NCBI GenBank assembly: GCA_963718665.1 | Contig: OY970359.1 | Span: 256,001 to 320,000, forward strand | From: an uncultured Phycisphaerales bacterium | GTDB taxonomy: Bacteria; Planctomycetota; Phycisphaerae; Sedimentisphaerales; Anaerobacaceae | Direction of reading: 5' to 3' | DNA length: 64,000 bases | Shown here: positions 1 through 64,000 of the stretch, piece after piece | Position numbering within the stretch: the first letter of the stretch is position 1 | Layout of the letters: each line of letters opens with the position of its first letter | Position numbers and translations under genes: made by a program | The notes under the pieces: generated by a model | The model's input: only the letters and a program-made list of their open reading frames with translations | Databases searched by the model: none | Told to the model about the DNA's origin: nothing

Positions 1-478
1 AGTTATAACCATAACTCACTGAAACCGTGTTGGTATTGACGGTGCTCACGGCGTTGTAGATATTTTTGCTTATATCGTCGCTGGGGCAAAGATATTCTTT
101 TTGAACCATAAACTGACTTGCTGCCTCATTCGCAGTAAGTACATCTTCCGCATTATGACGGAGTTTCATTTGCATAATGTTCCGAAAAAGCGTGTTCTGC
201 ATCCAAGGCGTCGTTACAATCGTCGGAACGCTACCTCCTCTGGTGGTGCTTGTAGAAACACCGGTGACCCCAAAATTAATGGGCACAAAACTCCCATCGC
301 ACGATTGTGAATAAATCAAATTAGCCGTCATAAGCGTCTTCAAATGATTGGCGCATACTATCCTCTTGGCAAGGTCTCTGGCCTTGCTGAGAGCAGGCAG
401 CAATACCGCCATCAACAAAGCGATAATTGCAATTACAACCAGAAGTTCAACCAGCGTAAATCCTTTTAACTTTCTCAT
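1..478 (-). CDS. Prepilin-type N-terminal cleavage/methylation (type II secretion pseudopilin, DUF1559-like) protein; runs off the window edge
   Basis: Manual translation gives [47 protein letters not shown]...YLCPSD...SYGYN. It is absent from the ORF track because its stop lies outside the window. Confidence 0.9.
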
Positions 479-621
479 AATACAGTTTAAAAAATCCTTA
501 CAATACAATTCTCAACAAAACCAGCTCACCATCCCGTTTGAAAAACGGGAGCCGTTTTGTGACGTCTGAAAGTTTCAGTTTCAATTATTCCACCAATAGC
601 TTTCGGCCTCCAAATAAATTG

Positions 622-2385
622 TTACCAGTTAGGTGGACAACCGGTGCCCGGGTTATCGCACAGGTGCCATTGCGAAGCAAAAATAGCAAAATCATAGATG
701 TCCACCTGGCAGTCGCCATTCAAATCGCCGGGCAGAGTCAATCCTCTTGCAATGACCTCGGCACAATTCTTGGGCTGCCACGCGGCGTAATGCGCTGCTA
801 TACGGTTGGCGCTCAAAACTCCCGAATAAACGGCAAATTCATCGACATATCCGCCGAAGCAGTTGGTACCCATTCCAATGTTCTGCTCACAACCAATCTG
901 GAGAACATAAAAGAAATTAGGTCCAAGTCGTGCGTTGCCGTTGGGGTCAACGATGGTTGTTGAAGCGGCAAGTGAGCCATCCACATACAATTGAAGACCC
1001 ATATCATGTCCCAGGTTATTCTCATTTTGGTCGTATGTAACGACTATTTGATGCCACTGCCCGTCCAGAGGAGCATTTGTGCCCGGATACCACCATTGAC
1101 TACCGGCGAGAACTCGCAGTTTTCTCAGGCCTGTAGCACCATCGGTGTACAAACCCATTCCGGGGGCATTGGGCTCTTTAACAGGCCCGTTAGTTCCGCT
1201 ATCCCAAGACATACCATCAATCTGCTGGAAAAGAATTGCGTATGTGTCAGGCGTAAGTGTGGGATCACTCTTCATCCAGAACTCATAAGTTGTGTCTTCG
1301 GGAGCAAAGTTCCCATAGGCGTCCAGAGTAAAGGCGAATTCGGGGCCCCACCTATTAGTGAATCCTGGTCCTGACCTGAAGGGGGTGGGGGTATCACCGT
1401 TGTTCCAGACATAAGCTCTTCCTTGATTACCGCTACCTAGAGAGGCCGAGTTATTGCAATAAAGGGCTCTGCTGCCGATTGCGCCGCCGACTGGTTTGGT
1501 CTTTGCATTGACACTATAACCAGCCCAGTAATGGTTTGAAGAAGAGTCGACCGGCATTGGGTTGTCAAACTTCAGATACACACAAGGGTCGTCAGCCATC
1601 ACTTCCGCCGCGTATGGACCCGGCGATATCGAATTGAACGTAACCACTATGTGATGCCAGGCGTTATCATTTATCGCTTTGGTAATGTAGCCCGTGCTGC
1701 CGCCGCCGATAAGGCCGACGGCGTTGGTTTCCGCGGAATACATAGCGCCATAACTGTGCTGCTCGGTGTTTCCGCCATTATGCTGGAAAAACCTCGGGTA
1801 GTCGCTGTTCTGCGTTGTCTTGAGCCAGAACTCAACGGACACATTCGTAGTGGACAACTGCAGACCGTAATCGCAAACGTCAACACAATCGCCTGTCCCG
1901 CCGTTAGCGCCATGCAGAACCGCGGCCTTACCAATATAACCGCCGGCGTCCTGACCAACAGCGCCGATATAAGTGATGTTCATATCCGCTGCGCTGCCGC
2001 TATTTGCAGCTTTACTGCCTTGGTTACTATTGGCATCTTCAAATTGCAGATAAAGCAAAGGATGGTCCCCGTTAACCGCGGCCCTGTAGCCCGCCGGCGC
2101 CGCGTTGAAGTGCGCAGCTACATTAGCGTCTGTTAAGACGTAACCATACACCGCGAACTCATCAATCTCGCCGACAAGCCCGCTATAACAATAGTAGCGA
2201 CTTCCCTCCGCACCGATTGTCAGACGGGGATAAGGGAAACTAATCGCCTGGGTAGTGCTTGCAGTCCCCACTTTTACCCCATCCACGTATAACGTTTTTG
2301 TAACGCTGTTTGCCGAAGCAACACCTGTCAGCGACAGCCCGAAAATAACCGCAATCACAATTGATAATTCAAATTTATATTTCAT
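622..2385 (-). CDS. Secreted LamG/concanavalin-like domain protein with C-terminal dockerin-like module
   Basis: Signal peptide after MKYKF (RBS AAGGAG upstream; the ORF track starts at 2424). LamG motifs WHHIVVT, LYVDG and DEFAVY each occur twice. C-terminal GDLNGDCQVDIYDFAIFASQW. Confidence 0.8.
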   Translation of the reverse strand: MKYKFELSIVIAVIFGLSLTGVASANSVTKTLYVDGVKVGTASTTQAISFPYPRLTIGAEGSRYYCYSGLVGEIDEFAVYGYVLTDANVAAHFNAAPAGYRAAVNGDHPLLYLQFEDANSNQGSKAANSGSAADMNITYIGAVGQDAGGYIGKAAVLHGANGGTGDCVDVCDYGLQLSTTNVSVEFWLKTTQNSDYPRFFQHNGGNTEQHSYGAMYSAETNAVGLIGGGSTGYITKAINDNAWHHIVVTFNSISPGPYAAEVMADDPCVYLKFDNPMPVDSSSNHYWAGYSVNAKTKPVGGAIGSRALYCNNSASLGSGNQGRAYVWNNGDTPTPFRSGPGFTNRWGPEFAFTLDAYGNFAPEDTTYEFWMKSDPTLTPDTYAILFQQIDGMSWDSGTNGPVKEPNAPGMGLYTDGATGLRKLRVLAGSQWWYPGTNAPLDGQWHQIVVTYDQNENNLGHDMGLQLYVDGSLAASTTIVDPNGNARLGPNFFYVLQIGCEQNIGMGTNCFGGYVDEFAVYSGVLSANRIAAHYAAWQPKNCAEVIARGLTLPGDLNGDCQVDIYDFAIFASQWHLCDNPGTGCPPNW

Positions 2386-2445
2386 ATTTCCTTCTCCTTT
2401 TTTTATGTCTTTTTGTCTTTTCATCGCAATATAGATCTCAAACCG

Positions 2446-3717
2446 TCAAAAACATCCGTTCGGATCCGGGTTATTACAAATCAGCCAGTTATGCGCCGCC
2501 AAAGCAAGGTCATCGAGTCCCACAGCACAGTCGCCTGTCAGGTCTGCCGGATAGTTAAGACCATAGAAACCAACCGCACTGCAATTATTTATTGCGATGG
2601 GGCCGGTTTTATAAAAATTCACGTAGATAATGCTGAACCCTGTTGAGTCGCCCGCGTTTGGCGTGAACTCCCAGCTAATTGTATGGATGCCTTTAAAAAG
2701 GTTGGCGGTAACTTTATCGGTTTCCACAAACGCCCCCTTAGTCTGATTGTTCACGTCACCCAGTAACTTGTCATCTAAATAAAGATTCATGGATATAAGC
2801 ACGCCGTTAGTTGTGTTAAGACTCAGGGAAATGGCATACTGACCATGATTAGCATCATCGACGTTGATATCGTAATACATAAAGTCACCTGAATCTAGGT
2901 AGCCGACCTCCTCTCCAAAATTGGCATCGTAGTAGGTGCTTGGGCCAAAGGGGGTTAATAGTGTGTCTCTGGTGTTTCTATTGCCCGCAACATCCCACTT
3001 TCCCGCCTCAATCCGAATCAAACCAAGGGAATTAGGTTCAACAACAAAAGGCGACTTCTGTCTAACAAACTGAAGGGCGTTGAGTTTATTCGTATAGGTC
3101 AGGTATAAATCCTGAGGATTGGAATTGTTGACGTCCACGCCGTGGAAAATCACGTAGTTTCCGTTCTCGACAAACGTTCCGGCACCAATGCCGCCGCTTA
3201 CTGTTTTAGTTGTTATGACACCACTCTGATCCAGTATAAAGCTTCCTGCGTCATTTCCATAAACGTAGATATCATAAACATCCTGGTATGCGCCCTGACC
3301 CCAGATGGAAATATTCGGTTCGGAGGTGACAGGCGCTGCGACAAATCCGTTATCCATCAAATTCTCGTCTGAGTTATGCAGATAAGTATGATTTTGCCCA
3401 TTGTCGCCAATCCACACCTGAGCAGCATAAACACTGGATAAATATTGCTGTGCTGGCGGCACCAAAGCCCCCACAAGCGCCTCGCTCCGTGCCGAACCTA
3501 CCGGCACCCCCCATCCTCCATAATAAGGAGTCCAAACGTATGCGTCACAGGCATCATAGACGTTGGTGGAAATGTTACCAATGTAGGCACCGCTGCCGAT
3601 ATAGGACGTGTTATCATTATAACCCCTTATGGCAACATTGATGACATCTGTCGCCATTGCAACCCCAACGGCAACCAGAACAATTGATACGATTGTTAGT
3701 AATTTAATTTTCATCAT
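2446..3717 (-). CDS. Secreted protein with a possible CBM6/CBM35-like beta-sandwich and dockerin-like tail
   Basis: Signal peptide; VGYLDSGDFMYYDINV...GQYAISL...LFKGIHTI; C-terminal ADLTGDCAVGLDDLALAAHNW; RBS AGGAGG. Confidence 0.6.
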   Translation of the reverse strand: MMKIKLLTIVSIVLVAVGVAMATDVINVAIRGYNDNTSYIGSGAYIGNISTNVYDACDAYVWTPYYGGWGVPVGSARSEALVGALVPPAQQYLSSVYAAQVWIGDNGQNHTYLHNSDENLMDNGFVAAPVTSEPNISIWGQGAYQDVYDIYVYGNDAGSFILDQSGVITTKTVSGGIGAGTFVENGNYVIFHGVDVNNSNPQDLYLTYTNKLNALQFVRQKSPFVVEPNSLGLIRIEAGKWDVAGNRNTRDTLLTPFGPSTYYDANFGEEVGYLDSGDFMYYDINVDDANHGQYAISLSLNTTNGVLISMNLYLDDKLLGDVNNQTKGAFVETDKVTANLFKGIHTISWEFTPNAGDSTGFSIIYVNFYKTGPIAINNCSAVGFYGLNYPADLTGDCAVGLDDLALAAHNWLICNNPDPNGCF

Positions 3718-3854
3718 CTCAATACCTCCTATATGTATTTACGATACATCACCCTTGTTTACCCTTTACTAACTTCACGTTTTTATATTCAGCCGGCATA
3801 TCCGGCCCGTCTCTTTCATCTACACCACTGCCTGCCGAAGTACCAGGCAGATAA

Positions 3855-4904
3855 CTAAAGCATAATCCCTGTCGATTTATTAACCAGTGCCGTCGTCGAA
3901 GACCGCACTATAAGGTCCTGCGAAAGTTTTACGCACTCAGGACGATATTCCGAAGGCGACTGAAGATGTTTGAGCAGCAAATTCGCGGCTATCTGCCCCA
4001 TCTGTCTTGACGGCACCGCGACCGTTGTAAGGGGCGGAGCGACAATGCTGCACAGGTATTCATCGTTAAAGCAAAGCAAACTGACCTGCTTGGGAATCTG
4101 AATTTCAAGCATATTAGCGCCATGGAGAATTCTCATCGCCTCAATATGGTCGTACGCGAGAATCGCGGTTGCGTGATGCTTAATCACCGCTGAAGCCAAA
4201 AAGGCAGATGCCGAACTGAAAACCTTGTCATGATTTTTCATCGGTTCAAGCCCCCGCATTTTCAGCTCGGAAAGGTATGTGTCGTGCCGGTCGCTGATAC
4301 TTCTATGCTTATAGTGCTCACTGGTGGGACCCGCGTAAGCTATCTGAGTGTGTCCGAGCTCAACAAGATGACGCACTGCCATCTTTGTTGCTTCAATATC
4401 ATCGGGAATGACCGATGAACAACTGGGGCCGCCAACACCATTGATAACCACATAAGGAAGATTTGCTCTTTCCATCTCTTCGATGGTTTCCTGCGAACAT
4501 TTCTGAAGGACTATCGCTCCATCCACCTTCCACGGCGGCAGTTCGCAGCGGTTATCTACCAGATTGGGAACGGACATGCAAACATCATAGTTGCCCGTGT
4601 GCAGCTCGCGAACGCAGGATTCGATAATGGCCTGGTATATGTTGCCGGGAAATCCCAAGGCAATGTCACAACCGAGCATCGCGATTACGCTGGTCTGTTT
4701 TCTGACAAGATTCTTGGCCGCGAGATTGGGACGATACCCAAGTGAATTTGCAATATCGACAATACGTTGATGAACTTCACGTCTGACGGAAAAACCATGC
4801 TTGAAATTACCGTTCAATACCCGGCTAACTGTCGCCTGGCTTACACCGCAATGGGAAGCAACTTCCCTGATGGTCGGTACGCCGTTGCTTCGAGGGGTAC
4901 TCAT
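3855..4904 (-). CDS. LacI-family transcriptional regulator
   Basis: PTIREVASHCGVSQATVSRVLNG helix-turn-helix, YRPN hinge, PPLTTV, LIVRSST. Confidence 0.95.
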   Translation of the reverse strand: MSTPRSNGVPTIREVASHCGVSQATVSRVLNGNFKHGFSVRREVHQRIVDIANSLGYRPNLAAKNLVRKQTSVIAMLGCDIALGFPGNIYQAIIESCVRELHTGNYDVCMSVPNLVDNRCELPPWKVDGAIVLQKCSQETIEEMERANLPYVVINGVGGPSCSSVIPDDIEATKMAVRHLVELGHTQIAYAGPTSEHYKHRSISDRHDTYLSELKMRGLEPMKNHDKVFSSASAFLASAVIKHHATAILAYDHIEAMRILHGANMLEIQIPKQVSLLCFNDEYLCSIVAPPLTTVAVPSRQMGQIAANLLLKHLQSPSEYRPECVKLSQDLIVRSSTTALVNKSTGIML

Positions 4905-5090
4905 TTTTTCTTCACCTTAATCCAAATTACATAACATCTAAAAACCTGAAACTGTTAACAGGTTTATATTCACTATATATTGCTTTTTCTTATGCTTTTT
5001 GCTAATCTATTTGGAAGGCAATAAGGTTTGCTTCGCATAAGATTGCATATTATTCAAATTTGCGAAGAGCGTCGTGACCACTAAACGTCC

Positions 5091-5104
5091 AGTAATCGTT
5101 TACT
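5091..5104. promoter_or_regulatory. Putative LacI operator (upstream of the lacI-type gene; autoregulation)
   Basis: AGTAATCGTTTACT, a near-palindrome with central CG, identical at three sites in the locus. Confidence 0.75.
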
Positions 5105-5385
5105 TATACATTAGCATTGTCGTTTAGCAATGTCCAGCTTTTTTTTAAAAAAATTTCTTTTACCCCCAAACCCACCGAAATCAACCCGTAAAAATGTGGA
5201 GTTACCATTCGCAGAGAATATGGCTTGAGAAGCAAAAACCCGTTTTTTGGCCGATTCAAAGGGGGTAGATGTCAAAAAACATAGCATTTGCCGGCCAAAA
5301 CATAATATCGTTTACCGGAAACGGACAATTTCAGGTAAAGCATAATAATCTTTGCGAGCTATTATTTTATTACATAAATATAAGC

Positions 5386-5431
5386 TTGACTGGCCTAATA
5401 CATTTAGGTTATAGTTAAGTAATCGTTTACT
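5386..5431 (+). promoter_or_regulatory. Sigma70-like promoter plus operator for the GH30 gene
   Basis: TTGACT (5386) with TATAGT (5410), followed by AGTAATCGTTTACT at 5418-5431. Confidence 0.7.
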
Positions 5432-5610
5432 ATTGCTGCGGCAAAAGTCGGGGCAGTGTCAATTGGCCGGTTATCAGAGGCCCCGCCGGGGTGATTAAAC
5501 ACTTATCGGACGTGATGAAAAGTTAAAAAGCCCGATTCTTTGGGGTTCCAAAGCTTATTTCCGGTTTAGCCACCTAAAAACTACCCCTAAGAACGTTTGA
5601 GGAGAACAAA

Positions 5611-7665
5611 ATGAATGGAAATCGCTTTCACGCATGCGTGTTTTTTAGCTTAATCCTGCTATTGGGAACATCCTACGGCGATGTAAACAACATCCTGGTC
5701 AACCCCGGCTTTGAAAGCAGCACAACCGGCAACTGGGCAGCTCGAAGCTGCACTTTCGCAAGAACTACAACCCAAGAGCATAGCGGTTCTTACAGCGGAC
5801 TGGCAAGCAGCAGGAACGCGAGTTGGGAGGGGATACAACAAGATGTTACGGGCAAAATGGTGGTGGGAGCAACCTACCAAGTATCCGGCTGGATTAAAAC
5901 AAGTAATGCCGCCAGCACCCCTGTCGACCTGTGTTTTCAGAAAACCGACGGCAGCGGAATTACTTATGCCTGGGGAGCCAGTGGCACAGCCAGCAGCAGT
6001 GGATGGACATATATCTCAGGAAGTTATACCCTTACTGTAAATGGCACGCTTACAGATCTTCTGCTGTACGTCGAAGGTGCGACTTCAGGAACAAGTTATT
6101 ATAATATATATTTAGATGACGTGAACGTATTTGGCCAGGTTCCCGGCATAGCAGGTCCAAACGCGACAGGTGAGGTTAATTTCACCGTTACTCATCAAAC
6201 CCTCGAAGGTTTCGGCGCAGCCGGCGCCTGGATTGAAGATACGCTTGTTACCCTCGGTAACTCTCAACCAAACATCTACAATGTGCTCTTTGGTAACTTA
6301 GGCCTCGATATATACAGGATTCGCAACGACTATAACGAAAGCGATGCCTCCCCTTATATGAGCGACACCGCCACGATAATATCCAATGCAAACGCGTCGT
6401 TAGGCCACCCCATACGCGTTCTGCTTTCCTCCTGGTCTCCGCCCGCATACCTCAAGAGCAACAACAACACCGAGGGCGGAACGCTTGCCAAGGTCAGCGG
6501 AAATTACGTTTATTCCAATTTTGCACAGTGGTGGGCCGACAGTTTGACCGCCTGGTCCAGCGCCGGGGTAAACCCGTACTATATAAGCATGCAAAACGAA
6601 CCCGATTATACCGCAAGTTGGGACACCTGTTATTTTGCACCCACCCAGACAGACGCTAACGCCGGCTATGAACAGGCATTCGCGGCCTTATACACAAAAC
6701 TCAATACATTACCGAGCCACCCGAAACTTCTCGCTCCGGAAACGGCAAACTTCACCGATACCCCCGGTTACATAAGTGCCCTAACTACCACCGACACAAA
6801 CAACGTCTATGGTTATGCCCACCATCCCTATGACGCCAGTGCAAGTTCCCCCGATGGAGAAGACAGTACAATGGCGACCTTCGCCTCATCATACGGCAGC
6901 AAACCCATAATGATGACGGAATTCTCCGGCTCCGGCCCATTTGCCTGGACAGACGCAATGAACCTCGCGATTTTTATAAATAATTTCATGACTATAGAAG
7001 GGGCTTCGGCTTATCTGTACTGGGAATTGTTCTGGAACGGTAACGGCTCGCTTGTAACCATTACATCATCAAGCTATACAATCAACACTGTTTATTACGC
7101 TATGATGCATTATTCCAGATTCACAGACCCCGGCTGGCAGCGAGTTGATGCAAACTCTACCTCATCCGATTTGAGAATATCGGCCTACAAAGACCCCTGT
7201 GAGCCAAACGCGGCAATCGTGATAATCAATACTTCAACCACTACCGATATGAATTTGACACTTGCTTTGAACGGTTTTACGCCGCAAAACTCCGGGATAT
7301 ACCAATCCACATCCAATGCTAATTTCGCATATATCGGGACATTCAGCACATCGGCGCCGGTGTTTCTGCCCCACCAGTCAATAACAACAATCCACCTGGC
7401 GGGATTTGCAGATTGTGCTGGTGTTCAGGCAGGTAACTATCGTCTCGACTCAGACCTCAACGGCGATTGTTACGTTGACTTGCTGGACCTGCAGGTAATG
7501 GCCGACTACTGGCTGCATACCGATTGTACCGCACCGGGTAATTGTCAAAACGCGGATTTTGCGCCGACGGATGGCACGGTTGATTTCCTCGACTTTGCCG
7601 ACTTTGGCCTGCAGTGGATGCAGTGCAACAACCCGCAGGACGCAAGCTGCTCACCAAACTGGTAA
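5611..7665 (+). CDS. GH30 (glucurono)xylanase with N-terminal CBM4/9/22-like domain and dockerin-like tail
   Basis: Signal peptide; NILVNPGFES CBM start; QTLEGFGAAG, SWSPPAYLK, SMQNEPD (acid/base), IMMTE (nucleophile); DLNGDCYVDLLD. Confidence 0.88.
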   Translation: MNGNRFHACVFFSLILLLGTSYGDVNNILVNPGFESSTTGNWAARSCTFARTTTQEHSGSYSGLASSRNASWEGIQQDVTGKMVVGATYQVSGWIKTSNAASTPVDLCFQKTDGSGITYAWGASGTASSSGWTYISGSYTLTVNGTLTDLLLYVEGATSGTSYYNIYLDDVNVFGQVPGIAGPNATGEVNFTVTHQTLEGFGAAGAWIEDTLVTLGNSQPNIYNVLFGNLGLDIYRIRNDYNESDASPYMSDTATIISNANASLGHPIRVLLSSWSPPAYLKSNNNTEGGTLAKVSGNYVYSNFAQWWADSLTAWSSAGVNPYYISMQNEPDYTASWDTCYFAPTQTDANAGYEQAFAALYTKLNTLPSHPKLLAPETANFTDTPGYISALTTTDTNNVYGYAHHPYDASASSPDGEDSTMATFASSYGSKPIMMTEFSGSGPFAWTDAMNLAIFINNFMTIEGASAYLYWELFWNGNGSLVTITSSSYTINTVYYAMMHYSRFTDPGWQRVDANSTSSDLRISAYKDPCEPNAAIVIINTSTTTDMNLTLALNGFTPQNSGIYQSTSNANFAYIGTFSTSAPVFLPHQSITTIHLAGFADCAGVQAGNYRLDSDLNGDCYVDLLDLQVMADYWLHTDCTAPGNCQNADFAPTDGTVDFLDFADFGLQWMQCNNPQDASCSPNW

Positions 7666-7695
7666 AAACAAATACCTCACCTCCTGTCGATATAG

Positions 7696-7726
7696 AGGCC
7701 GGTTTTAAGCCAACAAACCGGCCTTT
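7696..7726 (+). terminator. Probable intrinsic terminator after the GH30 gene
   Basis: AGGCCGGTTT...AAACCGGCCT hairpin followed by T residues. Confidence 0.6.
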
Positions 7727-7848
7727 GCGAGAATGTTTTTATACCCAGAAATCGTTTGCATAACCGTATTGACTAAGTTATAACTAAAATGCGAAATAAC
7801 TACCGCGAACTAAAATCCGGCATTTATTATTCAAAGCAAGAGATTGAT

Positions 7849-9492
7849 ATGAAAAAAATAAGGAACCCTGTTTTGCCCGGCTTTAATCCTGACCCATCTA
7901 TTCTCCGGGTAAATGATGACTATTATATAGCAACCAGCACTTTTGAGTGGTTTCCGGGCGTCCAAATCCATCATTCAAAAGACCTCGTCAACTGGCAATT
8001 ACTAACGCATCCGGTTACACGAACAAGCCAGCTCGATATGAGAGGCAATATATCGTCCTCCGGCGTATGGGCCCCCTGCCTGAGCTATCGTGATGGATTA
8101 TTTTACCTGATTTATTCGAACGTCAGGTCATATAAAGGGCCTTTCAAGGACGTTTATAACTGCCTGATAACCGCAAAAAATATCGAAGGCCCCTGGTCTG
8201 AACCCATATTCCTTAATTCCAGCGGTTTCGACCCCTCCCTGTTCCATGATGACAACGGGAAAAAATGGCTGGTAAATATGTTGTGGGACCACCGCAAACT
8301 AAAATTAGGCGAACCAAACCATGACGATGGGGCCAATGAAGACGAGCACGAATCCATAAAAGGGTGCTTCGCTGGCATAGTAATCCAGGAGTATTGCCCC
8401 AAAAGCAAAAAACTTGTCGGCCCCGTGAAAAATATATTCCAAGGGACTAAAATCGGTCTTGTGGAAGGCCCGCATATATACAAGCGAAATGGCTATTACT
8501 ATCTTCTGACCGCTGAAGGCGGGACCTATTACAAACACGCCGTAACAATGGCCAGGTCAAAAAACCTTTTGGGGCCATACGAAGTTGACCCTTCTAACCC
8601 GCTATTAACTTCGGCCGGGAAACCAGAACTGGAATTACAAAGAGCGGGACACGGCAGTTTAGTTGAAACGCAAAATGGCGAATGGTATCTGGCGCATCTG
8701 TGCGGCAGGCCGGTTAAAAGCAATACCGAACCTAAACTGCGATGTATGCTCGGAAGAGAAACGTGTATTCAGAAATGCAAGTGGACAAACGACGGCTGGC
8801 TTAAAGTCGAAGGCGGTAATAATCCTTCCGTCCTGGTCGAGCCGCCCGGACTGCCGACAGCTGAATTCACGCCCGAACCTGTCCGGGATGATTTTGATTC
8901 CGATGTGCTTGGCGTCCATTTCAGCACACTGAGAATCCCGGCGGACCCGAGCTGGTTAAATTTGAAAGACAGGCCCGGCCATCTGCGCCTCAAGGGCAGA
9001 GAATCGCTCGCGTCCCCGCATGAGCAAAGTTTGGTTGCCAGAAGAATTACCTCGTTTAAATGCCAGATAACAACATCTGTCGAGTTTGAGCCGGAGAACT
9101 TTCAGCAAATGGCGGGGCTTATCCTGTTTTATGATATTCAAAACTACATCTACCTGCGGATAAGCAATGACGAAAACATGGGAAAACATCTGGGTATAAC
9201 TACCTCCGACAACGGTTATTACAGCGAGCTGCGGAAACATGAAATCCGGCTTGGTAATCAGTCCCGATGCTTCTTAAGGGCCGATTATGACAACGGCTCC
9301 CTGCAGTTCTCATACAGCCCTGACGGCAGGAAATGGGAAAATGCAGGCCCTTCGCTTGACGCGACACGACTCAGCGACGAATACTGCAAAGATGGCTGTT
9401 TTACCGGCACATTCGTCGGCTTATGTTGCCAGGACCTGTCCGGCGCTCACAAACACGCGGACTTCGACTTCTTCGAATATAAAGAATTGTAA
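7849..9492 (+). CDS. GH43 beta-xylosidase (XynB-like), no signal peptide
   Basis: NPVLPGFNPDPSI, STFEWFPGV, GFDPSLFHD, EGPHIYK and a C-terminal beta-sandwich; start set at MKKIRNP (the track gives 7789). Confidence 0.93.
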   Translation: MKKIRNPVLPGFNPDPSILRVNDDYYIATSTFEWFPGVQIHHSKDLVNWQLLTHPVTRTSQLDMRGNISSSGVWAPCLSYRDGLFYLIYSNVRSYKGPFKDVYNCLITAKNIEGPWSEPIFLNSSGFDPSLFHDDNGKKWLVNMLWDHRKLKLGEPNHDDGANEDEHESIKGCFAGIVIQEYCPKSKKLVGPVKNIFQGTKIGLVEGPHIYKRNGYYYLLTAEGGTYYKHAVTMARSKNLLGPYEVDPSNPLLTSAGKPELELQRAGHGSLVETQNGEWYLAHLCGRPVKSNTEPKLRCMLGRETCIQKCKWTNDGWLKVEGGNNPSVLVEPPGLPTAEFTPEPVRDDFDSDVLGVHFSTLRIPADPSWLNLKDRPGHLRLKGRESLASPHEQSLVARRITSFKCQITTSVEFEPENFQQMAGLILFYDIQNYIYLRISNDENMGKHLGITTSDNGYYSELRKHEIRLGNQSRCFLRADYDNGSLQFSYSPDGRKWENAGPSLDATRLSDEYCKDGCFTGTFVGLCCQDLSGAHKHADFDFFEYKEL

Positions 9493-9536
9493 TTATCCGC
9501 AACGTGGTTTTCTTTGGTAATCAGCAGTCCAAAAAG

Positions 9537-9585
9537 AAAAACGCCCTCGTATTTCCGACTGTTGCCGGAATCACGAGGGCGTTTT
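9537..9585. terminator. Bidirectional terminator-like hairpin between convergent genes
   Basis: AAAACGCCCTCGT...ACGAGGGCGTTTT. Confidence 0.7.
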
Positions 9586-9618
9586 GTCATTTTAAAAACT
9601 AATATTCAGTGTAGCTAA

Positions 9619-10479
9619 TTAGCGTTTCCTGCGAATCAAAGCAAGACCGCCCAGACCAAGCAGAGCCATTGTTGCCGGCTCAGGAGTGAGCTGGATACCG
9701 TCAATGTAACTGGTATCAGCGCTGCTGTCGCCGGTGATGCCGTCACCACCGAAACCCCAGACATAAACGTTGCCGCTGCTGTCCGCGGTTAACGTGAACA
9801 CGGCCGGTGCCTGCGTAGCCCCGTTTGTTGTCCACGTGATGGTTTGCTCATCTGATGGTGCCAAAAAGCCGCTGATGTTGGTATATCCGCCCGGTGCATA
9901 CGGAGCTATAGCTGTCCAGTTCATTGAGTGGCTACCAGTCCAGTCGTAGGAATACAGCGCAATCTGGTATGACGCACCCGCAGTCAGTCCGCTGGCCTCG
10001 ACTTGTATATAGTTGGTGCCCTGCGTGTTGCTGCCGCTGCCGCCCACAAAGAGAAAATCACGGAACACATCGTTGTCGGCGGTTAAATCGGGAGAAGGAT
10101 TTCCGCGGTCTCTCGAATTGAGCATTACCGAGTTATAGTTCTTGGCCGTACCGGGTAAGCTAATTGTTAACTGCACGGAGCCAAAGGTCTTCGAAATGCT
10201 CGTGACACCGGTACCCGATGGCAAAACAGTCCCATCGCCGTATTGAGCTACCGGGCCGCCCCATGGTGACCACGTCACACCGTAGGGGTCTGCGCTAAAT
10301 GACGGGGTGCTATACGACCCGTTCCAGCCCTCAGTAGGACAGGCTTGCCCTGATGTACCGCCGTTGAGGTCAACCGACAGCTTCGCGTTTGTTAGAGGTC
10401 CTGTAAATATCCCCGTGGACGCCGAAGCCGTCAACGCTAACGAAAGAACAAGACATGCTGAAATAATAATTTTACTCAT
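9619..10479 (-). CDS. PEP-CTERM sorting domain protein
   Basis: Signal peptide; ends TPEPATMALLGLGGLALIRRKR. Confidence 0.92.
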   Translation of the reverse strand: MSKIIISACLVLSLALTASASTGIFTGPLTNAKLSVDLNGGTSGQACPTEGWNGSYSTPSFSADPYGVTWSPWGGPVAQYGDGTVLPSGTGVTSISKTFGSVQLTISLPGTAKNYNSVMLNSRDRGNPSPDLTADNDVFRDFLFVGGSGSNTQGTNYIQVEASGLTAGASYQIALYSYDWTGSHSMNWTAIAPYAPGGYTNISGFLAPSDEQTITWTTNGATQAPAVFTLTADSSGNVYVWGFGGDGITGDSSADTSYIDGIQLTPEPATMALLGLGGLALIRRKR

Positions 10480-10500
10480 ATTTTTACTCCTTTCAGTTAC

Positions 10501-11166
10501 TTAGCGTTTCCTGCGAATCAAAGCAAGACCACCAAGTCCGAGCAGAGCCATTGTCGCCGGTTCTGGAACGCCTGTTAACCTGGCATTATCGAAATACATA
10601 TCCGGTGGAGCTCCGCCGCCCGTATTGAGAGTAATAATTATCTGACACCAGCTGCTTTCCGTCATTGCATTGCGGAAACTGGTGTAATCTACGTTCAGTG
10701 TCTGTGTCCGCTGGCCTGACCCTGCCCACCAATAAAAATTAATGGGATTTCCGCTTGCTACAGTTGTGTAGCCGGGACCTCCGGCGTTCATTGCAACCGA
10801 ATAAATCTGCGAATAACCGCCTGTTATTGTTGGACCGGCGGCTGCAACCGTCATATCGATAGAGAATGTATTGTGGCTCATAAAATCAGCCGTTTGGGTT
10901 GAGTTCAAGCTTATAGCAAGACTCTGAGCCCAACCTGATTGAGTCACATCCAAGCTGTCGCTGCCGAGTGTAGCGCCTATTGTGCTCTGAGAATAGGTAA
11001 CGCCATTACTCAAAGTGATGGGAAGTGGGTTAGCGGCTACCACGTTGTTGCTTATCCAGCCACCCCACCCATCGCCGCTGGTATTTTCCCAGTTGCCGAT
11101 AATACCGGCGTACGTTGTGGACACCATAAGCAAAGAAATACAAATAGTAATTAATATTTTACTCAT
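10501..11166 (-). CDS. PEP-CTERM sorting domain protein
   Basis: Signal peptide; ends VPEPATMALLGLGGLALIRRKR; RBS GGAGGAG. Confidence 0.92.
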   Translation of the reverse strand: MSKILITICISLLMVSTTYAGIIGNWENTSGDGWGGWISNNVVAANPLPITLSNGVTYSQSTIGATLGSDSLDVTQSGWAQSLAISLNSTQTADFMSHNTFSIDMTVAAAGPTITGGYSQIYSVAMNAGGPGYTTVASGNPINFYWWAGSGQRTQTLNVDYTSFRNAMTESSWCQIIITLNTGGGAPPDMYFDNARLTGVPEPATMALLGLGGLALIRRKR

Positions 11167-11443
11167 ACTCTACTCCTCCTTCAAAAAATGTTAATATTCA
11201 AACTACCCTTCTCGTTAATACTTTTTTCGACGTTTAACTATTGCCTAAATTGATTTTCAACCACTTGTGAGATATTGAATCCGTGCGATATGCGTACAAA
11301 CTCTGACCGCATCTGGCGCATATTTCTGGAATATCATCTGAATTGATCTATTCTCTCGTAAACTCACCTTCGTACCCTTCTCCATTACACGGCCTATAAT
11401 ATCCGGCGAATCCGCCGGACTCTCTTGCTATTATAAGGCGTTA

Positions 11444-11489
11444 AGTAATCGTTTACTTGTAAAATACACCTTAAGCAGCGGCAAGTCAA
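11444..11489 (-). promoter_or_regulatory. Sigma70-like promoter plus operator for the PEP-CTERM pair
   Basis: Minus-strand TTGACT-N17-TATTTT, immediately followed by the operator at 11444-11457. Confidence 0.7.
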
Positions 11490-11654
11490 GAGCTTTTTGC
11501 CTTTTTTTTCAAAAAACTTTGTTTTTTAGGAAAATCACACCCATGACCCGCAAAATTAAGGAAAAAACAAGGTTCTGGCAGGTAAAAAAGCGTCCTCCCT
11601 ATTCCTACGCCTTTTTGGGGCTTTCAGAAATCGCTTGTGAAGCCAAATGGTCCT

Positions 11655-14600
11655 TTATGGGTGCTTATGCCAGATTCGAAATTCACCGCTGCAATGAAGC
11701 GTTGCGAGCATATAAAGCATCCCATCGTAGTAACGCCATTGCCCAGTTGGGACAGGCGTATTCCACAACGCCTCGATAAATTGTTTTGCCCGTGGATTGG
11801 CAGCAGCGAGACCAGCGACGGCATTCATTGCCACTAATCCAACAGAGTGGTCTGAGCCGAACTGATTACCATCAAGAGTAAACTGGTTTCCGTGAGTAGA
11901 TATCCCTTTTGACTCAAAAAATGCCTGCAGTCGGTCGCTTAACTGTATTTCGCGTGTATCCCTGCCCCACCATGCCCAGTCCACCGACCAGTTCATCGTG
12001 GTGCGCCACGAGTCAAACTGAAAATTAGCGGAATTGCTGTTCCAGGGACTTGCCCACGGTGTCCCGTTGAAATTAGCATACTCTGGAGCCAGACCCGTGA
12101 TGGGATTGGTCGCTCTCTGGAAAAACTCCCGGCTCGCTGAAGCGGCTTGCGCCAGAAAGCTCTGTCTGCCTGGGGTCCCCATCTCGCCCAAAGCTCATAA
12201 AACGCGGGCAAATGATAAGATGGGTCCGTATGCTCGATGTTTGCAATATCCGGAGTGAAGCGAACCATTTTGTGTTCGGCATCGAAAAGCCCGCCGGCTG
12301 TCATTGTGCCTTTTACCGTTGAGCCTGTGATATTCGCGCGGTTTTTCATATTGCTTAAAAGCCGGTCGGCCTCGGCCTTGTAATTATAAATGCCCTGGCC
12401 ATTGCCCCAGCGGTCTGCAGCAAAATAAAGCGACGTAACAAAATATTCTTCGCCGTCAGGCGCGGGCATCTCATCATTCGGCACACCATTGGTCTTAACC
12501 GACCAGGCAAAGAAACCATAAGAGGGGTGATTCGGCAAATCGCGGTACATATACGTCTTTGCCCAGTTCCACAGAGCGTCAAACTCGGCCTTTTTGTCCA
12601 ACTGAACTGCAATCATCATCCCATAGGACATACCTTCGGAACGCACATCGTTACTGCCTATGTCCCAGATATAGGCAAGCGGGCCATTTGCGTTTGTGCC
12701 GGCAGGAAAATAAATCGCCTGTGTGCAGGGGTCGCCGTGAAACAATTGCCGGAAAACAGCGTTGACCTTTTCTGTAACTTCCTTCTGAGAATGGCCTGCT
12801 TCGACAAACAGGTTACGATAATTACCCGTCGCGAAGGCGCCGGAACCATCCGCATTATTGTCGACAGCTTTTGATTTTTCGCTGCCTGAGGTATTACGAT
12901 AGCTTTCGGGCGGGCCAAAATAACTCGGCCTGACATCTCCTGTATTAACCATAATTTTCTCCAACACAACACCGGGGTCAACCATCCACACCTTCAGTGT
13001 ATGATAACCCGTATCAGGCAGCAAGTGATTGCTTTTGACTGTACGAGCATTGTTTCTTACAGATTCCTGCCAGTCCTCGTTTGAGTATGCAACGATATAA
13101 TTCTTCGGCACAATGCTTATGATTTGCGGCGGCTGGTCATCAAACGATACAGCGTAACGCAGGTCCCTGTCGGGGACGAAATTTAACGTTGGAGCAACAA
13201 TCGTCTCGACTTCGATATTGCCGGAATGAAACAGGAACATTTTATATTCGAGACAAGGAGAATCCTTCGGCGGCGTAACGCTCTGTGCGGTAACCGGGAA
13301 AATAGTCATAGCAGAATCGGTCCGCCCATAATCGTCGATTTTCTCCCAGCGAACCGGGCCGGCATCAATCTTCCTTGTGTAATGCTCCGCTTCCATCGAC
13401 ACATAACCATCGGCTTCAACAAAACCCTCTAAAGAATCCTTGTTAGGTTCGGCAGGATTAAATGAATTGATTTTGATGTTTACCTCTTTTGCACCCGGAC
13501 CGGAAATCTTCACAGAGCCGTTAGTGTCGCCTGTTGGCGATTTGCTGTAGTCGATATTCACCCAGAGGCGCGTTTCTTTTTCAACAGTTCCTTTCGTTGC
13601 AGAAAGGACAATCCAGTCAGCGCTTGGTTTGGCCGAGAATTCAAACGGTGTTTGTCCACGATTGAACACATCGATATATCGACGTTGTGCGCCAAATACG
13701 CTAAACCCCGGCAGAACCGGTTCATCCGAAGAACCGGGCCAGGCGGACCTCAAACCTTCAACCACAACGCCCATATTCGCGTTGGCTGGAACGTTGATTT
13801 CCTCGACTTTGGGCATATTATTTTTTGGCGGCGGATTCCAGGATGTATAACCAATATGCGCCGTGTCCATCATATGGTTCCATTTGCCATTGGCCATTTT
13901 ACGATTGTAATACCGGGACAGCTCGGCATCAGCTTCAAACAAAGCCCTGGTCTTCGCGGCGAGGTCGTTGGTGCTTGCGCGTTTTTGCTCAGCGTATAAT
14001 TTGTTTTTGCCCGCAGTGACATAAAGCTCAGTAACCTGGGCGCAGGCCTTTGTCGGGTAGAGAACCAGCTGGAAAAATGCGTCTTTGGCGCTATCGGGCA
14101 GGTCTTGATAGATTTGCTCGGCTTTGGCCGTAATAGCGTTAAAATCGGCAACTACAGTGTCTGCCTCACGATAATTGACGATGCTGAACGTGTTGGGGTC
14201 GATAAGTTCGGGCTTGCGTCTGGCATTATATTTGGTGTACTTAGACACGATATCAGCAATCTGGTCGGCATATTGTGGGCCAAATTCACGCTGGGCCCAC
14301 AGCCGGGTAAATTCCGATATTTTCTCCTTAGGCCATCTTTGCGGGTCCCAGGCGAAGGTCATAAAAAATTCCATGGGAAATTCCATCGGCTTGAGGTCAC
14401 CGACGTTGACTATCCAGATTTTAGTGGCGCCGTAATTATACGCGAGATTCATCTGCTCCCAAACCTTGACGATTTGGGTATTATTGAGCCATTCGTATGA
14501 GCGTGGCCCGCCGTGGAAATCAAAGTGATAATAGATACCCGCCCCGCCGCTTCTCTTGCGTTCCTCCAAGGTCGGCAGACGCCTGATATTGCCCCAGTTG

Positions 14601-15841
14601 TCGTCACACCACAGTATCGTCACATCATCTGGAATGCGCAGCCCCTTTTCATAGTATTCCTGGACTTCCTTATAGGGACACCATAACTGGGGCACTTTGG
14701 TCACATCGGGATTAATCTCTTCCGCTATTATCTTTCGCTGAACATTCACAATTTTTACCAGCAAGGCCATACTCTCGGCCACCGTGCCGTTTGGAATCAT
14801 CGGCGTATCATCAGCCCCGCGCAGCCCAATGGAGATGATGGTTTCATAATTCTTGTTGCGTCTGACGCCTTCCCGCCAGAAGCTTTGGAGAGTATTGGCG
14901 TCGGTATAATAGTTCCATTTTTTGCTGTGCCGCCTGTCCCACTCCTTTTGCGCACGAAGCATCGGCTCCTGATGAGAGTTTCCCATAACTATGCCGTATT
15001 CGTCGGCAAGACGGGGATTATTCGGGTCATCTTCATCGAAAGCATTGTTCCACATCGCCGGCCAGAGATAGTCGGCCTTTAACCGAAGTAAAAGTTCAAA
15101 AACTTTGGTGTAGAATTTACTGTTATAATCGCCGAATTTTTCTTTAACCCAGGGACTGAGTGCCCAGGCCTCGTCATTGAGAAAAATGCCGCGATATTTG
15201 ACCGCGGGCGGCCCCTGAACATATCTTCCCGCCTTTACAAAAAGAGCATCTTTATGCTGCACAGGCACATCCGCCCACCAATACCACGGTGATACACCTA
15301 TCTGCTCCGAAACGTCATATATGCCGTAAATCGTGCCTCTTTTGTCACTGCCCACGATAACAAGGGCACTTTCAACGCCCGGCAACGGCTCCGGCACAAC
15401 CTGAATGATAAACGATTCCCATTTCCCCGCGATTTGATTCACATCGATTTTGCCATCTTTAATCAGCCGGTCGATAATCGGGCTTTTGCCAATCGTGCCG
15501 ATGATTATCGTATTTTTCCCCAAAGCGGCTTCTGTATTTAATACTTTCGCAATTTGCCCCGTGACGCGATTAATGTCCGCCCGCAGGTCATTACCAGCGC
15601 GAATAACGCCGGGGTAATCATTCGAATCGACGTATATGCCTGCGACATCGTTTTTTTGCACAATGCAAAAACCGCCCTTACTGAGATTGGAGTCCATGTA
15701 TTGTTCCTGTCCAATGGCAAAACACGGGGAACTAAACAAAACCGGGCAAATAAAAACAAGCCAAAGCTCCTTCCCCAAAATCCTCGCCCTGCGCATTGCG
15801 CCCCGCATACCCATTTGTTGAACAATATGCCGAGTAATCAT
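11655..15841 (-). CDS. GH115 alpha-glucuronidase fused to a GH8 (Rex-like reducing-end exo-oligoxylanase) domain; apparent 1-nt frameshift at about 12152
   Basis: GH115 motifs KYRGIFLNDE, LWPAMW, SHQEPM, DDNWGN, WIVNVGDLKP; GH8 motifs DVRSEGMSYGM, PAPDGEEYF, TDPSYHLPAFY. The GH8 tail (AQAASASREFF...RYYDGMLY) continues in ORF 11655..12191. Confidence 0.85.
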
Positions 15842-16108
15842 AAAATATCCCTTAACAATCTTTTTAAGTTGGTCATTTGGCTCGTTATATTTAATAACGC
15901 ATTGTGTGCGTTTTTGAAAGCAGCTTTTTTGATGCCAAACTATGTTAAGAGATATATCTCTTTATGCCGGTACCCAACCACAAGCACCAAGGAAGAACGA
16001 AGAGGGCGGGATTCGCTTCGCGGCTCGCTTTCGGCGTGTCAAACCCGCGTAAGCGGTGCTTCGCACCGCGAGGGTTCTCATCCCGCCTGACCAAATGAGA
16101 TAACTTCA

Positions 16109-16196
<88 letters not shown>

Positions 16197-16204
16197 ACAA
16201 TGAT

Positions 16205-16725
16205 TTATGATTTCTGACTTTCGATTTCTGATTTTGGCCCTTCGGGCCTGCGCTTCTTAAAGAACTCTGTCAGCAACGCGCCGCACTCGTCGGTCAATAT
16301 GCCGTTTGTAACCTCGACACGGTGATTCAGGCGTTTATCCTGAACGATATTATACAAGCTTTTCACCGCGCCCGTCTTCGGGTCGTCGCAACCATATACT
16401 AATCGGTCGATACGGGCCAACACCAAAGCCCCGGCGCACATACAGCACGGCTCCAAGGTAACATAAATCGTGCAATCATTCAAATGCCAGTTTTCGAGAG
16501 CCGCTGCCGCCTGGGTAAGCGCGATTATTTCCGCGTGGGCAGTCGGGTCCTGCAATTGTTCCCGCTGGTTGTATGCCTTTGCGATTATGGTATTGTTATG
16601 AATAATCACCGCCCCAATAGGCACATCGCCATTCTCCTCGGCGATTTGCACTGCGCTATAGCAATACGCATATATTGCTCGTCAATAGCCGGCTGTATGG
16701 TGGGATTAGAAGCTGATTCAATCAT
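16205..16725 (-). CDS. tadA: tRNA adenosine(34) deaminase; apparent frameshift near 16651
   Basis: HAE and TLEPCCMC motifs; the conserved N-terminal helix DEQYMRIAI is in another frame starting at ATG 16725. Confidence 0.9.
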
Positions 16726-16825
16726 AAATCAAAAGTTGAACAGTAGAACAGTTGACCGCCCCCGCTGCTGCCTTGTGACAGCAAGACGCGGGGGCTCCAT
16801 TTTTCCCGACCATAGTCGGGAAAAA

Positions 16826-16898
16826 TACCCCCAAGGGGAGTCGAACCCCTGTCTCCAGGATGAGAACCTGATATCCTAGGCCACTGGACGATGGGGGC
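16826..16898 (-). tRNA. tRNA-Glu(CTC)
   Basis: GCCCCCATCGTCCAGTGG...TTCTCAT anticodon loop...GGTTCGACTCCCCTTGGGGGTA; upstream TTGACC-N16-TATACT promoter. Confidence 0.96.
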
Positions 16899-17011
16899 AA
16901 TACGGATTTACGATTGCCGATTGCCGATTTATGATTTTCGCCCGCCTTCATTATCATTTCGGCGGGTAAAATTTAGGATTTTAGTATAGCGGAAATCGAC
17001 CGGCGGTCAAT

Positions 17012-17044
17012 AAAAAAACAGTCGGCAGGAATGCTGCCGACTGT
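17012..17044 (-). terminator. Intrinsic terminator
   Basis: ACAGTCGGCA...TGCCGACTGT followed by a T run on the minus strand. Confidence 0.75.
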
Positions 17045-17073
17045 CATAAACCTTAGTGCGACTGAATCAAGCG

Positions 17074-17379
17074 TCAATTTACCGAGCCGACAAGATGCTC
17101 CTTGCTGATAAATTGCGGCCCGCTCGTATTCTGTGTCCGGTTTTGCTCATCGAGCTTCTTTTCAAGCTCCTTGATTCGTTTGGACAATTCTACACGCTGC
17201 CTCGTTCCGCTTGCGGAACTGAAAAGTGCAATACCGACGCAAGTAATGAAAAGCAGAGATGCCCAGTCGTGTGCGGGACTCCAGCCCGGCTGCGGGTAAA
17301 CAATAAACGGCAGCGCGGCTACCAGAAAACCAATGCCTATCAGGTATTCCACAACCCATATTGGATTATTCTTATTCAT
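17074..17379 (-). CDS. Small hypothetical membrane protein (2 TM plus coiled coil)
   Basis: RBS AAGGAG, two hydrophobic segments, downstream terminator. Confidence 0.7.
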   Translation of the reverse strand: MNKNNPIWVVEYLIGIGFLVAALPFIVYPQPGWSPAHDWASLLFITCVGIALFSSASGTRQRVELSKRIKELEKKLDEQNRTQNTSGPQFISKEHLVGSVN

Positions 17380-17583
17380 ATTCCGACTCCTTACCTTATA
17401 ACATTGTATTAAGTTCTCATATTGGGCATGTAAAGAACGCCTGTCTCTATCTTGATTCGGCGTTCTATAGGGCTTACGTTAAAAGGGCTTCGCTTTTAGC
17501 ACTATAAAAACTGGCTTATAAACATAGCGATAACACTTATCGGACGTAGATATCGTTCAAGGAATGAACCCTGTGAAAGGCAA

Positions 17584-17657
17584 TAGCGGCGGTCGGATTC
17601 GAACCGACGACCCTGGGCTTATGAATCCCATGCTCTAACCAACTGAGCTACACCGCC
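17584..17657 (-). tRNA. tRNA-Met(CAT), probably elongator type
   Basis: GGCGGTGTAGCTCAGTTGG...TTCATAA...GGTTCGAATCC; paired 1:72 position (Ile2 not excluded). Confidence 0.92.
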
Positions 17658-17805
17658 AATAGCAATAAATCTACAGAAAATTTCCGTCTCTTGCAAGTAA
17701 TTCTTTAGCCAACTACGCCTAACAAGCATAAAAGGTTTTGCTTTGACGCGGGCGGCAATTCCCGCTATCCTTTTCGCGACAGAAAATATGATAAGGAGCT
17801 TGAAA

Positions 17806-18801
17806 GTGAAATACAAAGCAGTTGACAAAAGATACGAAAAAATGAAATACAATCGCTGCGGGCAAAGCGGCTTATTACTGCCCGCGGTTTCACTGGGTCT
17901 GTGGCATAACTTCGGCAACGTTGATGATTTTGAGACCGGCCGGGCAATCGTCCGCCGGGCATTCGATCTTGGCATAATCCACTTCGACCTCGCCAACAAC
18001 TATGGCCCTCCGCCCGGCTCAGCCGAGAAAAATTTCGGCAAAATCCTCAAACAGGATTTGAAGGCATACCGCGACGAGCTGATTATCTCAACCAAGGCCG
18101 GCTACCTGATGTGGCCCGGTCCTTACGGCGAATGGGGCACAAGAAAATACCTCCTCGCCAGCTTGGACCAGTCACTCAAACGCCTCGGCCTCGATTACGT
18201 TGACATCTTCTATTCGCACAGGTTCGACCCAAATACGCCTCTCGATGAAACATTGTCCGCGCTCGATACCGCCGTCAAACAGGGTAAGGCCATTTACGCC
18301 GGCATATCGAATTACAAGCCCCAGCAAACCGAACAAGCCGCAAAAATCCTGCGCCAGTTCGGCACGCCCTGCCTGATTCATCAGCCGAGATATTCGATGT
18401 TCGACCGCTGGGTTGAAGACGGCCTGCTCGATGTATTGGAAAAAGAGGGTATCGGCTGTATATGCTTCTCGCCTCTGGCACAGGGATTATTGACCGACAA
18501 GTATCTCAAGGGAATCCCCAAAGACAGCCGAGCGGCAAAACCTCACGGCTTCCTCAAACGCGAGCAGATTACCGAAGCCGTCGTCAAAAAAATCAGCGCC
18601 CTCAACGACTTGGCAAAACAACGCGGACAGTCGCTCGCACAGATGGCCCTTGCCTGGGTATTGCGGGATAAGCGGGTAACCACGGTACTGGTCGGCGCAA
18701 GCAAGGTTAAACAGCTCGAACAAAACGTTGCTGTTCTCGATAATCTCCAGTTCATCGATGAAGAGCTAAACCGTATCGAAACTATCCTGAAGGTTTCTTG
18801 A
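17806..18801 (+). CDS. Aldo/keto reductase (YghZ/MgrA-like L-glyceraldehyde-3-phosphate reductase)
   Basis: SLGLWHNFG, FDLANNYGPPPGSAE, STKAGY, YVDIFYSHR; GTG start with RBS AAGGAG. Confidence 0.9.
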   Translation: MKYKAVDKRYEKMKYNRCGQSGLLLPAVSLGLWHNFGNVDDFETGRAIVRRAFDLGIIHFDLANNYGPPPGSAEKNFGKILKQDLKAYRDELIISTKAGYLMWPGPYGEWGTRKYLLASLDQSLKRLGLDYVDIFYSHRFDPNTPLDETLSALDTAVKQGKAIYAGISNYKPQQTEQAAKILRQFGTPCLIHQPRYSMFDRWVEDGLLDVLEKEGIGCICFSPLAQGLLTDKYLKGIPKDSRAAKPHGFLKREQITEAVVKKISALNDLAKQRGQSLAQMALAWVLRDKRVTTVLVGASKVKQLEQNVAVLDNLQFIDEELNRIETILKVS

Positions 18802-19033
18802 GCAGATTAGACCGAAGGGTAGTCACCCAGCTTTACTATTACTATCTGCCTTCTATTTACCCATACCCCCTATTTATCCCACATCTCTTAAAATGCGGGT
18901 TTAAGACAATAATTTTGCCTCACCGAGCGTTTTTATCCCTGTGATTTGTTAGTGCCGCTTTACAAATATACAAGGAAGTGGTCTAATAACCTTTCAGTCG
19001 ATGGGGGACTTAATATGTTTTTGAGAAAGGTAT

Positions 19034-20917
19034 ATGCCTGAAAGCAACGGTAATAGTAATGGCAATGACAAGGCGCCGATAGCGACCAGCAAGTCGTTTC
19101 TGACTGCCGGGCCGACGCTGCACTACAGGCATACTAATGTGCTCGGCTTTTGGCTGTTGACGATAACCTTTTTTGCCGTAACCTGCCTGTTCTGGTCAAA
19201 AATACTAACCGGCTCACCCTGGGCATTCAACCCCGACTCGGCAACGACGCCTGCGTCCTGGCAGATAGGCCGATTCCTTCTGACAGGCGTAAGCATCTTT
19301 GAATACCCCTGGCAAACACTCGTCCTTGCCCTGCTGATGGCGGTAATGACAATCGCACCTATCCTCACAGCCCAGCTTCTCAGTTTCAGTTACAGCTTGC
19401 CCTTGATTCTGGCCGTGTTTTTCCTCGCTGATTTGCCCGCTTTCGCAGTCAGCTTGCTGATAAGCTGTATTGCGGTTGCCTGTCGGCCTCTGCGGTTTCG
19501 TTCACGCATCACCTCGATAGCATTATGTATGCTGCCGCAACTCATATACTGGGGCATTTTCGGCGGTGCCAGAAACGTCGAGCCGATTAAATGGGGATTT
19601 TCCTTCACTCCCTGGATTGGCGCCTGGCTGATTGGGCTTGGCGTGGCGGGCGCGGTGCTCGGCATCGGGCATTTCAATAGGTACAGGCCGGGGCTGATTT
19701 GGTCAGCCACCACAATTCTGCTTGTTCTCGCGGCAGTAACCTTCAGCCTCAGGATAGGGTTTGATGAGCTGGATTATCAGCTTTACATCGCCCGCAATAA
19801 CCCGGAGCAGGTGGCAGAATTTCACGACCACAGCATTACCAAGGCAATCGACCGGGCCATAAAAAATCCCGCTGTCGCAAAATACTTAGGCGGCTTTTTC
19901 TACCCAACTGAGCCGATAGCATTGCGAAAAGAATTAAAATCCGAAATCCAGGCGCAGCTCGTTCACGACCGATGGCCAACGTGGTTTGTCGTCCCGCCTG
20001 AATTGAGATACCAGGAAAAAAGAGAATGGCTGCTTGAGCAATACGACTTGTTTATTAACCGCCGACCCAAAAGCAAACGCATGCCCATCGCCCTGTATTA
20101 CAAAGCCCTGTTGACCGAATACAGTCCCGATTACCGTATGCTGGACGAGAAAGAAACACTTCATTTCTACAGCGATTACCCATTCGATCGTTCACGTGCC
20201 GTGTGGTTCCAGTTATACGCCGGCTTTGCCAATAGTCCCGAATCGCTCGAAGCACGCTGGCGAATCGCGATGCAATGGGCGGGCCAGGCAAGGTTCGATG
20301 AGGCGCAAGCTATTATTGCCGAGGCCTCAAAACTGCTCGAAACACGCCTGAAGCTTCTTGCTGGCGACCAGCCCGCCGAAGATTCCATCTTCAGCTTGTT
20401 CCGCCCGCCTCTCGATTCAGCGATGACCGTATCAAAACTAATGGAATTGCAACGAAAACTCAGCCAGTTGCGCACCCTTATCGGCCCGGATAACTACACC
20501 TCCAAACCGGATTCCGTAAAACGGCTGGCAAAATTTGTTACGCTAAACCAAAACAGTCCGGATTATGCAGGTCAGCTCGACGAGCTGCTCTCGGAAATGG
20601 GTAAAAACGACCCCTTGCGGGACAACGTCCTGCTCGCACAGATTAAACTCATACCCGATGAACAGCTCCTCGCCGAAAAACTCGCCGAAATGCACACGCA
20701 ACATTACCGCACCGACGGCGGCATGCAGGCGCTCTACGAGCTTTCCCTGCTCAAAATCCACTTCTGGCAGCAGCAGGACGCCGCAAACGCCGAACAAAAA
20801 AATAAATGTCTGTCGGACGCCAGGGCGACACTGACGGAATTTCTGCGTATGTACCCCAATAGTTTTCCCGCAGAGCAGGTGAAGAAAAATCTCGCCAGTT
20901 TGCCCGCGGGCGACTAA
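19034..20917 (+). CDS. Hypothetical membrane protein (multi-TM N-terminus, helical/TPR-like C-terminus)
   Basis: 627-aa ORF with about 7 hydrophobic segments followed by a helical soluble domain. Confidence 0.75.
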   Translation: MPESNGNSNGNDKAPIATSKSFLTAGPTLHYRHTNVLGFWLLTITFFAVTCLFWSKILTGSPWAFNPDSATTPASWQIGRFLLTGVSIFEYPWQTLVLALLMAVMTIAPILTAQLLSFSYSLPLILAVFFLADLPAFAVSLLISCIAVACRPLRFRSRITSIALCMLPQLIYWGIFGGARNVEPIKWGFSFTPWIGAWLIGLGVAGAVLGIGHFNRYRPGLIWSATTILLVLAAVTFSLRIGFDELDYQLYIARNNPEQVAEFHDHSITKAIDRAIKNPAVAKYLGGFFYPTEPIALRKELKSEIQAQLVHDRWPTWFVVPPELRYQEKREWLLEQYDLFINRRPKSKRMPIALYYKALLTEYSPDYRMLDEKETLHFYSDYPFDRSRAVWFQLYAGFANSPESLEARWRIAMQWAGQARFDEAQAIIAEASKLLETRLKLLAGDQPAEDSIFSLFRPPLDSAMTVSKLMELQRKLSQLRTLIGPDNYTSKPDSVKRLAKFVTLNQNSPDYAGQLDELLSEMGKNDPLRDNVLLAQIKLIPDEQLLAEKLAEMHTQHYRTDGGMQALYELSLLKIHFWQQQDAANAEQKNKCLSDARATLTEFLRMYPNSFPAEQVKKNLASLPAGD

Positions 20918-21019
20918 TCCCAGCCCCCCTGCTAACCCCAAATTATCCGCATATAACAGGTGTTGACAATCGCGTGTGTTTGCTTATGCTTTTGGTTGAT
21001 TTTATGGAGAGTTGACATT

Positions 21020-21757
21020 ATGCCTAATGTTGCGGCGATAATTTGTGCGGCCGGCCCCGGAAAACGATTCGGCGGTAAACGACACAAGCAATTCGTCGAT
21101 ATCGGCGGTCGGGCCGCGTTCCTGCGAAGCGTCGAACTGTTCTCGAACCGCGAAGACGTCAAACAAATCCTCCTGGCTATCCCGCAGGAAGATGAAGAAA
21201 TTGTGGAAATCCGCTATGGTGCGAATCTCTCGCTTTTCAACGTCAAAGTCATCATCGGCGGCGTAACCCGTTTTGAAACCGTCAACAAGGCGCTCCAGTT
21301 ATTAAAAGACGATATCGAGCTTGTCGCGATTCACGACGCCGTAAGATGCTGCGTAACCGCCAAATGGGTTGAAGATGTAATCAAAACCGCCGCCAAAACC
21401 GGCGCCGCGATTCTCGCCTGCCCCGTTATAGCCACCCTCAAGGAAGTCAAAGACGGTATCGTTGTAAAAAACGTTGACCGAAAAGGTCTTTACGAGGCGC
21501 AGACACCGCAGGTCTTTGAGGTAAAGCTGTTGAAACAATCGCGTGAAAAGGCCCCCAAGACAGACATCGAAAAAATTACTGATGATTCGCAGTTAGTCGA
21601 GGCGCTTGGCCGCAAGGTCTCGATTGTTGAGACCGATTCCTCAAACATCAAGATTACATACCCTGCAGATGTCGCGATTGCCGAGGCCATTCTCAAGACC
21701 CGTCCCGACCCGAAAAAAGAGGGCTACATCGGCCCATTCTATGAAGCGCAATGGTAA
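21020..21757 (+). CDS. ispD: 2-C-methyl-D-erythritol 4-phosphate cytidylyltransferase
   Basis: AAGPGKRFGG..KQF, IHDAVR, AQTPQVF, TDD, NIKIT. Confidence 0.92.
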   Translation: MPNVAAIICAAGPGKRFGGKRHKQFVDIGGRAAFLRSVELFSNREDVKQILLAIPQEDEEIVEIRYGANLSLFNVKVIIGGVTRFETVNKALQLLKDDIELVAIHDAVRCCVTAKWVEDVIKTAAKTGAAILACPVIATLKEVKDGIVVKNVDRKGLYEAQTPQVFEVKLLKQSREKAPKTDIEKITDDSQLVEALGRKVSIVETDSSNIKITYPADVAIAEAILKTRPDPKKEGYIGPFYEAQW

Positions 21758-21866
21758 CTTTTAGCCCCGTAGGGGCTGAAAGTTACCCCCGCGTCTCGTT
21801 TTGAGAATCAAAACGGCGGGAGCCATCAACCTGAACGCCGAACGCTGTACGCTGAACGCTGTCTAA

Positions 21867-22601
21867 TTAACCTGCCAATCCTCGCAAACAACGCCCGCGA
21901 TTCGCCTGCCCCTGCGTTTCGTCTTGCACCCCCCTGCTTCTCTTTGTGAAGCCCCTCAACTTGTCTCGCAAGAAGCAGAGGGACAAGCAAAGCGTGGGGG
22001 CATAAGAAGCAAAACGGCCGGGGTCTTTTTCCGGAAAGTTCAACCTCGCAAACTCGCCATAATACTTTTTCGCCGCCTTATCATAAGCGTGTGCCGCTGC
22101 AATCTCGCTGTCGAATCTCCCTAACCAGATGCTTTTTTTGTTATACACAATTATGCTTGTCCATTTGCCTGTCTGCTTGCAAAAGCATACTCCCATATAT
22201 CGCGAGGAAGTATTTTTTCTCTTTCGTCTGTTTTGCATATTTTCCGCTCGCGTCGCGAAGCGCAGATTGCTCTTTCGATTATCCAATGAATCGCAATTCC
22301 TGTGGTCAACTAATCTTTCGTCGTTAGCGCCCATTATCTCTCTGTGCATAGACAGCATTATTGTCTTATACGGCTCGACAAATTTTAATCTGACCGCGTA
22401 TAAGTTATGTCCGCCGCCGTGCACAACCCATTTGAAATGTTTGAGCCGGTAATAATCCGGCTGCTCTAAAATAGTCCATTTGCCTTCGCCTAAGTAAATC
22501 CTGCGGTATGTGTAGCCGTAACGGAACAGGCGATAGGCAAGCAGTGGACAGGTGAAAATAAAGTCGAGCCAATTTTGAACTTTGATTGTAATGGTTGACA
22601 T
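21867..22601 (-). CDS. HNH endonuclease + AP2 domain protein (copy 1)
   Basis: MHREIM...VDHRNCDSLDNRKSNLR...N (HNH); SRYMGV...KW...WLGRFDSEIAAAHAYDKAAKKYYGEFARLNF (AP2); RBS GAGGAG. Confidence 0.9.
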   Translation of the reverse strand: MSTITIKVQNWLDFIFTCPLLAYRLFRYGYTYRRIYLGEGKWTILEQPDYYRLKHFKWVVHGGGHNLYAVRLKFVEPYKTIMLSMHREIMGANDERLVDHRNCDSLDNRKSNLRFATRAENMQNRRKRKNTSSRYMGVCFCKQTGKWTSIIVYNKKSIWLGRFDSEIAAAHAYDKAAKKYYGEFARLNFPEKDPGRFASYAPTLCLSLCFLRDKLRGFTKRSRGVQDETQGQANRGRCLRGLAG

Positions 22602-22609
22602 AATACTCT

Positions 22610-23017
22610 CCTCGGAGCGCAGCGCAGATCCCCGAGAACCCGCCCCATTGGTTTCGTAACAGGGGACCCACAAGAAATCCCAAATTTCAAATCACAAACA
22701 ACAAAACACAAAACGGAAATTGATTTGATTTACCTTGCGCACAAGGCGCGAAATCTGGGATTTCTATCCCCCCTACTGCCCTATCTTGGGCTACTACCCA
22801 CCTCCGGTGGATTGGACATTGGAAATTGGTTATTGGACATTCCAATCCGTCCTCCGACCTCGGTCATCCGTCCTCAGGACCACATGGTCCCTCTATATAT
22901 AGGGTGAAATTGCGATGGTTTTAAGGACTTAGGAAACTTTATTTTTCCGCCCAAAATTTGTAAGTTCTTATGGGAAAAGGAATAAAAAAAATTTCAAAAA
23001 TTGCCGGATTTTTTTGG
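22610..23017 (-). repeat. Conserved non-coding leader of the HNH-AP2 element (copy 1)
   Basis: Blocks 22610-22686 and 22847-23017 align with 45470-45587 and 45748-45918. Confidence 0.85.
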
Positions 23018-23229
23018 GGCCTCGCGAGTGAGCGTTTGATTGAATTGCCTAAATTAACATCGTTTCGCTGTAGGGAAAAGGTCTATTTTTAAGCTGAAAA
23101 CATAGTATATGCTTGTATGTGGTAGTATGCAACGGGTTTGGGGAACACAGATTTTTTAGATTAGCAACTTATTTTCATGGATTAGAAATAATCAATGTAG
23201 CTATCTTGCGGCTGACGTTATTCTGCCAA

Positions 23230-24451
23230 TCAATCCTCTAATTTTTTTATCCACCCTTCAAGCTTTTTTACATCAGAAGCCATTCCTACCTTTTTGTACA
23301 GTTCCAGGGCCTTCAACCAGTATTGGCGTACCTTGGTCTTGTCTCCTCGCTTAAGGTACACGTTTCCGAGATTGCCATAACTATTTGCCATTCCCTCAGA
23401 CCGACCAAGCCGCTCGTTAATCTCCAGCGATTTGCAGTGCATCTCTTCGGCCTTGTCAATATCGCCGCGTATCTGGTACACGATTCCGAGGTTTGACAAA
23501 ATAACCGCAGTACTTTTTTCGGAATTGATTTCCTTCGCAAGTTCCAATGCTTCACCAAGCACAGTCTCTGCGTCATTAAGCCTGTTCGTTCCAATCAAAC
23601 TGTAAACATATGTTTGCATTGCCTGCAATTGAGCCTTTTCGCTCCCGCTTTGTTTCGCTTCTTTGAAGAGACGTTCCGCCCAGTAAACCCATTCCTCGTA
23701 GTTTGTTTTTCCTCCTAAATACGCTCTTATTACTAGAAGCTCCAACCTACTTTTTGCATCTATATCATTAAGGGTTTCTCCTCCGGCAAATTCCTGATTC
23801 CAAAATCGAATCGCATCTTCGAGTTTGTTTTGACCCACAAGCGATTCAAACAGGGGTATCATATAATCTCGAATAAGTACAGACTTCTCTACCCCTCCTT
23901 GCTTAGCCCTACTTAATTGATCTCTTAGAACATCAATATCCGCGCCTGTACCTAGCGCCGGAAATCTTTTTGGAGATACTCTTCATCTCATCAGCAAGCA
24001 CCGTTTCCTGAAATCGAAATAGCATCATCCACTGGAGCAAATCATCGGCGCTGCGGAAAAGCTCGCGTTCATTCTCTGCGTTCAGCAGTAATACAGTACG
24101 TATCTTCCCCGCAGCAAGGCTTTCGCGTTGCAGATTCAGTCTTTCCCAAAAATCCTGGAGATTCTGTTCTGATTCATTTTCCTTTATCGAATCTCTCCGG
24201 ACAATAAGAACAACCTCTCCCATGCTCAGCGACCTTGAAAGCTCTCCGATTACGGGAGGATCAGCTTCTGCCTGTGCAATATGAATCGGTATCTGTGTTA
24301 AACCTCCTTGAATTCGGTTGATAATCGCATCCCCCACCAAAGGTCCCGGAACTATCACTCCGCACACTCGCCCCTCGGACTGCCTAAGAAAAGAAAGCAA
24401 CCGGCCAAGCTCATCCTCGTCCAGCTTAATTGCCGTAGTATTCAAATTCAT
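23230..24451 (-). CDS. TPR protein with uncharacterised N-terminal domain; split into two ORFs by an apparent frameshift at about 23970
   Basis: ORF 23933..24451 (LNLQRE...ADDLLQW) overlaps the open TPR frame (SNLGIVYQIRGD, YGNLGNVY), which extends well upstream of ATG 23862. Confidence 0.65.
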
Positions 24452-25790
24452 CGTTCTTTTAGATGCTCAGCCACAAGCGGATGAACTCTGTGCCATCCCT
24501 CACCATTATATTCAAGCACAGCCTGCGCCTGCAATAGAAGCAGATTGATTGGATCCGATTCGACTTTACGCGGACTCTTTTCGATATCTTTCAATCTTGC
24601 CATCATCTTCTCAACTGTTATATCGCATTTTTCATAATCTTTTGGTAACCCTACATCCCCTATCAGTCTTACCAGTTTTGCTTTAACCCGATTAAGACCG
24701 TAACGTACATCTTCTTTAATTATACATTTCTTACTACGTCCCTTTTTAATCGCCTCCTGTGCTGTCATTGCTGCGATAGCTATCGCCTCAAAAAGATGTC
24801 GTAACACCCCCCCGTCTTTTCTATTGCCAGTTCAATCGCATCATCATCTATGAGTGTCTTAATATCCATTCGTCGATCAAGGATTTGCCGAATAACTTTT
24901 CGTCCGATCTCGCATTTTTCACCATTCTTCTCTACGACCTTTATCATCGGTATCGTAACTTTCTTGAACAAACTATCCAAAATAGCCGAAGCAGGTGTAC
25001 ACAATAGCCATATTGGTGCCGTAAAAATCATTTTGCAGGAAATATCCGCCAAAGGCGCCGGATTTCTCAGAAAAATAGTATCTGTCGCCTCGATCGAAAG
25101 CTTGTCGAGATCCTCTATTATCAAAAGCATTTCGCGCTTGCTTTTTTCCTTTACGGCCAGTCTTGCCTCCTTCACAAGAATGTTCACTTGATTCACCAGC
25201 TCTGAAAGCCGATGATTTTCCCTTGTCACACACCGATGTAGAGTATTCGATCCTGTCTTGATGTCCGATTTCAGATATGCGCCTATTCCGATTAGCTTGC
25301 CAAGAATACTTTGACTTGTATCAGCGTGTGCTCCTCCCTGTAAAACCATTTCAAGTTGCTGTTCCTTGATTTCAAATGCCTCACTGAACCATTTGTATAT
25401 GGATTCAAGCGTTTTGTCATTCAGTTTAATGTTCAAATTCTTAACTTGGCGTGTTACCGCTTCAACAATCAATACCAGCAGTGCTTCCAGAGAGGCCTGA
25501 CTTAATTGCCCCTCGTCCATCATGGAAAACGATATTACGGTATAGGTAGCTATCTGTTCATCTTGAAATTTAGCAATTTCCGTTGATTTCCCAGAACCGG
25601 GATGTCCCGTTACCAGAACTTTAACGTTATTCTCTGTTTGCAGATAGTTTGCTATCTCTGTTCGTCGCGAAAGGTTGGGGTCACGGGCCTCAGCCGTTTC
25701 CTCAAATAATTCATCCAATTGACTCAGATGCAATGGTTTAAAATCCAATACTCTGAGAACATCTTCCAGTTTTTTTGCACGACTACACAT
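24448..25790 (-). CDS. P-loop (AAA/KAP-like) ATPase; frameshift in a G7 run at 24807-24813
   Basis: Walker A GHPGSGKST, Walker B LLIIEDLDK; adding one G joins KTGG to VLRHLFEAI (ORF 24448..24807). Confidence 0.8.
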
Positions 25791-26053
25791 AAAAAAACCC
25801 TTGAAATATATAATATATTTTAGCTGCTATCCTGGCGATGTCAATCGAATACCAAACCTGCTGTTGCTCGCAATGTTCATAATATACAACGTAATTGGGA
25901 GTTAGTCCAGTATTCCTTCTCTCTTCCAACTTCTCACATCTCCCTTATTTCTTTGTGTCTTTGTGGCAAAAACTATCCCCGCTTTTTTCTTTCATTGCTC
26001 TGCCTTGCGCGATAAAATCCCTGTTTTGATGGGTGATGATTCAAGGATGAAAT

Positions 26054-27532
26054 ATGCTAAAGAGCGATGTAAGGATACATCAGCCGGCGACAAAACCCCG
26101 GCGAGGATGGGAAGTGGTTACGAACGGATTTAACGGACTTGCGGGCAAACGGTTTCATTTCATAGGCGTCGGCGGTATCGGTATGAGCGGCCTGGCGATG
26201 CTCCTCTTGAAGCACAAGGCAATCGTTACCGGCTCAGACCGGAACCCCGGCGAAACAATCGACCACCTCTGCGAATTCGGCGCAGATATAAAAATAGGCC
26301 ACAAAGAGCACAATCTCAACTCGCAGGCGGACGCGGTTGTAATATCAGCCGCGATAAAAGAGGAAAACCCCGAACTGAAGCTCGCCCGCCGGGAAGGCAT
26401 CCGCGTCTATAAATACGCCGAGATGCTGGGCAAGGTGTTCCAGTTTTATCAGGGTATCGCCATATCGGGCACCCACGGCAAAAGCACTACCAGCGGCTGG
26501 CTCGCCTATCTCCTCAAACAGGCGGAATTATCGCCGAATTTCGTCGTCGGCGCAGTCGTTACCCAGCTTGCCGGCTCATCGGGCATAGGCACCGGTCTGC
26601 ATTTCGTCGCCGAGGCCTGCGAATACGACCGCAGCTTCCTGAACCTCAAACCGCAAATCGCCGTCATCCTCAATATCGAGGCAGACCACCTCGACTACTA
26701 CAAAGACGAAGCCGAAATCACCGAGGCGTTCCGCGATTTCGCGCTTGGCACAAAAAATTCGGGCGTAATCATCTTAAACAGCGAAGACAAAAACACCGCC
26801 AAAATCATCTCCGACCCGCGTCTGCTCGAAAACAACCGAAAAATCGAGACCTTTGGCTTTAGCGAGGATTGCAATTATCACCCCGCCAATATCGTCGAAA
26901 AAGAAGGTCTTTACTCATTCGACGTTTATCACAACAAGGAATTGCTCGGCTCAACTCATATAAGCGTGCCGGGCAGACATAACGTCGCCAACGCCCTTGC
27001 GGTAATCGCCGCCGCCCAAACCGCCGGCATCGCCGCAAATACAATCCTGCGGCTATTGCCCGGCTTCACAGGCGTTGACCGCCGGCTGATGCTAAAGGCG
27101 AAGGTCAATGGCATAACCATTCTCGACGATTACGCACATCACCCTACCGAGATTCGGGCGTCGCTGAAGGCGATTAAGGAGCATTACAAGCCCAAGCGGC
27201 TGTGGTGTATTTTTCAACCGCACCAGTACAGTCGAACGAGATTTTTGCTGGACGACTTCGCCGAAAGCTTCAAACTTGCCGATATTACCATTGTGCCGGA
27301 GATTTATTTCGTCCGCGATTCTCAGCAATCGAGAAAAGAGGTGAACGCCCAGGTCCTCGTCGATAAAATCCGGGCAAAAGGAAGCGAAGCTTTGTTTATT
27401 GACGGCTTCGATGCAATCTGCGATTATTTAACCAAACAAGTTCGCTCCGGCGACGTGGTCGTTACCATGGGCGCCGGCGACGTTTGGAAGGTGTCAGATG
27501 GAATTATTCAGTGGTTACGAAAAAATAGTTGA
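26054..27532 (+). CDS. murC: UDP-N-acetylmuramate--L-alanine ligase
   Basis: HFIGVGGIGMSG, GTHGKSTT, EACEYD, DDYAHHPTE. Confidence 0.96.
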   Translation: MLKSDVRIHQPATKPRRGWEVVTNGFNGLAGKRFHFIGVGGIGMSGLAMLLLKHKAIVTGSDRNPGETIDHLCEFGADIKIGHKEHNLNSQADAVVISAAIKEENPELKLARREGIRVYKYAEMLGKVFQFYQGIAISGTHGKSTTSGWLAYLLKQAELSPNFVVGAVVTQLAGSSGIGTGLHFVAEACEYDRSFLNLKPQIAVILNIEADHLDYYKDEAEITEAFRDFALGTKNSGVIILNSEDKNTAKIISDPRLLENNRKIETFGFSEDCNYHPANIVEKEGLYSFDVYHNKELLGSTHISVPGRHNVANALAVIAAAQTAGIAANTILRLLPGFTGVDRRLMLKAKVNGITILDDYAHHPTEIRASLKAIKEHYKPKRLWCIFQPHQYSRTRFLLDDFAESFKLADITIVPEIYFVRDSQQSRKEVNAQVLVDKIRAKGSEALFIDGFDAICDYLTKQVRSGDVVVTMGAGDVWKVSDGIIQWLRKNS

Positions 27533-28379
27533 AACGAAACATCCGCTGGCGAAAGAGACGTGGTACGGGCTGGGCGGACCGGCGGATTACTTTATCAGGC
27601 CGGAGGATACCAACCAGCTCGCCCAAGTTGTCAAGCGATGCAACGAAAATAAGGTGCCGATTTACGTTTTGGGATACGGTTCGAACCTTTTAGTCAGCGA
27701 CCAGGGCGTTCGCGGGGCGGTAATCCAGCTCAAAGGCGAGAAATTCTCGCAGATTAACTTCGTCAAAGAGCAGGTTGTCGCAGGCGCGGGCGTCGAGCTT
27801 AGCCGGCTTATCCTGACCTGCGCCAAAAAAGGCCTTTCGGGCCTCGAACCGCTGACGGGTATTCCCGGCTCGATAGGCGGAGCGGTGCGGATGAACTCGG
27901 GCGGAAACTTCGGCGATATCGGAACCGTCGTCGAAAGCGTTACCCTAATGGATAAAGACGGCAAAGTTTCCGAAAAGAAAAAACCGGAGCTTCAGTTCGA
28001 TTATCGCCAGACAAATATCACCGCGAAATTCATCCTCGAAGCGAAAATAAATATGACCGAGGGCGACCCGGAACAGATTACAAAAACGATTAAGGAAAAC
28101 TGGGTCTATAAGAAAAATAACCAGCCCCTCAACACCGTTAATTCGGGCTGCGTATTCAAAAACCCGAGGGGGCTATCCGCGGGAGCTATGATTGACCGCG
28201 CGGGACTAAAGGGGCTGCAAATCGGCGGGGCAATCGTCAGTGAAAAGCACGCCAACTTTTTCATAGCGCAAAAGGGCTGCACCAGCCAGGATGTTCTCCG
28301 GCTGATTGACATCGTAAAAGAAAAAGTATTAAAGCAGTTCAACGTCGAGCTGGAGCTTGAGATCGAAATCTGGAAATAA
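27498..28379 (+). CDS. murB: UDP-N-acetylenolpyruvoylglucosamine reductase
   Basis: GGPAD, GSNLL, GIPGSIGGA, GCVFKNP, KHANF, LELEI. Confidence 0.96.
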   Translation: MELFSGYEKIVETKHPLAKETWYGLGGPADYFIRPEDTNQLAQVVKRCNENKVPIYVLGYGSNLLVSDQGVRGAVIQLKGEKFSQINFVKEQVVAGAGVELSRLILTCAKKGLSGLEPLTGIPGSIGGAVRMNSGGNFGDIGTVVESVTLMDKDGKVSEKKKPELQFDYRQTNITAKFILEAKINMTEGDPEQITKTIKENWVYKKNNQPLNTVNSGCVFKNPRGLSAGAMIDRAGLKGLQIGGAIVSEKHANFFIAQKGCTSQDVLRLIDIVKEKVLKQFNVELELEIEIWK

Positions 28380-28382
28380 AAA

Positions 28383-29450
28383 ATGCGGTCTCATCCTTCT
28401 CCAAATCAAGAGTCATCACCGTCGCCTGACCAGCTCCCGATCCCGGAAGGGACGCCTTACGGCGAAGGGATGGCCAAGCCCATTAATCCGCCAGACGGAT
28501 GGCGGATAAAAGCGGCAGTCCTTATGGGCGGCATAAGCAGGGAACGCGAAGTCAGCATCCAAAGCGGCAAATGCGTTGCCGAAGCCCTGAGAAAAGCGGG
28601 CGTCAACGTCATAACCTCTGATATAAAACCCGATGCGCTGGGCATACTCGACGACGAAACAATCGATGTGTTTTTCATCGCCCTTCACGGCACATTCGGC
28701 GAAGACGGCCAACTGCAGAAAATACTCGAATCAAAAGACCTCATTTATACGGGCAGCTCCTCGGAATCCAGCCGGCTGGCATTTGACAAGTGGGAAAGCA
28801 AAAAACGATTCATCGCCGCGGGAGTAACGATGCCTGATTCGATTTTGTTCGAGCCGGGCAAAAAAAACGCTCGTCTTGAGGAACAAATCCGGCAACTCGG
28901 GTCAAAATACGTCGTCAAACCGCTTCGGGAAGGCAGCACTATCGGCATATCAATCGCGGACGACCCCAAACAAGCGGTCGAGGCCGCGAGAAAATGCGCA
29001 GCGGAGTTCGGCGACTGTATGATTGAAAAATTTATAAAGGGCAGAGAGATTACCGTGAGCATCCTCGGAAAGCAGGCCCTGCCAATTCTGGAAATACGCC
29101 CGCCCGCCGGATTTTACGATTATCACGCCAAATACATCGACGACAAAACAGAATATCTCTTCGACTCAATAAATGACCCCGCTCTGGTCGATAAAATACA
29201 GAAATCGGCGATTACCTGCTTTAATTCGCTTGGATGCAGGGGCGCCGCGAGAGTTGACTTTATTATCGGCGACGACGGCGAACCTTATGTGCTCGAAATC
29301 AACACCATTCCCGGAATGACGAGCCACTCGCTTTTACCGAAAGCCGCCGCTAAAATAGGGCTTTCAATGAGTCGGCTGTGTCTGAAAATAGTGGAGCTGG
29401 CATTGGCTGATTCTGCAATAGCCCATAAAACAACCGGCCGGAGGCAATAA
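28383..29450 (+). CDS. ddl: D-alanine--D-alanine ligase (start uncertain)
   Basis: MGGISREREVS, LHGTFGEDG, YDYHAKY, EINTIPGMT. Confidence 0.95.
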   Translation: MRSHPSPNQESSPSPDQLPIPEGTPYGEGMAKPINPPDGWRIKAAVLMGGISREREVSIQSGKCVAEALRKAGVNVITSDIKPDALGILDDETIDVFFIALHGTFGEDGQLQKILESKDLIYTGSSSESSRLAFDKWESKKRFIAAGVTMPDSILFEPGKKNARLEEQIRQLGSKYVVKPLREGSTIGISIADDPKQAVEAARKCAAEFGDCMIEKFIKGREITVSILGKQALPILEIRPPAGFYDYHAKYIDDKTEYLFDSINDPALVDKIQKSAITCFNSLGCRGAARVDFIIGDDGEPYVLEINTIPGMTSHSLLPKAAAKIGLSMSRLCLKIVELALADSAIAHKTTGRRQ

Positions 29451-29452
29451 AA

Positions 29453-30367
29453 TTGGCTGCGAAGAAAAATGGTTTTAATATATTCGGGCTTGGCTCGGAC
29501 GGCGGTAAGCTGTCCGGTAAGTCAAATATCATAGGTTATATCAAGGTAGCATTGTTTATATGCGCTTTGGTCCTGGTATTGGCAGGTTTCACGTTCTTAG
29601 ACGGATACGTAAAAAAGCAAACCGCCGGCTCGTCGGGCAATCGAACCATTGAGCTGGTAGGCGAAGTACCGAACTGGGTCAGCGAGGAGATTAAAAACAG
29701 GATTTATGCCGCCGCCACCGCTGAAGCCAACAACAGCGCTAACGACGACGAAAAAATTGCCGCCTCGGCCCAGCAAAATATCGCTCACCTCGTTCCCTGG
29801 CTTGCCGAGGCGAGGGTCCGGACCACTCACAAAAGCATACTCATCAGCGGACGCTGGCGAAAACCAATGCTCTTAGTTACCGCCGAAAAAAATAAATTCT
29901 TTATCGACGCGGATATGGTCGTTCTCGATTATTCGCCGATTGGTAATTTGCCGGTCATAAACATAACGGGTATGGAGCTTAGCAAAATCCCCCCTACCCC
30001 GGGCCAGGTCTGGCAGGGAGATGACCTCGCTGCGGCTATGGCGGTGCTCAATCGCCTCGCGCGTATGGATACCGCTGTAAGCCCCGACAAGCCGCTGCTT
30101 CACCACATCGACAGAATCGACGTCGCTAATTTTGATGGCCGGAAAAACAGACGCGAACCACACATCTCACTTTACACGAAAGACGGCACACAAATCATCT
30201 GGGGCGCGGAACTGGGAACCTGGCAAAGGCATCTCGAAAGCCCCGACGACGACAAGTTAGCCAAGCTTTATACCTACTACCAGCAGTACGGAACGCTATC
30301 GGGAGTCAAATATATCAACCTGCGAGACCCTCAGCAGAAGATTTATCTGCCGGTTGATAAGTACTAA
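29453..30367 (+). CDS. FtsQ/DivIB-like bitopic membrane protein
   Basis: Follows ddl; single N-terminal TM; C-terminal YINLRD resembles the FtsQ YIDLR motif. Confidence 0.55.
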   Translation: MAAKKNGFNIFGLGSDGGKLSGKSNIIGYIKVALFICALVLVLAGFTFLDGYVKKQTAGSSGNRTIELVGEVPNWVSEEIKNRIYAAATAEANNSANDDEKIAASAQQNIAHLVPWLAEARVRTTHKSILISGRWRKPMLLVTAEKNKFFIDADMVVLDYSPIGNLPVINITGMELSKIPPTPGQVWQGDDLAAAMAVLNRLARMDTAVSPDKPLLHHIDRIDVANFDGRKNRREPHISLYTKDGTQIIWGAELGTWQRHLESPDDDKLAKLYTYYQQYGTLSGVKYINLRDPQQKIYLPVDKY

Positions 30368-30615
30368 TTTGTAGCAGCGTTCAGCGGACAGCGTGGAGCG
30401 GACAGTCAACAGTCGTTAGTCGTCAGTATGTCGTAATTTGGATGCCGGCTGACAAAAATCGAAATAAGATTAATACCCGCCCCAGTTAACAAGTAACAAC
30501 AAATTTAGCGCAGAGAACCCTACTTCGCCAGTTGGGCTACGCAGGGCAGGCAACTGAAACCACGGAGAACTATTTTTTCAGACAAGGATTTTTAACAAGT
30601 TGAACAGGGAGCTTT

Positions 30616-31503
30616 TTAAGCTCTGAATTTTCTGATTATCGCCGCACCAAGGCCGAGAAACAATAACGTGCATGGCTCGGGAATCTGAATTGCGATACAC
30701 GCCGGATAACTCAAACCCGAAGCGAAGAGAGACATGTTTCCACTCGAATCGAATTTTTCAATCGTCCCGCTGTACCAACCGGTTGCATAAAGATTACCAC
30801 TGCTGTCGAAGACAAGACCTATAGGATTGTTAAAGTGAGAAGCAAAGGTGGTTCCGTTTCCACTGGAATCGAATTTCTCAATCGTCCCACCGTAGAAACT
30901 GGCTGCATATAGATTACCGATGCTGTCGAAAGCAAGACCCATGGGGCAGTTCAAGCCCGAAGCAAAAATGGTTTCATTTCCGCTGGTATCAAATTTTTCA
31001 ATCGTCCCGCTGCTTTGATTGGCCGCGTAAAGGTAGCCGCTACTGTCAAACGCAAGACCAAAAGGGAGTTCTAAGCCCGTGGCGAAAATGGTTCCATTTC
31101 CACTGGTATCAAATTTTTCAATCGTCCCAGTGTTTTGACTGGCCACGTAGAGATAGCCGCTGCTATCGAAGACAAGACATGTAGGTTCTGTCAAGTCCGA
31201 TACGAAGATGGTTCCGTTTCCGCTCGAATCGAATTTCTCAACCGTCCCATTGTTAAAATTAGTTGTGTAGAGATCGCCGCTGCTGTCGAAGGCAAGCCCC
31301 GTAGGGCCGTGCAATCCAGATGCGAAGGTGGTTCTGGTTCCGCTCGAATCGAATTTATAAATATTACCGGGCCCATAGAAATAGAGGAATTCAGGGTTAT
31401 AGCTTGACACATAAATATTATCGGCGAACGCGAGGGTGCTTGGCAGCAGGACCAGCACGGTTACGGCCAATATCACTGTATTTATTTTTGGGTGCGTTTT
31501 CAT
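30616..31503 (-). CDS. NHL-repeat beta-propeller PEP-CTERM protein
   Basis: About six 41-aa repeats (FASGL..P.GLAFDSSG.LY....GTIEKFD); ends IPEPCTLLFLGLGAAIIRK. Confidence 0.9.
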   Translation of the reverse strand: MKTHPKINTVILAVTVLVLLPSTLAFADNIYVSSYNPEFLYFYGPGNIYKFDSSGTRTTFASGLHGPTGLAFDSSGDLYTTNFNNGTVEKFDSSGNGTIFVSDLTEPTCLVFDSSGYLYVASQNTGTIEKFDTSGNGTIFATGLELPFGLAFDSSGYLYAANQSSGTIEKFDTSGNETIFASGLNCPMGLAFDSIGNLYAASFYGGTIEKFDSSGNGTTFASHFNNPIGLVFDSSGNLYATGWYSGTIEKFDSSGNMSLFASGLSYPACIAIQIPEPCTLLFLGLGAAIIRKFRA

Positions 31504-31732
31504 TTGTCTCTCCTTCTTTCAAATAGTTTTTGTGAATAATGTGTTTAGGAACTCCCGGCCAATTTGACCGGCTATAAACTAAGTCCACCTCAAGCGAGAA
31601 TTGTTACACTTTTTTTAGAATTTCCCCGTCTTAAGCGGATTTCCAGGGAAATAGCCCATTTTCAGGAGAAAACGGGGTCAGCCCGACCTGAACGGAGTCG
31701 AAGGGGAGTCGCTTTTTTACTCTGCGGTCTTT

Positions 31733-31802
31733 GCGGTTACAGCAATTTTTAACGCCGCGGGTAATTCAACGTAACGGTATGGTATTTGTAATTCAGCGCA
31801 AA
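31733..31802 (-). repeat. Direct-repeat remnant of the 3' end of the YkgJ-like gene (partner at 33344-33413)
   Basis: Encodes CAELQIPYRYVELPAALK versus CAELQIPYRYVELPVALK in the intact gene. Confidence 0.9.
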
Positions 31803-31813
31803 GGCGATGTGAT

Positions 31814-32986
31814 TTATGAGGGTGTTTTATCGGTATCATCCTTTTTGTGTATCGCTCCCCGCAGGCCTTCCATTTTCAAAAAACCCATCCACCAGACAAT
31901 AAGAAACGACACGAGGAAAATCACCGCACACACAACGAAGGCATATCTCGTTTGAATCATACTTGTTAGAATGCCTAAGAATGCATAAAGCCCGGCGAGC
32001 GCATAACATATACCGACTGTTCGATTCAAGGGTATGCCGCGGTCAATCATCTGGTCGTAAATATGGCCACGGTCCGAGACAAGTAAGGGCCTTTTATTGA
32101 TAAGCCGTCTCAGTAAGGCGGTTCCTGTGTCTAATATCGGCAGTCCGAACACGACTATTGACGCTACCCACCAGCGAGGGACTATGCGGGCGAACAGCAT
32201 CATAATCGCGGCTGATACAAAGCCGAGCAACATAGAGCCGGCATCGCCCATAAATATCTTGGCGGGATGTCGATTGAAAGGCAGAAACCCACAAACTCCA
32301 CCTACAAGTGCAAGGCAGACGATAATCCTGACTATATCGCCCTGCTCGCTGAAAGCGAATGTGGAACGACGGATTGCAAGAATCAGCATCCCGACGGTGA
32401 CTATAACGGTTACTTCCCCGCACAAACCATCAAGACCGTCTAACAAATTCAGCGAGTTGGTGGCCCCAAGAACAAAGAAAATAATAATCGGAATACCAAT
32501 CACTATTTCGGTGGTATCCGACATCGTTTGCCAGCCAAAAGATTTAACAATCTCACTCAGGTCCGGCTGGATTTCTGCCAGCATAATGGGTATTGCGGCA
32601 ATAATCTGACCAAGCATCTTCTTACCGGGACTGATATCGAGAATATCATCGACAATGCCGACAAAACAGGCTATGGCAGCTCCGGCGAGAATACCGAAAA
32701 GCCATCGCATCACATCCGACAGGACATTTTGACCTCGGATAATATAAATACCGCATAGTGCACCGACGATAAAACCAGCCAGCACCCCCACGCCTCCCAG
32801 ATAAGCAACCGGCTTTTTATGTGTTTTGACGAGGTTGTCGGGCTTGTCAACTATGTTGAACCGAAGCGCAATAGCTTTGCATAACCATGTGGCAATCAGC
32901 GCAAAAACAAAAGATAACACCAGCACAGGCAAAAACTGCACATACCAATCGAACGACCTTTTGGACCCCAGAAAATCGTCCAGCAT
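31814..32986 (-). CDS. MraY/WecA-family polyprenyl-phosphate HexNAc-1-phosphate transferase
   Basis: GIVDD, NSLNLLDGLDGL, IFMGDAGS, DRGHI; multiple TM segments. Confidence 0.92.
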   Translation of the reverse strand: MLDDFLGSKRSFDWYVQFLPVLVLSFVFALIATWLCKAIALRFNIVDKPDNLVKTHKKPVAYLGGVGVLAGFIVGALCGIYIIRGQNVLSDVMRWLFGILAGAAIACFVGIVDDILDISPGKKMLGQIIAAIPIMLAEIQPDLSEIVKSFGWQTMSDTTEIVIGIPIIIFFVLGATNSLNLLDGLDGLCGEVTVIVTVGMLILAIRRSTFAFSEQGDIVRIIVCLALVGGVCGFLPFNRHPAKIFMGDAGSMLLGFVSAAIMMLFARIVPRWWVASIVVFGLPILDTGTALLRRLINKRPLLVSDRGHIYDQMIDRGIPLNRTVGICYALAGLYAFLGILTSMIQTRYAFVVCAVIFLVSFLIVWWMGFLKMEGLRGAIHKKDDTDKTPS

Positions 32987-33270
32987 ATCCTTTTTATCCA
33001 GCCCTGTCCTGGCAGGCCGCTAAAAAAGCCCGTCGAAGGCATAAAATCGATGAACTATGAGAGATACGACCCTTGTTAATAAGTTGGTATTTCCCAATAT
33101 TAAACGCCTGGCTACGCAACCAAGCATTTCGGTTCAACGTTCCTTGTTAATCATAAGACGCCTCTATGCCCTTTGCCCCCCAGCGGTTCGACTCGGCTCA
33201 CTGGAGCTCAAAGGCAAATGCTATTATACACATCAGGGCTTGAAAGAAAAAGGGATCAGTAGTAGTTTTT

Positions 33271-34317
33271 TTACTCTGTATTCTCTGCTGCCTGCCCTGA
33301 GCTTGCCTGTGGTGAGCTTTTCGAACCAGCCGAAAGGCACTCCGCGGTCACAACACCCTTCAACGCCACGGGTAATTCAACATATCGGTATGGTATTTGT
33401 AATTCAGCGCAAACGGCCTTGAATTTTTTAATGGCCCCCTCCGTCAGTTCGCTTTGAAACGTCGCTTTGCCTTTGCAGCAGAAAATCCTGCATCCGGAAA
33501 AGCGGTAAGCGTGAACGCCGCATTTTCCGTCAACCTGATAGCGGCATCGGCCACCTACCATTTGCTTTATATTCGCGATGCCAAGCTTCTCGACGAAAAA
33601 AACAAGCTCAGGCGTGGTAACATACAGGCGATGGTCATATTGCTCAAAATCACAGCACTTACCACAGGCGGCACAATGACCCGCAATATCCTTATTGGCG
33701 AGCTGCTGCTGTTCAATCCACTTATAAATTTCGCTCACCCGCGCAATGATCTGGGCGTTTTTCTCATTTCCATCCTTCGCAGTAGCTCCATTACCTGCAT
33801 TTGGGCCCTCTGAAGAAGTTTTGCCAGGTTGAATGGAAGACCGGTCTTCGTCGGGACTGCTACGGAGGACGGGCCGCCACCACTTATTATTTTTCTTTTT
33901 ATCTCGTATCTGTTCGGGGCTGTGTAACCCACCTCGATTTATACCCGGGCACGTCTGGCCGGTAGAATTCCAGGTATCCGGGCTGACTAAATTGTGCTCC
34001 CAGAAAGGCCAGTTCCGGCACTGCGCAGGGCGAACATCGTAAATCGCACAACCTCTGCCCTGTTTGGTTTGTTGCAGGAATACGCAATCCCGCGTATGCG
34101 GATTCTCGACAATCGTCATCCGCAAACCCACACGCCTCAAAAACTTTTGCTTCAATTCTTTGGCCGGCATTTTCAAAAAATCGGCTATCAGCCGGATTTC
34201 AGGCCTGCTTAGCCATATATACCCCTGCTCAGGCCCGGCGCAGCAACGCCCGCACTGCAAACACTCGAAGTGCAGCCCGGCCGAGTACCACGTATTTTTA
34301 CTATTACCGCGATTCAT
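33271..34317 (-). CDS. Protein with two YkgJ/CxxCxxCC cysteine-cluster domains
   Basis: CLQCGRCC...CVFL...CAIYDVRPAQCR, then CAACGKCC...CRY...CGVHAYRFSGCR. Confidence 0.85.
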   Translation of the reverse strand: MNRGNSKNTWYSAGLHFECLQCGRCCAGPEQGYIWLSRPEIRLIADFLKMPAKELKQKFLRRVGLRMTIVENPHTRDCVFLQQTKQGRGCAIYDVRPAQCRNWPFWEHNLVSPDTWNSTGQTCPGINRGGLHSPEQIRDKKKNNKWWRPVLRSSPDEDRSSIQPGKTSSEGPNAGNGATAKDGNEKNAQIIARVSEIYKWIEQQQLANKDIAGHCAACGKCCDFEQYDHRLYVTTPELVFFVEKLGIANIKQMVGGRCRYQVDGKCGVHAYRFSGCRIFCCKGKATFQSELTEGAIKKFKAVCAELQIPYRYVELPVALKGVVTAECLSAGSKSSPQASSGQAAENTE

Positions 34318-34727
34318 AGCAACTATTTTACCACAGAGCGGGATTAAGAGTTTTAAGTTTTTGGTTTTGCACCCCACTGCTTCGCTTTGCGAAGCAAAGC
34401 GTGGGGGCGTGAGTTTTGAGGTGAGAATGCGTCGATTAAATGCTTTAGCGGCGCCATTCCGCTTTGCGGACCATAAGGGGAGGCATAAGATGCAGCCGGG
34501 ATTTGTGATGTCTGGGGCTGCCGAAACACCGGCTGCTCGGATACCAGCGTATCGTCATAAGCTCCGGCTTAATCGCCAACTTGCCTGTTTTTGCTGTGCC
34601 AACCATCGTTAAATCCCTGCTAATATATCTGCACGAAGTTTGCTGCTGATGGTATCGACTAAAACAGGCGTTCACTTAATCTGTTTAATTTCCCGCATTA
34701 TAGGACGCTGCCGCCTCGACCTGGGGC

Positions 34728-35336
34728 TTAGAATATCTCACCGAGGTTACCCTGCGTGTTTTTCCAGCCGGCGGGCTGTAAATCAATTGTGAGAATCTCC
34801 GTCCTGCTGAAAAACCACTCGCCGGCCTCTTTTGTCAAATTCGCCTCAAGCTTAAAAAGCATCATCTTGCGGTATTCGTAAACAGGCCCCTTGGGGTCAA
34901 ACATAACACGGGCGGTAAACTCAACCTTCGCCTCGGAAGGTTTGATATCAAGGGAAACAATCGCAGGCACAATCTTTTCAATTACCGGCTCCGAAAGCCG
35001 CCATTTGAAATGATCCAGCAGTTCCTGTTTGGATGGATGAATCGAGTCGCTGTAATTTTCCCAAATCAACGGCTCAATCGCTCTTATATCTTCCTTCTCG
35101 ACCGCCCTGCACGCCTTGGCGAGAACTGCCTCTATCTTCTCCTTGTCGGTCTGGACCAGATAATCAATCGCAAAAGCCGCTATCGCGATAACCACGGGTA
35201 AAAGCCAGAATAACCAAGCCCGCCTGGGCGGCAGCAAATCGCGAAAAAACGCCACCACCAGAAAAACCACACCCGCCACAATCAGCAGCAGCCACGGCTG
35301 TTCAAATATATTTGTCATTGGCTCACCTCCGGCCAA
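34728..35336 (-). CDS. Hypothetical protein (2 TM plus possible NTF2-like domain)
   Basis: ORF directly downstream of surE; hydrophobic N-terminus. Confidence 0.7.
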   Translation of the reverse strand: MAGGEPMTNIFEQPWLLLIVAGVVFLVVAFFRDLLPPRRAWLFWLLPVVIAIAAFAIDYLVQTDKEKIEAVLAKACRAVEKEDIRAIEPLIWENYSDSIHPSKQELLDHFKWRLSEPVIEKIVPAIVSLDIKPSEAKVEFTARVMFDPKGPVYEYRKMMLFKLEANLTKEAGEWFFSRTEILTIDLQPAGWKNTQGNLGEIF

Positions 35337-35344
35337 TATCTCAA

Positions 35345-36106
35345 TTACCCCGGCAGGTCCAGCTTCACAAGCGATTTTCGAATTTGCTTTGTCCTGTCGT
35401 AATCGGTAACGTCCGGCGCCAAAGCCGTAACGCTAATGTACCCTTCCATCAGGGCCATCATATCCGTCGATGGGTCATCAAACGGCCCAGGCCCGCCCGC
35501 AAGCTGATAAACCGTCTGGCCTTTCTCATCAATCTGCGGCTGATAATACTCATCGAACGCCTTGTTCGACTGGGGCACAACCTTAATTCCCCGTGGTCTG
35601 CCCGCCGAAAGCCGCGGTATATTTATATTGACGAGAGCTCCTGTCTTTACAGGCATAAGCTTTTTAAGGATGTGCATACAATACCCGGCGGCGGTATCGT
35701 AATCCATCTTCTCCTCCGCCGCCAAGCTCGTTGCCACCGACGGTATGCCAAGAAGCACCCCTTCCATCGCCGCCGCGACCGTTCCCGAATAATAAATGTT
35801 AATCCCGGCGTTTGCGCCGTTGTTTATCCCCGCGACCAAAAGCTCAATCGGTTTGGCGCACAACTGCATCGCCGCGAGCTTGACGCAATCGGCGGGCGAC
35901 CCCTCGATGCTGTAACCTGAAAAAAGACCGTTCACATCGACCTTGCTGCAAACCACAGGCCTGTTGAAAGTAATACTGTGGCTTGCGCCCGACTTGCTCG
36001 CCGCGGGCGCGACAACCGTTACCTCGCCGATTTTCACAAGCTCTTTGTATATCGCCGAAAGCCCCGGCGCAAATATCCCGTCATCGTTGGTCAGTAGTAT
36101 GTTCAT
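35345..36106 (-). CDS. surE: 5'/3'-nucleotidase SurE
   Basis: ILLTNDDG, SGASHS, GSPADC, GINNGAN, YSGTVAAA. Confidence 0.97.
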   Translation of the reverse strand: MNILLTNDDGIFAPGLSAIYKELVKIGEVTVVAPAASKSGASHSITFNRPVVCSKVDVNGLFSGYSIEGSPADCVKLAAMQLCAKPIELLVAGINNGANAGINIYYSGTVAAAMEGVLLGIPSVATSLAAEEKMDYDTAAGYCMHILKKLMPVKTGALVNINIPRLSAGRPRGIKVVPQSNKAFDEYYQPQIDEKGQTVYQLAGGPGPFDDPSTDMMALMEGYISVTALAPDVTDYDRTKQIRKSLVKLDLPG

Positions 36107-36155
36107 ATTTTTCTGTTGATTATTGATTATTGATGATTGATTATCAATACTGATT

Positions 36156-36866
36156 ATGAAAAAGTTTCAGCCGGACCAGAAGTGTTTATTGATGAGCAGA
36201 GACGAGGGGCGGGCATTCGACGCATGGGCAATCAACGAGCTGGGCATACCGGGCATCGTGCTGATGGAAAACGCGGGCAGAGGATGCGCACAGTTTATCA
36301 TCGAAACACTTTCCAAAATTAAAAAGCCCGTGGTCTGCATTTTCTGCGGAACCGGCAACAACGGCGGCGACGGTTTCGTCATCGCAAGGCACCTCTTCAA
36401 CGCGGGCTTTGCCGTAACAGTCGTGGTATGCGGCAGCATCAACAAAATCAGGGGCGACGCCAAAATCAATCTCGATATACTCACCCGTCTCGGTTTAAAA
36501 ATCGAACGGCTGGATATGGAAGACGCAGAGGCAATCGACGCCAGCGTTACCAAACTCGCCGGCGAAGCCAATATGATTATCGACGCCATATTCGGAACAG
36601 GGCTTATCGGGGCACTGCGTGATGAATACAAACGGCTGATTGAAAGCATAAATGAGCTCGGCTGCCCCGTCCTCTCCGTTGATATTCCCTCGGGCCTGGA
36701 TTGCGATACGGGTCTGCCGCTCGGCGCATCGATAAAAGCCAATTGCACCATTACCTTCGTCGCGGTCAAAAAGGGATTTGTTTTCGAAAACGCCCGGGCA
36801 TATACGGGCGATATATTCGTCGCCTCGATTGGCGTCGAACCCAAACACGGGTCGTCGCAGAAATAA
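36156..36866 (+). CDS. nnrE: NAD(P)H-hydrate epimerase (YjeF N-terminal domain only)
   Basis: LMENAG, CGTGNNGGDG, DAIFGTG, VDIPSG. Confidence 0.92.
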   Translation: MKKFQPDQKCLLMSRDEGRAFDAWAINELGIPGIVLMENAGRGCAQFIIETLSKIKKPVVCIFCGTGNNGGDGFVIARHLFNAGFAVTVVVCGSINKIRGDAKINLDILTRLGLKIERLDMEDAEAIDASVTKLAGEANMIIDAIFGTGLIGALRDEYKRLIESINELGCPVLSVDIPSGLDCDTGLPLGASIKANCTITFVAVKKGFVFENARAYTGDIFVASIGVEPKHGSSQK

Positions 36867-36904
36867 TAGCTTAACCTGTTACTTCAATCTGTGAAATCTG
36901 TGGT

Positions 36905-38350
36905 TTAAAACGCCCCGGGATTGCCCGCCTGCGTCTTGTACCCGATGAAATACAGGAATCTGTCCGCGTTCAGTATCGGTATCGATAACGCCTGTGCCTG
37001 GCTCTGAATATCCTTGTACTTAGCTGCCTGCTGCACCGCACGCTCGTATTTCTCCATCGCGTTGGGGTACTTTTCCGTCTCCTGCATTGTCGGCTTCGAC
37101 GGCACCACGGGCGGCGTCCCCAGAATCACGTAATCCGTATTCACAGTCACAGTGTCGGCAACCTTGCCGCCCCACTTCTCCACCAGGCCGCGTATCTTCG
37201 CGATAGCGTCATCATCAATAATCCCGTCGCCGTTGAGGTCGAAATCGCCCGCGACCACAAAAGTATTCGCCTTCGTCGGCGACCAGATAAGATTCGCGAT
37301 TATATCGTCAGCAAGAATCGGGTTTTTCTTGTCGGAACGAATAATTCTCGCCGCCGAGAAACTGTCCCCGATGCTGTAAACCTCTATCTCGGCTTTTCCT
37401 TTGCCGTTCCTCGGAATGGGCTGGCCCCTGTCGTAAACCGCAAAAGTAAGGCCGCGGTAAATATGGTCATTAGTGCCAAGATTAATTTGCACAGTTTTGG
37501 CCTGGTCATCGACCAGAATTATCTTTCCAGCCGGCTCAAACGCCTTTATCTCCGTCTCCGGCGGCGGCTGAATGGGCCACACACTTTCCTTTAATATCTT
37601 CTGAATGCGGTCCTGAGCCATCTGAAGCTCCGCCTGGCTCTTCAATAACTGCTTGTTAGTTTCCTCCCGGGCCGTTTTTTCCTGGTCGAGCTTGCCATAC
37701 AGGTCTTTAACCTGTTCATCGCTCTTTTTCTCAAGCAGCGCCTTCAGCTCATCATAGCCCGTCCGAACCTTGTCAAATTGCTGCTGTAACCTGTCCTTTT
37801 CCGCCAGCAGCATATTTTCTTTTTCCATACTGACTTTTTTCGCGTCGTCAAACTGCGCCTGAAGATTATTAAGCTGTTCCTTTACGGCCGACTCAGATGC
37901 CTGGGTATTTGCCAGCGAGACGTTCAGTTTGTCCGCCACCTCAAGCAAAGTCAAGTTCGGGTCAATGTCGTTCATTTCAGGATATTGTTTCGCTACCGCG
38001 GCAATTATTTCTTTTACCTTCGCCTTCGCCTCACTAACCTTGACTTCCGCCGACTTATCGCCCGGCAAACCAGGTAATATCAATGACACCGCCTGGTCGA
38101 GATAGTCCGTCATCACCTTCAGCTTGCTCTTGCCGGGTTGCTCAGAGCCGATAATGGCCCCTATCTTCTGCTGCTCAGCGGAAGTCGCAAACTCGCTTAG
38201 CCTCTTTTGCGCCGCCTCGGCAAGACCCCGCTGTTCTTCGAATTTTAAATAGTAGATGACCCCCGCCGTTGCTGCTATAATAAACAACGTCACAAATGCT
38301 ATCAGGGCGTAAAGGGTACTGTCAGCCGAGCTCTTTTTGCCGATTGGCAT
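36905..38350 (-). CDS. Membrane-anchored coiled-coil protein with C-terminal BRCT-like domain
   Basis: N-terminal TM, long coiled coil, FVVAGDF...WGGKVADTVTVNTDYVILG. Confidence 0.7.
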   Translation of the reverse strand: MPIGKKSSADSTLYALIAFVTLFIIAATAGVIYYLKFEEQRGLAEAAQKRLSEFATSAEQQKIGAIIGSEQPGKSKLKVMTDYLDQAVSLILPGLPGDKSAEVKVSEAKAKVKEIIAAVAKQYPEMNDIDPNLTLLEVADKLNVSLANTQASESAVKEQLNNLQAQFDDAKKVSMEKENMLLAEKDRLQQQFDKVRTGYDELKALLEKKSDEQVKDLYGKLDQEKTAREETNKQLLKSQAELQMAQDRIQKILKESVWPIQPPPETEIKAFEPAGKIILVDDQAKTVQINLGTNDHIYRGLTFAVYDRGQPIPRNGKGKAEIEVYSIGDSFSAARIIRSDKKNPILADDIIANLIWSPTKANTFVVAGDFDLNGDGIIDDDAIAKIRGLVEKWGGKVADTVTVNTDYVILGTPPVVPSKPTMQETEKYPNAMEKYERAVQQAAKYKDIQSQAQALSIPILNADRFLYFIGYKTQAGNPGAF

Positions 38351-38503
38351 AACTACAACTCCTCAGAAATTAGTAAAAAACCTTGGTTTTCAAGGCCTAT
38401 AAGCATTATATTATCGTCAGAAAGTTACCCAAAGTCAACAAAAAAACCGGCTGAAAGTAAATCTGGGCAAGAGTTGTCGGCTCTGTGAATTGGAACGGTG
38501 ATT

Positions 38504-39235
38504 ATGGCAGTTGAGCGATTACAAAAGATATTATCGGCCTCTGGCGTAGCGTCACGCCGAAAATGCGAGGAAATAATCCTCGAAGGCCTCGTCTCCGTAA
38601 ACGGCAAGGTAGTTGATACCATCCCTGCCTTCGCAGACCTCGACAAGGACACCATAATCGCCGCGGGCAAACGAATTAAGCCCCAGCCAAAGATTTATTT
38701 CCTGCTAAATAAGCCCAAAGGCGTCATCTGCACCAATTTTGACCCACAGGGCAGGACCAAGGCAATCGACCTAATCCCCACACGCCATCGAATCTTCTGT
38801 GTTGGCCGGCTCGACGTTGATACGCCCGGTCTGATTATCCTAACCAACGATAACGACCTCGCCAACCGCCTCACCCACCCAAAATATGGTCTCACCAAAA
38901 CCTACCTCGCCGAAGTCAAAGGACGAATCGAAGGCGAACACGTCGAAAAACTCAACAAGGGCATCTGGCTTTCCGAGGGCAAATCCTCCCATACCGCCGT
39001 CAGGATACTAAAGCGGGGACATCAAAGTTCACTCATTGAGGTAAGTATTACCGAACGCCTCAACCGTGAAGTCCGAAGAATGTTAGCTCGCGTGGGGCTA
39101 CCCGTCAAATCCCTCAGGCGCACCGGCATCGGCAAAATCTCAGACCGCGGCCTCGGCATAGGCCAATTCCGACTCCTCACACACTCCGAAGTCAACTACC
39201 TCCGAAAATCCACCGCCGACAAAACGCCCGGCTAA
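38504..39235 (+). CDS. rluB: rRNA pseudouridine synthase (RluB/RsuA family)
   Basis: ERLQKILSASGVASRR S4 domain, LNKPKG, VGRLD. Confidence 0.85.
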   Translation: MAVERLQKILSASGVASRRKCEEIILEGLVSVNGKVVDTIPAFADLDKDTIIAAGKRIKPQPKIYFLLNKPKGVICTNFDPQGRTKAIDLIPTRHRIFCVGRLDVDTPGLIILTNDNDLANRLTHPKYGLTKTYLAEVKGRIEGEHVEKLNKGIWLSEGKSSHTAVRILKRGHQSSLIEVSITERLNREVRRMLARVGLPVKSLRRTGIGKISDRGLGIGQFRLLTHSEVNYLRKSTADKTPG

Positions 39236-42000
39236 GGCGGCAGCGTAACCACATCGCTTCCGCTGAAACCGCCAAAAACAATACCGAAGTCCGTAACACC
39301 GGCATCGGCTGGGAAATCGGTCTTCTTTATCGTCAGGGTAAACGTGCATTTGTTGAAATCAAAAGTCGCAGCGGCAATGCCTATAAGGTTGGAAGAAACA
39401 TCATACAATTTCACATTTGAGCAGGTGAATTTGCCTTTGGTGTCTTTGAAGTTACCGGCTGGTATCGTAAAGGTCTGTGAGCCAACGGTAATATTGAGTT
39501 GATAAGTAAGCAGACTCACATCATTAACGTTTTCATCGGAGAACCCGCCGCTGACAGCAACCTGGGTAATATCGCCGGTGTTCTTATTGCGTGTGAATTT
39601 TGATTTATCAACCCGCAGCGAGTTTTTAACACCCATCAAAAGGTTAATGGGTATGGGTTTTCCGCCGTTGACTATCGTCTCATTGACACTCGTCTCGGCA
39701 TTATAATCGTCGATTCCAATTTGGACGGTTAATGGGCACGACAAGCCCAACAAGTCAACGTTCTTGGCCGTAAATGAAAACGTTGACGTATTTGTATTGA
39801 AGACAAACGACGTCTTCGAAGGTTTATTGGTTATCGTGCTGCTGAATTTGTAGTTCTTAAAAGTCGTTGAATTCCTCGGGAAGACCTGGACAAAAGGATT
39901 GACCATATTTGCAGAATTGATGTCAACCACAATCCCGCTGGCGGCTGAAATCTCATCCACAGTGGCGTTTAGCGTCCCCGACAACGAAATCGCGTCGTTG
40001 TTATTACTGCCTGCCGTTACGGTGCATTTCTCGACCACGCATTTCCCTGCCACAGCCGTTGTGTTGATAATGGAGACCGGAACAATATCGCTCCAGCCCG
40101 TTTCACCATCTACATCCACAGACCTGGCCAAAATGACGTAATTACCGTTGCTGACCTGTGTCGTATCGAACGTGTATTCCCATTCCCCGCTCGTATCATT
40201 GAAATCAGCAGGCATATCCTCGTAACCAATCGGGACGCCGTCTCCGCTATTCGGCGAACGCAGGTAGAAATAAACCTCGCTTACAGGGTAATTACTGTCT
40301 GTCCAGGCCGTAAAAGTAACCTCGCCTGAAACACTGGAATTGAAGCTGCCTACGACGGGTATCGCGACGACATCCTGTGAGGAGACAAAATCTATCGCCC
40401 AGCAGTTCCCCGACGTCACCGCGCCATTCTGTGACTGGCCGGTGTTTGCTGTCTGGTCGGTAAATGAATGGCCGTAACTGGCAACGCTGATTGTATAGGT
40501 CGAATTCGACGGAACGTTGGCAAGGGCGTATATGCCATTGGTATTGGTTGTGGTCTGATATGTTCCGCCGCCGGTCATCACGGCGGTTACGGTCGCACCG
40601 GAAATCGGCGTATTGGTGTCGGCCGCCGTAACGCGCCCGCTTATAATTTCACCCGTGCCGCTGATATAAATGTTATAAATAGTGCTGTCAACAATTTCAA
40701 ACGAAGATGCTGTTGGGTCGATGCTCGCTGCATCGATATTCGGCAGGTTATACCAAACGTCATCATCGCCGTCCCAGCCCATATTCAGATGATGATACAG
40801 CGTCGAGCTTTGATATCCGTAACCATCGGCCACAACGGCGTGACCGTCGCCCTCGAAATCGGAAATGCCTAATATAACCGGGTTGCCGTAATCAAGATTT
40901 GGGTTAATCATTCCATCCAAGCCGTCTCCTATGTTGTCTATCTCATCACCACCTTTAATCGCGTTGCTGTAACCAAATGTGTCAACCATTGCTGTGGCAG
41001 CATCGCTAATATATGCACCGGAGCCGTCGGACTCGTAATCCATTTTAACGGCCACCCCGGCATCGTAGGTGAGATCGCCGATGGCTTCTCTCTGCGCCAG
41101 CGTTGTGCTGCAATCGGGAGCAAGCGGCATCTGACTCCAGTTATACGCCCCGCCGGAACCGTCGCCGCCGCGAAGATGCGCTGTCTGGGAAGCCCCATTG
41201 ACAGTAATCGTAAAACTCGGTGTCCCGACTCCGGACACAGGGTATTGCCAAAAACGCATATACTGCGCCATTGCCGTAGCCACACACCCGGCCGGATAAT
41301 TGCTCGGGTCCCCATTGCCATATCCCCCCGGCGTATAGTAGTTGTAGCACGCCCTATCGCTACTACATGAGATAACATCTTGTCCCCACTCGGTCTGAAG
41401 AAACGGCGAGACACGAACATCCGAAACACTGCTCACGGGCTCTGCCCCGGACACGGGGTGACCACCCCACCTGCCGAGCAATTCCGCCCATTTGGCGAAG
41501 GCCTTCTCTCCCGATTTATGCACCATGGCCTGCTGTTTTGTAAGGTCCCCCGTCGAATTGCCGGCGAGCAATTTTGCGTGAACCGACCGTGATACATTGA
41601 TTCTTGCGGGAATGTCCCGGCTGACTAATGCGCCAAGTGGATTACGAGCCGACGAGTCATAGCTGCCTCCCGATGAAAAACACACTATCGGCTCAACAAG
41701 GTCGTCCGCGGATACAACCACAAATCCGTTGGGCTTAAGAACAACAACGTAATAAACCGGCTGACCGTTGGAATCTGTAAATGTTTTAACGTTTTCAACC
41801 TCGCTGCCGAGCCGGCTGCCCATGGGCTTCGCTTCCTTCGCCAGCCATCCGTTTACCACCTCACGTGCCAAATTCGAAGGGACGGCCTTTGCCCATACTA
41901 TTGCGCACCACGACCCCTGCAGCACGAAAAAACACAATAACGACAACAGGTAAACCCTAATCGCAAAACACAAACGTAATATCTTTTTCATGTCTTTCAT
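39232..42000 (-). CDS. Secreted C10-family (streptopain-like) cysteine protease with prodomain and Ig-like C-terminal domains
   Basis: GFVVVSADD prodomain; WGQ, AGCVATAMAQ (Cys), GHAVVADGY (His), HLNMGW. Confidence 0.92.
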   Translation of the reverse strand: MKDMKKILRLCFAIRVYLLSLLCFFVLQGSWCAIVWAKAVPSNLAREVVNGWLAKEAKPMGSRLGSEVENVKTFTDSNGQPVYYVVVLKPNGFVVVSADDLVEPIVCFSSGGSYDSSARNPLGALVSRDIPARINVSRSVHAKLLAGNSTGDLTKQQAMVHKSGEKAFAKWAELLGRWGGHPVSGAEPVSSVSDVRVSPFLQTEWGQDVISCSSDRACYNYYTPGGYGNGDPSNYPAGCVATAMAQYMRFWQYPVSGVGTPSFTITVNGASQTAHLRGGDGSGGAYNWSQMPLAPDCSTTLAQREAIGDLTYDAGVAVKMDYESDGSGAYISDAATAMVDTFGYSNAIKGGDEIDNIGDGLDGMINPNLDYGNPVILGISDFEGDGHAVVADGYGYQSSTLYHHLNMGWDGDDDVWYNLPNIDAASIDPTASSFEIVDSTIYNIYISGTGEIISGRVTAADTNTPISGATVTAVMTGGGTYQTTTNTNGIYALANVPSNSTYTISVASYGHSFTDQTANTGQSQNGAVTSGNCWAIDFVSSQDVVAIPVVGSFNSSVSGEVTFTAWTDSNYPVSEVYFYLRSPNSGDGVPIGYEDMPADFNDTSGEWEYTFDTTQVSNGNYVILARSVDVDGETGWSDIVPVSIINTTAVAGKCVVEKCTVTAGSNNNDAISLSGTLNATVDEISAASGIVVDINSANMVNPFVQVFPRNSTTFKNYKFSSTITNKPSKTSFVFNTNTSTFSFTAKNVDLLGLSCPLTVQIGIDDYNAETSVNETIVNGGKPIPINLLMGVKNSLRVDKSKFTRNKNTGDITQVAVSGGFSDENVNDVSLLTYQLNITVGSQTFTIPAGNFKDTKGKFTCSNVKLYDVSSNLIGIAAATFDFNKCTFTLTIKKTDFPADAGVTDFGIVFGGFSGSDVVTLPP

Positions 42001-42484
42001 CGCATCGCTACCTAAGCAGCTTTGCCTCCGAATCCTATAAATATGGTTATGAACTACACCCCTTGTTATTTAACTCAAATACCCTCAATTTGTCAATAAC
42101 CTTTGCAAAAACAACACCCTAATTTATACTATTTACGCGTATCGTTCATTGGTTGTGCGGCTCGTTTCGTCCTGCCCTGGCTCGATGCCGAGGCGGACAA
42201 GTCGCAAATCATCAATTGGCTAATCCCCCGCCATCGACATAACTGTTTCAACGCTAAAAATGGCTTGCATTTGGCCCCCAAATCGGTTATAATAACCATT
42301 TAGGTTACGGAGCTTTTGTGCCCCCTAATCCAGGTGAAAATTAGTGGCGGGGTTATTGGGCGCTCACGCCGAAAAAACGTCGGTTTTTTGAAAATTCAGA
42401 CGGGTCGCGTGAATTTGGCAAAAACGCACGGATGCGCAATAATCACTTTTCGGACTTGTCCGACAAGTTGGAGAGCAAACACTT

Positions 42485-43507
42485 ATGGCCGGTATGTTCT
42501 ATTCAATCAAAGAGGTCGCTGAAAAGCTCGGCAAAAGCGAAGATGAGGTTAGGCAGATAGTAAAAAGCGGTCGGCTGCGCGAGTTCCGCGACGGGTCGAA
42601 CCTGCTGTTCAAAGTCGATGAGGTAAATTCACTGCTGTCGGATACGAGTTTTATGGCAGTCAATAAGCCGTCAGATACGCCGGCCCCGACGAAAAGCGAA
42701 GAAGTCGGAGCAGATGAAGTACTGCTTGCGCCGGAAACAGCCGGCCCCCCGGAAAAAGCCGACGAGGAGCTTCAACTGACCGACGCCGATACGCAGATTG
42801 TCGATGATGGTATTAAGGTCCTGGGCGATACCGACTCATTAAGCAAAGAAGGCAGCGATGAGACATTCAAAGGCCTCGATGAAACAGCCGGTTCACCCGG
42901 CAAAGAGGCATCGCTCGAGGAAATCGAAAAAGACGCGAATTTGGATACCTTCGGCAGCGGTTCAGGTCTTCTTGACCTGTCGTTGCAGGCAGATGACACA
43001 TCATTGGGCGGAATACTTGACGAGATTTATACTCCCGGCGGAGAAGGTAAAGCCCCGGCGGCAGGTGAGCCGGCGGCAGATAAGGCGGGTGCGGAAGGTT
43101 CGGCAATGGAAGTAGCAGCCGAAGCGGACCAGATGCTATCCGCAGACCAATTCCACGAAACGCCTATAGCAGCGCCCGCAGCGGCGGCTATGGCGTATGT
43201 CGAGTCGGCTCCTGACGCGATGAGCAACGCACTGGGCGTTATGCTGTTTATACCCATTTTAGCGGTCGTTTACACAATTATTGCGGCGATATCGGCGCTG
43301 AGCAGCGTTACGCCGGATATCGTGAAGATGTCGCAGAGTTTCATCTGGTATATCGCTATCGGTATGGCTGTCGCGTCGATTCTGATAGCCATAGTGGGCA
43401 TGGTAATGAGCGGCGAAAAGAAACCCAAGGCACCGAAAGCACCAAAGCCGCCAAAAGTCAAAAAGGAAAAGCCGCCTAAACCGGTCAAAGAGAAAAAGGC
43501 GAAATAG
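42485..43507 (+). CDS. Excisionase-type HTH domain protein with acidic low-complexity region and 2 C-terminal TM helices
   Basis: FYSIKEVAEKLG...GRLREFRDG, GSGSGLLDLS, Lys/Pro-rich tail. Confidence 0.8.
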   Translation: MAGMFYSIKEVAEKLGKSEDEVRQIVKSGRLREFRDGSNLLFKVDEVNSLLSDTSFMAVNKPSDTPAPTKSEEVGADEVLLAPETAGPPEKADEELQLTDADTQIVDDGIKVLGDTDSLSKEGSDETFKGLDETAGSPGKEASLEEIEKDANLDTFGSGSGLLDLSLQADDTSLGGILDEIYTPGGEGKAPAAGEPAADKAGAEGSAMEVAAEADQMLSADQFHETPIAAPAAAAMAYVESAPDAMSNALGVMLFIPILAVVYTIIAAISALSSVTPDIVKMSQSFIWYIAIGMAVASILIAIVGMVMSGEKKPKAPKAPKPPKVKKEKPPKPVKEKKAK

Positions 43508-43564
43508 TCGATAGTCGTTAGTCGATAGTTGTTAGTCGTTAGTAAATTGTAATTTAGAATTTTG

Positions 43565-43600
43565 AAGCCCTTCGATTTTTTCGGGGGGCTTTTCTTTTTT
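43565..43600. terminator. Terminator-like hairpin between convergent genes
   Basis: AAGCCCTTCGA...TCGGGGGGCTT followed by T residues. Confidence 0.6.
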
Positions 43601-43623
43601 ACCCCGCTGCTCAACAGCGGTTT

Positions 43624-44724
43624 TTAATGTTTCTTAATAAGCTCTAACATTTCTCGGTCGAGCTTGTGGCCCTTATAGTTTTCGTATTGCACATCGGGTC
43701 GGGTGCTGTCTAAAACGCCGAAGTCACCCCGCAGGTTCCACAATGCCTGTCCCCAGCCGACCTCTTTCCAGAGCGAAAGCACGTCTTTCATCCAGGCAAG
43801 CACCACCTTGTGCGGGGTTTTGTTATAGCAGCCCCATTCCCCGACGTGCACGGGCACGCCCATTTTTACAAGAGGCGTCCAGGTGTCAATCAGCATTTTT
43901 TTCAGGACGACCCTGTTCCAGACCTTTCCGTCGTCAGCTTTCATAGGCCAGGTCGGCACGCCGGATGATTCTAACGCGCTCTGCCGCACCCAGTCGGCAT
44001 GGTAATGGGTTACGGTCATAGGCGTATAGCCGCGAGTGCTTTGAACGACGCCGAGGTCGGCGATGCCGAAAATCGGTGTTCTGCCGTAGTTTTGGCCGTC
44101 GGAGACAATCAGCCGGTTCGGGTCTTCTTCCCTTATCGCTTTTGTCAGCGCGGTAACCACCCGCACGTGAGGCGTTTCGTCCGGTGTGTGAGGCGGCTCA
44201 TTAATCAAATCGAAACTGAGCTGCGAGCTCGGTATTCCTTTGTATCTTTTGGCGAACATTTTCCAGTGGAAAATCGCGCCGTCGAGGGCCTTTTGCATAT
44301 TTTCCGGCGTATCTTCGTAAAGGTCCACCGGCTCTTTTTTGCGGTCGTTGACGCAATAGCCGGGGATACGGTGCAAATTGAGGTTGATGTGAACTTTGTA
44401 TTTTTTGCCCAGCTCGACAACCTCGTCTATTTCTTTGATTACCCCCTCGTCAATTTTGAACCAGTCGTCTTTCGACGCCCATCTCCAGTAGGACATCGGT
44501 ATGCGGGCAAAGTCGAATCCCCATTCGGTCATTATCTCGAAATCTTCCTCTTTGAATCTGGCTCTTGGTCCCCATTCGCCGAATTTCTCCAATAGATTAA
44601 AGCCACGGTAGCGGGGAATGGTCAGCTTTGGCTTTTCCGGTTCAGCCGATACGCCGGTTTTTAAACCAACGATAGATGTCGCCGCGATTATGCCGCTTGT
44701 CTTGAGGAAGTCACGTCTGTCCAT
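43624..44724 (-). CDS. Tat-exported GH5 glycoside hydrolase
   Basis: DRRDFLK Tat motif, RGFNL, DLINEP (acid/base), HVGEWG (nucleophile). Confidence 0.9.
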   Translation of the reverse strand: MDRRDFLKTSGIIAATSIVGLKTGVSAEPEKPKLTIPRYRGFNLLEKFGEWGPRARFKEEDFEIMTEWGFDFARIPMSYWRWASKDDWFKIDEGVIKEIDEVVELGKKYKVHINLNLHRIPGYCVNDRKKEPVDLYEDTPENMQKALDGAIFHWKMFAKRYKGIPSSQLSFDLINEPPHTPDETPHVRVVTALTKAIREEDPNRLIVSDGQNYGRTPIFGIADLGVVQSTRGYTPMTVTHYHADWVRQSALESSGVPTWPMKADDGKVWNRVVLKKMLIDTWTPLVKMGVPVHVGEWGCYNKTPHKVVLAWMKDVLSLWKEVGWGQALWNLRGDFGVLDSTRPDVQYENYKGHKLDREMLELIKKH

Positions 44725-44860
44725 ACCCGGTTCTCCATAGCCCATTTCGATTATTTCACCGTCTGCGAACATCCTAACAACCTACCGGATTAAGTCAACC
44801 ACCGCATTACATTTGTAGAGAACACGGAATTTTTAGACACGGATTTCTGTACGCTGAACG

Positions 44861-45460
44861 CTATACGCTGTCCGCTGATTCTGCAAAATTCAATCTCGCA
44901 AACTCCCCATGGTATTTCTTCGCTGCCTCATCATACGCCTTCGCCGCTTCGATTTGGGTCTCGAAACTCCCTAAGTAAATTCTTTTCCCCTGATACCTGA
45001 TTCTCGCCCCCCACTTTTTGATTTCTTTTATAAAATAGAGCCCGATATATTTCGATGCCGTCTTTCCTCTGATTTTTGGCCTGTTATACGTATTCTGTGC
45101 AGGCGTCGCAAATCGCAGATTCGCCCTCCTGTTATCGAGAGAATCCCCGTTTTCGTGGTCAACAAGGGTCCCTTTGGGCGCATCGAGAATTTCCCTGTGC
45201 AAAAACGATGTCTTGACCCGCCCTGCAATGGTTTGTTTGAGGACCCGGACAGCATAGAAACGCTCGTTTTCGCCTGCTGCTGACCACTTCAGATGGCCGA
45301 ATTTATAATAATCCGCCGGCTCAACTATCGTCCACTCCCCTTCGCCCAAATATATCCGCCGATATGTATAGCCGTAACGGAGCAGGCGAAAGGCGAGCAA
45401 TGGACAGGTGAAAATAAAATCGAGCCAAACAGGTATCGTTATTGTTAATTGTGCAGACAT
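44861..45460 (-). CDS. HNH endonuclease + AP2 domain protein (copy 2)
   Basis: LHREIL...VDHENGDSLDNRRANLR...N; SKYIG...YLGSFETQIEAAKAYDEAAKKYHGEFARLNF; RBS GAGGAGG. Confidence 0.9.
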   Translation of the reverse strand: MSAQLTITIPVWLDFIFTCPLLAFRLLRYGYTYRRIYLGEGEWTIVEPADYYKFGHLKWSAAGENERFYAVRVLKQTIAGRVKTSFLHREILDAPKGTLVDHENGDSLDNRRANLRFATPAQNTYNRPKIRGKTASKYIGLYFIKEIKKWGARIRYQGKRIYLGSFETQIEAAKAYDEAAKKYHGEFARLNFAESADSV

Positions 45461-45469
45461 ACTTATTCC

Positions 45470-45918
45470 TCCTCGGAGCGTAGCGCAGATCCCCGCCTGC
45501 CCTCGACTGCTGCTCACTCGGCTTTGCAATCGGGGGAGAACCCGCCCCATTGGTTCCGCAACAGGGGACCCATAAAGAAATTCCAAATCCCACTTTTTAA
45601 ATTTACAATCCGAAATTGGAACTTCTGTTCCTGATGCCTTGCCCTCCCGGGGCGAAATGCTTGCTTGCCTCGGCGTAGCTCCTTGAGCGAAGCCGGGCGC
45701 TCTGCGCTACTACTTTTTCGGAAGACAGACGACAGAAGACAGATTAGCCGTCCTCCGACCTCAGTCATCCGTCCTCAGAACCCAAAGGTTCTCCTATATA
45801 TAAGGTGAAATTTTGGGTGTTTTAAGGAGTTACGAAACATTAATTTTCTGCCCGAAATTGGTAACTCCTTGCAAGACAAGGAATAAAAAAAATTTCAAAA
45901 ATCGTAAAATTTTTTTGG
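45470..45918 (-). repeat. Conserved non-coding leader of the HNH-AP2 element (copy 2)
   Basis: Aligns with 22610-23017; carries a 41-nt insertion at 45495-45535. Confidence 0.85.
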
Positions 45919-46241
45919 CAATATAGGCAATATGTCAATAACAGTTACACAGTATTATTTCCCGGCCTGCCCTGAGCAAGCGTAGCAAGTCGAAGGGATT
46001 TTTTTAGGGCACTTGCGAGACAAACGTTTTAAACAAACATATCGCTTACCTATTTTAACATTTCCCCGTCTCTGGCAGACAGATTTCCACTGCTCACCTG
46101 TTCGACTTTTCTAATATCTCGCGCAGCGTGACGCTGTTTTTAATGTGCCCTTAACGCTGGTTTTTACGCGGAAAATTTGGTTTTGAGTGAACAGTTTTCA
46201 ACTGCTCAACTATCTACTTTCCCGGGAACCTCAAAGAAACG

Positions 46242-47231
46242 TTAGGAAAACCACCCATTTGCATTATCCAAAAACGATCCCCTGTCGCACCAGATGATGC
46301 TGATCTTTAGACTCAGTAGCCATTTTTCTATGTTGGGATTCGGTTTCTTCGGAAGAAGAATCGCTTTATGGGGTTCGCCAAATTTCTCCTTCCCTTGGAA
46401 AGCGTAATCCAGAAGCTGCCCCACCGCCATCCTAATGTGTTCTCGCCGTGCGGAGCTTTTGGCCTCAATTAAGTTTCTCCTCTCTTTTTCATATCCATCA
46501 CATCTAAGTGTTCCATATTTTGCCGCTAAAAGTATTCGATCCTGTTTCTTTATCCAGTCCCGATAACTATCTATCAACTTAGCTTCAACCTTTTTAGCCC
46601 TAGTAATTCTGCTCTTCGTTTGAACCTTGTAGTCGAGTTGATGATTTTCGGGCAGATCAACTAAGTCAGTGTTCGGAGTTGTTATTGTTAGGCTACGTTT
46701 GTGCTCTGTCGTTACGCGATGTTTTTCGCCAGCTTTCATGTTCTTGTTGCCGAGATGGTGTTCCATCCAGTTGCAGACTTTTTTGTGAGCATCGTTTCCT
46801 TCGGGGTGAAGTTGAACCAATGCTTTTGTGTGGCGAAGAACATCGCTGAGTGGTATGCCAGATGGCGGTCGGCTCCACGGTTTAAATGGGAACAGTTTTC
46901 GCAGAGACCCAAACTTCTGACCTTGCGGTGACATGAAACCCTTCATCCTTGTTGCGTATTCGCCGTGAACTATTCCAAAACCAACAATTTCTGGCTCGCC
47001 CTTATGTCGCCTCGCAATCAGTATAACATCGCCGGGTTTTATGCCTCGCTTTGTCACGCCAGCGAACTTGGGACCTATTTGGCCATGACCGTAATCATCT
47101 GGTTCCCATCCCATGAAGACCGCGTGTTCCCGGACTGACGCTTCCCTCCACTCACCAACCGTTGCCTCGTTTATGTTCGGCGACACCACCCAATAAACAG
47201 TCTTTGATTTTGCCTCTTTCTTATTTGCCAT
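46242..47231 (-). CDS. Putative restriction-like nuclease (C-terminal PD-(D/E)xK; N-terminal possible EVE/PUA-like domain)
   Basis: RCDGY...LIEAKS...IRMAVGQLLDY; N-terminal YWVV...IKPGDVILI...IVGFGIV. Confidence 0.6.
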   Translation of the reverse strand: MANKKEAKSKTVYWVVSPNINEATVGEWREASVREHAVFMGWEPDDYGHGQIGPKFAGVTKRGIKPGDVILIARRHKGEPEIVGFGIVHGEYATRMKGFMSPQGQKFGSLRKLFPFKPWSRPPSGIPLSDVLRHTKALVQLHPEGNDAHKKVCNWMEHHLGNKNMKAGEKHRVTTEHKRSLTITTPNTDLVDLPENHQLDYKVQTKSRITRAKKVEAKLIDSYRDWIKKQDRILLAAKYGTLRCDGYEKERRNLIEAKSSARREHIRMAVGQLLDYAFQGKEKFGEPHKAILLPKKPNPNIEKWLLSLKISIIWCDRGSFLDNANGWFS

Positions 47232-47352
47232 AACCAGAAAGCTTAATCCCTGCCCAATAATTTGCAAGCCCCATTGCTGAATTATCTTGTCCTAATTATG
47301 CTTTTAGGGTATATTGCCTTACGTACTTAAGCATAATAGTTGGGCTTCAAAA

Positions 47353-47943
47353 ATGAGTGAGAAACACACAATTCGAAATAGGATTATCATTGGTGTTTCG
47401 ACAGGAATCATCTTAACTATTCTTACAAGTGCATGGCTCACAGGGATGCTGATCATGTTTCTCCACTGGTTGTGGTCGGCTATCAAGTTCATGGGCAATC
47501 TTTTAGTTCACCGAGTTGCGATACCAGTGTGGATTATCGCACTGTTTGGTATTTTAGCGATCTTTCCAATTTTGCATCTTGTGCGTCTCCTCGGAAGGAA
47601 AGAGAATGATTTGTCGGAAGACACTTACACCGAAGACAATCTGTTCGGCGTGGTCTGGAGATGGCGTTATAACTCCAGCGGTATAAATAACCTATGGGCA
47701 TTCTGTCCGCATTGCGACCTCGAACTTGTATATAGCGAGAAAAGATCCGAATATTGTGCGCCTTATCTCCATCCACCTGAGTTTACGGAATTCATATGTG
47801 AAAACTGCAATATAAAATCAGAAAAACTGCTGGGGGACAAATCCCATGCCCTGGGTCAGGTTGAACGAGAAATCCGCCGTCGTCTTCGGACAGGTGAATG
47901 GAAAAAAATTCTAGAAATAGGAAAACCTGCCGACCATGGGTAG
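47353..47943 (+). CDS. Hypothetical membrane protein with Zn-ribbon
   Basis: Hydrophobic N-terminus; FGVVWRW, CPHC...CENC. Confidence 0.7.
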   Translation: MSEKHTIRNRIIIGVSTGIILTILTSAWLTGMLIMFLHWLWSAIKFMGNLLVHRVAIPVWIIALFGILAIFPILHLVRLLGRKENDLSEDTYTEDNLFGVVWRWRYNSSGINNLWAFCPHCDLELVYSEKRSEYCAPYLHPPEFTEFICENCNIKSEKLLGDKSHALGQVEREIRRRLRTGEWKKILEIGKPADHG

Positions 47944-48043
47944 AATTGGAAAACAAAGAAAATTAAAATTATGGCACGATAACGAAAAATAATTGCTGTT
48001 CCCAGTATTACAAGGCACTAATGAGGAAAGGAACATTGGAATT

Positions 48044-48496
48044 ATGCCAAAACGCAAGCCTTACGAAAAAAGAACTGACCTTGAAAAGATTCACTCGCAA
48101 TGGCACAAGCTAACCGGCCTTCACACTCATGAAGAGTGGTCTGCTGCAATTGTCCGAGCAGCGACCGCTGCTGAACTTGCCGCCAACTTCGCTATACGCA
48201 AAGAGTTCGAGAGCAAAAGCAAATTCAACTCGAAGTTTATAGACAGCTTGTTGCGTTGGGGCAACGGGCTTGAAGGAAAGATAAATCGCTTGTTAATTCC
48301 GCTAACTATTGGCGAGAAACACCACAAGATAATAAAGAAGCTCAAAGGTGCTTCAGAACAAATCAATGGCAAACGCAATGCTATTGCTCATCGGGGTGAG
48401 TTTTGCAACGAAGCGGAATCAAAAGCTGCCATCCAACAGTCGAGAAAATTCGTTGAAACTCTGGTACAAATTTACGAACCAAGCTTTGTGCTATAG
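48044..48496 (+). CDS. HEPN-like protein (putative RNase)
   Basis: Helical 150-aa protein with AIVRAATAAE and an RNAIAH (Rx4H) motif. Confidence 0.6.
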   Translation: MPKRKPYEKRTDLEKIHSQWHKLTGLHTHEEWSAAIVRAATAAELAANFAIRKEFESKSKFNSKFIDSLLRWGNGLEGKINRLLIPLTIGEKHHKIIKKLKGASEQINGKRNAIAHRGEFCNEAESKAAIQQSRKFVETLVQIYEPSFVL

Positions 48497-48794
48497 GACA
48501 TAAATCGATGGCCCCCAGCGAACTCCGCATAATCTGTGTCTAAGCAGTCAGCTTTACAAAAGGGCAATAAGCCCTTGTGGATGAAGGCGGGTGGCAAGCA
48601 CACAAACAACGTTTGGAGCATTGCCTCCGCCAAGAACACAAAGCTGACTGTCCTCTGTGCAATCTGTGTCCTCTGTGGCTAAACAAAAAAACAGCGTAAC
48701 CAGCGTAATCAGCGTCTAAAAAAATCCTTTGTGTCTTTGCGCCTTTGTGGTAAAAATCTTTGTAATCAACAGGCACGGAATTCCTGGAGTCAGA

Positions 48795-49931
48795 ATGAAC
48801 GAGTTTGCGCAACAGGGCAATAGTGGACAACAGCCGGCAAAGCATCAAAGGCGGCGCAGATACAGCGGGACGCACCCGAAGCATTTCAATGAAAAATACA
48901 AGGAGCATAATCTCTCGGCCCACCCGGAAATCAAAGAGCATCTGCGGGCCAAAGGCAAAACGCCCGCGGGCACACACGTGCCGGTGCTCGTCGAAGAGGT
49001 AATGGCATGCCTGAATCCAAAGCCCGGCGAAATCGTCGCTGACTGCACCGTTGGTTACGGCGGGCACGCATCCGAATTCCTCAAACGCATCGGGCCAACA
49101 GGAAAACTGATTGCGATAGACGCGGACAACACAGAATTAGAACGCACACGCAATCGGCTAAGCAAAGACAACGCTCCTGTGAGTTTTCATCACAGCAATT
49201 TCGCGGGGTTAGCCAAGGTGCTGAAAAAAGAAGGACTCGCGGGCTGCGATATAATTTTCGCGGATTTGGGCGTTTCGAGTATGCAGATAGATAATCCCGA
49301 ACGAGGGATGAGCTACAAGCACGCCGGATCAATCGATATGCGAATGGACAGCCGATTAAAACAGACCGGCGCGGATTTGCTCAATACGCTTTCCGAAGAA
49401 GAATTGTCGAATGCGTTTTTGGAATTGGCGGATGAGCCGGACCATAAAAAAATCGCGGAGTTTATTGTAAACCAGCGGAAGGTTACGCCGATTACGCAGA
49501 CCGACCAGTTGATACGGATAATTTTCAGCGTAAAGGGCCTGACCGAGAAACTCTGGAAGAAGCAGAATCGGGCAGGATTCGGCAAGCTGCACCCTGCGGC
49601 GCGGACGTTTCAGGCGCTACGCATATTAGTCAATGACGAACTTGGCTCACTGAAAGAATTATTGAGAATCGCGCAATACTGCCTGCGGCCCGGCGGGCGA
49701 ATCGGGATAATAAGTTTTCACAGCGGCGAGGACCGGCTTGTGAAGCGGTGGTTTCGAGACAACGTCCGAGCGGGCATATACCAGACGGCCTCACCTGACG
49801 CGATTGTGCCCAGAACAAAAGAGATTATGTCGAATCCGCGCAGTTCGTCGGCCAAATTCCGCTGGGCGGTAATAAAATCGCAGGAGGATACTATAACCCC
49901 TACCACACCCCCAGGCGGGCCTGGGGGCTAA
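48795..49931 (+). CDS. rsmH: 16S rRNA m4C1402 methyltransferase with N-terminal extension
   Basis: HVPVL, DCTVGYGGHA, DLGVSSMQ, FQALRI, SFHSGEDR, NPRSSSAK. Confidence 0.93.
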   Translation: MNEFAQQGNSGQQPAKHQRRRRYSGTHPKHFNEKYKEHNLSAHPEIKEHLRAKGKTPAGTHVPVLVEEVMACLNPKPGEIVADCTVGYGGHASEFLKRIGPTGKLIAIDADNTELERTRNRLSKDNAPVSFHHSNFAGLAKVLKKEGLAGCDIIFADLGVSSMQIDNPERGMSYKHAGSIDMRMDSRLKQTGADLLNTLSEEELSNAFLELADEPDHKKIAEFIVNQRKVTPITQTDQLIRIIFSVKGLTEKLWKKQNRAGFGKLHPAARTFQALRILVNDELGSLKELLRIAQYCLRPGGRIGIISFHSGEDRLVKRWFRDNVRAGIYQTASPDAIVPRTKEIMSNPRSSSAKFRWAVIKSQEDTITPTTPPGGPGG

Positions 49932-50085
49932 CCGACACGGAATGAGGACGAGAATAACCTGTAAGATTTTGCAATTTTGGTCTTGACGGGCGGAGTGAAA
50001 ACGGTTTTATTTATGTAGAAGTCCCGGAACGCCGGGAGATGATAAAAAGGATTTGTCAGTCAATCGCGCTTGAAAGGATGATAAG

Positions 50086-50865
50086 ATGCGACTCGCCACA
50101 GTTTCAGTAATCAGTATCGTATGTGCTGCAATGATATTTGCCAGCGGCTGCGTTTCCGACCAGCAGTTCAAGGACCTCAAACTGCAGAACGGTGCGCAGG
50201 AAAGACGCATAAAAGAGCTTGAAAGCCAGGTGCAGGCGGCGAACCTGGAGCTTGAGCAGGCCAAGAGGCAAATCGAGGCGCTGGGCGGCAAGGGTAACGT
50301 TGAAATGCAGGCACTGCAGCAGAGAATCGCGGCACTGGAAGAGGATATAGCAAAGAAGAAGGCACTGATTGAGGCAATGCAAAAACAACTGCTTGGCGCG
50401 ACGCAACTGCCCGCGGAACTCAGCTCAATGCTGGAGGACTGGGCAAAGGGAAGCGATTTGGTCAGTTTCGACGCGGCAAGGGGTATTGTAAAATTCAAGA
50501 GCGATTTGCTCTTTGAGAAAGGCAGCGACGAGGTAGCACCATCGGCTTTGGAAGCAGTAAAGGCGCTTTGCGTGATTCTTAATACGGACCAAGCCAAAGA
50601 GTTTGATATCATAATCGCGGGGCATACGGATGACCTGCCGATTTTAAAGCCCGAAACAAAGGCAAAACACCCGAGCAACTGGTATTTGTCGGCACACAGG
50701 GCTATCACGGTTCTGGACGTTATGACGGCTAACGGTATTGCATCGGAACGCGCGAGCATCAGGGGATTCGGCGAATTCAGACCCATCGTGCCAAACGAGC
50801 TAAACAAGAAGGGCAACCCGCAGAACAGGCGAGTTGAGATTTACATCGTCCCAAAGGGCGTGTAA
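50086..50865 (+). CDS. OmpA/MotB-family lipoprotein
   Basis: Lipobox ASGC, coiled coil, GHTD, NWYLSAHRA, NRRVEI. Confidence 0.9.
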   Translation: MRLATVSVISIVCAAMIFASGCVSDQQFKDLKLQNGAQERRIKELESQVQAANLELEQAKRQIEALGGKGNVEMQALQQRIAALEEDIAKKKALIEAMQKQLLGATQLPAELSSMLEDWAKGSDLVSFDAARGIVKFKSDLLFEKGSDEVAPSALEAVKALCVILNTDQAKEFDIIIAGHTDDLPILKPETKAKHPSNWYLSAHRAITVLDVMTANGIASERASIRGFGEFRPIVPNELNKKGNPQNRRVEIYIVPKGV

Positions 50866-50888
50866 CACGATAACGGTCGAAATTCGCA

Positions 50889-51350
50889 ATGGCTGACAGG
50901 ACGCTGATAATTATCAAGCCGGATGGGGTGCAGCGGCATCTTATCGGGGAAATCATAGGGCGATTCGAAAAGAAGGGTCTGAAACTTGTCGCGGCCAAAT
51001 TTTTAAAACCCAACAATACCATCGCGAGCAAACTCTACGCGGTTCATAAAGGCAAACCCTTTTATGATGGGCTGGTAAAATTCCTCTGCTCATCGCCTGT
51101 GCTGGTGATGGTATGGGAAGCCCAGGGGGTAATCGAAATCGCCCGCAGAATGCTCGGTTCGACATTTGGTTATGAGGCAGTACCGGGGACAATTCGCGGC
51201 GATTTGGGCTGTTCGAGGGGCTTCAATCTTGTTCACGGTTCAGACAGCACGCAATCAGCCGATTACGAAATCCCGATATTTTTCCGGCCTGAAGAAATCG
51301 TGAACTACGAATTCGCAGACGAACACTGGCTATACGGCAAAAACGAGTAA
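50889..51350 (+). CDS. ndk: Nucleoside diphosphate kinase
   Basis: IIKPDG, PGTIRGD, NLVHGSD. Confidence 0.97.
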   Translation: MADRTLIIIKPDGVQRHLIGEIIGRFEKKGLKLVAAKFLKPNNTIASKLYAVHKGKPFYDGLVKFLCSSPVLVMVWEAQGVIEIARRMLGSTFGYEAVPGTIRGDLGCSRGFNLVHGSDSTQSADYEIPIFFRPEEIVNYEFADEHWLYGKNE

Positions 51351-51373
51351 AACCGAACCGGTCTTCGCAAAAT

Positions 51374-51411
51374 TAAAGGCCGTCGTCTTCGCAAGGAAAC
51401 GACGGCCTTTA
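51374..51411. terminator. Bidirectional terminator
   Basis: TAAAGGCCGTCGT...ACGACGGCCTTTA between convergent genes. Confidence 0.8.
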
Positions 51412-51450
51412 AAATTTAAAACTCAACAATATATTTACAAGTTCAGTTTT

Positions 51451-54039
51451 TTAGTTACCCCATACGTTGCCGAAAACCGCGAAATCCGTAAAGTTAACGG
51501 TTCCGTCGGTATCGAAATCGCCCGGGACAGGTGTCTCTGAACCGGTTATGAGCCAGTTATTGCACATCACTTTAACATCGCCAAGGTCGATATAGCCATC
51601 ACAGTCAAGGTCGTAAATGTTGTCCGCTGTGTAGTTTTGCCCGGCCTGGTCAACCAGCACACCGACATAACTCCCGTTGTCTGGTGTAAACGTAAAGTGC
51701 TTTTTGGCCGGCGTCACCGTACCTGTCCAGGCGTAACTGACCCAGACCTCATAAAAACCATTTGCATCGGTTATGGCCTGCCCGCCACCGTTGTCCGCGC
51801 TAACCAGCACGTTCTCTATGGGCACGTTGCATTCGTTAATGATGTAACCGGTGATTTTGAACGTGAGCAACATGCCGGCATAGCCCTGGCCGACAGTATA
51901 ATCCACATTGACATCCTCATAACTTGTGCTGTTCGGTTCGAAGGCATAGGCATACTTCATAGGTGTTACTTTCCCCGACCAGTTGTAATCAACCAAGACC
52001 TCATAGTAACCGCTTGTATCTGTCAGCCAGGAACCGCCGCCGTATTTGCTCGTCCAGGGTCCGCCGCCGTTTTCGGCAGAAACGCTGACATTGCTTATCG
52101 GCGTGGAATTGCCGGAATCAAGCACATAGCCGGCAATCTTAAAGGTCATAAGTGTGGCCGTGTAATTCACATCGTTGTAATCCTGCATAACATTGCTATA
52201 TGTACTGCTGTTCGACTCAAAGACGTATCCTTCCTTCTCAGGAGCGATGACGCCCGACCAGCCATAGCCGACCGACAATTCGTAGTAGCCGTTTGCATCC
52301 GTTATAGTGTTAGTATCACCTGCTGACATCAGCACATCTTTGACCGGCGTGTTACCATCAATCTCAACTACGTAACCGGAAATCGAGAAGATAATCCTGC
52401 TGAACGTCACGGCAACGGTATGAGTGGCCGTGATATTGCTTAATGTGTAGGTCGTACCGCCTGTCTGGACATCAGCACCATCAACCTGCCACTTGTCAAC
52501 CGTGTAACCAGTCGTTGGTGTGGCGGTAAACAACTGGCTGCCATTGTAATTGACTACCGCGCTTGTCGGGGTAATCGAGCCGTTGGCGTCTGCTGAAGCA
52601 GTAATCGTGTATGTGAGTATCTTGAAACTCACAGCAACGGTATGAGTAGCTGTGATTGAGCTTAATGTGTAGGTTGTGCCGCCGGTTTGAACTGGGCTAC
52701 CATCAACCGTCCACTTGTCAACTGTGTAACCGGTTGTCGGTGTAGCGGTAAACAACTGGCTGCCATTGTAATTGACTACCGCGCTTGTCGGGGTAATCGA
52801 GCCGTTGCGCACTGCTGAAGCAGTAATCGTGTATGTGAGTATCTTGAAACTCACAGCAACGGTATGAGTAGCTGTGATTGAGCTTAATGTGTAGGTTGTG
52901 CCGCCTGTCTGGGCATCAGCGCCATCAACCTGCCACTTGTCAACCGTGTAACCAGTCGTTGGTGTGGCGGTAAACAACTGGCTGCCATTGTAATTGACTA
53001 CCGCGCTTGTCGGGGTAATCGAGCCATTGGCGCCTGCTGTGCCGGTAATGCTAAAAGTCTGAATACCGAATGTAGCGGTAACCGACTTATTTTTATTCAT
53101 TGTTATTGTTGTTGGATTAGAAGCACCGTTAACATCTCCGCTCCATCCGATGAATGAGCAGCCCGCAGCAGGATTGGCCGTCAAAGTAACGACCGTTCCA
53201 GGGGTATATGAGGCATGGTCAGGATTCCTGGTAACTGAGCCACTACCCACTGTGCTGATAGTTAATGTATACGTTGAAGGCGCTGCGGCCTTAACCACAT
53301 AGCCAATAAGCGACTGGTTAGCCAAGGTCTGGGTTACAGTCGGTGTTTCATTGACACCTGCCGCATTTTTGTGCCCATCCATACCATCGTAACCAGTTAC
53401 GGAAAGATCAACGTCTTTAGTCCAGCCGGTCGTAGTCAGGTAGGTGCCCGTGGCACTGCTGGCGGCATTTTCAATTACCATATCACCGTTGTTAGTTGCA
53501 AGTGGAGTTGTTGCTATTGAATAAACATCTGTTAAGCCATTCCTGGCAGTAGCACCGAGCAGAGTTGTTTGATTGACATTCTGAAGGAATACACTGGTGT
53601 ATGTAACATTGGAAGGTGCGTTGGTCCAAGTGGGAGTAAAGGTGGTGGTTGTCGCAGCGGTAATGTTTGCATCATTGAGGATAAATGCCACAACGTACGC
53701 CCGACTGCAACCGGAACCAATAATTTTGTCGGTTATCTTCGTCATCGAGCGTCCACCATAGGTTACACCGGTCAGATTTGACGCACTACTGCTCTTAGCA
53801 TGTGCGACGAAGAGCAGCGCGCGGTTGCGCACTGTTTTCTTTGCGTGGGTCGTACCTGTTGTCCACGAGCCCAGGATGCTGACAGCGGATGTATAATCCT
53901 CGCCCTCCTGAACTCCGCCGCCGGATTGCTGCTGGGTGGCGAGCCATCCGCATTCCTGCAGGAACTTGGCGCGATAGTCATAGGCATTTGCAGATACCGC
54001 AAAACCCATTACGGAACATAAGACCAAAATGCCACTCAA
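51451..54039 (-). CDS. Secreted repeat protein (InlB B-repeat-like and carboxypeptidase-regulatory-like repeats, dockerin-like tail)
   Basis: Three 74-aa tandem repeats, three TDxxGxYE modules, DLDCDGYIDLGD...GDFDTDGTVNFTDFA; start uncertain. Confidence 0.8.
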   Translation of the reverse strand: MSGILVLCSVMGFAVSANAYDYRAKFLQECGWLATQQQSGGGVQEGEDYTSAVSILGSWTTGTTHAKKTVRNRALLFVAHAKSSSASNLTGVTYGGRSMTKITDKIIGSGCSRAYVVAFILNDANITAATTTTFTPTWTNAPSNVTYTSVFLQNVNQTTLLGATARNGLTDVYSIATTPLATNNGDMVIENAASSATGTYLTTTGWTKDVDLSVTGYDGMDGHKNAAGVNETPTVTQTLANQSLIGYVVKAAAPSTYTLTISTVGSGSVTRNPDHASYTPGTVVTLTANPAAGCSFIGWSGDVNGASNPTTITMNKNKSVTATFGIQTFSITGTAGANGSITPTSAVVNYNGSQLFTATPTTGYTVDKWQVDGADAQTGGTTYTLSSITATHTVAVSFKILTYTITASAVRNGSITPTSAVVNYNGSQLFTATPTTGYTVDKWTVDGSPVQTGGTTYTLSSITATHTVAVSFKILTYTITASADANGSITPTSAVVNYNGSQLFTATPTTGYTVDKWQVDGADVQTGGTTYTLSNITATHTVAVTFSRIIFSISGYVVEIDGNTPVKDVLMSAGDTNTITDANGYYELSVGYGWSGVIAPEKEGYVFESNSSTYSNVMQDYNDVNYTATLMTFKIAGYVLDSGNSTPISNVSVSAENGGGPWTSKYGGGSWLTDTSGYYEVLVDYNWSGKVTPMKYAYAFEPNSTSYEDVNVDYTVGQGYAGMLLTFKITGYIINECNVPIENVLVSADNGGGQAITDANGFYEVWVSYAWTGTVTPAKKHFTFTPDNGSYVGVLVDQAGQNYTADNIYDLDCDGYIDLGDVKVMCNNWLITGSETPVPGDFDTDGTVNFTDFAVFGNVWGN
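52405..53055 (-). repeat. Three near-identical 222-bp intragenic tandem repeats
   Basis: GCAACGGTATGAGT recurs at 52412, 52634 and 52856. Confidence 0.92.
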
Positions 54040-54558
54040 TGCTTTCGCTTGTCCGGATATTGATGGCGTTTTAATTGTTTTGTCCCCCCAACAAAAAACG
54101 TGTAAATAGCACCCCTATACTACATCCTTGCGGAGGGTAACTGGATTTGGACAGACGAAATTATCTACCCATCGCTTTCCATCATCCGCTTACCCGTGTG
54201 TACCCATCCGTGTGAATAAAGAAAAAAACCAAAACCAGAAACAACTTCGGTTTTTTGTATGCGTTAAGAAGCTGAAAAGAACATTTGGGGCAAGATAATT
54301 GCCTGTTGTCAGAACAGCAGTGCAACATCCCCCTCCAACGCAAATATTAAAACGTACCTCGTGACGCCAGTTTTTATTCACCAACCCCCCTGAACAGTCA
54401 CTAATGTCTTACACAGCAGTATTATACATTATACCAGATAATATCCACAACAGTCAAGGAAAATCTGCTCGGAATTTGCGTCCCATAAAAACGTGCAATA
54501 CTTATGTTTCACGCGATTATGCTACGCTAAAAACACATACAGTATTGCTCGACTAACC

Positions 54559-56412
54559 TTAGGTCTGGCGAGCAACGCGGCGTCTGTCGGATTCTTTGAG
54601 CTGGCGTTTGCGCAGCCGAATCGTATTGGGGCAGACCTCAACCAGCTCGTCTTCCTGGATGTATTCCATCGCGACCTCAAGAGACATTATGCGTGCGGGT
54701 CTGATTTTGGCGGCTTCGTCCTTGCTGGTCGTACGCATGTTGGAAAGCTGCTTGAGCTTTGCGACGTTTACCGATATGTCATCATCTTTGCAGTGTTCGC
54801 CGACAACCTGGCCATCATATACGATTTCTCCCGGCTCAACAAAGAACAGGCCACGGTCATACAAAGCATCGAGGGCATAGGCGGTAACGGGGCCTGTGGT
54901 GGTAGCAATCATAACACCTGCTTTTCTCTGTGGTATCGCACCACGCATCGGCTCATATCTTTCGAAGGTATGGTGCATAACGGCCCTGCCCTGGGTGGCG
55001 TTCATCATTCTGGCGTGGAGGCCGAAGAGGCCGCGGGAGGGAATTAAAAATTCCATGTGAATAAAGGTGTTTGCGCCGCTTTTGGCATCCATTTTAATCA
55101 TTTCACTTCTTCGGTCGCCAACCAGGCTCATAACCGCACTCTGGCAATCCACCGGGCAATCAATCGCGAGCAATTCTATCGGCTCGTGGTCTATGCCGTT
55201 TATTTTCCTGATAATGACACTGGGTTTTCCGACGCAGACCTCATAACCTTCACGCCTCATATTTTCGAGGAGGATACCAAGGTGCATAAGTCCCCTGCCT
55301 GATACGTTGAATTCTTCGGGGGTTTTGCCCGGCTCGACTCTCAAGGCAACGTTATGCTGAAGCTCTTTTTCGAGACGTTCGCCGATGTGCCTGCTGGTAA
55401 CGTATTTGCCGTCCCTGCCGGCGAAGGGGCCGTCGTTGACGCGGAAGGTCATTGTCATCGTGGGTTCATCGACGGGAATAACCGGAAGCTGGGTGGGGTT
55501 ATCTGGGCAGGCAATGGTGTCGCCGATACCAATGGGGTCAAGTCCGGAGACGGCGCAAATATCGCCTGCCTGAACACTTGAAACGACCTTGCGTGTAAGC
55601 CCCTGAAATTGATAAATCTGCATAATTTGTTGCTGGGTATGAACACCTGCGGTGTCGATTACGGTAACATTTTGGCCTTCACTGAGATTGCCCGCGAAAA
55701 CCCTTCCGATGGCGATTTTGCCTACGTAATCGGAATACTCCTGATTTGTCACAAGCATTTGCAGCGGAGCATCGGGAATTGCCTCCGGCGGCGGGACGTA
55801 TTTTATGATGGCATCGTAAACGGCCTTCATATTGTCGGTTTTAATTTTGAGGTCGTTTGATGCCCAGCCCTGTCTGGCCGAGGCGTAAATAATGGGAAAA
55901 TCCAGCGCTTCGTCACCGGCGCCGAGCTGAACGAGCAAATCGAATACTTCATTGACGACATCGTCGGGCCTGCTGTTTTCGCGGTCAACTTTATTGATAA
56001 CTACTATTGGCCGGAGCTTATTTTCGAGCGCTTTGGTCAATACAAACCGCGTCTGGGGCATAGGGCCTTCAAAGGCATCGACCAGAAGCAGGACGCCATC
56101 CGCCATTTTGAGGACCCGTTCGACCTCGCCGCCGAAATCGGCGTGGCCCGGGGTATCGATGATGTTGATTTTGTATTCGTCGTCCTGCGAATCGGTATAA
56201 AAAATAGAGCAATTTTTGCTGAGGATAGTAATGCCCCGCTCCTGTTCGAGGGGGTTGGAGTCCATAATGAGTTTGTTTTCGCCGCCCTGGAGCTTATCAA
56301 GCTCTTCCTGGCGGAACATTCCGGACTGGTAGAGAAGCTGGTCAACCAGGGTTGTTTTGCCGTGGTCAACGTGAGCAATTACTGCAACATTACGAATATA
56401 ATCTGAATACAT
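54559..56412 (-). CDS. typA: Translational GTPase TypA/BipA
   Basis: [36 protein letters not shown]. Confidence 0.97.
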
Positions 56413-56617
56413 CAAAGACCCTTTACAAGGAATAATCAAAGTTCGAGATTCGGCTTAATCACTTTCGCGTGAGCGAAGTAGTTTATACTATTTTTCGCCT
56501 GTGTCAATACAAAACTGTGTAAGAAGCCCGACAGAAGGTAAATTTGCGTGATTTTCAATCATTTCGATGGCGGCGATTGACAAACGCAGCGGAATTATCG
56601 ATAATCCTGCAGAAATA

Positions 56618-56701
56618 GCCGAAGTGGCGGAACTGGCAGACGCGCAGGATTCAAAATCCTGTCCTGGCAACAGGGTGTGGGTTCAAGTCCCTCCTTCGGC
56701 A
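56618..56701 (+). tRNA. tRNA-Leu(CAA)
   Basis: GCCGAAGTGGCGGAACTGGCAGACGCG, CAGGATTCAAAATCCTG, GGTTCAAGTCCC. Confidence 0.97.
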
Positions 56702-56719
56702 TTTTTTACAACCAAACGA

Positions 56720-58387
56720 ATGCAAAACAAAACGAAAAATAGGGAGCATTCACTGGCAAAGGCGCTTTTGATTTGCGCCGGATTTACAGCGTTATATCTG
56801 CTGATAGCGGGCAGCAGCACGCTATGGGACCGTGATGAGCCGAGATACGCGAGGGTAACGGCGGAGATGGTTGAGAGCGGCAATTATCTTGTGCCGACTT
56901 TTAACGGGGAGGTGTGGTTCGATAAGCCGATTCTGCTTTACTGGTTGATGTCAGTGCCTGTTCGATTGCTTGGGCCAAGCGAAATTGCGTGCAGATTCAC
57001 GGGGGTTATGGGGACGGCGGTAACTTTGCTTTTGACGTTTTTTATCGGGAAAAAACTTTACGACGCAAAAGCGGGATTATGGGCCGAGGCGATTTTAGGC
57101 ACGACGCTGTTAATGCTTTTTGTGGGAAGCTCGGCGCTGGTTGACGGCATAGCATTGCCGTTTATTGTCGGGGCAATGGCTATTTTCATTGGTCGGCTGG
57201 GAGAAAAAATACAGGCATTTGACGCCGGGGTAATGGGAGTTTTGATTGGTCTTGGGATGCTGGCAAAAGGACCGTTAGGATTGCTGCCTGTGTTCGTGAT
57301 TATCGTCGCTATCTGGTTCGGGCGGGAGAATATCGGGGGCTTTATTCGCAATTTCCTATGGGTTTGTCTTGCGGTGGCTATCGCAGCGGGGATATTTTTG
57401 CTGTGGGCAGTGCCAGCTAACAGGGCAACCGACGGGGAGCTATACCGGGTATTTTTCGGAAAGCATATTGTCGGGCGCGCGCTTTCGCCGATGGAAGGCC
57501 ACGGGGGAAATTTTCTTTTATACCTGCCATATTACCCGGCGATTATGGTTGCGGGATTTTTCCCGTGGGTGATTTTTCTGCCCGGCGCATTTTCGGCAAG
57601 TTTGGGAAAAAGAATCGGGAACACGGGGACAAGAAATATTTTATTGAGCTGGATAATAGTAACGGTCGTCCTGATGACTATCGCGGCGACGAAGCTGCCG
57701 CATTACATATTGTTTGCCTGGCCCGCGATGGCGGTGATGACAGGAGCAACAATTGTCGCATCAAGACAAAACGTTTTAAATGAGCGTGACCGCAAATGGC
57801 TTCGCGGCGGCGTGTGGTTTTCGGTGCCGGTGGGATTAGGCATCGCAGCGAGTTTAATCGGCATCGGGTATTTTACAAAAAGCGAAGGACTTATAACACC
57901 GGGGCTTATCTGCGGAGCAATCGCACTGGTGATGACAATAATCTGCTGTAATTTACAAGTACGGGAAAAATTCAACGGCACGGCAAAAGTTATTCTCGCG
58001 GGGACACTAATTCTCATTATACCGTTATTATTCGTATTGCTGCCCGCGGTTGAGTCGATTAAAATCAGTCCTCATATAGCAAAGGCAATCAGGGAAAAAA
58101 CGGGCAAAGACGTGCCGGTTGCTATGTATAAATACGCCGAGCCAACGCTTAATTTTTACGTTGGAAGAAAAATAACGCAATTGCGCAAAACAGACGACGT
58201 CGTCGAGTGGCTTAAAGGCACAGAAAACCGTGTGCTGATAATTCCGAGAAAAGATTTCGAGGGCATCAGGCAAAACGTGGGTAACATAGCTTTTGAAGAG
58301 ATAGCGTCAAAAAAAGGCGTTAACTACTCCAAGGGCAAGGAAGTCGAGGTTATCGCATTATTAGTCAAGACACAAACCAGACAGTAA
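56720..58387 (+). CDS. ArnT/PMT-family membrane glycosyltransferase
   Basis: LWDRDEPRYA, FDKPILLYW, LAKGP, TKLPHY; the track start at 56567 overlaps the tRNA. Confidence 0.9.
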   Translation: MQNKTKNREHSLAKALLICAGFTALYLLIAGSSTLWDRDEPRYARVTAEMVESGNYLVPTFNGEVWFDKPILLYWLMSVPVRLLGPSEIACRFTGVMGTAVTLLLTFFIGKKLYDAKAGLWAEAILGTTLLMLFVGSSALVDGIALPFIVGAMAIFIGRLGEKIQAFDAGVMGVLIGLGMLAKGPLGLLPVFVIIVAIWFGRENIGGFIRNFLWVCLAVAIAAGIFLLWAVPANRATDGELYRVFFGKHIVGRALSPMEGHGGNFLLYLPYYPAIMVAGFFPWVIFLPGAFSASLGKRIGNTGTRNILLSWIIVTVVLMTIAATKLPHYILFAWPAMAVMTGATIVASRQNVLNERDRKWLRGGVWFSVPVGLGIAASLIGIGYFTKSEGLITPGLICGAIALVMTIICCNLQVREKFNGTAKVILAGTLILIIPLLFVLLPAVESIKISPHIAKAIREKTGKDVPVAMYKYAEPTLNFYVGRKITQLRKTDDVVEWLKGTENRVLIIPRKDFEGIRQNVGNIAFEEIASKKGVNYSKGKEVEVIALLVKTQTRQ

Positions 58388-58431
58388 CCGCTGAGACCGG
58401 AAAAACAAACCGGGGGACGGTTGTACTACTT

Positions 58432-59172
58432 TTGCTTGCAGGCCTTCTGCTTGCCGCGACAGCGGTTTGCTTTTTTGTTGTTGATGAGCGAGTGTTCTCA
58501 TATCTGCGAGAAAATCCACAGAAGTGGGACAGGGCACTTTGGGCTCAGGCGTTAAAACTATTAGGGAGGGGTTATCCTTTAATCTGGCTTCTGCTGGCGT
58601 GGGTGTGGCTTACGGGAAAACACAAGACGGTAATTGTGTGCCTGCTGTCATTATTGATAACATTAGCCGCGGTAACAGTAATAAAAGAGACGGTCAGGAG
58701 ACCCAGGCCAAGGGACGTTATACGCTCCCAGGCAAATGCCGGAAATAATAAATATATTATTAAGACCTGGTCATTTCCATCGGGTGACGCAGCGAGTGTA
58801 TTTGCGGCAGGAGCTGTTCTGGCGTTTGCGATGCCCTGGCCGGCCACGATTGTTTTCGCCGCCTGCTGCTGCGGGGTCGCTATTTTGCGAGTCGTGGCGC
58901 TCGCACACTATCCTTCAGACGTACTGGGAGGGGCAGCAACCGGAATTTTATCCGGGTGGTCGGCAATTTTTATAAGAAACCGATACCCGGAAATTGAAAA
59001 CATTTTCAAGGGACGGGAGAGGATGCTTTCTTTCATAGGGATCGTTCTTATTCTTATATTAATATGGCTACTACAAGGCCTTGATAAGCTGATTATACTG
59101 CTGGAGTTTTATGTGCCCATTGCGTTAATTATCGCCGTTTTTGACCGGCGAGGACAGTTAAAGCAAATCTGA
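58432..59172 (+). CDS. PAP2-family phosphatase (start uncertain)
   Basis: K....RPRP, SFPSGD, RVVALAHYPSDV. Confidence 0.85.
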   Translation: MLAGLLLAATAVCFFVVDERVFSYLRENPQKWDRALWAQALKLLGRGYPLIWLLLAWVWLTGKHKTVIVCLLSLLITLAAVTVIKETVRRPRPRDVIRSQANAGNNKYIIKTWSFPSGDAASVFAAGAVLAFAMPWPATIVFAACCCGVAILRVVALAHYPSDVLGGAATGILSGWSAIFIRNRYPEIENIFKGRERMLSFIGIVLILILIWLLQGLDKLIILLEFYVPIALIIAVFDRRGQLKQI

Positions 59173-59317
59173 ACAGCAGACATGATTTATATTAACGAAT
59201 TGGGAGGGCAAGTACTGCGAGTAGTAACACTGGAAGATAAACTACCATACACAATGTTTTTCCCGACAGGAATACAAATTATTAAACTCGACTGCTATCC
59301 TGAAGGGTCATCTATAT

Positions 59318-60478
59318 TTATTTCTTAGCGACAAACGGCGAAAGTTCGCGGAGGCGGGCGATAATTGGTGGGATTTTTTCGACGGTGAAATCGACTTCTT
59401 CCTCAGTATTGTATCGGCTCAAGCTGAAGCGGATTGAGCCGTGGGCTGCGGTAAAGGGGACACCCATAGCACGAAGGACGTGAGATGGTTCGAGCGAACC
59501 GGAAGTGCAGGCGGAGCCGCTGGAAGCACAGATACCGAATCTGTCGAGCATAAGCAGAATCGATTCCCCCTCGATAAATTCAAAGCTGATGTTACTGGTA
59601 TTGGGCAGTCGGCTTTCGGTATCACCGTTGACCATACAGTCGGGACATTTTGCGAGAATGCCCTTTTCGAGCTTATCGCGGAGGGACTTGACCTTTTTAT
59701 TTTCCTGGTCGAAATTCTGCATCGCCAACTCACAGGCCCTGCCAAGACCTATTATACCGGGGACGTTCTCAGTGCCGGCACGACGGCCTCCTTCCTGATG
59801 ACCGCCGAGCATAAAAGGAGCGAGACGAGTGCCCTTGCGGACATACAGGATACCGACGCCTTTGGGGGCGTGCAGTTTGTGACCCGATAAGCTGAGCAAA
59901 TCGATATTGCTTTTAGAGAGATTGATTGGGGTTTTGCCGACGGCCTGAACTGCGTCGGTATGAAAGACGACACCTTTACTTTTCACTATCTCGGCAATTT
60001 TCTCGACGGGGAATACTATGCCTGTTTCGTTATTGGCGAACATAATCGTTACGATTGCGGTGTTATCGTCGAGATGTGATTTCAACTCCGACAAATCGAG
60101 CCGGCCTTTTTTATCGACCGATAATTCGACAACGGTATAACCCTGGTTTTCGAGGTCGCGGCAGACCGACAAGACGGCCGGGTGTTCGACGCGAGTCGTA
60201 ATTACCTTTCGCTTGTTGGGATGAGCGACAAGCGTGCCTTTTATGGCGGTGTTGTCGCTTTCGGTGCCGCAGCCGGTGAAAATGATTTCGCCGGGGTCGC
60301 AACCGAGGAGAGCGGCAGTTTTTTCGCGTGCCTCGCGGATTTTAATGCCAACCTGGCCGCCGAAGGTGTGCATACTCGAAGGGTTGCCGTAGAGGTCGCA
60401 AAAATACGGTTTGATTTCTTCAAGGACCTCATCAGCGACTTTTGTGGTGGCGTTGTTGTCGAAGTATATAGTTTTCAT
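59318..60478 (-). CDS. nifS: Cysteine desulfurase
   Basis: YFDNNATT, HTDAVQ, SGHKLHAPKG, SGSACTS. Confidence 0.95.
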   Translation of the reverse strand: MKTIYFDNNATTKVADEVLEEIKPYFCDLYGNPSSMHTFGGQVGIKIREAREKTAALLGCDPGEIIFTGCGTESDNTAIKGTLVAHPNKRKVITTRVEHPAVLSVCRDLENQGYTVVELSVDKKGRLDLSELKSHLDDNTAIVTIMFANNETGIVFPVEKIAEIVKSKGVVFHTDAVQAVGKTPINLSKSNIDLLSLSGHKLHAPKGVGILYVRKGTRLAPFMLGGHQEGGRRAGTENVPGIIGLGRACELAMQNFDQENKKVKSLRDKLEKGILAKCPDCMVNGDTESRLPNTSNISFEFIEGESILLMLDRFGICASSGSACTSGSLEPSHVLRAMGVPFTAAHGSIRFSLSRYNTEEEVDFTVEKIPPIIARLRELSPFVAKK

Positions 60479-60481
60479 TTT

Positions 60482-61354
60482 TTATTTCCTTTGGTCGTCG
60501 GTCAAATCCTTTGCCTCTTCGACATAGATTTCGGGGCTTACAAACTCTCTTATTTTGGCCTCTACGAGGTCCTTCATCGTGATATTCGCCAAGGCGCATT
60601 GTGCGCACATACCGCGAAGGGCAACGATGACCTTGTTGCCGTCAACGTCTATCAGGTCGATATTTCCGCCATCCGCACGCAGCGCGGGCCTAATCTGCTC
60701 GTTGATTGTCTGCTGAATGAGCTGAATTTTCTGGATGTTGGTCAGCTTCTGGCCTTTTACGGGAGCAGGCACCGTTTTTTGTTTTGCTCTTTCGCCTTTG
60801 ATGCGTTCGATTATTTTTTCGATTTCGCCTTTGCAGCCGCCGCAACCGCCCCCTGCTTTGCAGTAATTTGTAACCTGCTCGACGACATCGAGGTTGTTTT
60901 CGCGAATGACTCTTTCGATTTCTTTTTCGGTAACGCCGAAGCAGGTGCAGACAACTTTGCCTTCAAGCTGGTGTTTCTTTTTGCTGCCACCCTTGTAATT
61001 TTCTATTGCCGCTTCAAGGGCTTCTCTGCCCATAACCGAGCAATGCATTTTCTGTTCGGGCAGACCGCCAAGATAATCGGCGATATCTTTGTTTGTAATT
61101 TTGGCCGCCTCTTCAAGGGGCATTCCCTTGATTATCTCGGTCAAGGCGGAAGAGCTGGCGATTGCACTGGCACAGCCGAAGGTTTTGAATTTGGCGTCTT
61201 TTATTCTGCCTTTCTCGTCGAGTTTGAAAGTCAGCTTCAGCGCGTCGCCGCATGCAAGCGAACCGACCTCGCCGACGCCGTCGGGATCGGGTATTTCGCC
61301 TACGTTTCGCGGATTGAAAAAGTGTTCTCTAACTTTATCCGTATATTCCCACAT
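60482..61354 (-). CDS. nifU: Three-domain Fe-S scaffold NifU
   Basis: IscU-like N-terminus (CGD, FGC, HC), BFD-like CTC...CGGC, NifU-C DGGNI...CAQC. Confidence 0.95.
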   Translation of the reverse strand: MWEYTDKVREHFFNPRNVGEIPDPDGVGEVGSLACGDALKLTFKLDEKGRIKDAKFKTFGCASAIASSSALTEIIKGMPLEEAAKITNKDIADYLGGLPEQKMHCSVMGREALEAAIENYKGGSKKKHQLEGKVVCTCFGVTEKEIERVIRENNLDVVEQVTNYCKAGGGCGGCKGEIEKIIERIKGERAKQKTVPAPVKGQKLTNIQKIQLIQQTINEQIRPALRADGGNIDLIDVDGNKVIVALRGMCAQCALANITMKDLVEAKIREFVSPEIYVEEAKDLTDDQRK

Positions 61355-61360
61355 AATTTT

Positions 61361-62653
<1,293 letters not shown>

Positions 62654-62664
62654 TTATGACCTTT

Positions 62665-63582
62665 CTATTTAGCAGGTAAAATCGCGACCATTTTTTCGAG
62701 CGCGTTTTTAGCCCTGGCCGCAATATCTTCAGGCACTGTGATTTTATAATGCATATCTTCAAGAGACCAGAGCACCTTATCAAGGGTTATGCGTTTCATA
62801 TTCGGGCAAATCGCCCGAGTAGCCGCCGGGTAAAATTCCTTGCCCTGGTTTTCTTTTTTCAACGTATGAATTATTCCTGTCTCAGTAGCAATAATAAATT
62901 GTTTGGCGTCGCTTTGCTTCGCGAATTTGAGCATCTGGCCCGTGCTGAGGAGCTTATCGCTTACGGCCTTCACCGGCTCGGTGCACTCGGGATGCGCCAT
63001 TACAATCGCACCGGGATGCGCATCCCTGGCTTTTTTTATGTCGTCTTCGGTAATAAACGCGTGCGTCGGGCAATATCCGGGCCACAAAATCATTTCACGG
63101 CCTGTCTTTTCAATCACAAACCTGCCCAAATGCTGGTCGGGAACAAAAATTATTTTGCTGTTTTTCGGCAGTGATTCGACAACTTCGACGGCATTTGCGC
63201 TTGTGCAACAATAATCGCTTTCGGCTTTTACCTCCGCGGAGCTGTTCACGTAGCAGACCACCAAAGCGCCGGGGTTCTTGTGTTTCAATTCTCTCAACTG
63301 CTCGCCGGTAATCATATCCGCCATGGGGCAGCCGGCGTTTTTATCCGGCAAAAGGACTGTTTTGCCGGGCGACAAAATCGCGGCGGTCTCCGCCATAAAT
63401 TTGACGCCGCAGAAAACTATCACGTCGGCATTCGTCGCCGAGGCCTTGACGCTCAACGCAAGCGAATCGCCCGTGAAATCCGCAATATCCTGGATTTCGC
63501 CGGGCTGATAATTATGCGCAAGTATGACGGCGTTGCGCTCGGCCTTTAGCTCTTTGATTTTTTTCATCAACGACTCGTTCAT
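62665..63582 (-). CDS. nadA: Quinolinate synthase
   Basis: [32 protein letters not shown]. Confidence 0.97.
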
Positions 63583-64000
63583 TTTTTCTTTTTTCTTTTG
63601 CCGCTTTTTTTGGCGGAGTGTTTTTTATATACAAGCTCGGCGTTGGGGGTTGTAACGGTAACGCCCGGCGGAACGGATTCCTTAATCCAGACGTTTCCGC
63701 CGACGACAGCGCCTTTTCCTATTGTTATATCACCCAGAATTGTCGCCTCGGCGTATATTGTTACGTTATCCTCAATCGTCGGGTGGCGTTTGCCTCCCTT
63801 AATAATCCTGCCTTTCTCATCTTTCTGGAAACTTAATGCTCCCAGCGTCGTGCCCTGGTAAATTTTAACGTTATCGCCAATAATGCTCGTTTCGCCAATC
63901 ACGACGCCGGTGCCGTGGTCAATAAAGAAGTTTTTGCCGATTGTGGCGCCGGGGTGAATATCGATACCCGTCCTGGTATGGGCGCACTCGGTCATAATTC
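63579..64000 (-). CDS. cysE: Serine O-acetyltransferase, 3' part
   Basis: [26 protein letters not shown]. Confidence 0.92.

What the first reader, a model, noticed from the sequence alone, without database searches (positions are those of the whole stretch)
21831..25970. Candidate novel element: HNH-AP2 endonuclease + conserved structured leader + defence-like cargo (copy 1 of 2)
Seen: two loci 23 kb apart (here and 44847-48756) have the same order and orientation. Each has the 16-mer CTGTACGCTGAACGCT at the gene's 3' end (21845, 44847), an HNH-AP2 gene, a 400-450 bp conserved non-coding leader, unrelated accessory cargo, and a distal CTTTGTGTCTTTG..GTGG motif (25951, 48727). Neither locus has an integrase or transposase. 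Known: HNH-AP2 proteins are mostly described as phage or mobile homing endonucleases, and HNH ORFs with a linked RNA exist (HEARO/IscB), but those nucleases belong to a different family. Inference: this is a dispersed selfish or regulatory cassette family that marks or mobilises defence hotspots, possibly working with a cis-encoded RNA.
Basis: partly seen in the sequence, partly recalled or inferred. Interest (0 to 1): 0.85.

Follow-up and report, generated by a model that had tools for sequence, protein, structure and literature searches.

The report
Nuclease family sharing capsid-operon control DNA
This sediment bacterium carries 27 scattered copies of a phage-type DNA-cutting gene, most of them behind the same control sequence that heads its domesticated virus-capsid genes and often beside fast-changing defence genes, which suggests the copies are tied to a gene-transfer particle that reshuffles defence hotspots.

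Summary
The two loci are real but are 2 of 27 dispersed HNH-AP2 genes in this Sedimentisphaerales genome; 21 of 23 congeners hold 3-32 matches. The proposed ends are host short repeats: 5 of 7 exact 16-mers lie elsewhere, and the distal motif persists at an empty site. The leader is the key. Its ~130-bp core occurs 21 times: before 20 nuclease genes and before a single-copy portal-scaffold-capsid operon. It also precedes the portal in 57 of 59 other species and second small-terminase genes, and stands without any gene in two congeners lacking the nuclease. An intact terminase lies elsewhere. Low-GC cargo, often restriction-modification, lies upstream of 15 of 27 copies versus 8-11% of controls, and differs in every relative; empty sites and a chimeric gene exist. 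Best reading: homing-type nucleases wired into a gene-transfer-agent-like regulon, with leader and gene start acting as recombination anchors. No particle, transcript or cutting is shown, and the capsid operon was not found in several carriers.

The parts
21867..22601 (-). HNH-AP2 gene, copy E04 (244 aa; family N-terminal helix, HNH_3, AP2, 50-aa read-on tail)
22602..22894 (-). inferred 5' untranslated region of E04: short hairpins (22754-22894) and host short repeats
   Evidence: start site inferred, not mapped
22887..23015 (-). type-A control core shared with the capsid operon: A/T tracts, imperfect inverted repeat 22961-22983, half site 22919-22932, CCCTATATATAGAGG box 22890-22904
23045..23058 (-). 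upstream type-A motif (GTTAA-n4-GGCAA-like), approximate limit of conservation
23230..25790 (-). cargo of E04: P-loop ATPase-like 24780-25790, ORFs 24448-24807 and 23933-24451, TPR protein 23230-23862; GC 0.42-0.48; not found at this site in any relative examined
21845..21860 (+). 16-mer: host heptamer tandem repeat, not an element end
25951..25969 (+). distal motif: host nonamer-type repeat, not an element end
21020..21757 (+). ispD, left flank; adjacent to murC (102 bp apart) in G018
26054..27532 (+). murC-type Mur ligase, right flank
44861..45460 (-). HNH-AP2 gene, copy E05 (199 aa)
45461..45795 (-). inferred 5' untranslated region of E05 with hairpin modules (45615-45795) and host repeats
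45788..45916 (-). type-A control core of E05 (inverted repeat 45862-45884)
46137..46150 (-). GGG-n-ACATTAAAAA motif, otherwise the upstream part of type-B leaders
46242..48496 (.). cargo of E05: 46242-47231(-) unknown (EVE/NucS-like neighbours in the Atlas, a lead only), 47314-47943(+) membrane/Zn-ribbon-like, 47993-48496(+) weak HEPN
44847..44862 (+). 16-mer host repeat at E05 3' end
48727..48751 (+). distal motif; a near-identical sequence is present at the empty G007 site, so it belongs to the host spacer before rsmH
43624..44772 (-). GH5 glycoside hydrolase, flank
48795..49931 (+). rsmH/MraW-family methyltransferase, flank; 137 bp from GH5 in G007

Best explanation
The dispersed unit is [control element + short-hairpin 5' region + HNH-AP2 gene], without defined ends. 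SHOWN: the control element is the same sequence that heads a vertically inherited, single-copy phage head operon (portal, scaffold, SU10 capsid, about eight more genes) and second small-terminase genes; an intact terminase module lies elsewhere; the nucleases keep their catalytic motif under purifying selection; leaders, gene starts and upstream cargo are swapped between loci. INFERRED: the element is the late promoter of a gene-transfer-agent-like particle, so the phage-derived homing-type nucleases are made when the particle programme is on. They nick chromosomal DNA at or near such loci, which biases packaging or stimulates recombination there. Incoming or ectopic fragments then recombine using the conserved leader and first ~120 nt of the gene as one homology arm and host short repeats or the flanking gene as the other, so accessory and defence genes turn over on the upstream side and the nuclease persists like a free-standing homing endonuclease.
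For: Core model: 21 strong hits in the genome, 20 nuclease loci plus the head operon, next best E 0.24. Core before the portal in 57 of 59 scorable loci, shuffles none (about 6 overlap the training set). Leaders track their own lineage's head leader: G000 type-B 0.71-0.84 to own, 0.56-0.70 to G014/G008/G015; a G022 copy 0.81 to its own; same by eye in G026. Leader before second terS in G008, G014, G017, G013, G021 twice, weaker in G024, G028. Capsid in 27 of 41, TerL in 40 of 41, TerS in 36 of 41 genomes, dN/dS 0.08-0.14. A plain phage-type HNH-AP2 sits inside the packaging operon of G026. DH..N..N..N motif in 25 of 25 full-length copies, median dN/dS 0.23; fold matches AP2 and weakly I-HmuI. 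G017 gene at the E05 site is 60-63% identical for 120 nt, then 92-98%, and carries a type-B leader; leader types are scattered over the tree. Low-GC island upstream of 15 of 27 copies, downstream of 6, controls 7.6-11%.
Against: No particle, transcript, start site or nuclease activity is shown. The capsid gene was not found in 11 of 23 congeners; in G002, G007, G019, G020 and G040 (91-97% complete) neither capsid nor portal was found although they hold 5-27 nuclease matches. 7 of 27 copies have a sigma70-type promoter instead. G013 and G021 keep many leaders with no nuclease, so the nuclease is dispensable for leader dispersal. Both window sites carry foreign cargo without nuclease or leader in several relatives, and only 21 of 112 low-GC islands adjoin a copy: hotspots can exist without the element. 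No recent duplicates (lowest synonymous divergence between paralogues 0.53). The core was not found near the terminase operon in 20 of 20 loci scanned. The IHF-site idea failed its consensus test.
Confidence: 0.45

Rival explanations
1. The DNA element itself is a packaging-initiation (pac-like) site plus promoter, amplified to 10-30 chromosomal places; nuclease genes, second terS genes or nothing are passengers behind it, and neighbouring cargo is moved by directed packaging.
For: Leader heads portal and terS genes, where phage pac sites usually lie (P22 pac in terS: PMC11260489 passages); gene-less copies in G013 and G021 (7 with 670+ nt downstream have no ATG ORF over 56 aa) share downstream repeats and end tracts with the leader-terS units of the same genomes (by eye); TerL kept in 40 of 41 genomes.
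Against: Fixed position 40-380 nt before start codons and a hairpin right after the TATAG box fit a promoter; pac-directed packaging is one-directional and would not obviously carry upstream cargo; only 4 of 13 gene-less loci map within 6 kb of a G000 copy (background 14%); carriers without a detectable head operon.
Confidence: 0.2
2. Ordinary free-standing homing endonucleases from an ancestral phage that captured a convenient promoter and spread among repeat-rich intergenic hotspots by recombination, with DNA arriving by any route; the link to the capsid operon is historical.
For: Persistence where head genes were not found; 7 copies with a sigma70-type promoter; faster divergence than flanks at one site (synonymous 0.74-1.2 vs 0.28-0.38 for ispD); cargo at the same sites without the element; phage relatives at 32-45% identity over the catalytic part.
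Against: Leaders stay matched to each lineage's own head leader and the same element heads terS genes, which implies continuing shared control or exchange; no fixed target sequence or discrete insertion point was seen.
Confidence: 0.2
3. Domesticated accessory proteins of the particle programme: a panel of nickases with different specificities that fragments the chromosome or assists terminase (as reported for HK97's HNH), or AP2 DNA-binding regulators.
For: 25 of 27 frames intact under purifying selection; CcGTA's activator controls about 18 scattered accessory promoters (PMC11150451 passages); an HNH-AP2 lies in one packaging operon.
Against: Copy number 0-32 among congeners, presence/absence at orthologous sites and replacement by distant paralogues (45-58% at the E05 site in G019, G002) are not what essential accessory genes show; most of the order has the kit without the family.
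Confidence: 0.1
4. One reading: a bounded mobile cassette with terminal motifs, carrying cargo, working with a cis-encoded guide RNA.
For: Covarying hairpins in type-A/C 5' regions (9 of 20 pairs with both-side changes, 0 of 500 shuffles).
Against: End motifs are independent host repeats; cargo never shared between loci or relatives; hairpins are short, optional and absent from type-B copies; no Rfam family; the protein has its own AP2 DNA-binding domain.
Confidence: 0.05

Closest known systems
Free-standing HNH-AP2 (IPA-HNH) homing endonuclease genes and 'HEG-islands' of phages (PMC10448857; passages and part 1 of 2 of the Discussion read)
   Same: HNH plus C-terminal AP2 architecture; no discrete boundaries; cargo exchanged by recombination next to the nuclease gene.
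   Different: Here chromosomal, up to about 30 per genome, one gene per locus, each with its own copy of a shared control element, a family-specific N-terminal helix, and accessory/defence rather than essential phage cargo.
Caulobacter CcGTA regulon (GafY/IHF/GafZ; PMC11150451, abstract and passages)
   Same: Phage-derived head and packaging genes in separate loci, with one promoter class shared by the main cluster and about 18-20 scattered promoters; a sigma-region-4-like HTH protein is encoded at the head of the packaging operon here.
   Different: Unrelated capsid lineage (SU10-type, no tail tube or tape measure found); the scattered targets are paralogous nucleases that come and go; no particle shown; IHF consensus not enriched.
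pac-like sites in host chromosomes (P22; PMC11260489 passages) and terminase-assisting HNH of HK97 (as described in PMC10448857)
   Same: Dispersed sequences related to the terS region could direct packaging of neighbouring host DNA.
   Different: Here the shared sequence is 130-420 bp, promoter-like and gene-linked; packaging from it is untested.
HEARO / IscB-omega RNA systems (recalled, not read)
   Same: HNH-type ORF with conserved structured 5' sequence.
   Different: Different nuclease family, no Rfam match, only short optional hairpins, no transposon ends.

Membership tests
HNH-AP2 homing endonuclease genes | HNH domain followed by AP2 domain | tested here: met
HNH-AP2 homing endonuclease genes | catalytic residues intact and under selection | tested here: met
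   25 of 25 full-length copies; dN/dS about 0.2
HNH-AP2 homing endonuclease genes | presence/absence at orthologous sites | tested here: met
   empty ispD-murC (G018) and GH5-rsmH (G007) sites
HNH-AP2 homing endonuclease genes | cleaves the gene-less allele and converts it | not testable with these tools
   needs biochemistry and crosses
HEG-island | two or more flanking HEGs bracketing conserved essential cargo | tested here: not met
   one gene per locus; cargo unshared
Gene transfer agent | phage-derived head and packaging genes, single copy, vertically kept, purifying selection | tested here: met
   capsid not found in 11 of 23 congeners
Gene transfer agent | no integrase or replication module beside the structural genes | tested here: inconclusive
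   none among ORFs annotated at the G000 head locus, but DUF1376 replication-type gene in the packaging operon of G026 and G022; not all neighbours annotated
Gene transfer agent | particles that package and deliver host DNA | not testable with these tools
   no virome or RNA run listed
Insertion sequence / transposon / integron cassette | defined ends, target duplication, transposase or recombinase | tested here: not met
HEARO / OMEGA RNA-guided systems | long conserved ncRNA matching the family and IscB-type protein | tested here: not met
GafY/IHF-type GTA promoter | IHF consensus site upstream of the core promoter | tested here: inconclusive
   recalled E. coli consensus: 15 of 26 leaders within 2 mismatches vs 57% of 306 AT-rich controls; 4 of 26 within 1 vs 9%; this lineage's motif may differ

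The most novel reading that the evidence does not exclude
A planctomycete gene transfer agent with programmed, not random, packaging: its late-promoter/packaging element has been amplified to 10-30 chromosomal stations, most fitted with a nuclease of individual specificity, so that defence and other accessory genes parked beside them are preferentially cut out, packaged and swapped through the population.
Probability: 0.25. Interest if true: 0.92.

Novelty: new variant of a known kind. Interest (0 to 1): 0.78.

Why it matters
Free-standing homing endonucleases are described mainly from phages, and gene transfer agents are thought to package host DNA nearly at random. A chromosome with dozens of such nucleases behind the control element of its own capsid operon, beside hypervariable defence loci, would show selfish genes exploiting (or steering) a transfer particle and would give a concrete mechanism for how defence hotspots form. 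The shared element gives direct tests: co-induction, start sites, and coverage steps in particle DNA. It also supplies a large natural panel of compact 190-aa HNH-AP2 nucleases with variable DNA-contacting segments.

Tried and rejected
End motifs as termini: rejected. Rfam: only tRNAs in the window. Terminase by PF03237, PF03354, PF04466, PF05876: no hit; found with PF17289 and phrog_2. Search for sigma-factor genes with PF08281 gave no answer twice. IHF consensus: not enriched. Insert inside the G006 head leader: an IS1595-like transposase element with a short duplicated target, not cargo capture (family name from recalled motifs). Strand bias and even spacing of copies: none (14 leading, 13 lagging; p 0.23). 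My first structure string had helix 1 out of register; the corrected count is. Single-sequence fold failed (pLDDT 39). TerL with HNH-AP2 complex prediction: no verdict. Sequencing runs: no RNA holder listed; contigs of 4 runs cover the E05 locus but show no trustworthy empty-allele joint. Viral contigs: 20 loci, none matching the N-terminal 29 residues and no leader hit. Simple promoter scan of 21700-23250: nothing above chance. Defence annotation used 61-64 hand-picked, mostly low-GC proteins, so it has no background; only the GC test is controlled. The tree used 58 sequences (E20, E23 and 8 other loci dropped for lack of a full frame) and is poorly resolved at depth. Two papers opened were not relevant (bioRxiv 2022.02.18.481119, PMC10945688; passages).
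Full report
Observation. Both loci are as described in gene order: HNH-AP2 genes at 21867-22601(-) and 44861-45460(-) with Pfam HNH_3 and AP2 hits, conserved upstream DNA, lower-GC cargo, and flanks ispD/murC and GH5/rsmH. The window lies in a 2.61-Mb single-contig genome; titles of related genomes place it in Sedimentisphaerales. Rfam finds only tRNAs.

Not two copies but 27. tblastn gives 27 dispersed copies, 40-62% identical to the two window proteins, 25 with intact frames. 21 of 23 congeners have 3-32 matches, G013 and G021 none; G026, G033 and G040 of two other families have 16, 7 and 11. An alignment search of 120 further class genomes (other families) found no full-length match at E 1e-45. 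The catalytic DH..N..N..N pattern is kept in 25 of 25 full-length copies and median dN/dS is 0.23 over 213 of 300 unsaturated pairs; no two paralogues are recent duplicates. The alignment-based model (pLDDT 93) matches AP2 domains and, weakly, I-HmuI and I-PpoI.

The ends are host repeats. The 16-mer has 7 exact copies, 2 near a nuclease gene; the loose distal family has 74, 8 near. At the empty GH5-rsmH site of G007 the distal motif is still there and no target duplication is visible. In G018 ispD and murC are 102 bp apart.

The leader. Three types: A (10 copies, including both window loci), B (10) and C (7, sigma70-like; one separated from its gene by an insertion sequence). A and B share a ~130-bp core: A/T tracts, an imperfect inverted repeat, and a TATAG-AGAGG box followed by a hairpin; C keeps only the inverted repeat at a similar distance. 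The core model has 21 strong hits, 20 nuclease loci and one more, with the next at E 0.24. Type-A and C 5' regions carry up to four or five short hairpins; on 12 sequences chosen for lacking insertions, 9 of 20 pairs change on both sides, 0 of 500 shuffles reach this; related sequences inflate such counts, and modules drop out singly. Type B also holds a palindromic array that recurs once more, before a TetR-efflux operon (TetR named from its sequence, not scanned).

The 21st hit heads a phage head operon: SPP1-like portal, scaffold, SU10 major capsid and about eight further genes, no tail tube or tape measure recognised. The capsid gene is single-copy in 27 of 41 order genomes at 57-96% identity, with 353 matching stretches in the species collection. 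Of the 80 best loci, 59 had the portal start and enough upstream DNA; 57 carry the core at E under 0.01, shuffles none, about 6 being training sequences. A terminase large subunit with intact motifs lies at G000 975254-976822, behind TerS- and ParB-like genes; it is in 40 of 41 genomes. In relatives that operon starts with a double sigma-region-4-like HTH gene, an ABC ATPase and an acetyltransferase-like gene; G026 also has DUF1376 and a plain phage-type HNH-AP2 there. dN/dS of capsid, portal and TerL is 0.08-0.14. Nuclease leaders resemble their own lineage's head leader more than others' (for G026). The leader also heads second terS genes in G008, G014, G017, G013 and G021, more weakly G024 and G028, and in G013 and G021 it stands at several places with no gene behind it. 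It was not found near the terminase operon in 20 of 20 loci.

Cargo and exchange. The 1.5 kb upstream of the leader is at or below the 16th GC percentile in 20 of 26 copies (17 of 19 for A and B), downstream in 4 of 26. A low-GC island lies upstream of 15 of 27 copies, downstream of 6, against 7.6% of 1557 ordinary genes and 11% of 221 operon heads; there are 112 islands in all. Among hand-picked neighbours are type II, IIG and III restriction-modification genes at five loci, further restriction nucleases, a dGTPase-like gene, Fic, HepT, BrnT, RHS and a kinase. At the ispD-murC site 5 relatives have a full nuclease gene (60-68% to E04, leader A or C) and G009 a fragment, each with other cargo; G007 and G017 have cargo only; G018 is empty; 8 of 17 are rearranged or unlinked. 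At the GH5-rsmH site G006 (96%, A), G017 (88%, B), G019 (45%, A) and G002 (58%, B) have one; G007 is empty; five have cargo only. The G017 gene is a chimera with its joint near nucleotide 120. Leader types are scattered over the protein tree.

Mechanism. Shown: shared control element, intact nucleases, domesticated packaging kit, one-sided cargo, modular swaps. Inferred: the element is the particle's late promoter; nucleases are expressed with it, nick near such loci and so favour packaging or recombination there; leader and gene start serve as homology arm for replacement of upstream cargo (0.45). Rivals: the element is itself a packaging site (0.2); plain homing genes with a captured promoter (0.2); domesticated accessory nucleases (0.1); bounded RNA-guided cassette (0.05). 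Against the best reading: capsid and portal not found in G002, G007, G019, G020, G040, type-C copies, cargo without element, nuclease-less leaders, no IHF consensus enrichment, no expression data.

Known systems. Closest are phage IPA-HNH genes and HEG-islands (PMC10448857: passages and part 1 of 2 of the Discussion), the CcGTA regulon (PMC11150451: abstract and passages) and P22 pac-like host sites (PMC11260489: passages). Nine literature searches listed no paper on a chromosomal HNH-AP2 expansion or on a transfer agent in Phycisphaerae; the library lacks most subscription papers and no supplements were read. HEARO/IscB, the IHF consensus and the IS family name are recalled. Earlier scan notes describe the domesticated head locus and the shared module in other genomes; I had reached both before seeing them, and they are not independent support. 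New here: the 27-copy census, one-sided cargo, empty sites, chimera, leader-terS units and gene-less leaders.

Verdict. Real and more interesting than first read, though for another reason: not a bounded cassette but a nuclease family riding the control element of a domesticated capsid system. New variant of known kinds; interest 0.78.

Noticed in passing
G000:C1:1660149-1669818 (L020, L048): Conserved single-copy head operon (portal, scaffold, SU10 capsid, beta-helix protein, holin/spanin-like, lipoprotein); minimal five- to six-gene form in other families.
   Followed up: yes
G000:C1:975254-984635 (L134): Packaging operon with rpiB embedded, a restriction-modification gene inserted before parB, and an apparent frameshift in the acetyltransferase-like gene.
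   Followed up: partly
G013 and G021 (L281-L292, L336): Gene-less leader copies followed by conserved non-coding repeats and A/T-skewed end tracts shared with leader-terS units; possible non-coding RNA or packaging sites.
   Followed up: partly
G000:C1:1120984-1121031: Operator-like palindromic array before a TetR-efflux operon, matching the middle of type-B leaders.
   Followed up: no
window 24448-25790 and 23230-24451: Cargo ORF pairs overlap or abut in ways that suggest frameshifts (a run of 7 G near 24808); four public runs also show one extra base at 45700, so some breaks may be assembly errors.
   Followed up: no
L009:53-3625 (E11): One HNH-AP2 frame reads on into the downstream gene as a 1190-aa ORF; frames over 1200 aa also occur in G006, G019 and G011.
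   Followed up: no
L200:5970-7124: A 62-kb viral contig carries a 69%-identical capsid gene without the adjacent portal gene.
   Followed up: no
L077:655-2436; L293:2330-2820: Insertions at the same short T-G motif inside type-B leaders of G006 (transposase) and G007.
   Followed up: partly
L227, L235, L237, L242, L245: 68-aa ORFs matching only the N-terminal part of phage HNH-AP2 proteins, upstream of and divergent from the head operon (three translated).
   Followed up: no
window 16110-17657 and 56618-56701: Four tRNA genes.
   Followed up: no

Follow-up and report, generated by a model that had tools for sequence, protein, structure and literature searches.

Nuclease genes and their upstream blocks

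The window, by which we mean the whole 64,000-nt stretch analysed here, belongs to a 2.61-Mb single-contig genome (G000) and carries two related blocks on the minus strand, copy A at 22847-23017 and copy B at 45748-45918, each upstream of an HNH_3-AP2 gene. Over 171 nt the two blocks share 81% identity even though dS between the two downstream genes is 2.26 and their synonymous sites are saturated, indicating that conservation of the block is far above chance. The block is a genuine DNA module under strong conservation. The initial annotation had placed the hairpins GGACC-acat-GGTCC at 22877-22890 and GAACC-caaa-GGTTC at 45778-45791, the arms of an inverted repeat at 22922/22961 in copy A and 45824/45861 in copy B, and a palindrome common to both copies; we recovered all of these, the palindrome CTATATATA at 22893 and 45794, together with the A/T runs. 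The features are as follows.

21867..22601, minus: copy A HNH-AP2 nuclease gene, 244 aa (Pfam HNH_3 and AP2; PHROGs HNH endonuclease)
22602..22875, minus: copy A leader, a mosaic of short repeat and hairpin modules, plus a ribosome-binding site
22876..22891, minus: copy A stem-loop (the hairpin first annotated), on the sense strand directly after TATATAT; likely a 5' mRNA hairpin
22896..22901, minus: copy A TATATA, putative -10, within the 10-bp palindrome 22893-22902, with a 17-nt spacer from TTAnnn
22919..22931, minus: copy A dyad half-site TAAGTCCTT, the first arm of the annotated repeat, overlapping the putative -35 hexamer 22919-22924
22961..22985, no strand: copy A full 25-bp dyad (9+7+9), putatively IHF-type, centred about 84 bp upstream of the predicted start
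22984..23015, no strand: copy A A/T tracts (A7...T7), likely bending or UP-like DNA; not in the RNAalifold consensus
23045..23059, minus: copy A conserved upstream 15-mer, candidate activator site or second (extended -10) promoter
23230..25790, minus: variable cargo upstream of block A in the ispD-murC interval (a TPR protein, two unknown ORFs and an AAA ATPase)
44861..45460, minus: copy B HNH-AP2 nuclease gene, 199 aa (Pfam HNH_3 and AP2; PHROGs HNH endonuclease)
45777..45792, minus: copy B stem-loop
45797..45802, minus: copy B TATATA, putative -10
45820..45832, minus: copy B dyad half-site over the putative -35
45862..45886, no strand: copy B full 25-bp dyad, putatively IHF-type
46046..46060, minus: copy B conserved upstream 15-mer

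G000 contains 27 HNH-AP2 genes, ten with an upstream block of the class found in the window (C1), ten with a second class (C2) and seven with other upstream regions, most of which have an ordinary TTGAC...TANAAT promoter. HNH-AP2 matches number 3-32 in 17 of the 18 other genomes of the genus and 18-23 in G032, G033 and G034, and there are none in G013 and G031. The exact C1 core is almost restricted to this genus, occurring in five of the eight genus genomes drawn and as single weak matches in four of 143 other genomes of the order; among 53 metagenome C1 cores, 43 lie before a nuclease gene, five do not and the remaining five are too short for a call. All 118 proteins compared carry the HNH histidine (14 of the 132 in the set, short or from outside the genus, were left out), and dN/dS is 0.09-0.38 in 15 pairs; the predicted HNH active site is intact and the nuclease under purifying selection. 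Phage HNH-AP2 proteins are at most 43% identical among the 12 matches listed, and all 861 matches are under 60%. The C1 core has no exact match in IMG/VR, blastn of the C1 block against annotated phages gave no match, and the literature accessible to us yielded no work on this system, including on HNH-AP2 homing endonucleases in Planctomycetes. Of the nuclease copies at G000:2061686, 1563644 and 502314, two carry frameshifts, and in one a transposase-like ORF replaces the promoter region.

RNA structure, the dyad and promoter anatomy

We interrogated C1 copies for the compensatory C-G to G-C swap that had been proposed from the two inverted repeats. From 55 distinct C1 cores, 54 were aligned and 53 scored, after two copies without a partner arm were dropped. 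The swap position is C·C in 33 of the 53 copies, C-G in 19 and G-C solely in copy B, and a partly overlapping set of 52 metagenome copies gives C·C 26, C-G 22, G-C 1 and other 3. A neighbouring position is unpaired in 36/53 copies and, over the 54 aligned copies, 452 of 500 shuffles pair the long helix as well or better, showing that the swap is not covariation. Across the aligned C1 copies, none of the four named helices covaries above shuffles, the dyad shows no covariation as a stem, and the RNAalifold consensus of 54 copies contains 0 pairs. Rfam finds only tRNAs in the window and nine related loci (in the window, four tRNA genes, at 16110-17657 on the minus and 56618-56701 on the plus strand). 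Copy A folds no better than its shuffles (z -0.3 and -1.2), and the letters that are best conserved are A/T steps at fixed spacing. Against this stand the folding of copy B, with z about -2 on both strands, and the sense-strand stem-loop described next. Taken together, we regard a structured non-coding RNA partnering the nuclease as very unlikely. The two-copy "compensation" is a degenerate position in a protein site, and its removal clears away a false ncRNA candidate.

The small hairpin fared better, being kept copy by copy. It has z below -1 in 80 of 102 distinct C1 and C2 versions, versus 8 of 55 upstream controls; its own 5' arm outpairs swapped arms in 81 of the 102 versions, non-consensus arms outdo the consensus arm in 47 of 63, and internal mismatches are G·T in 32 cases versus A·C in two, the versions being related to each other so that these counts are not independent (three of 115 rows, one truncated, one a reverse-strand duplicate and one spurious, were dropped). 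Fixed-column covariation tests of the hairpin are not significant, because its register shifts between subtypes. The per-copy folding, own-arm preference and G·T bias together indicate a stem-loop on the coding strand, and this short stem-loop after TATATAT is the sole part of the block that behaves as a single-strand structure. It depends on the AGAGG arm, as mean z rises from -2.2 to -0.65 without the first 5 nt. At four loci (L165, L169, L185 and L223) a unit of TATATAT/TAGGAT, AGAGG and hairpin is tandemly repeated about 110-120 bp downstream with the -35 part missing.

Each arm of the annotated inverted repeat belongs to its own copy of a dyad of 25 bp, with the pattern TAAS-NNN-TT-N7-AA-NNN-STTA. 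In copy A, the 22961 arm forms the promoter-proximal half of the full dyad (22961-22985), while the 22922 arm is a lone half-site. G000 has 50 strand hits to the dyad versus 1.0 expected, and 0 when the central spacing is set to 6 or 8 nt. A looser pattern gives 36 sites, of which 34 are intergenic and 17 lie at a distance from nuclease genes. The TT, AA and TT steps, which the search pattern did not select, are kept in 52-53 of 53 rows, whereas that pattern itself accounts in part for the lack of variation in the half-site and TATATA columns. The fixed spacing and free centre argue for a protein site. The AP2 protein had been suggested to bind here, which we could not uphold: the dyad is enriched in five genomes without an HNH-AP2 match (16, 24, 18, 10 and 16 sites, versus 1, 3, 1, 1 and 1 at 9-nt spacing), and two genomes that have 0 nuclease copies still contain C1 blocks, indicating that the dyad is not an AP2 operator. 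Of the original proposal that selection acts on structure or dyad symmetry, the second half holds, since selection acts on the dyad symmetry of DNA sites; the conserved RNA fold falls away, with the exception of the short stem-loop.

The steps of the dyad resemble those of sites for IHF, whose E. coli consensus is WATCARnnnnTTR with kinks 9 bp apart, as given in the accessible part of 10.1101/382655. Both have an AA-N4-TTR arm and neighbouring A-tracts, and the TT/AA steps of the dyad also lie 9 bp apart; unlike the E. coli sites described there, the dyad is two-fold symmetric with a free 7-bp centre, and E. coli IHF is an alpha/beta pair whereas G000 has one IHF-beta-like gene (10.1101/382655). 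This gene, at G000:1298902-1299168, is the only HU/IHF gene (PF00216) of the genome, and its best hit is IHF-beta at 73 bits (NCBIfam cut-off 115). We take the R-x-E-x-R motif of its product to be IHF-type and the TT and AA of the dyad to be the steps that IHF kinks. The E. coli WATCAA form is not enriched in G000 (123 hits versus 169.5 expected). An IHF-like homodimer would explain the symmetry of the dyad, whose sequence would suit symmetric binding by the one IHF-like protein of G000. If so, Planctomycetes would offer a symmetric IHF site for a single-subunit IHF.

The elements of the block have a characteristic arrangement, from the conserved 15-mer farthest upstream through A/T tracts and the full 25-bp dyad to the half-site and then, after 17 bp, TATATA and the stem-loop. 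The spacer from TTAnnn in the half-site to TATATA is 17 nt in 51 of 55 copies, with 15-19 allowed by the pattern. The 15-mer is present in 47 of 96 copies in forward orientation, 0/96 in reverse and 3/96 when shuffled. Its distance to the -10 is 156-161 bp in 21 copies and 166-169 bp in 14, never 162-165 bp. These distances are one helical turn apart and suggest helical phasing, although they mainly represent two distance classes of related copies. The 15-mer motif may be an extended -10 element with its own promoter or the site of a global regulator; it also occurs at G000:1299288, 19 nt before a cold-shock-like gene that itself directly follows the IHF-like gene, and at about 20 other intergenic sites. 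A sigma70 consensus scan of the block found no promoter, TATATA lacking the -7 T, and with the usual sigma70 geometry transcription would begin inside the AGAGG arm of the stem-loop. The missing -7 T and a stem-loop that uses bases sigma70 would leave untranscribed disfavour a simple sigma70 reading. The block as a whole is nonetheless predicted with good confidence to be a promoter.

Relation to the capsid operon and portability of the block

A C2 block at G000:1659633-1660065 stands directly before portal, scaffold and major-capsid genes. Since a C1 profile search matches the region before the portal gene (E 7e-10), C1 and C2 are homologous. They have the tracts, the dyad and the ATAG-hairpin end in common; C2 carries a GC-rich palindrome between the putative -35 and -10, and C1 has the second half-site there instead. 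All 13 portal loci found have a C2 block, and C1 was never found at the capsid operon among these 13. The head and terminase genes are single-copy, conserved and at separate loci: portal and capsid genes occur in 13 of 24 genomes (80-96% identity) and TerL in 23 of 24 (72-94%; found with PF17289, missed by PF03237 and PF04466). We did not find portal or capsid genes in the other 11, including G002, G032 and G033, which are 91-97% complete and hold 18-27 nuclease copies. Neither a C1 nor a C2 block was found near terL, and we identified no genes for a tail. At the head of the terminase region stands a sigma70-r4/Q-like HTH gene (weak hits), which we found in 19 of the 24 genomes. In G000 this region (L220, G000:975253-984635, minus strand) is split by host and R-M genes; it contains the sigma70-r4/Q-like HTH gene at G000:984189-984635, an ABC-type ATPase, a radical-SAM protein, a methylase, a ParB-like protein, TerS, a probable rpiB and TerL.

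This arrangement recalls gene transfer agents (GTAs). The Caulobacter crescentus promoter PgtaT, as described in the portion of PMC11150451 at hand, has a GafY site, an IHF element and a GC-rich GafZ palindrome between -35 and -10. C1 is like PgtaT in layout only, with an upstream site, an IHF-type element between that site and the core, and a degenerate -35/-10, whereas C2 also has the GC-rich spacer palindrome and the position before head genes, and the sigma70-r4/Q-like HTH gene of the terminase region is a further likeness to the Caulobacter GTA (PMC11150451). C1 lacks two defining features of PgtaT, since a half-site replaces the spacer palindrome and nuclease rather than particle genes follow it; its IHF site is symmetric, there are about 20 module copies per genome, and the host is a planctomycete (PMC11150451). 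With the palindrome replaced by a second IHF half-site, C1 would not need a Q/GafZ-like factor. The GTA of Bartonella uses antitermination by the Q21-like BrrG and, like the genes here, combines a domesticated phage head operon, a Q-type control region and a multi-locus organisation; dispersed promoter copies, as seen here, do not appear for it in the part of 10.1101/2024.11.20.624540 that was accessible.

The block is portable. The orthologue of the copy B gene is 96% identical in G006, where it has C1, and 90% identical in G017, where it has C2. More generally, paralogues about 55-60% identical carry near-identical blocks while orthologues differ in block class (a quick-search protein tree, whose own class labels came from a cruder pattern, served solely to spot orthologue pairs), and one locus can hold nuclease paralogues that are only 50-65% identical. 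Chimeric C1/C2 forms exist (L040 and L160), and the interchange of C1 and C2 before orthologous genes together with these chimeras suggests that their output is equivalent. The block also occurs without the nuclease: a complete C1 with leader stands before a phage-type primase/helicase gene in G032 (L197/L262, G032:C3:316383-317983), and G013 and G031, which have neither an HNH-AP2 nor a capsid match, contain at least 17 C1 modules whose flank is nuclease-free. The block has likely been swapped between genes, with the short leader repeats as a putative route of exchange. We rejected the primase/helicase gene as the native target of C1, which is found there only in G032; the 90% identical orthologue in G033 has no C1, and G008, with 282 nt upstream, was not judged.

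On balance, we lean towards reading C1 as a portable, IHF-bent promoter related to that of the capsid region, which likely activates the HNH-AP2 nuclease during production of GTA-like particles. Homology of the block to the DNA upstream of the portal and capsid genes makes it likely that the nuclease is switched on when particles are made. The competing view that C1 descends from the capsid region but is now uncoupled, an IHF-dependent host promoter spread by gene conversion between paralogues and perhaps used in stress or stationary phase with another sigma factor, is unlikely. In its favour, C1 is without the C2 palindrome, persists in genomes where no capsid gene was found and never heads the capsid operon, and the dyad and upstream motif lie at many ordinary intergenic sites. 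The interchange of the two classes before orthologous genes, with the chimeras, and the retention of TerL in nearly every genome speak against it.

Cargo, homing and particle production

DNA on the two sides of C1 blocks differs. Upstream, GC is 0.42 and 15 of 65 cases have a G000 homologue; downstream, GC is 0.50 and 35 of 45 do. By these measures, the upstream side is mostly foreign DNA and the downstream side core. The ispD-murC interval is empty in G001 and G018 (90 and 102 bp), so that both occupied and empty alleles of one locus are present, and it holds different cargo in each of the seven genomes where both ends were seen, while 11 of the 20 examined were not spanned. Because the cargo differs in every genome, the ends of an element cannot be fixed, and the 25 longest of 47 inverted repeats include neither terminal inverted repeats nor any that link the block to the 3' side of the gene. 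Just behind ispD, at L042, L043 and L045, the final ~15 bases of that gene are found again downstream, flanking short palindromic inserts, as though insertion at this site had happened repeatedly.

These empty and filled alleles could mean that a mobile element ends in the block, and the T4 intron endonucleases, which bind operators over their promoters (PMC2988022, as far as accessible), offer a precedent for an operator of HNH-AP2 itself, with autorepression as in I-TevI. We consider either quite improbable, given that the dyad and C1 occur in nuclease-free genomes, that divergent paralogues share near-identical blocks while orthologues differ in class, and, for an element end, that no matching inverted repeat was found among those inspected.

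The ispD-murC pattern is consistent, by analogy, with the intronless homing and co-conversion of flanks known from the free-standing T4 seg/mob endonucleases, as they are treated in the accessible part of PMC2988022. The free-standing homing endonucleases of phages (seg/mob of T4, PMC2988022; HNH-AP2 proteins such as those in Bacillus phages 268TH002 and Slash) resemble the present system in their intact HNH and AP2 nuclease, presence/absence at orthologous sites, late-type promoters and 5' RNA hairpins. The system here differs from the free-standing phage enzymes described there in having about 20-30 chromosomal paralogues per genome, each with an exchangeable promoter module, and a hairpin that does not cover the RBS (PMC2988022).

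The nuclease-free C1 modules of G013 and G031 bear on another alternative. Those without an ORF (L161, L162, L164-L169, L191, L208, L223, L235 and L236) mostly open with a C1 block, behind which come a hairpin, then a boxA-like word and a repeat-rich body of several hundred bases that includes pairs of 9-10-bp direct repeats, one more dyad and phased A/T tracts; one such module has 50 matches in G013. The boxA-like word lies downstream in 12 of 13 full-length ORF-less modules; G000:663000-669500 contains no rRNA, leaving no rRNA leader for comparison there. An association of ORF-less modules with nuclease loci was unconvincing, as three of 14 with a flank mapped to G000 fall within 5 kb of a copy versus ~10% by chance. 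Three different C1 blocks in G013 (L158, L159 and L163) are interrupted right after TATATAT by an identical sequence at contig ends, likely an IS targeting that point. Transposase-like ORFs, presumably of IS1595 type, occur in L164 and L170.

IHF acts at phage packaging sites, and the block might, instead or in addition, act in cis as a site of DNA packaging or run-off replication, at which IHF-bent DNA, meltable TATATAT and the hairpin would start terminase packaging or local amplification, with nucleases and cargo hitchhiking. This we hold to be improbable. The 17 C1 modules whose retrieved flanks lack a nuclease, their non-coding repeat bodies, the 50 matches to one module in G013 and the presence of foreign DNA on one side only would suit such a site; the fixed 17-bp spacing, the succession of leader, RBS and ATG behind the block and the downstream boxA-like word fit a promoter. 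As to the initial suggestion of a single-stranded DNA end or origin, none of the 25 longest inverted repeats (of 47) runs from the block to the far end of the gene, and a packaging or origin role is kept as the improbable alternative just described.

Returning to the promoter of GTA-linked nucleases, we envisage that an IHF-like homodimer would bind the symmetric dyad and loop an upstream activator onto RNA polymerase, with TATATA serving as the -10 element and the stem-loop perhaps protecting or pausing the transcript. The nuclease would then cut alleles without its gene and spread by intronless homing, for which particle-delivered DNA could be the template; the foreign cargo on the upstream side of the block would then be accounted for. 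A broader proposal is speculative and rather unlikely to hold in full: a multi-locus planctomycete GTA whose control module is now mobile, with dozens of copies at core/cargo junctions, firing homing nucleases during particle production in most species, which would amount to a prokaryotic gene drive running on the GTA of its host, and, in nuclease-free ones, heading non-coding modules that possibly bias which DNA is packaged. If the promoter reading is right, selfish nucleases tap the gene-transfer programme of their host through copied promoters. This would bear on who profits from GTAs and why they persist, and would add a candidate GTA outside the well-studied groups.

The window has further repeats. 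A heptamer-type intergenic repeat lies at 21831-21861, 30375-30412 and 44847-44878, with 22 matches in the genome, three of them near nuclease genes. Coding tandem repeats occupy 30713-31369 and 52367-53049, with periods of 120 nt (at least four copies) and 222 nt (at least three copies). Segments of ~70 nt are duplicated in neighbouring genes at 9613-9685/10495-10567 and 31733-31802/33344-33413, the first pair presumably corresponding to PEP-CTERM-type C-termini, which it resembles.
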